Source: Rhizobiales bacterium 65-79 (lineage in GTDB: Bacteria > Pseudomonadota > Alphaproteobacteria > Rhizobiales > Rhizobiaceae). Taken from it: a DNA stretch of 24,000 nucleotides. The notes beneath the pieces were generated by a model. That model was not told the DNA's origin. It searched no databases and saw only the letters and a list, made by a program, of their open reading frames with translations. The stretch lies in NCBI GenBank assembly GCA_001896885.1, contig MKRJ01000011.1:80265-104264 (forward strand), written 5' to 3'. The position numbers were made by a program, and so were the translations under genes. This document shows positions 1 to 24,000 of the stretch, one piece after another. Numbering within the stretch: position 1 is the first letter of the stretch; each line of letters starts with the position of its first letter.

Positions 1-123
1 GGAGGTCGGCATAGGTGTCGCCCTGGGGCGCATGCAGCAGGAAATGCACGCCGCGCATCGATGCCGCGATGCGCATGGCGCCGACATGCGGGGGTCCCTC
101 ATATGTCCAGACCGTCAGTTGCA

Positions 124-124
<1 letters not shown>
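1..124 (-). CDS. bchB: Light-independent protochlorophyllide reductase subunit B (BchB), N-terminal 41 codons only; continues off the left edge
   Basis: Minus-strand translation from ATG 124..122 gives [41 protein letters not shown], the conserved DPOR B-subunit N-terminus. The start overlaps the bchN stop (TGATG). It is absent from the ORF track because no stop codon lies inside the window. Confidence 0.88.
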
Positions 125-1928
<1,804 letters not shown>

Positions 1929-1968
1929 GCTCGACCGCCTCCTGCTTGGGTTTGCTCGCAGTCGCTGG

Positions 1969-2010
1969 ACTGTAATCCCCGAAACCAAAAAGTGTCAACC
2001 AAACATGACG
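1969..2010 (-). promoter_or_regulatory. Candidate bchF promoter with an overlapping PpsR/CrtJ-type palindrome
   Basis: On the minus strand, TTGACA (plus 1993-1998) is followed by 18 nt and TACAGT (plus 1969-1974). The palindrome TGTC-N10-GACG at 1993-2010 matches the PpsR consensus TGTc-N10-gACA at 7 of 8 specified positions and covers the -35 box. It lies in an AT-rich core of the 142-bp bchF/aerR divergent spacer. Confidence 0.45.
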
Positions 2011-2070
2011 TAAAATTACATTTACAAAATTGCTGCGCGCGGCTACCTTTCAGGCCAGAAACGGAAAAAA

Positions 2071-2937
2071 GTGCACCGTATGTTTTTCCAAGAGGCGAAA
2101 ACCCGGCAAGAAGAATGCGCGACCTGCGACTCGCAGGCCGGACGGCAGCGCGACGTGAGAGATACGGAATTGTCGGGCCCGACAGGTGATGTCGCCGACC
2201 GGCGGTTGATGGGGGGCATCGAGCGCAAAAAGATGCAGTTGGAGAAGGTTGCCAGCCTGCGGCGCGCCCGCACGCTGAAGTTCGTCGCATTGCTGTTCGA
2301 CGAGGATGCCCGGCGATGCGGTGCCATGGTGGATGCGCTTTTCGCCGATTGCGGCGATCCGCAGAAGGTTGCCGAGCGCCTTTTCGAGCCGGCCGCGCGC
2401 GTCATAGGCGACAGTTGGTGCGCCGACGAACTCGATTTCGTCAAGGTCACCGTCGCCATGTCGAGAATGCAGCGGTTGTTCCACCGGTTGACGGCCGAAC
2501 ATCGGCCGACGGCGGCGTCCGACATGTCGCGCAGCGTGCTTTTGACCGCAGCGCCCGGCGAGCAGCATACGTTCGGCCTTTCCGTGGTCGAAGATGCCTT
2601 CCGGCGCAGCAGATGGCAGGTCGATTGTGGCGATTTTGACCGGGAGATGGACATCTACAGGTCCGTCGCCGCCAACAGCTACCGCATCATCGGCATCTCG
2701 ATCAGCGGCGAGCGCCTGCTTTCTGATCTGACGTCGATGGTCAGCAGGCTGCGTTCCAGATCGCGCAACAGGTCCGTGGTGCTCATGGCCGGCGGCAGCC
2801 TGATCACGCGGAACCCGCAAGGGGCGATCAATGCGGGCTTCGACCTGCTTGCCATCGACGCGTCGTCCGCTATCGCGCTGGCGGAAGCTGTCGTCACGCC
2901 CGGTTTCGCGACCGACATGCGCATTGCGGCCGAGTAG
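2071..2937 (+). CDS. aerR: Cobalamin-binding antirepressor of PpsR (AerR/PpaA family); start uncertain (GTG 2071, ATG 2080, ATG 2209 or ATG 2233)
   Basis: It sits immediately upstream of ppsR and divergent from bchF, as in Rhodobacter. It has a helical B12-binding cap region (ERLFEPAARVIGDSWCADELDFVKVTVAMSRM) followed by a Rossmann-like B12 domain with an E-x-H-x-x-G motif (GEQHTFG). Confidence 0.8.
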   Translation: MHRMFFQEAKTRQEECATCDSQAGRQRDVRDTELSGPTGDVADRRLMGGIERKKMQLEKVASLRRARTLKFVALLFDEDARRCGAMVDALFADCGDPQKVAERLFEPAARVIGDSWCADELDFVKVTVAMSRMQRLFHRLTAEHRPTAASDMSRSVLLTAAPGEQHTFGLSVVEDAFRRSRWQVDCGDFDREMDIYRSVAANSYRIIGISISGERLLSDLTSMVSRLRSRSRNRSVVLMAGGSLITRNPQGAINAGFDLLAIDASSAIALAEAVVTPGFATDMRIAAE

Positions 2938-2958
2938 AACAAGGTATGAAAGCTGTCC

Positions 2959-4401
2959 ATGGACAAGCAGGCTTCCCGGGAGGTGTCCCGCTCGTTCCGT
3001 TCCGACGGTGAGCTTTTCGCCGGATTGGGCGCCGAGGCCCTGGCGCTTGCCACCGCGAATTCCGACATATCCCTCGTCGTTTCCCGCTCGGGCCATATCC
3101 TCGATGTCTCCTACCGCGAAGACAGCCTGAAGGCATTTGACGTCGACGGCTGGGAGGACAGACCGTGGCAGGATACCGTCACCGTCGAAAGCCGCGACAA
3201 GATCCGCGAACTGCTGCAGGAAGCGACAACTGTTTCGCCGACGCGCTCGCGCCAGGTCAACCATCCCGGCAAGGACGGCAACGACCTGCCGATGGGCTAC
3301 CGCATCGTTTCCTTTTCGAACTGGCCGCACCACGTGGCGCTTGGCACCGACCTGCGTCCGATGGCCGAGATGCAGCAACGGCTCGTGCGGGCGCAGATCG
3401 AGATGGAGAAGGACTATCGCAAGCTCCGGGATATAGAATCCCGCTATCGGCTGCTTTTTCACCTTGCGGTCGAGCCTTTGATCGTCGTCGAAGCCCAGGC
3501 GATGAGGATCCTCGACGCCAACGAGGATGCCGCCAAGCTGCTGGGCAAGCCTATAAAGAAACTTGTCGGATCGGCGGCCGTCGGCGTATTCGCCAAGGCC
3601 GATCAGGGCATCGCCACGGAGGCGCTCACATCCTTTGGCGCCAGGTCCCGCGCCGAGGTCTTCAGGGCAAGGCTGGCGAACACGGACCGCTATATGGAAA
3701 TCCGGGTGACGCCGTTTCGCGAACTGGGCAAGACCAATCTTCTTGTGTCCTTCGTAAGCGAAGTGCCGACCCGCGCGGCGGCCGGTTCCACGTCGGACGC
3801 GAACCTTGCTTCGGTCGTTGACAGCCTTCCGGAAGGGATCGTCATCGTCGACGGGGAAGGCAGGATCATCGAGGCCAACCCCGGCTTTCTCGACCTCATA
3901 CGCGTGGTGACGCTTGACCGCGTCAAGGACAGAAGCCTCGACAAGTGGCTGGGCGGATCGAGCGTCGACCTCCAGGTGCTGATGGCCAACTTGCGCGAGC
4001 ACGGCACGGTGCGCCGTTTCTCCTCGGTGGTGCGCGACGACGTCGGCGGGACCGAGAAGGTCGAGGTTTCGGCGGCAAGGATCGCCGGCCGTGACGGGCC
4101 GCTTTTCGGCTTCGCCATACGCGAGGTTGTGCGGGCCGAACCCGCCATTCAGACCAGCGGCGCCGGCGACAGGCAGGGCGCCGCCGCGACCCAGTTCACC
4201 GACCTGGTCGGCCGCGTGCCGCTCAAGGACCTCGTTCGCGACACGGCGGGGGTCATCGAGAAGCTCTGCATCGAGGCGGCCCTGCGCCTGACCGACAACA
4301 ACCGCGCCTCGGCCGCCGACATGCTCGGTCTCAGCCGCCAGAGCCTTTACATCAAGCTCCGGCGCTTCGGCATTTCGGATGTCGACGAGGACGAGGATTA
4401 G
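2959..4401 (+). CDS. ppsR: Photosynthesis gene repressor PpsR/CrtJ (PAS domains plus C-terminal Fis-type HTH), 480 aa
   Basis: The C-terminus reads EKLCIEAALRLTDNNRASAADMLGLSRQSLYIKLRRFGI, a PpsR/CrtJ HTH signature. PAS-like blocks and a Q-linker-like MAEMQQRLVRAQIEMEKDYRKLRDIESRYRLLF are present. Genomic context is aerR-ppsR-bchG. Confidence 0.92.
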   Translation: MDKQASREVSRSFRSDGELFAGLGAEALALATANSDISLVVSRSGHILDVSYREDSLKAFDVDGWEDRPWQDTVTVESRDKIRELLQEATTVSPTRSRQVNHPGKDGNDLPMGYRIVSFSNWPHHVALGTDLRPMAEMQQRLVRAQIEMEKDYRKLRDIESRYRLLFHLAVEPLIVVEAQAMRILDANEDAAKLLGKPIKKLVGSAAVGVFAKADQGIATEALTSFGARSRAEVFRARLANTDRYMEIRVTPFRELGKTNLLVSFVSEVPTRAAAGSTSDANLASVVDSLPEGIVIVDGEGRIIEANPGFLDLIRVVTLDRVKDRSLDKWLGGSSVDLQVLMANLREHGTVRRFSSVVRDDVGGTEKVEVSAARIAGRDGPLFGFAIREVVRAEPAIQTSGAGDRQGAAATQFTDLVGRVPLKDLVRDTAGVIEKLCIEAALRLTDNNRASAADMLGLSRQSLYIKLRRFGISDVDEDED

Positions 4402-4403
4402 GC

Positions 4404-5312
4404 ATGGTCCACCACGCAGCTGCATCCTCCAAGTACATGGTTCCGACGCCGGCCGCGACGCTGGAGCTTCTCAAGCCGATAACGTGGTTTGCGCCGATGT
4501 GGGCTTTCGGCTGCGGCGTGGTGTCCTCCGGCATCTCGCTCGGCGACCGCTGGCCCTATGTGGTCGGCGGAATCCTGCTCGCCGGGCCTCTGGTCTGCGG
4601 CACCAGCCAGGCGGTCAACGACTGGTACGACCGGGAAGTGGACGCCATCAACGAGCCCGGCCGCGTCATTCCGTCGGGGCGGATGCCCGGGCGCTGGGGG
4701 TTCTTCGTTGCCGTGGCCAACACGCTCCTGTCGCTCGCGGTGGCATGGTGGCTCGGGCCCTGGGTGTTCGGCGCGGCCACCGTCGGGCTGGCGCTCGCCT
4801 GGGCCTACAGCGCGCCGCCGCTCCGGCTGAAGCGCAGCGGCTGGTACGGCCCCGCCGCGGTCGGGCTCTGCTATGAAGGGTTGCCGTGGTTCACGGCGGC
4901 CGCGGCGGCAAGCGGCGCTTTCCCCGGCTATGCGACCTTGTCGATTGCGCTGCTCTACAGCGTCGGCGCGCACGGGATCATGACGCTCAACGATTTCAAG
5001 TCGGTCGAGGGCGATCGCCGGATGGGACTGGCGAGCCTGCCGGCCGTATTCGGCGTCGAGCGCGCGGCGCGGCTTGCCTGCTTCGTCATGGCCGTCCCTC
5101 AGCTCCTTGTGATCGCGCTCCTGTTGCGGTGGGGATTCCCCATCCATGCGTCGATCGTCGCGGCGCTATTCGCAGGCCAGGTGATATGCATGCTGCGGCT
5201 GCTGCAGGACCCGTTGCGCCGGGCGTCCTGGTACAACGCCACGGGTACGACGATGTATGTTTTCGGCATGCTGGCGAGCGCCTTTGCGCTGCGTGCGATG
5301 CAGGGAGGATGA
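4404..5312 (+). CDS. bchG: Bacteriochlorophyll synthase (UbiA-family prenyltransferase BchG), 302 aa
   Basis: Contains LELLKPITWFAPMWAFGCGVVSSG and the NDWYDREVDAINEPGRVIPSGR Asp-rich prenyltransferase motif. GAGGA lies 6 nt upstream, and the start is only 2 nt after the ppsR stop. Confidence 0.95.
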   Translation: MVHHAAASSKYMVPTPAATLELLKPITWFAPMWAFGCGVVSSGISLGDRWPYVVGGILLAGPLVCGTSQAVNDWYDREVDAINEPGRVIPSGRMPGRWGFFVAVANTLLSLAVAWWLGPWVFGAATVGLALAWAYSAPPLRLKRSGWYGPAAVGLCYEGLPWFTAAAAASGAFPGYATLSIALLYSVGAHGIMTLNDFKSVEGDRRMGLASLPAVFGVERAARLACFVMAVPQLLVIALLLRWGFPIHASIVAALFAGQVICMLRLLQDPLRRASWYNATGTTMYVFGMLASAFALRAMQGG

Positions 5313-5313
5313 C

Positions 5314-6666
5314 ATGGCACGGACGGCACCGCTGAACTGGTTCGGCATCGCTCGGCTCGGCCTCGTGCAGGCGGCGCTGGGCGGGATCGTCGCGCTCACC
5401 ACCTCGACGCTGAACCGCATCATGGTCGTGGAACTCAACCTCGCGGCGGTCGTGCCGGGAGCGCTGGTCGGACTTCACTACGGGGTGCAGATGGCCAGGC
5501 CGCTTTGGGGCCACGGCTCCGACAGGGGCGGTCGACGCACGCCATGGATCGTCGGGGGCATCGCGCTGCTCGCGCTCGGCGGGTTCGGCGCTGCGGTGGC
5601 GACATCGGTTATGGCCGATAATTTCGCCATAGGCCTGGTGCTGGCGATCGCGGATTTCATCCTGATCGGCATCGGGGTAGGGGCGGCCGGCACGTCGCTG
5701 CTGGCCCTGCTCGCGTCGAGCGTCGCGCCGGAGCGGCGGCCGGCGGCCGCGACCGTGGTCTGGCTGATGATGATCCTCGGCATCGTGCTGACGTCGGTCG
5801 TATCGGGCAGGTTCCTCGATCCGTTCTCGATGTCGCGGCTGATCGCGGTGGCCGGCGCCACCGGCCTTGCGGCGCTTGCGCTGACCGTGCTCGCCGTGGC
5901 CGGCGTCGAGACATCGGCGTCGCGGCGTGCCATGGCCGCGAGAGAGTCGTCGGCGGTGTCGTTTCGCGAAAGCCTCGCCGACACGTGGAGCGATCCGCAG
6001 GCGCGGCTCTTCACCATCTTCGTGTTCGTTTCGATGCTCGGCTACAGCATGCAGGACCTCATCCTGGAGCCGTTTGCCGGACTTATGTTCGGCATGACGC
6101 CCGGCCAGACGACGCAACTGTCCGGCCTCCAGAATGGCGGGGTGTTCTGCGGTATGGTCCTCGTCGGGGTCGCCGGCAGCCTGCTTGCCGGCCGCATCCC
6201 CGCGATCCTCAAATATTTCACCGTGGGCGGCTGCGTGCTCTCCGGCATCGCGCTGGCGGGGCTGACCGCGTCGACGACGGCGGCGCCGGCCTGGCCGCTG
6301 GCGGCCAACGTGTTCGCCCTCGGCTTTTCCAACGGCATATTCGCGGTCGCCGCCATCGGCTCGATGATGGGGCTGGCTGGAGCAGCCGGCCCGTCGAAGA
6401 TCGGCCTGCGCATGGGCCTGTGGGGGGCCGCGCAGGCGGTCGCTTTCGGCCTCGGCGGCTTTGTAGGCACGGCGGCCGTGGACCTTGGGCGGGCCATCAG
6501 CGGCTCGGTGCGGATCGCCTATGGCAGCGTGTTCCTGCTCGAAGGCCTCGTCTTCCTGGTCGCCGCAGCCATCGCGCTTCGCATCGCTTCGGTTCGGGCC
6601 GGCTGCGCGACCGACGCGGCCGCAGGCGGCCCGGCCCCCGCTTACGGACTTCAGGCGGCTGAATGA
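5314..6666 (+). CDS. PucC/LhaA-family MFS protein (bacteriochlorophyll delivery family; equivalent of Rhodobacter orf428 between bchG and bchP), about 450 aa
   Basis: Contains WFGIARLGLVQAALGGIVALTTSTLNRIMVVELNLAAVVPGALVGLHYGVQMARPLWGHGSD and is polytopic. ATG 5314 is preceded by GGGAGGA (5303-5309) and lies 1 nt after the bchG stop. The track start at 5257 overlaps bchG and is rejected. Confidence 0.9.
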   Translation: MARTAPLNWFGIARLGLVQAALGGIVALTTSTLNRIMVVELNLAAVVPGALVGLHYGVQMARPLWGHGSDRGGRRTPWIVGGIALLALGGFGAAVATSVMADNFAIGLVLAIADFILIGIGVGAAGTSLLALLASSVAPERRPAAATVVWLMMILGIVLTSVVSGRFLDPFSMSRLIAVAGATGLAALALTVLAVAGVETSASRRAMAARESSAVSFRESLADTWSDPQARLFTIFVFVSMLGYSMQDLILEPFAGLMFGMTPGQTTQLSGLQNGGVFCGMVLVGVAGSLLAGRIPAILKYFTVGGCVLSGIALAGLTASTTAAPAWPLAANVFALGFSNGIFAVAAIGSMMGLAGAAGPSKIGLRMGLWGAAQAVAFGLGGFVGTAAVDLGRAISGSVRIAYGSVFLLEGLVFLVAAAIALRIASVRAGCATDAAAGGPAPAYGLQAAE

Positions 6667-7862
6667 CGATGGCCGCGGCAAGACGGGCCGACTACGACGT
6701 GGTGGTCGCCGGCGGCGGGCCGGGCGGCGCGACCGCGGCCACCGATCTCGCACTGGCGGGTCGACGCGTCCTGCTGCTCGATCGCGAGGGGCGCACCAAG
6801 CCGTGCGGCGGCGCCATACCGACCAAGCTGATCGAGGAGTTCGACATTCCCGCCTCGCTGCTTCAGGCCCGCATCCGCTCAGCCCGCATCTTCGCGCCTT
6901 CGGGCACCAGCGTCGACATGAAGATCGATGATGGCTTCGTCGGCATGGTCGGCCGTGATGTCTTCGATCCCTGGCTGCGCGAAAGAGCGGCGTCGAGCGG
7001 CGCGACCGTGCTCGCCGCGACCTTCGAAAGCGCGTGCGCCGCCGACGACAGCCTGCTCGACGTGCGCTTCGTGCGCAATGACGGCATTGCGGAAACGGTC
7101 GCTGCCAGAATGATCATCGGCGCGGACGGCGCCAATTCGACGGTAAGGCGCGTGATGTTCGGCAGGGACCAGCGCCCGCCTTATGTCTTCGCCTATCATG
7201 AAATCGTCAGGTCCCCGGCCGGCCGTCGGCAAAGCTTCGACGCGCGGCGCTGCGATGTCTATTATCAGGGGCGGATATCGCCGGATTTCTACGGCTGGGT
7301 GTTTCCGCACGGCGACACCACGAGCGTCGGCGTCGGCAGCGCGATCAAGGGGTTCGACCTCAGGGCCGCCACCCGCGCCCTGCGCGAGGCCGCCGGCCTC
7401 GGCGCGCAGCAGACGCTGCGCGAGGAGGGCGCGCCGCTGCCGCTGAAGCCGCTGCGGCGCTGGGACAACGGCCGCGACACCGTGCTGGTCGGAGATGCGG
7501 CGGGGGTCGTGGCGCCGTCCTCGGGAGAGGGCATCTATTTTGCCATGGATTGCGGCCGTCTCGCCGCGCAGGCGGCCGGCGAATTCCTCGCGACGGGCAA
7601 CCCCAGGGCGCTGGTGGGCGTGCGCAGGCGCTTCATGCGCAAACACGGCCGCGTCTTCCTGATCCTGGGCTTCATGCAGGGCTTCTGGTACCGCAACGAC
7701 AAGCGGCGCGAACGCTTCGTCATGATCTGCGAAGACCGCGACGTGCAGAAGCTGGTATGGGAATCCTACCTCCACAAGCGGCTGGCGCGCACCGACCCGC
7801 TCGCGCATGTGCGGGTGTTCCTGAAGGATTTGCGGCACCTGCTGCGGCTGGCATTCCAGTAG
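6663..7862 (+). CDS. bchP: Geranylgeranyl-bacteriochlorophyll reductase (BchP), 399 aa
   Basis: N-terminal FAD fold DYDVVVAGGGPGGATAATDLALAGRRVLLLDREGRTKPCGGAIP. ATGA overlap with the upstream MFS gene. Canonical bchG-MFS-bchP order. Confidence 0.95.
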   Translation: MTMAAARRADYDVVVAGGGPGGATAATDLALAGRRVLLLDREGRTKPCGGAIPTKLIEEFDIPASLLQARIRSARIFAPSGTSVDMKIDDGFVGMVGRDVFDPWLRERAASSGATVLAATFESACAADDSLLDVRFVRNDGIAETVAARMIIGADGANSTVRRVMFGRDQRPPYVFAYHEIVRSPAGRRQSFDARRCDVYYQGRISPDFYGWVFPHGDTTSVGVGSAIKGFDLRAATRALREAAGLGAQQTLREEGAPLPLKPLRRWDNGRDTVLVGDAAGVVAPSSGEGIYFAMDCGRLAAQAAGEFLATGNPRALVGVRRRFMRKHGRVFLILGFMQGFWYRNDKRRERFVMICEDRDVQKLVWESYLHKRLARTDPLAHVRVFLKDLRHLLRLAFQ

Positions 7863-7875
7863 CCGGAGCGAAGCG

Positions 7876-8145
7876 ATGATCGACACAATCATATCCAGCG
7901 GCGCCATCGCCTGGATAGCACTCGGCGCGCTTCTGCTCGAATTGATGATCGTGCTGGGCCTGGCGCGCAGCCGGGCGACGCGGATGTCCTTCATTGCCAA
8001 CGGCCTGTCCGGCGCCTGCCTGATCATGGCGTTCCGCGCTGCGCTGATCGGCGCCGGCACGTTGCCGATCGCCGTGTGGCTCGGCCTCGGTCTCGCCGCT
8101 CATCTGGCCGATGTGGCGATGCGCCTGCGCCAGTCGGCCCGATGA
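7876..8145 (+). CDS. Small hydrophobic protein, 89 aa, about 3 predicted TM helices, unknown function
   Basis: GGAG lies 7 nt upstream of ATG 7876, which is 13 nt after the bchP stop on the same strand. The sequence is strongly hydrophobic with GC-rich third positions. I recognise no family. Confidence 0.5.
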   Translation: MIDTIISSGAIAWIALGALLLELMIVLGLARSRATRMSFIANGLSGACLIMAFRAALIGAGTLPIAVWLGLGLAAHLADVAMRLRQSAR

Positions 8146-8183
8146 GCCTCCATCACGCGGCGGCGCGTGCCTCGTCGGCCGAC
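8133..8183. terminator. Extended GC-rich stem-loop spanning the convergent stops of the 89-aa ORF and rpe; possible bidirectional termination or processing element without a U-tract
   Basis: Lower stem: 8133-8139 pairs with 8177-8183 (7 bp), C8140 is bulged, and 8141-8146 pairs with 8071-8176 region 8171-8176 (6 bp with one G-U). Upper stem: 8154-8159 pairs with 8164-8169 (CACGCG/CGCGTG) around a 4-nt loop. The stops at 8143-8145 (+) and 8153-8155 (-) both lie inside the structure. Confidence 0.3.
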
Positions 8184-8836
8184 CGGCGGATGGCGTCGAT
8201 GTTGACACGGTAGATGTCTTTCGTGCCGCCTGTGAAAACCGCCGACCCGGCGACCAGGACGTTCGCCCCCGCCGCGGTCAGCAGGGGCGCCGTCTTCGGC
8301 GTCACGCCGCCGTCGATCTCGATATCGATCGCACGGCCGCCCACGAGCGCCTTGACCCGCCGGACCTTTTCGACGACGGCCGGAATGAATGCCTGGCCGC
8401 CGAAGCCGGGATTGACCGTCATCAGCAGCACAAGGTCGAGCCTGTCGAGGACATATTCGATCACGGTCTCCGGCGTGGCGGGGTTGAGCGACACGCCGGC
8501 TTTCTTGCCCAGCGCCCTGATCGTCTGAAGCGAGCGGTCGAGATGCGGCCCGGCCTCGGCGTGCACGGTGATGGTGTCGCAGCCGGCGTCGGCGAACGCG
8601 GCCAGGTAGGCGTCGGCGGGCGCGATCATCAAATGGCAGTCGAAGACCTTGTCGGTGCGGCTGCGTATGGCCTTGATGACCGGCGGCCCGAAGGTGATGT
8701 TGGGGACGAAATGCCCGTCCATGACGTCGAGATGGATCCAGTCGGCGCCGGCCGCCGCAACCGCCTCGACCTCGTCGCCCAGCCGTGAAAAATCGGCCGA
8801 AAGCACCGAAGGCGCGATGATCGTGCTATAGGTCAT
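8153..8836 (-). CDS. rpe: Ribulose-phosphate 3-epimerase (Rpe/CbbE), about 227 aa
   Basis: Contains [57 protein letters not shown] and IEIDGGV. ATG 8836 is preceded by GGGAGG. The track start at 8878 is an unsupported extension. Confidence 0.94.
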
Positions 8837-8884
8837 TGCCAGGCCTCCCGGTCCATTTCGCAAGTCGCGCTCCGGCAAGGGACG

Positions 8885-9829
8885 TTACACGGCCGTCGTT
8901 CCGCTGGCCGGTTCCCCGTCGAGCCTTCCTTCGACGAACACCCGGCTGCCGCGTATATCGGCCGCCTCGATCGTGACGAGGTCGGTTCTCGTAAGCTTCT
9001 CGCTGCGCTCGGCGAAAAGCCGGTTGGCCTGCCGCAGACGCGCACGGTCCAGGGCGTTGCGGATGGAGCGCGCGTTGGAGAAATGCGGCAGCCGCATGCG
9101 AAGCGTGATGTATTCCTCGAGCGTGGCGGCGGCCTCCTCGCTCAGGCGATAATTCTGGTCGGCGAGCATGATCTCGGCGATCGACTTGAGCTCGGCGGGA
9201 CTGTAGTCCGGGAAATCCAGATGGTGGGCGATGCGCGAGCGCATGCCTGGGTTGCTGTCGAAGAACTTGTCCATCTTGTTCTTGTAGCCGGCCAGGATGA
9301 CCACCAGGTCATCGCGGTTGTTCTCCATGTACTGCAGCAGGATTTCGATGGCTTCCTGGCCGTAGTCGCGCTCGTTCTCTGGCTTGTAGAGATAGTAGGC
9401 CTCGTCGATGAAGAGCACGCCGCCCATGGCGCGCTTGATCACCTCCCTGGTCTTGGGCGCCGTGTGGCCGACATATTGGCCCACGAGGTCGTCGCGCGTC
9501 ACCGAAACCAGGTGGCCTTCGCGGATATAGCCCAGCCGATGCAGGATCTCGGCCATCCGCAGCGCCACCGTCGTCTTGCCGGTGCCGGGATTGCCGGTGA
9601 AGTTCATATGCAGCGTCGGCGTTCCCGACGAAATGCCGAACTTGCGCCGCAGCCTGTCGACCAGAAGCAGTGCCGCGATTTCGCGGATGCGGGTCTTGAT
9701 CGGCCTGAGGCCTATCAGTTCGCGGTCCAGCTTCTCGATGACCTCGTCGATGTTCGAAGCCTCGAACTCGGCTTGCAGATTGACCAGTTCCCCATCGTCC
9801 AGAACCATGGTGTTCGACATCTCGAGCAT
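8885..9829 (-). CDS. cbbX: Red-type RuBisCO activase CbbX (AAA+), 314 aa
   Basis: Walker [12 protein letters not shown], Walker [12 protein letters not shown], and the CbbX-typical blocks [24 protein letters not shown] and [28 protein letters not shown]. It lies directly downstream of cbbLS. Confidence 0.95.
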
Positions 9830-9857
9830 CGCCTCGCTCCAATCTTGACGGATGGCT

Positions 9858-10292
9858 CTAGCGCCGTTCGCCTTCCGGTTTGTCGGTGGCGTAGGGAACG
9901 ATGGAATAGCCCTGGCTGCGGCCGCTGCGTTCCTGCCGCAGCAGCCGGAAGCCGGGCTCGCTCGGCGGCCGGTTGACGATGAAGGACATGCGCGGCGCCT
10001 CCCAGCCCTTGGTCGAATCGAACGCGGTCACCCGGATGTACATGTCGGGGTAGGTCTTGCGGCAGGAATTCACCTCCAGGAGGATTCCGGCCGGGTCCCT
10101 GAGATCGAACATCGGATTGCCGAACATCTCCCAATAGGTGTTCCTGGGGTGTGGGTCGTCGGTATATTCGACGCTCACCGCCCAATTGTTTTTCAACGCA
10201 TATTTGATCTGTGCCGATATCTGCGTGTCGGTAAGGTCGGGCAGGAAGGAAAACTGCCCCTGGGTGACCCTGTTGCCGGGATTGCTCATCAT
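9858..10292 (-). CDS. cbbS: RuBisCO small subunit, form IC/ID type, 144 aa
   Basis: Contains [51 protein letters not shown] and the C-terminal extension typical of red-type small subunits. ATG 10292 has GGAGGA 7 nt upstream. The longer track ORF (to 10922) overlaps cbbL out of frame. Confidence 0.95.
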
Positions 10293-10309
10293 GGCGGCGT
10301 CCTCCTTTC

Positions 10310-12705
<2,396 letters not shown>

Positions 12706-12709
12706 CGCC

Positions 12710-13738
12710 TCAGGCCCTGAACAAGCCGCGATTGCCGAACAGCGGAGCCCTGTCGGCGATGGTGCTCGGCTCGGTGTGGTAGCGTGTGATGCGCTCGATT
12801 TCCGGCAGCGATCCGCAGATGAACGGCGTACGCTGCCGCAACGTCTCCGGCACGAGATCGAGCACCGGGCCGGCCGCGTCGGACGCGCCGCCGCCGGCCT
12901 GCTCCACGAGCAGGGCGATCGGATTGGCCTGAAAAACCAGCTCGATATGGCCCTGCGCGCAACCGGGCCGGTTGTCGGCCGGCTGCAGGTAGACGCCCCC
13001 ATGCATCAGGATGCGGTATATATGAGCGACCAGCGATGCGCCCCAGCGCATGTCGAAGTCACGCTTGCGCGGTCCGTCGGCGCCGCTCAGGCAGTCGTCG
13101 ATGTAGAGCCGAACGGCCTCCCGCCAGTGCCGGTAGTTCGAGGCGTTGATGGCGTATTCGGTTGCCTCCGCGGGGATCATGCAGCTCTCCTGCGCCTGGA
13201 CGAAAACCCCGAGCGGCGCCGAGAATATGAAAACATGGGTACCCTTGCCCAGCGTCAGCACAAGCCCCAGTTGGGGACCGTAGACGACAAAACCCGCTGC
13301 AAGCTGTCTCCTGCCAGGCTGCCGGAACGTTTCCCTTTCATCCGCCTGCAAAGCCGGCAGTACCGAGAAGATGGTTCCGACCGCCGCGTTGATATCGATG
13401 TTGGAAAAGCCGTCCATGGCCTGGATCGCGACCGCCAGCGGCGCATTGCGGTCAAGGGTCGCTGGAGCGTCGCCCTGCTCGGCGGCATAGAAGGCGACCG
13501 GCGCGTTGGCCATCGCCTCCAGGAACGTCGCGTTCGCCCGCGCTTCGAGAGCGCGCCTGGGATCGTCACCCCCGCTCGACAGCGGATCGCCGCCACCTGG
13601 GCCGACGGTGCCCATCATGGCGCGCAGCTTCAGCGCGGCGGAGGCCAGCGCCCGCACCGTTTGCGCAACGGCGGGCCGCAACCCGGTCTGGGACACCATG
13701 TAGGAATCCAGAAACGCATCGAGCGTCGAGGCGATCAT
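12710..13738 (-). CDS. cbbF: Class I fructose-1,6-bisphosphatase homologue (CbbF position) with substituted catalytic carboxylates; activity doubtful
   Basis: FBPase blocks MDGFSNIDINAAVGTIFSV, AAGFVVYGP, YAINASNY, GGVYLQP and NPIALLVEQAGGGASD are present. It is the first gene of the operon and divergent from cbbR. GGGAGAAG lies upstream of ATG 13738. See the finding for the Gln substitutions. Confidence 0.85.
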   Translation of the reverse strand: MIASTLDAFLDSYMVSQTGLRPAVAQTVRALASAALKLRAMMGTVGPGGGDPLSSGGDDPRRALEARANATFLEAMANAPVAFYAAEQGDAPATLDRNAPLAVAIQAMDGFSNIDINAAVGTIFSVLPALQADERETFRQPGRRQLAAGFVVYGPQLGLVLTLGKGTHVFIFSAPLGVFVQAQESCMIPAEATEYAINASNYRHWREAVRLYIDDCLSGADGPRKRDFDMRWGASLVAHIYRILMHGGVYLQPADNRPGCAQGHIELVFQANPIALLVEQAGGGASDAAGPVLDLVPETLRQRTPFICGSLPEIERITRYHTEPSTIADRAPLFGNRGLFRA

Positions 13739-13857
13739 CCTGCTTCTCCCGGACGCGCCGACATCCTCGACGTTTCCCGAAAACAGAATGACAGGGGAAC
13801 CGGAGTTTAGTAAAATTTAATTTCCTTACATTCGAGATAAGAAAAACCTACTGAGAA
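13739..13857. promoter_or_regulatory. cbbR/cbbF divergent control region with candidate LysR (CbbR) boxes
   Basis: 119-bp spacer with a roughly 50-bp AT-rich core (13806-13850) in a GC-rich genome. TTA-N7-TTA, which is a T-N11-A box, lies at 13807-13819. The dyad GTAA-N12-TTAC lies at 13810-13829. Confidence 0.5.
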
Positions 13858-14796
13858 ATGCGAAACATCTCCCTGAGGCAGTTGCGGGCCATGTCGGCGA
13901 TCCAGCGTCACCGCAAGATCGTTTCCGCAGCGGCCGAACTTGGCCTCACGCCGCCCGCCGTCACCCTGCAGCTGCAGCAGCTCGAGCATGAAACCGGCCT
14001 GGTCCTGTTCGACCGGACGCCCGACGGCATGCGCGCGACGGCGGCCGGGCTAGCGGTGCTCGACGCCGCGCAGGCCGTCGAGGAGCGGCTTCGCGTGCTT
14101 TCCGACGAGATCGATGCCGTCAAGGGGGTGAAGCAGGGCAGCCTGCGTCTCGGCGTCGTCTCGACCGCGAAATATTTTGCGCCGCGGCTGATGGCGGCCT
14201 TCATGGCGGATTTTCCGGGCATCGAGATGCGACTGAAGGTCGGCAACCGCGCCCAAACGATCGACAGCCTGAAAAACCACGATCTCGACATCGCCCTGAT
14301 GGGGCGTCCGCCCGACGACGTTCCCGTCCGAGCCGTCGTCATCGGCGATCACCCGCTGGTGATCATCGCCGCGCCTGATCATCCGCTGGTGAGGCAGCGC
14401 GACATCAGCAAGGAGATTATCGCGGGTGAATCCGTGCTCCTGCGCGAGCCCGGCTCGGGAACGCGCACATCCATGGAGATTTTCATGCGGGGCGTGACAG
14501 GGTGGATGGACAGCCCCGCCATCGAGATGGATTCGAACGAGACAATCAAGCAATCGGTGATGGCCGGTCTCGGGGTGGCGTTCATTTCCGGCCATACGGT
14601 ATCCTACGAATTGGAGGCCGGGCGGCTGGCCTTGCTCGACGTCGTGGGGATGCCGCTTCGGCGGCAATGGTTCGCCGTCGCGCGCAGCGATCGCGTCATG
14701 ACCCCGGCAATGGCCGCGTTCCACGATTTCCTGGCGAGATCGGGCACCCGCTATCTGCCGGCCTTCGGCCGATTGTATCCGCAGCAGGCATCCTGA
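13858..14796 (+). CDS. cbbR: LysR-type transcriptional activator CbbR, 312 aa
   Basis: N-terminal wHTH ISLRQLRAMSAIQRHRKIVSAAAELGLTPPAVTLQLQQLE. CbbR-typical C-terminal blocks REPGSGTR and EMDSNETIKQSVMAGLGVAFISGHTV. It is divergent from the cbb operon. Confidence 0.9.
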   Translation: MRNISLRQLRAMSAIQRHRKIVSAAAELGLTPPAVTLQLQQLEHETGLVLFDRTPDGMRATAAGLAVLDAAQAVEERLRVLSDEIDAVKGVKQGSLRLGVVSTAKYFAPRLMAAFMADFPGIEMRLKVGNRAQTIDSLKNHDLDIALMGRPPDDVPVRAVVIGDHPLVIIAAPDHPLVRQRDISKEIIAGESVLLREPGSGTRTSMEIFMRGVTGWMDSPAIEMDSNETIKQSVMAGLGVAFISGHTVSYELEAGRLALLDVVGMPLRRQWFAVARSDRVMTPAMAAFHDFLARSGTRYLPAFGRLYPQQAS

Positions 14797-15006
14797 TGGC
14801 GGCATGGCAGCGGGCGATCAGCGCCCCCCGATACCTGGAGGCAAGTCCGCCCGCGGCGCGCCGCGCGGCCGCATCGTCGAGCGGCGCCGGTGTTGCGTCT
14901 TTCCCATCGCGCTGAGCGAGCGGACGTCGATATGCCGGAGCGCGGCCACGGTGCGCGTGGCGCGTCGGCGGCCGAGGCAGTCCGATGAAATCCGGCACCT
15001 GCCTTT

Positions 15007-15588
15007 TCAGACGCCTGTGACCAGCTTCGCCATGACGACGATGATGGCGACCTGCATGAGGCCCTGGCTTGCGACCACGTAGTAGAAGCGGCTCATCATC
15101 CGGCCGATCTTCTGCCCGTCCGGAATTGGCTTCTGCAACTCGAAGCAGACGCGCAGGCTCGTCGGCAACAGGTAGCCGACGCCCTGGATCGTCATCAGCG
15201 TGACCAGTACCAGCGCGGCGGCGATCCAGCCGAATTCTGGCCAGGGCAGTTGGGTGAAGCCGAGTTCGACGGCGAGGAACCAGCCGGCCGTGCCAGTGAT
15301 GACGGACAGCGTCGGCATGAGGAACAGCGTCACCGGCGTCAGCCGCGTGATGATCTCCTTGCGCACGGGGACGGCGACGCTCCGGATGATCGGGCCGATG
15401 ACGAAGCCCATGAACAGGTCGATGCCGGTCCACAGCACGCCGCTCATGACATGGACCCAGTTGAGGAACCAGACATTGCCGTAGGCGATCGCGACGAGCA
15501 TCACCAGAAGCGCCGCCGCCACATACCATAGATAATGCCACCGGATCAGGCCCGGCCGGCCTTCCGGAATTCCCTCGATCGCCGTCAT
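15007..15588 (-). CDS. Integral membrane protein of unknown function, 193 aa, about 5-6 TM
   Basis: Clean ORF with alternating hydrophobic helices and short loops (for example WFLNWVHVMSGVLWTGIDLFMGFVIGP). It is divergent from the ABC operon. I recognise no family. Confidence 0.6.
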   Translation of the reverse strand: MTAIEGIPEGRPGLIRWHYLWYVAAALLVMLVAIAYGNVWFLNWVHVMSGVLWTGIDLFMGFVIGPIIRSVAVPVRKEIITRLTPVTLFLMPTLSVITGTAGWFLAVELGFTQLPWPEFGWIAAALVLVTLMTIQGVGYLLPTSLRVCFELQKPIPDGQKIGRMMSRFYYVVASQGLMQVAIIVVMAKLVTGV

Positions 15589-15746
15589 CGTCCTGCCCTG
15601 CCACCCAAAAAAGGAAAGATACGCCCGCGCCCGCTTTCGGCCAAATCAAATCGACGGGGCGGATCTCCGATCGGGATCGGCCGCGCGCCCCACCCCCCGG
15701 GGAGGGACGGGATCGCAGTGCCGTCTCGAAGCCGGCTTGCCGCCGC

Positions 15747-15768
15747 GATAGTTTTGTATCAAACTATC
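15747..15768. promoter_or_regulatory. Perfect inverted repeat GATAGTTT-N6-AAACTATC; candidate operator
   Basis: 8-bp arms at 15747-15754 and 15761-15768, flanked by CGCG on both sides. It lies 47 nt upstream of the binding-protein ATG, inside the 226-bp divergent spacer. Confidence 0.4.
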
Positions 15769-15814
15769 TGTCGCGCGAGGAGGCATCCTTGCGGATCGGT
15801 ATCGGGAGGAACAG

Positions 15815-17109
15815 ATGACGTCGACACAAAGTCTGGGGAGGCGCGTCGGACGGCGCACCGTCCTCAAGGGCATGGCGGCGGCCGGCGCTGCCGGCGCGGC
15901 AAGCTTCAGCGGATTGGCGCCGGCCTTCTCCGCGCCGAAGACCATCAAGATCGGGCTGGTGATGCCGCAGACCGGGCCGCTGGCGTTCTTCTGCGAGCAT
16001 ATCCCCTTCGTGCTCGAACAGGTGAAGAAGGCGACCGGCGGGAACCTCGACATCGGCGGCACGAAGCATCCGTTCGAGATCGTGGTGCGCGACAGCCAGT
16101 CCAATCCCAACCGCGCGGCGGAGGTGACGCAGGACCTGATCCTCAACCAGGGGGTCAATCTCATCGCCACCTTCGCCACGCCGGAAACGGTCAACCCGGT
16201 CTCGGACCAGTGCGAGCTGAACGGCGTCCCCTGCGTGTCCAACGACGCGCCGCTGGAGCCTTATTTCTTCGGCCGTCATGGCGACCCGAAGAAAGGGTTC
16301 GAATGGACCTATCATTTCTTCTTCAGCGGCGACGAACTGGTCAACTGCCTGATCCCGTTCTGGAACCGGCTCTCCACCAACAAGAAGATCGGCGGGCTGT
16401 GGCCGAACGACGGCGACGGCATCGCCCAGTCGAAGGGTTTCCCGCCGGTCATGCAGAAGGCCGGCTACACGGTCACCGACCCCGGGCGCTTCGACATGCC
16501 GGCCAGTAACTACAACGCGCAGATCGGCGCCTTCAAGGCGGCCGGCTGCGACATCGTCTCGGGCGTGGTGCCGCCGCCGGAAATGACCACCTTCTGGAAT
16601 GGCTGCGCCCAGCAGGGCTACAAGCCGAAGGCCGTCTATATGGGAAGGCGCTGGAATTCCCGGCGGGTATCGCGCCGCTCGGCGCGCGCGCGGAGGGCCT
16701 GACGACGGAGGTGTGGTGGTCGCCCTTCCATCCTTATTCCTCGTCGATGAACGGGCAGACCTCGAAGGAACTCGCCGATTCCTACGAGGCGGAAAGCGGA
16801 CGCCAGTGGTCGCAGCCGCTCGGGTTCAGGCATTCGCTCTTCGAGGTCGCGCTCGATACGCTGAAGCGGGCCCAGGACCTCGACAAGCCCGAATCCATTC
16901 GCGACGCGCTGAAGACGACCAATCTGAAGACGATCGTCGGGCCTGTCGACTTCGCCACCGGACCGCTTCCGAACTGCTCGCTGACGCCGCTCGTCATGGC
17001 GCAATGGCGCAAGGGGAAGAAGTATCCCTTCGACATCGTCATCGTCGACAATTCGAAGTTCCCGGAAATCCCTGTCGGCGGAGAACCGGAGCCGATACCC
17101 TACAGTTGA
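15815..17109 (+). pseudogene. HAAT-family (LivK-like, Peripla_BP_6 type) periplasmic substrate-binding protein with a Tat signal, split by a 1-nt frameshift near 16637-16645
   Basis: Track ORFs 15815..16702 and 16711..17109 are the N- and C-halves of one roughly 431-aa binding protein. The frame changes from 2 to 1. Reading ...GYKPKAVY then switching frame gives GKALEFPAGIAPLGARAEGLTTEVWWSPFHPY, which is continuous. The span is 1295 nt, one short of a multiple of 3. GGGAGGA precedes ATG 15815, and a twin-arginine motif GRRTVLKG is present. Confidence 0.8.
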
Positions 17110-17120
17110 GAGGCGGGGGT

Positions 17121-17149
17121 GGCCGGCGCGGAGATGGGGCGCGCCGGCC
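17121..17149 (+). other. Intercistronic stem-loop (10-bp perfect GC stem, 9-nt loop) after the binding-protein gene
   Basis: GGCCGGCGCG (17121-17130) pairs with CGCGCCGGCC (17140-17149). It lies 11 nt after the stop at 17107-17109. Only TT follows, so it is not a canonical intrinsic terminator. Confidence 0.5.
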
Positions 17150-17192
17150 TTGACCATTGACGAGGGGATGCCGGGGACGTGTCCTGTTGAGA

Positions 17193-17909
17193 ATGCTGGA
17201 ACTGATCGGCCTGTCCCTGCACTTCGGCGCGCTCAAGGTGCTCGATGGGCTCGACCTTACCGTCGAGCGCGGCGAGGTGCTCGGTGTCCTCGGGCCGAAC
17301 GGGGCGGGCAAGACGACGCTTTTCAATGTCATCGTCGGCGTGCATGCGCCGAACGCCGGGCGCGTCCTTTTCGAGGGGCGCGACCTTGGCGCCATGCGCA
17401 TGTGGCATCGCTGCCGGGTTGGTATCGGCCGCACCTTCCAGGTGCCGCGGCCCTTCTCGGACATGACGGTCTTCGACAACGTTCTGACCTCGGCGGTGCA
17501 TGGCGGCGGACTGTCGCTCGCGGAGGGACGCCGGCAGGCGGAGGAGGCGCTCGACAGCGCGGGACTGACGCACCGCATCGGCCAGCGGGCGGGCAACCTG
17601 CCGCTGCTCGACCTGAAGCGGCTGGAGCTTGCCAAGGCGATCGCCTGCCGCCCGCGCCTGCTCCTGCTCGACGAGATCGCCGGCGGCCTGACCGATCGTG
17701 AATGCGAGGTGCTGCTCGGCATATTGCGATCGCTGCATGGGCAAGGCATGACCATCGTCTGGATCGAGCACGTCATGCATGCGCTGCGCGGCGTCGCCAG
17801 CCGGCTTGCCGTGCTCCATGGCGGCAGGATCATCTCCACCGGTTCGCCCGACGATGTCCTCGCCGATCCGCGCGTCCACGAAATCTATCTCGGGGACGCG
17901 GCGGCATGA
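17193..17909 (+). CDS. ABC transporter ATP-binding protein, LivG-like, about 238 aa
   Basis: Walker A GPNGAGKTTLF, Walker B LLLLDEIAGGL and H-loop WIEHVMH. The signature region is atypical (LPLLDLKRLELAKA). The start is taken as ATG 17193 (MLELIGLSLHFG...); the track TTG at 17157 is less likely. Confidence 0.88.
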   Translation: MLELIGLSLHFGALKVLDGLDLTVERGEVLGVLGPNGAGKTTLFNVIVGVHAPNAGRVLFEGRDLGAMRMWHRCRVGIGRTFQVPRPFSDMTVFDNVLTSAVHGGGLSLAEGRRQAEEALDSAGLTHRIGQRAGNLPLLDLKRLELAKAIACRPRLLLLDEIAGGLTDRECEVLLGILRSLHGQGMTIVWIEHVMHALRGVASRLAVLHGGRIISTGSPDDVLADPRVHEIYLGDAAA

Positions 17910-18613
17910 ACGGGACGCCGCTCCTCTCGGTCGAGAGCCTCTCCGTTTTCTACGGCCATTTTCGCGCTTTGGACGCGGTCGAGCTTTCCGTCGGCGCCGG
18001 AGAGATCGTTTCCATCATCGGCGCGAACGGAGCCGGAAAGTCCTCGCTGATGAAGGCCATCGTCGGCCAGGCCGACCGCATCGAGGGCCGCATCTGCCTG
18101 GAGGGCGCGGACCTCGCGGATCGAAGCACGGCCGAGATCGCAAAGGCCGGGGTCGCGCTCGTGCCGGAGGGGAGGCGGCTTTTCTCGTCGCTTACGGTCG
18201 AGGAGAATTTGCGCATCGGCCAGGAGGTCGGACGCGAAGGGGATATCGGTTTCGACGACATCTATCGCATGTTCCCGGTGCTGCGCGAAAGACGACGCCA
18301 GTTGGCGCGGCAGCTTTCCGGCGGCCAGCAGCAGATGGTGGCGGTCGGCCGGGCACTGCTCGCCAATCCGAAGCTTCTCCTGTGCGACGAGATCAGTCTC
18401 GGACTTGCCCCGGTCGTCATCGGCGATCTCTACGAGATGCTGCCGAAAATCCGCGAGCGCGGCATCGGCATCCTCGTGGTCGAGCAGGACATCAGCCGTT
18501 CGCTCGCCGTCGCCGACCGCTTCTACTGCCTGCTCGAAGGCCGCGTGAACTTGAGCGGCCGGCCGGCGGAAACCAGTCGGGAAATCGTCGCCCGGCACTA
18601 TTTCGGAGGCTAG
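17906..18613 (+). CDS. ABC transporter ATP-binding protein, LivF-like, 235 aa
   Basis: Walker A GANGAGKSSLM, canonical signature LSGGQQQMVAVGRAL and Walker B LLLCDEISLGL. ATGA overlap with the upstream ATPase gene. Confidence 0.9.
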   Translation: MNGTPLLSVESLSVFYGHFRALDAVELSVGAGEIVSIIGANGAGKSSLMKAIVGQADRIEGRICLEGADLADRSTAEIAKAGVALVPEGRRLFSSLTVEENLRIGQEVGREGDIGFDDIYRMFPVLRERRRQLARQLSGGQQQMVAVGRALLANPKLLLCDEISLGLAPVVIGDLYEMLPKIRERGIGILVVEQDISRSLAVADRFYCLLEGRVNLSGRPAETSREIVARHYFGG

Positions 18614-18618
18614 GACCG

Positions 18619-19485
18619 GTGCTCGGAGGTTGGCTCAACCAGATCGTGCAGGGCGTACTCCTCGGCGGGCTCTACGCCACCTTCGCCATGGGGCTGTCGC
18701 TCTCGGTCGGCATCATGCGCTTCGTCAACATCGCCCATGGCGACCTGATCGTGCTCGTCTCCTTCCTCATCCTGACGCTGACGACGACGCTCGGGCTTTC
18801 GCCGCTCGCCGCGGTGCTGGTGACGTTGCCGATCACCTTTTTCGGCGGCTATCTCCTGCAGCGGCTCCTGCTGCAGCGGGTGCTCGGCAAGGGCGTGCTG
18901 CCGATCATCCTCGTCACGTTCGGCCTTTCGATCATCGTCCAGAACGGACTGCTCGGAACCTACGGCGCGGATACGCGCAAGGTCGCGGGCGGCTCCTTCG
19001 AAACGGCGACGCTGATGCTCGGCGGCGGCGTCAATGTCGGGGTCCTGCCGCTCACCATCTTCCTGTCGGCGATCGCCATGGTGGTCGTGCTCGACTTCGT
19101 GCTGTACCGGACACGGCTAGGCGCCCGCATTCGCGCCGTTTCGGACGATGTCGCGGCCGCCGACCTTATCGGGCTGCCGTCGGCACGTATCTATGCCACG
19201 GCGATGGGGATCGTCGGCGTCACCATCGCGATCTCAGCGGGCTTCATGTCGATCTGGACGAATTTCGACCCGACCAGCGGGCCGAGCCGTCTGCTGGTCG
19301 CCTTCGAGGCCGTGGTGCTCGGCGGGCTCGGCAGCCTGTGGGGCACGCTTGCCGGCGGCATCATCATCGGCATCGCCCAGGTGGTCGGCGCGCAGGTCGA
19401 CGCGGCATGGCAGTTGCTCGCCGGGCATCTCGTCTTCCTGGCCATCTTCATGCTCAGGCCCGAGGGCCTGTTCCCGAAATATTGA
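18619..19485 (+). CDS. Branched-chain-type ABC permease, LivH-like, about 288 aa
   Basis: Polytopic, with an N-terminus LNQIVQGVLLGGLYATFAMGLSLSVG typical of LivH-family permeases. GTG 18619 has GGAGG 9 nt upstream. The long track ORF from 17779 is an out-of-frame upstream extension. Confidence 0.9.
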   Translation: MLGGWLNQIVQGVLLGGLYATFAMGLSLSVGIMRFVNIAHGDLIVLVSFLILTLTTTLGLSPLAAVLVTLPITFFGGYLLQRLLLQRVLGKGVLPIILVTFGLSIIVQNGLLGTYGADTRKVAGGSFETATLMLGGGVNVGVLPLTIFLSAIAMVVVLDFVLYRTRLGARIRAVSDDVAAADLIGLPSARIYATAMGIVGVTIAISAGFMSIWTNFDPTSGPSRLLVAFEAVVLGGLGSLWGTLAGGIIIGIAQVVGAQVDAAWQLLAGHLVFLAIFMLRPEGLFPKY

Positions 19486-19496
19486 GGGCGGGCAGG

Positions 19497-20543
19497 ATGA
19501 AGGCTTCAACGGGAGCGTTTGCGATATGGTGCGGCCGCCTCGCCCTGTTCGCGGGGGCCGCGGTCCTCGTCGCCGCGCCGTGGCTCTTTCGCGTCACCGA
19601 CATCGCGCTTCTTACCGAATTCCTGTCGCTCCTGACGATCGCCGTCATGTGGAACCTCGTGGCCGGTTATGCCGATATCGTGTCGGTCGGACAGCATGCC
19701 TTCGTCGGCATCGGCGCCTACGCTTTCTTCGGCTTCGCCGTCATCGCCCGCATCGATCCGTTCTTGGCCATTCCGCTGGCGGCACTGGTGGCGCTTCTCT
19801 TCGCCATCCCGGTGATGGCGATCATCTTCCGCCTGCGTGCGGCCTATCTCGCGGTCGGAAGCTGGGTAGTCGCCGAGACGCTGATGCTGGCGGCCGGGAA
19901 GCTTTCCGCCTTCGGCGGCGGATCGGGGATCAGCATGCCGGTGTCGGTCGTGCGCATCTTCGGCGCGCATCCGGCGGAGCGCTATGCGACGATCTACTGG
20001 ATCGCCTTCGCCGTGGCGGCGCTTTCCCTGGTCTCGACATGGCTCCTCATGCGCTCGCGCATCGGGCTCGGCCTCACCGCCATCCGCGACGACGAGCAGG
20101 GCGCCGGCGTCGTCGGCGTCAATCTCTCCGGGCTGCGCATCCTCTGCTTCCTTTGGGCGGCGCCGTTCCTCGGTCTCGCCGGCGCCGTGATCACCCTGCA
20201 GAAACTCCGGGTCGCGCCGCCGGCCTCCTTCTCCATCATCGACTGGACGGTCTATGTGATCTTCATCGTGGTGATCGGCGGCATCGGCAGCTTCGAGGGA
20301 CCGATCATCGGCACCGTCATCTTCTTCCTGATCCGCTCCTATCTGAGCGAGATCGGCGTCTGGCATTTCATCATTCTCGGCGTGCTGTCGATCGCCGTGG
20401 TGCTGGTGGAGCCCCGCGGCCTGTGGGGGCTGGTCCGGCGCTTCCTGCCGGAGGACGTGATCCCGATCACGCGGCGCCCGCCGCTGCCCGGCCGCCCTAC
20501 GGAGCAGGCAAGCCGGCCCGCCGAGAGCATTGCGCACGAGTAA
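19497..20543 (+). CDS. Branched-chain-type ABC permease, LivM-like, 348 aa
   Basis: Polytopic, with blocks WNLVAGYADIVSVGQHAFVGIGAY, GLGLTAIRDDEQGAGVVGVN and VVIGGIGSFEGPIIG. ATG 19497 lies 11 nt after the LivH-like stop. Confidence 0.9.
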   Translation: MKASTGAFAIWCGRLALFAGAAVLVAAPWLFRVTDIALLTEFLSLLTIAVMWNLVAGYADIVSVGQHAFVGIGAYAFFGFAVIARIDPFLAIPLAALVALLFAIPVMAIIFRLRAAYLAVGSWVVAETLMLAAGKLSAFGGGSGISMPVSVVRIFGAHPAERYATIYWIAFAVAALSLVSTWLLMRSRIGLGLTAIRDDEQGAGVVGVNLSGLRILCFLWAAPFLGLAGAVITLQKLRVAPPASFSIIDWTVYVIFIVVIGGIGSFEGPIIGTVIFFLIRSYLSEIGVWHFIILGVLSIAVVLVEPRGLWGLVRRFLPEDVIPITRRPPLPGRPTEQASRPAESIAHE

Positions 20544-20560
20544 ACATCGAGGAGACGAAA

Positions 20561-21094
20561 ATGCCCGAGAAAGCGACGAGCGAATTCTGGCGCGAGCTGA
20601 AGCCGATCACCACGGTGTTCCAGCCGAACGCGCTCCCGGAAATCTATACCGCGCATGCGGCGACCGAGGACGAGCGCTATTACGTGCCCTTCACCGAGAC
20701 GGTGTCCTCGCGGCCGCTCTGGATTTCGCCCAGCCAGAACAAATGGTGCGATGTGTTGATGGCGAAGAAGGCCGGGCTGGTGAACCGCCACTATCACCCG
20801 CACCAGGTCTTCGCCTACACGATCTCCGGCAAGTGGGGCTATCTCGAGCATGACTGGACCGCGACCGCGGGCGACTTCGTCTACGAGACGCCGGGCGAGG
20901 GGCATACGCTGGTCGCCTACGAGCACGAGGAGCCGATGAAGACGATCTTCGTCGTCGAGGGGCCGCTGATCTGGCTCGACGACAAGGGCAAGGCGGACGG
21001 CTATTTCGATGTTCACATGTATATCGCCATGTGCAAGGCGCATTACGACAAGGTCGGCCTCGGCGCTGGGATGATCGACGCGATCCTGCGGTAG
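20561..21094 (+). CDS. Cupin-fold non-heme iron dioxygenase of the 2,4'-dihydroxyacetophenone dioxygenase (Dad) family, 177 aa
   Basis: Cupin motif 1 NRHYHPHQVFAYTISG and motif 2 GDFVYETPGEGHTL. His77, His79 and His115 are spaced like the Dad 3-His site (His76/78/114, from memory), and the length is the same as Dad. GAGGAG RBS; the start is 17 nt after the permease stop. Confidence 0.75.
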   Translation: MPEKATSEFWRELKPITTVFQPNALPEIYTAHAATEDERYYVPFTETVSSRPLWISPSQNKWCDVLMAKKAGLVNRHYHPHQVFAYTISGKWGYLEHDWTATAGDFVYETPGEGHTLVAYEHEEPMKTIFVVEGPLIWLDDKGKADGYFDVHMYIAMCKAHYDKVGLGAGMIDAILR

Positions 21095-21095
21095 G

Positions 21096-21854
21096 TCAGG
21101 CGCTCATGCCGCCGTCGACCATCAGCATCGTGCCGGTGGTGAAGCTCGACTGGTCGGAGGCGAGATAGAGCGCCGAGCGGGCGATCTCGCCGGGTTCGGC
21201 ATGGCGGCCGAGCGGGATGATCTCGTTGAAGAATTCGGTGCCGTCGCGGCCGATGACGCCGGAGAGGTCGGCCTCGACCGCGCCCTGGAAGGAATTCGCC
21301 ACCGGTCCCGGATGCAGCGTGTTGACGCGAATGCGGCGCGGCGCAAGCTCCTTGGCTAGGCAGCGCATCAGGCCCACCTGCGCGTGCTTGGCCGTGATGT
21401 AGCCGTAGACGCCGGGATCGCCGCGCGTGCCGGCGACGCTCGACATGATGACGATGCTGCCGCCGTCGGCCATCTTTGGCACCGCTGCCCGGATGAGCAG
21501 GAAGGCTCCCTTGACGTGGACGCGATAGACCGCATCGAAGACTTCCTCGGGATACTCCCCGATCGGGGCGACGGTGCCGAAATTCCCCGCATTGCTGACG
21601 ACGACGTCGAGCCGGCCGAAGGCGGCAAGCGCCGTATCGACCATGCGCTCCGCATCCTGGGCGCGGGTGACGTCACCGGCGACCGCCACCGTCCGTTCGC
21701 TTCCGATCTCGTCGCGCGCCGTGGCGAGCGCGCTTTCGTCGAGGTCGGACAGGACGAGTTTCGCTCCTTCTCCGGCGAAGAGTTTCGCGATGGCCCGACC
21801 GAGGCTGCCGGCTCCGCCGGTGATGAGACAAACCTTGTCCTGCAAAGCATTCAT
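21096..21854 (-). CDS. Classical short-chain dehydrogenase/reductase, 252 aa
   Basis: Contains TGGAGSLG (cofactor), NAG, the SSVAG Ser, and the catalytic YITAKHA (Y-x3-K). ATG 21854 is preceded by GGAGGG. The track ORF start at 22037 is a spurious extension. Confidence 0.9.
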   Translation of the reverse strand: MNALQDKVCLITGGAGSLGRAIAKLFAGEGAKLVLSDLDESALATARDEIGSERTVAVAGDVTRAQDAERMVDTALAAFGRLDVVVSNAGNFGTVAPIGEYPEEVFDAVYRVHVKGAFLLIRAAVPKMADGGSIVIMSSVAGTRGDPGVYGYITAKHAQVGLMRCLAKELAPRRIRVNTLHPGPVANSFQGAVEADLSGVIGRDGTEFFNEIIPLGRHAEPGEIARSALYLASDQSSFTTGTMLMVDGGMSA

Positions 21855-22014
21855 GATGTGCCCTCCCGGCGTCGGCCGCCGGACGATAGCGACGGCCGGC
21901 TGCCTTTCCAATCTCGCATTACCCTCTCGACGCGCGGATCGGAAAGGGGCATTCTCGCCGAAATACTGGCGGCCCCGCCCTATTGTCGTGGGCCGAGACG
22001 GAGGAGCAAAGCTC

Positions 22015-22602
22015 ATGCGAAACTTCCATGGCGCCATCCTGCCGGCGCCTGCCTTTCCGACCGTCGACTGGGCCGCGATCCGGACCGGCCTTCAACGCGT
22101 GACATGGGAAGATGTCTTCCGCCAGTTGACGATAAAGCGTCTTGCCGGCGGCACCGCCGTGCTTCTGCTCATCCTGTTCTCGTTCGGTTGGGCCACACGC
22201 AACGACCCTTCCCAGAAACCCTACCTGGCGGTCATCGGCGGGGGCTTCATCTATAATTACCGGGAAGGCGAGGAATTCTACGACGTGGTCACCGAGGTCA
22301 AGAAGCCGCTCGCCGAAGGATCGATCGTCGAGGTCGAATTCGAAAATCCGGCCGGCGGCGCCCCCTTGGTCGTCTCGGAGCGCGTGAGCGCGCAGACCAA
22401 CCGTTACGCCTTCCATTCGCCGCAGATCCACGGCGTCGTCGGCGGCAAGCCCTACAAGGTCGTGATCCGCGTCTATGACCGCGAAAAGACGAAACTGATC
22501 TGGTCGACCACCCGCAATTTCAAGAGCGATCTCGACGACAACGTCGTGCCCAAGAAGCCGGTGGTCATCGGACCCGGCTATACGCCAAATCCCGATCTCT
22601 AA
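22015..22602 (+). CDS. Hypothetical single-pass membrane protein, 195 aa
   Basis: ATG 22015 has GGAGGAG 8 nt upstream. There is one TM segment (LAGGTAVLLLILFSFGWA), then a roughly 130-aa beta-rich, presumably periplasmic domain. A clear intrinsic terminator follows. The track ORF from 21574 is an antisense-overlap extension. Confidence 0.55.
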   Translation: MRNFHGAILPAPAFPTVDWAAIRTGLQRVTWEDVFRQLTIKRLAGGTAVLLLILFSFGWATRNDPSQKPYLAVIGGGFIYNYREGEEFYDVVTEVKKPLAEGSIVEVEFENPAGGAPLVVSERVSAQTNRYAFHSPQIHGVVGGKPYKVVIRVYDREKTKLIWSTTRNFKSDLDDNVVPKKPVVIGPGYTPNPDL

Positions 22603-22620
22603 TGCCGGTTCCCGTACGTG

Positions 22621-22650
22621 AACGGCGGGCTTGGCCCGCCGTTTTCATTG
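22621..22650 (+). terminator. Rho-independent terminator downstream of the 195-aa ORF
   Basis: AACGGCGGGC-ttg-GCCCGCCGTT (10-bp stem at 22621-22630 and 22634-22643) followed by TTCATT. It starts 18 nt after the TAA stop at 22600-22602. Confidence 0.7.
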
Positions 22651-22725
22651 CGGCAGTCGATCGAGGAAAAATAGGCCTTTACGCAATCGAAGATCGCCGG
22701 CCGGCGACGCGGAGGAGTTTGCGGC

Positions 22726-24000
22726 ATGTATCTCGGACTTGATCTGGGCACGTCGGGCGTCAAGGCGCTGCTGATCGACGAGCGGCAGGCGGTGATCGGG
22801 TCGGCGAACGGCGCGCTCGATATTTCGCGCCCGCATCCGGGCTGGTCGGAACAGGACCCGGCGCACTGGATCCGCGCCACCGGGGATGCCGTCGACGCGC
22901 TCAAGGCGGCGCACCCGCAGGCGCTTGCCGCCGTCAAGGGCATAGGCCTTTCCGGCCAGATGCACGGCGCGACGCTTCTCGGCGCCGCGGACGAGGTGCT
23001 CAGGCCTTGCATATTGTGGAACGACACGCGCAGTTTCCTCGAGGCGGCGGCGCTCGACGCCGATCCGCGCTTCCGCGCCGTCACTGGCAACATCGTCTTT
23101 CCGGGTTTCACGGCGCCGAAGCTCGTCTGGGTCAGGAAGAATGAACCCGGAATCTTCGCGAAGGTGAGGAAGGTACTGCTGCCGAAGGACTATCTGCGCC
23201 TCTGGCTGACCGGCGAGCACATATCGGAAATGTCGGATGCCAGCGGCACGGCCTGGCTCGATGTCGCGGCGCGACGCTGGTCGGACGAGCTGCTGAGGGC
23301 GACGGAGCTCGACGAAAGCCATATGCCGTCTCTCGTGGAGGGTACGGATCGCGCCGGCGTGCTGAGGCCGGAACTCGCCGCGCGATGGGGGATCGGCGGT
23401 GCCGTGGTCGTCGCCGGCGGGGCGGGAGACAATGCCGCTTCCGCCTGCGGCATGGGCACGATCGGCGAGGGCCAGGCCTTCGTCTCGCTCGGCACGTCGG
23501 GCGTTCTGTTCGCCGCCAACGCCACCTATCTGCCGAACCCGGAAAGCGCGGTCCACGCTTTCTGCCACGCGCTGCCCGCCACCTGGCACCAGATGGGGGT
23601 GATCCTGTCGGCAACAGATTCGCTGAACTGGCTCTCGGAAATCACCGGCCGCTCGGCCGCGGAACTGACCGGCGAACTCGGCGAGACGCTGAGGGCGCCG
23701 AGCGGGGTGACCTTCCTGCCCTATCTGTCGGGCGAGCGTACGCCTTATAACGATGCCACGATCCGCGGCGCCTTCGCAGGCCTCGGCCACGAAGCGGACC
23801 GTGCCGCCCTGGCGCAGGCCGTGCTTGAGGGTGTTGCGTTTGCCTTTCGCGATTGCCTCGAAGCGCTGAAGAAGGCGGGCACGAGGCTCGATCGCGTCAC
23901 CGCGATCGGCGGCGGCTCACGCTCGGCCTATTGGCTGAAGGCGATCGCAACCGCCCTCGGCCTGCCGGTCGACATACCCGCCGAGGGCGATTTCGGCGCC
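22726..24000 (+). CDS. xylB: Xylulokinase (FGGY family), first 425 codons; continues off the right edge
   Basis: My own translation is open for all 425 codons. It reads MYLGLDLGTSGVKALLIDE..., GLSGQMHGATLL, ILWNDTR, FLPYLSGERTP and AIGGGSRSAYW. GGAGGAG lies 8 nt upstream of ATG 22726. It is missing from the ORF track because no stop codon lies in the window. Confidence 0.92.
   Translation, partial: MYLGLDLGTSGVKALLIDERQAVIGSANGALDISRPHPGWSEQDPAHWIRATGDAVDALKAAHPQALAAVKGIGLSGQMHGATLLGAADEVLRPCILWNDTRSFLEAAALDADPRFRAVTGNIVFPGFTAPKLVWVRKNEPGIFAKVRKVLLPKDYLRLWLTGEHISEMSDASGTAWLDVAARRWSDELLRATELDESHMPSLVEGTDRAGVLRPELAARWGIGGAVVVAGGAGDNAASACGMGTIGEGQAFVSLGTSGVLFAANATYLPNPESAVHAFCHALPATWHQMGVILSATDSLNWLSEITGRSAAELTGELGETLRAPSGVTFLPYLSGERTPYNDATIRGAFAGLGHEADRAALAQAVLEGVAFAFRDCLEALKKAGTRLDRVTAIGGGSRSAYWLKAIATALGLPVDIPAEGDFGA

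Follow-up and report, generated by a model that had tools for sequence, protein, structure and literature searches.

A CbbF orthologue with a degenerate class I fructose-bisphosphatase active site and a conserved C-terminal tail in a photosynthesis-linked cbb operon

Results

The cbb operon and its first gene

The window, a stretch of 24,000 nt from Rhizobiales bacterium 65-79, carries a CbbR-controlled cbb operon whose cbbF-like gene lies immediately upstream of prk, the genomic context expected of a cbbF (Table 1). The ORF contains no internal stop, its ATG (13738..13736) is preceded by a Shine-Dalgarno-like sequence, and the ATG of prk at 12705 is separated from its stop codon by just 4 nt. 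The initial annotation had described a full-length ORF with a ribosome-binding site and tight coupling to prk, and this description is borne out, as is its view that the other operon genes are intact (verified for cbbL, cbbS, cbbX and rpe). No match to the window was found in a plasmid collection, other than of cbbLSX-rpe to Sinorhizobium meliloti megaplasmids (~79%).

Table 1. Position of the genes and sequence features discussed, in window coordinates
Feature	Position	Strand	Remarks
rpe	8153..8878	-	Intact, strongly constrained; operon remainder cbbL-rpe spans 8153..11791
cbbX	8885..9829	-	Intact, strongly constrained
cbbS	9858..10292	-	Intact, strongly constrained
cbbL	10310..11791	-	Intact, strongly constrained
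prk	11836..12705	-	Phosphoribulokinase, 289 aa; starts 4 nt past the cbbF stop
cbbF-like ORF	12710..13738	-	342 aa; class I FBPase fold, degenerate active site
C-terminal tail of CbbF	12713..12772	-	Residues 323-342 (…EPSTIADRAPLFGNRGLFRA); beyond the C-terminus of the E. coli and pig enzymes
Gln270 (Glu280 equivalent)	12929..12931	-	CAG codon; ligand of metal 1; Gln in 16/17 clade members
Segment with Gln252 (Tyr264) and Glu266 (Arg276)	12941..12985	-	Both changes clade-specific
Phe111 (Ser123 equivalent)	13406..13408	-	1-phosphate contact; MAFFT with FBP1
Gln106 (Asp118 equivalent)	13421..13423	-	CAG codon; four alignments
Gln88 (Glu98 equivalent)	13475..13477	-	CAG codon; four alignments
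Divergent cbbR-cbbF control region	13739..13857	.	A+T-rich; LysR-type sites expected here (inference)
Shine-Dalgarno-like GGGAGAAG	13743..13750	-	Upstream of the cbbF ATG; direct sequence reading
cbbR	13858..14796	+	LysR-type regulator, divergent from cbbF; profile matches

By both homology and fold, the window CbbF belongs over its whole length to the class I FBPase family. It matches Pfam PF00316 and PF18913 with 77.8 and 124.7 bits, and the NCBIfam model NF006780 'class 1 fructose-bisphosphatase' scores it at 381 bits (cutoff 358). The AF2 monomer model (pLDDT 81.9, pTM 0.85) has class I FBPases as its best Foldseek matches, at a TM of ~0.83, and its TM scores to solved FBPases are 0.80-0.84. 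The fold is like that of the housekeeping enzymes (TM ~0.82-0.84 for E. coli Fbp, 2gq1 and 2owz, and pig and human FBP1, 1eyi and 4mjo), with which the window CbbF has in common the DG.SNID, VGTIFS and EQAGG blocks; the housekeeping enzymes, unlike the window CbbF, have no C-terminal tail and no linkage to prk, and retain the full catalytic set.

Loss of active-site residues

The residue register was established by four independent alignments, using HMMER against two solved structures, 2gq1 of E. coli Fbp and 7k74 from Stenotrophomonas, MAFFT with human FBP1 (its sequence checked against PDB 4mjo), BLASTP against the canonical S. meliloti CbbF, and MAFFT with 120 homologues, all of which gave an identical result. 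The replacement of the Glu98, Asp118 and Glu280 equivalents by Gln, proposed in the initial annotation, was thereby confirmed; the codons given for the first two were right, while that for Glu280 was placed one base off (12930..12928 instead of 12931..12929). Statements on the spatial arrangement of the active site are taken here from published residue roles. Asp118 is a ligand of metals 1 and 2 (PMC3785478), Glu98 belongs with Asp74 to the catalytic water/base network (PMC5639204), and the roles of the lost residues as ligands of metals 1-3 and as catalytic base are described in the same two studies. Among the carboxylates that serve as metal ligands (Glu97, Asp118, Asp121 and Glu280, together with Asp68), the window CbbF has E, Q, D and Q at the first four, and the set is thus incomplete; the base network is likewise not preserved, with E65 and Q88 at the positions of Asp74 and Glu98, nor are the 1-phosphate contacts Ser123, Ser124 and Arg276, which read F111, S112 and E266. 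The carboxylates that are kept are Glu97 (E87), Asp121 (D109) and Asp68 (D59). With these three and a Glu in place of Asp74, and given that Gln can ligate Mg2+ weakly, residual activity is possible.

The 6-phosphate/sugar pocket gives a mixed picture: N198, R231, W232 and H264, the equivalents of Asn212, Arg243, Tyr244 and Lys274, agree with active relatives, but Tyr264 is replaced, by Gln in the window CbbF and by D/E/Q in the clade described below. Of the substrate-contact changes noted earlier, Y264 to Q and R276 to E are real and clade-specific, but K274 to H and Y244 to W have no special meaning: since position 274 is R or H and position 244 is W in 104/104 canonical relatives, these are features of the lineage and not of degeneration. 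On the other hand, five changes had gone unrecorded (S123 to F, D74 to E, N64 to S, S96 to A and Y279 to F).

The loss goes beyond chance, as comparison with canonical genes shows. The residues at twelve active-site positions are NDSEEDDSYRYE in nearly every FBPase gene from metagenome loci (79 of 80), and 103-104 of 104 close canonical relatives have the same set. Eleven residues that are invariant in 103-104 of those 104 relatives (N64, D74, S96, E97, E98, D118, S123, Y264, R276, Y279 and E280) are replaced across a clade of 17 members to which the window CbbF belongs, although the window CbbF itself retains E97.

A degenerate clade tied to the cbb operon

The degenerate clade comprises 17 protein clusters (90% identity) that are 64-90% identical and monophyletic. 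The substitutions at the lost catalytic residues are common to all 17 clusters, which come from independent assemblies, and in every full-length member the ORF is intact and of similar length. At Glu97, Asp118, Asp121 and Glu280 the clade has A/G/T/E, H/Q/E/Y, D and Q/H, respectively; position 98 holds seven different residues and position 74 is E, G or K. The Ser123 position is hydrophobic in 17/17 members, as against Ser in 104/104 canonical relatives, and R276 is replaced by G, E or S in all 17.

The homologue search suggested in the initial annotation led to this single clade, which is tied to cbb operons in all eight loci examined: in each of them, that of the window among them, the gene order is cbbR <-> cbbF-prk-cbbLSX-(rpe) and a photosynthesis gene cluster lies alongside, and 7/7 loci looked up adjoin bchP-pucC-bchG-ppsR, as the window does. 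The nearest canonical relatives are operon cbbF genes too. One carrier, Mesorhizobium quangtriensis VNQ89, is cultured. No second FBPase gene was found within 10 kb on either side in the eight loci (only the flanks being covered), and a contig scan with clade-specific peptide patterns returned only the clade loci and three distant FBPases.

Selection and site-specific constraint

For 28 genome pairs from eight genomes, the NG86 dN/dS of cbbF has a median of 0.18 (range 0.09-0.28; 0.09 for the window against L001), so CbbF is under purifying selection. The neighboring cbb genes have values of 0.05-0.09, and the evolutionary rate of cbbF is roughly double that of prk and cbbX. As dS is ~1 and near saturation, any effect would be an inflated rather than a deflated omega.

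The constraint is unevenly distributed. Mean entropy in the clade is 1.19 bits at the 12 active-site positions vs 0.65 elsewhere, whereas in canonical relatives it is 0.06 vs 0.87 bits, and within the window's closest trio 6 of the 12 positions are variable, compared with 54 of the 330 others (Fisher p=0.009). Taken together, the clade-wide substitutions, the intact ORFs, dN/dS and the entropy data are the signature of lost catalytic constraint within a still-constrained protein. The C-terminal domain is strongly conserved in the degenerate clade, and the C-terminal tail more so; these data point to the two as the preserved part of CbbF.

The C-terminal tail

We define here a PLFxxRGLFR tail as a feature of CbbF; it is not taken from the literature. 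The window CbbF has it as APLFGNRGLFRA (residues 331-342). Of the FBPase genes adjacent to prk, 49/49 encode it, vs 0/25 of the stand-alone fbp genes, and canonical CbbF proteins of S. meliloti and Afipia carboxidovorans have it as well. In the degenerate clade it is the segment of lowest entropy (0.30 bits), with 16 of 18 positions invariant and synonymous codon variation in 11 of the 16 invariant columns. The pLDDT of the tail is low in the AF2 monomer model. The possibility that it is conserved merely as the ribosome-binding site of prk was rejected, since the motif is still found with up to 115 nt between cbbF and prk, and its codons vary synonymously. No report of a degenerate cbbF or of the C-terminal motif was found in the open-access literature, which does not by itself prove novelty.

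The same kind of degeneration has arisen independently in other cbbF lineages, with the tail retained. There are at least two further such lineages, one of them apparently actinobacterial. L045 has a degenerate FBPase in the order cbbR <-> F-prk-tkt; P0173, with 9 of 12 active-site positions changed, lies in a cbbR <-> F-prk-tkt-cbbLS locus with hydrogenase genes, and its nearest relatives are canonical, its tail being 12/13 identical to theirs and its N-domain just 33%. The tail is kept in 66 of 67 full-length degenerate representatives (50% clusters), a figure that is biased because the search profile itself contained the tail. A metagenome scan with the generic pattern EQAGGxA.. returned mostly canonical genes and is a useful background control but a poor census of degenerate forms.

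Discussion

In the window CbbF, the three-metal catalytic center and the 1-phosphate contacts have been lost while the class I FBPase fold has been kept, the loss of catalysis being inferred from the residues. The protein qualifies as a pseudoenzyme on two counts, as an enzyme homologue without residues essential for catalysis and as one kept by purifying selection and not a pseudogene (28 genome pairs, 17 clusters). Since catalysis appears to be gone and the protein retained, we read it as such, in agreement with the initial annotation, which had suspected a selected pseudo-enzyme instead of decay. On balance we favor, without great assurance, the reading that it is a pseudo-FBPase orthologous to CbbF and no longer an effective FBP or SBP hydrolase, that its tail and C-terminal domain serve a second function, and that the activity is supplied elsewhere; enzymatic data are lacking. 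Such a second, non-catalytic function, inferred from the conservation pattern, would most likely take the form of binding another product of the operon. PRK would be the foremost candidate, as cbbF invariably has prk as its neighbor and the two are often translationally coupled, and CbbR could be an alternative, although there are no binding data for either. Catalysis might then decay, with the second function keeping cbbF in place, wherever a class II GlpX or another enzyme supplies FBPase/SBPase activity.

Other explanations have to be considered. The protein could still be a working FBPase/SBPase, binding metal through E87, D109, D59 and E65 together with Gln carbonyls or relocated acids, perhaps with an altered metal preference or a lower turnover. 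These four acidic residues do remain in the window CbbF, the clade has acquired new ones at positions 67, 96, 241 and 264 (pig numbering), the NCBIfam score is above the equivalog cutoff, and a review of pseudoenzymes warns that catalytic residues can migrate (PMC10211241). Nevertheless, ligands to all three metal sites have been lost, because in most clade members E97 is replaced by Ala, D118 by His, R276 by Gly and S123 by a hydrophobic residue. The active-site positions are hypervariable and not re-fixed, and the Pfam N-domain score falls from 117-128 to 74-85 bits. In mammalian FBPase, single E98Q, D118 or E280Q mutations lower kcat by orders of magnitude. We therefore regard a working enzyme as improbable. 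It could also be that the pocket has been rebuilt, so that the protein would be an enzyme for another phosphosugar, metal-independent or His-based, or else a non-hydrolyzing sensor of F6P, S7P, RuBP or FBP that reports to PRK or CbbR, for which there are no ligand data. Much of the 6-phosphate pocket (N212, R243, W244, R/H274) seems to be retained, C186, C308 and H239 are invariant and specific to the clade, and one can infer that a shift in net site charge from strongly negative toward neutral or positive would allow metal-free anion binding. Several replacements are conserved in the main sub-clade (H118 in 13/17, H279 in 12/17, R64 in 14/17, R70 in 17/17 and Q280 in 16/17), and these, along with D96 and D/E264, could mean that the site is rebuilt and not dead. 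However, the window's own sub-clade lacks H118, H279, R64, D96 and D/E264, having Q, F/L/H, S/T/G, A and Q instead, so no clade-wide pocket chemistry is evident, and the change of Y264 to D/E/Q sets a negative or neutral group at the 6-phosphate site. A rebuilt pocket thus seems unlikely, though worth keeping in mind.

Alternatively, cbbF might be a decaying relic whose frame stays open solely because translation of prk, or expression of the operon, needs translation through it, in line with the short gap to prk and with the faster evolution of cbbF. Constraint at the amino-acid level, as given by the dN/dS values, the large invariant blocks with synonymous variation, and the conservation of length in 15 of 16 relatives at a divergence down to 64% identity make this very hard to sustain. 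As for sequencing or assembly errors behind the three CAG codons, which the initial annotation had allowed for, there is no supporting evidence, and 16 further protein clusters, drawn from NCBI, ENA, JGI and Logan assemblies and including that of the cultured M. quangtriensis VNQ89, show related substitutions; errors can be dismissed for practical purposes.

The preferred reading, a pseudo-FBPase with a second function, can be set against known systems. CbbF of Cupriavidus necator is the FBPase/SBPase of the cbb operon (Yoo and Bowien 1995, as cited in PMC11397080). Other canonical examples are those of the cbbFPTALSX-rpe operon on the S. meliloti megaplasmid (L101) and of pHCG3 of A. carboxidovorans (L104). 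As in canonical operons, cbbF of the window heads the operon, runs divergently to cbbR and directly precedes prk, and the fold is the same; with the S. meliloti protein it shares 53% identity and the PLFxxRGLFR tail. The difference lies in the active site, where canonical CbbF, unlike the window CbbF and its clade, has all twelve residues (ASEE, DPLDGSS, YP, GRLRLVYE). AMP-site residues are not conserved at all in the alphaproteobacterial CbbF group.

Within the FBPase/IMPase fold, E. coli SuhB has a role in rRNA antitermination that is independent of its IMPase activity, and mammalian FBP1 and the Arabidopsis cytosolic FBPase (FINS1) have signaling roles independent of catalysis. By analogy, these may be precedents for a catalysis-independent second function, but unlike the window CbbF all three keep their catalytic residues, and no mechanistic link has been shown. 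Plant PDX1.2 and beta-amylase 9 are likewise degenerate homologues that selection has maintained, presumably for binding to or regulating a different protein; in contrast to CbbF, they stem from duplication and act on an active paralogue, whereas the window CbbF is an orthologue that degenerated in place and its suspected partner PRK is unrelated to it in sequence. In oxygenic phototrophs, PRK and GAPDH are sequestered by the small protein CP12. As a hypothesis only, it could be a conceptual analogue, in that PRK would be controlled non-enzymatically through a short conserved C-terminal motif, although the window CbbF has no sequence or structural relation to it. To our knowledge, no protein is known to regulate bacterial class I PRK.

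A wider and distinctly more tentative proposal is that CbbF is generally bifunctional, an FBPase/SBPase that also carries, in PLFxxRGLFR, a short linear motif for docking onto another operon-encoded protein, of which class I PRK, encoded just downstream, would be the most plausible. Without binding data this remains speculative, but it would imply a previously unrecognized bacterial Calvin-cycle complex or regulatory switch, in which catalysis has been lost repeatedly in several phyla while motif and scaffold were kept.

Annotations throughout treat cbbF as the gene for the Calvin-cycle FBPase/SBPase of bacteria, and the NCBI equivalog model would name the window CbbF accordingly. Should the whole clade lack catalysis, the FBPase/SBPase step is wrong in metabolic reconstructions of these phototrophic Mesorhizobium-like bacteria, and the regeneration phase of their cycle must rely on another phosphatase. 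A dead CbbF that is repeatedly retained, and always with a tail that is invariant and confined to prk-linked FBPases, suggests an unknown non-catalytic function. Since PRK makes RuBP, and RuBP activates CbbR (PMC4806589), a modulator of PRK would control both the flux through the cycle and the expression of the operon.

Results

The 342-aa product of the cbbF-like gene matches both Pfam FBPase domains and scores 381 bits against the NCBIfam model NF006780, 'class 1 fructose-bisphosphatase' (cutoff 358), so that annotation pipelines will name it an enzyme. The same residue register was obtained from four alignments: with HMMER against the solved E. coli and Stenotrophomonas FBPases, with MAFFT and human FBP1 (sequence verified against PDB 4mjo), with BLASTP against the canonical S. 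meliloti CbbF, and with MAFFT and 120 homologues. All four place Gln at the equivalents of Glu98, Asp118 and Glu280 (Q88, Q106 and Q270, respectively), as claimed in the initial annotation, which located the first two codons exactly and the third one base off (12930..12928, the CAG lying at 12931..12929). Further changes are S123 to F, Y264 to Q, R276 to E, Y279 to F, D74 to E, N64 to S and S96 to A, while Glu97, Asp121 and Asp68 are retained. The differences at Tyr244 and Lys274 that had also been pointed out are not meaningful, since canonical relatives likewise carry W at 244 (104/104) and R or H at 274. In FBPase structures, metal 1 is bound by Asp118, Asp121 and Glu280, metal 2 by Glu97, Asp118 and the Leu120 carbonyl, and metal 3 by Glu97 and Asp68, with Asp74 and Glu98 forming the water-activating network (PMC3785478; PMC5639204). 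The AF2 monomer is confident overall (pLDDT 81.9, pTM 0.85, TM ~0.83 to solved FBPases).

The degenerate pattern is common to the top 16 of the 120 best database homologues (64–90% identical, 46 member sequences). In this clade of 17 sequences, position E97 is A/G/T/E, D118 is H/Q/E/Y, S123 is F/M/V/I, Y264 is D/E/Q, R276 is G/E/S and Y279 is H/C/F/L/R; E98 is replaced by seven different residues, and E280 is Q in 16/17. The 104 homologues that rank below them (≤61% identity) are canonical at essentially all of these positions. In a neighbour-joining tree computed with the twelve diagnostic active-site columns masked, the clade is monophyletic with a long stem, and its sister is the canonical Phyllobacteriaceae-type cbbF. 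Such a gene occurs, among others, in 'Mesorhizobium loti' GCA_000517145.1, in the isolate Mesorhizobium quangtriensis VNQ89 and in several MAGs. All seven clade loci looked up share the order of the window, cbbR divergent from cbbF-prk-cbbL-cbbS-cbbX-(rpe), then bchP-pucC-bchG-ppsR, and the nearest canonical relatives (P0017, P0019, P0020, P0035) are likewise first genes of cbbR-controlled operons, P0020 also adjoining bchP. The clade is thus the orthologue of cbbF rather than a paralogue that strayed from a housekeeping fbp.

Several observations accompany this survey. The clade member P0002 carries the NCBI name 'class 1 fructose-bisphosphatase [Mesorhizobium loti]'. P0019, from a cbbFPLSX-rpe operon beside a bacteriophytochrome gene, has only E98 to A, E280 to K and Y279 to F, the remainder being canonical, and its degeneration may be at an early stage or a separate one. 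In one MAG (L003) the photosynthesis genes are fragmented (bchP 266 aa, a PucC-type gene in three pieces, ppsR in two) and the cbb genes, degenerate cbbF included, are intact; either the long reads contain indel errors, or phototrophy is decaying and the cbb operon is retained.

In the window (G+C 65.5%), the minus-strand cbb operon directly adjoins photosynthesis genes. A Shine-Dalgarno-like box (GGGAGAAG) lies 5′ of the cbbF-like ATG, and the prk ATG follows the TGA stop 4 nt further on. Only ~290 bp separate rpe from bchP; in relatives (L001, L004, L005, L006) this interval holds peroxiredoxin/redoxin, DUF4142 and/or DUF2189 genes and a small ORF, absent from the window. Downstream of cbbR lie a branched-chain-amino-acid-type ABC transporter set, whose Peripla_BP_6 ORF looks short (295 aa), and a long mechanical ORF that ends in a ChrR-type cupin domain.

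Coordinates and layout of the genes, segments and loci compared
Feature	Locus	Coordinates	Strand	Remarks
cbbF-like	window	12710..13738	-	
prk	window	11836..12705	-	
cbbL	window	10310..11791	-	
cbbS	window	9858..10292	-	
cbbX	window	8885..9829	-	
rpe	window	8153..8878	-	
cbbR	window	13858..14796		divergent from cbb operon
Photosynthesis gene cluster, part	window			nitrogenase-like BchN/B-type ORF, bchF, ppsR, bchG, PucC/LhaA-type gene, bchP
rpe–bchP interval	window	7862..8153		
rpe–bchP interval	L001	15697-17410		
ABC transporter set	window	15815..16702, 17157..20543, 19148..21094		with the long ORF carrying the ChrR-type cupin domain; gene boundaries unresolved
Tail-coding segment	window	12713..12772	-	motif [P/A/Q]LFxxR[G/S]LF(R)
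Tail elsewhere	L101	14542-15591		
Tail elsewhere	L104	4812-5849		
Tail elsewhere	L021-L100			49 metagenome loci among these
P0019	L010	8001-9047		
Fragmented MAG region	L003	15840-20784		
FBPase-like gene	L045	5490-6527		cbbR divergent from FBPase-like - prk - transketolase
P0173	L102/L103	9001-10134		cbbR divergent from cbbF - prk - tkt - cbbL - cbbS, then hyp + NiFe-hydrogenase genes
P0122-P0270				further independent degenerate CbbF-like lineages, with L045 and P0173

Among 80 FBPase-encoding metagenome loci retrieved by a generic motif, the twelve positions read NDSEEDDSYRYE in 79, barring occasional N64/S123 differences, which validates the alignment procedure; the single degenerate case is L045. 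When 1.84 billion 50%-identity cluster representatives were searched with a profile, the outcome was bimodal, with ~49 full-length representatives showing 0–1 deviations and ~66 showing four or more of 12. Since the latter are dispersed across many small groups and come from small metagenomic clusters (1–6 members), degenerate CbbF-like proteins are rare in abundance and very diverse, as expected of fast-evolving lineages. One of them, P0173, looks actinobacterial and has 9/12 active-site positions changed, and nearly all of its nearest relatives (41–50% identity; names among them include Actinomycetes and Propionicimonas) have the complete canonical set. From the contexts of L045 and P0173, catalytic residues have been lost independently more than once, each time in the operon copy.

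The C-terminus of the window protein (...EPSTIADRAPLFGNRGLFRA) extends ~20 residues past the E. coli/mammalian FBPase end. No other segment is as conserved within the clade as this tail (16/18 positions invariant, entropy 0.30 bits), and synonymous codon variation in 11 of the 16 invariant columns places the constraint on the protein level. In an alignment of 30 degenerate homologues that differ greatly from one another (mean identity 42%), L333, F334, R337 and L339 make up four of the 15 invariant columns. Among the 80 metagenome loci, the motif occurs in 49/49 FBPase genes followed by prk (36 by strict regex, 13 obvious variants) and in 0/25 without prk. The canonical CbbF proteins of S. meliloti and Afipia carboxidovorans are also tailed, and the tail is kept in 66/67 full-length degenerate versus 23/50 canonical representatives, although the search profile itself contained it. 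Between P0173 and its canonical sister, the N-domain is 33% and the C-domain 63% identical, the tail matching at 12/13 positions. In the AF2 monomer the tail is disordered (pLDDT < 50), as would be expected of a motif folding on a partner. No description of it was found in the open-access papers searched.

Discussion

The clade's cbbF is under purifying selection. By the Nei-Gojobori method across eight genomes, with neighbouring genes as internal controls, its median dN/dS is 0.18 (range 0.09–0.28; 0.09 in the closest pair, window versus L001), compared with 0.09 for prk, 0.095 for cbbX, 0.085 for cbbR and 0.05 for both cbbL and cbbS; because dS near 1 biases omega upward, the conclusion is conservative. 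With clade and canonical set equally diverged overall (mean pairwise identity 0.74 for each), mean entropy in the clade is 1.19 bits at the twelve former active-site positions versus 0.65 in the rest of the protein, whereas canonical relatives show 0.06 versus 0.87 bits. Within the trio of the window protein and the two sequences closest to it, 6/12 active-site positions differ versus 54/330 others (odds ratio 5.1, p=0.009). The catalytic centre has thus gone from the most constrained part to less constrained than average while the whole protein is still kept, which excludes both a decaying pseudogene and an ORF retained for translational coupling only. The earlier proposal of a selected pseudo-enzyme rather than decay is supported by the clade-wide loss, the dN/dS values and the relaxed active site, inactivity itself being inferred.

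It remains open whether the window protein has residual or altered catalysis, or whether a ligand-binding or catalytic pocket has been rebuilt. In the main sub-clade, positions 118 and 279 are conserved as His and positions 64 and 70 as Arg, and new acidic residues are conserved at 96 and 264, as a rebuilt pocket would have it. These replacements are not shared by the sub-clade to which the window belongs, and the variability of the former active site speaks against a new catalytic constellation having become fixed in the clade as a whole. Separately, C186, H239 and C308 (also R61, Y195, D229 and G233) are invariant in 17/17 members, canonical relatives having R/I/L, D/E, F, Q, F, N and I/V at these positions; judged from sequence alone, the two new cysteines and the histidine could mark a redox or metal site.

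The best-supported reading is that the window CbbF is a pseudoenzyme whose FBP/SBP hydrolysis has been lost, the loss being inferred, and which would be kept for a role other than catalysis, one that seems to reside in the C-terminal domain and the PLFxxRGLFR tail. Among candidate partners PRK comes first, as its gene invariably follows cbbF (median gap 16 nt across 53 pairs, 4–8 nt in the clade). The other gene always present at these cbbF-prk loci is cbbR, and since RuBP, the product of PRK, is the co-inducer of CbbR (PMC4806589), PRK modulation would act on flux and expression alike. What the partner is, which way any effect goes and where FBPase/SBPase activity comes from are all matters of inference; glpX has been reported in related Rhizobiales (PMC5896264, PMC12628762), the window genome itself being unchecked.

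Pseudoenzymes as such are a known kind; one descended from so familiar an enzyme of the Calvin cycle, a degenerate cbbF, is undescribed in the open-access literature searched. Public annotation through the NF006780 equivalog gives such a protein an enzymatic function that its residues do not support. Canonical CbbF proteins probably have the non-catalytic function as well, and the more far-reaching possibility is that CbbF in general has a second function.
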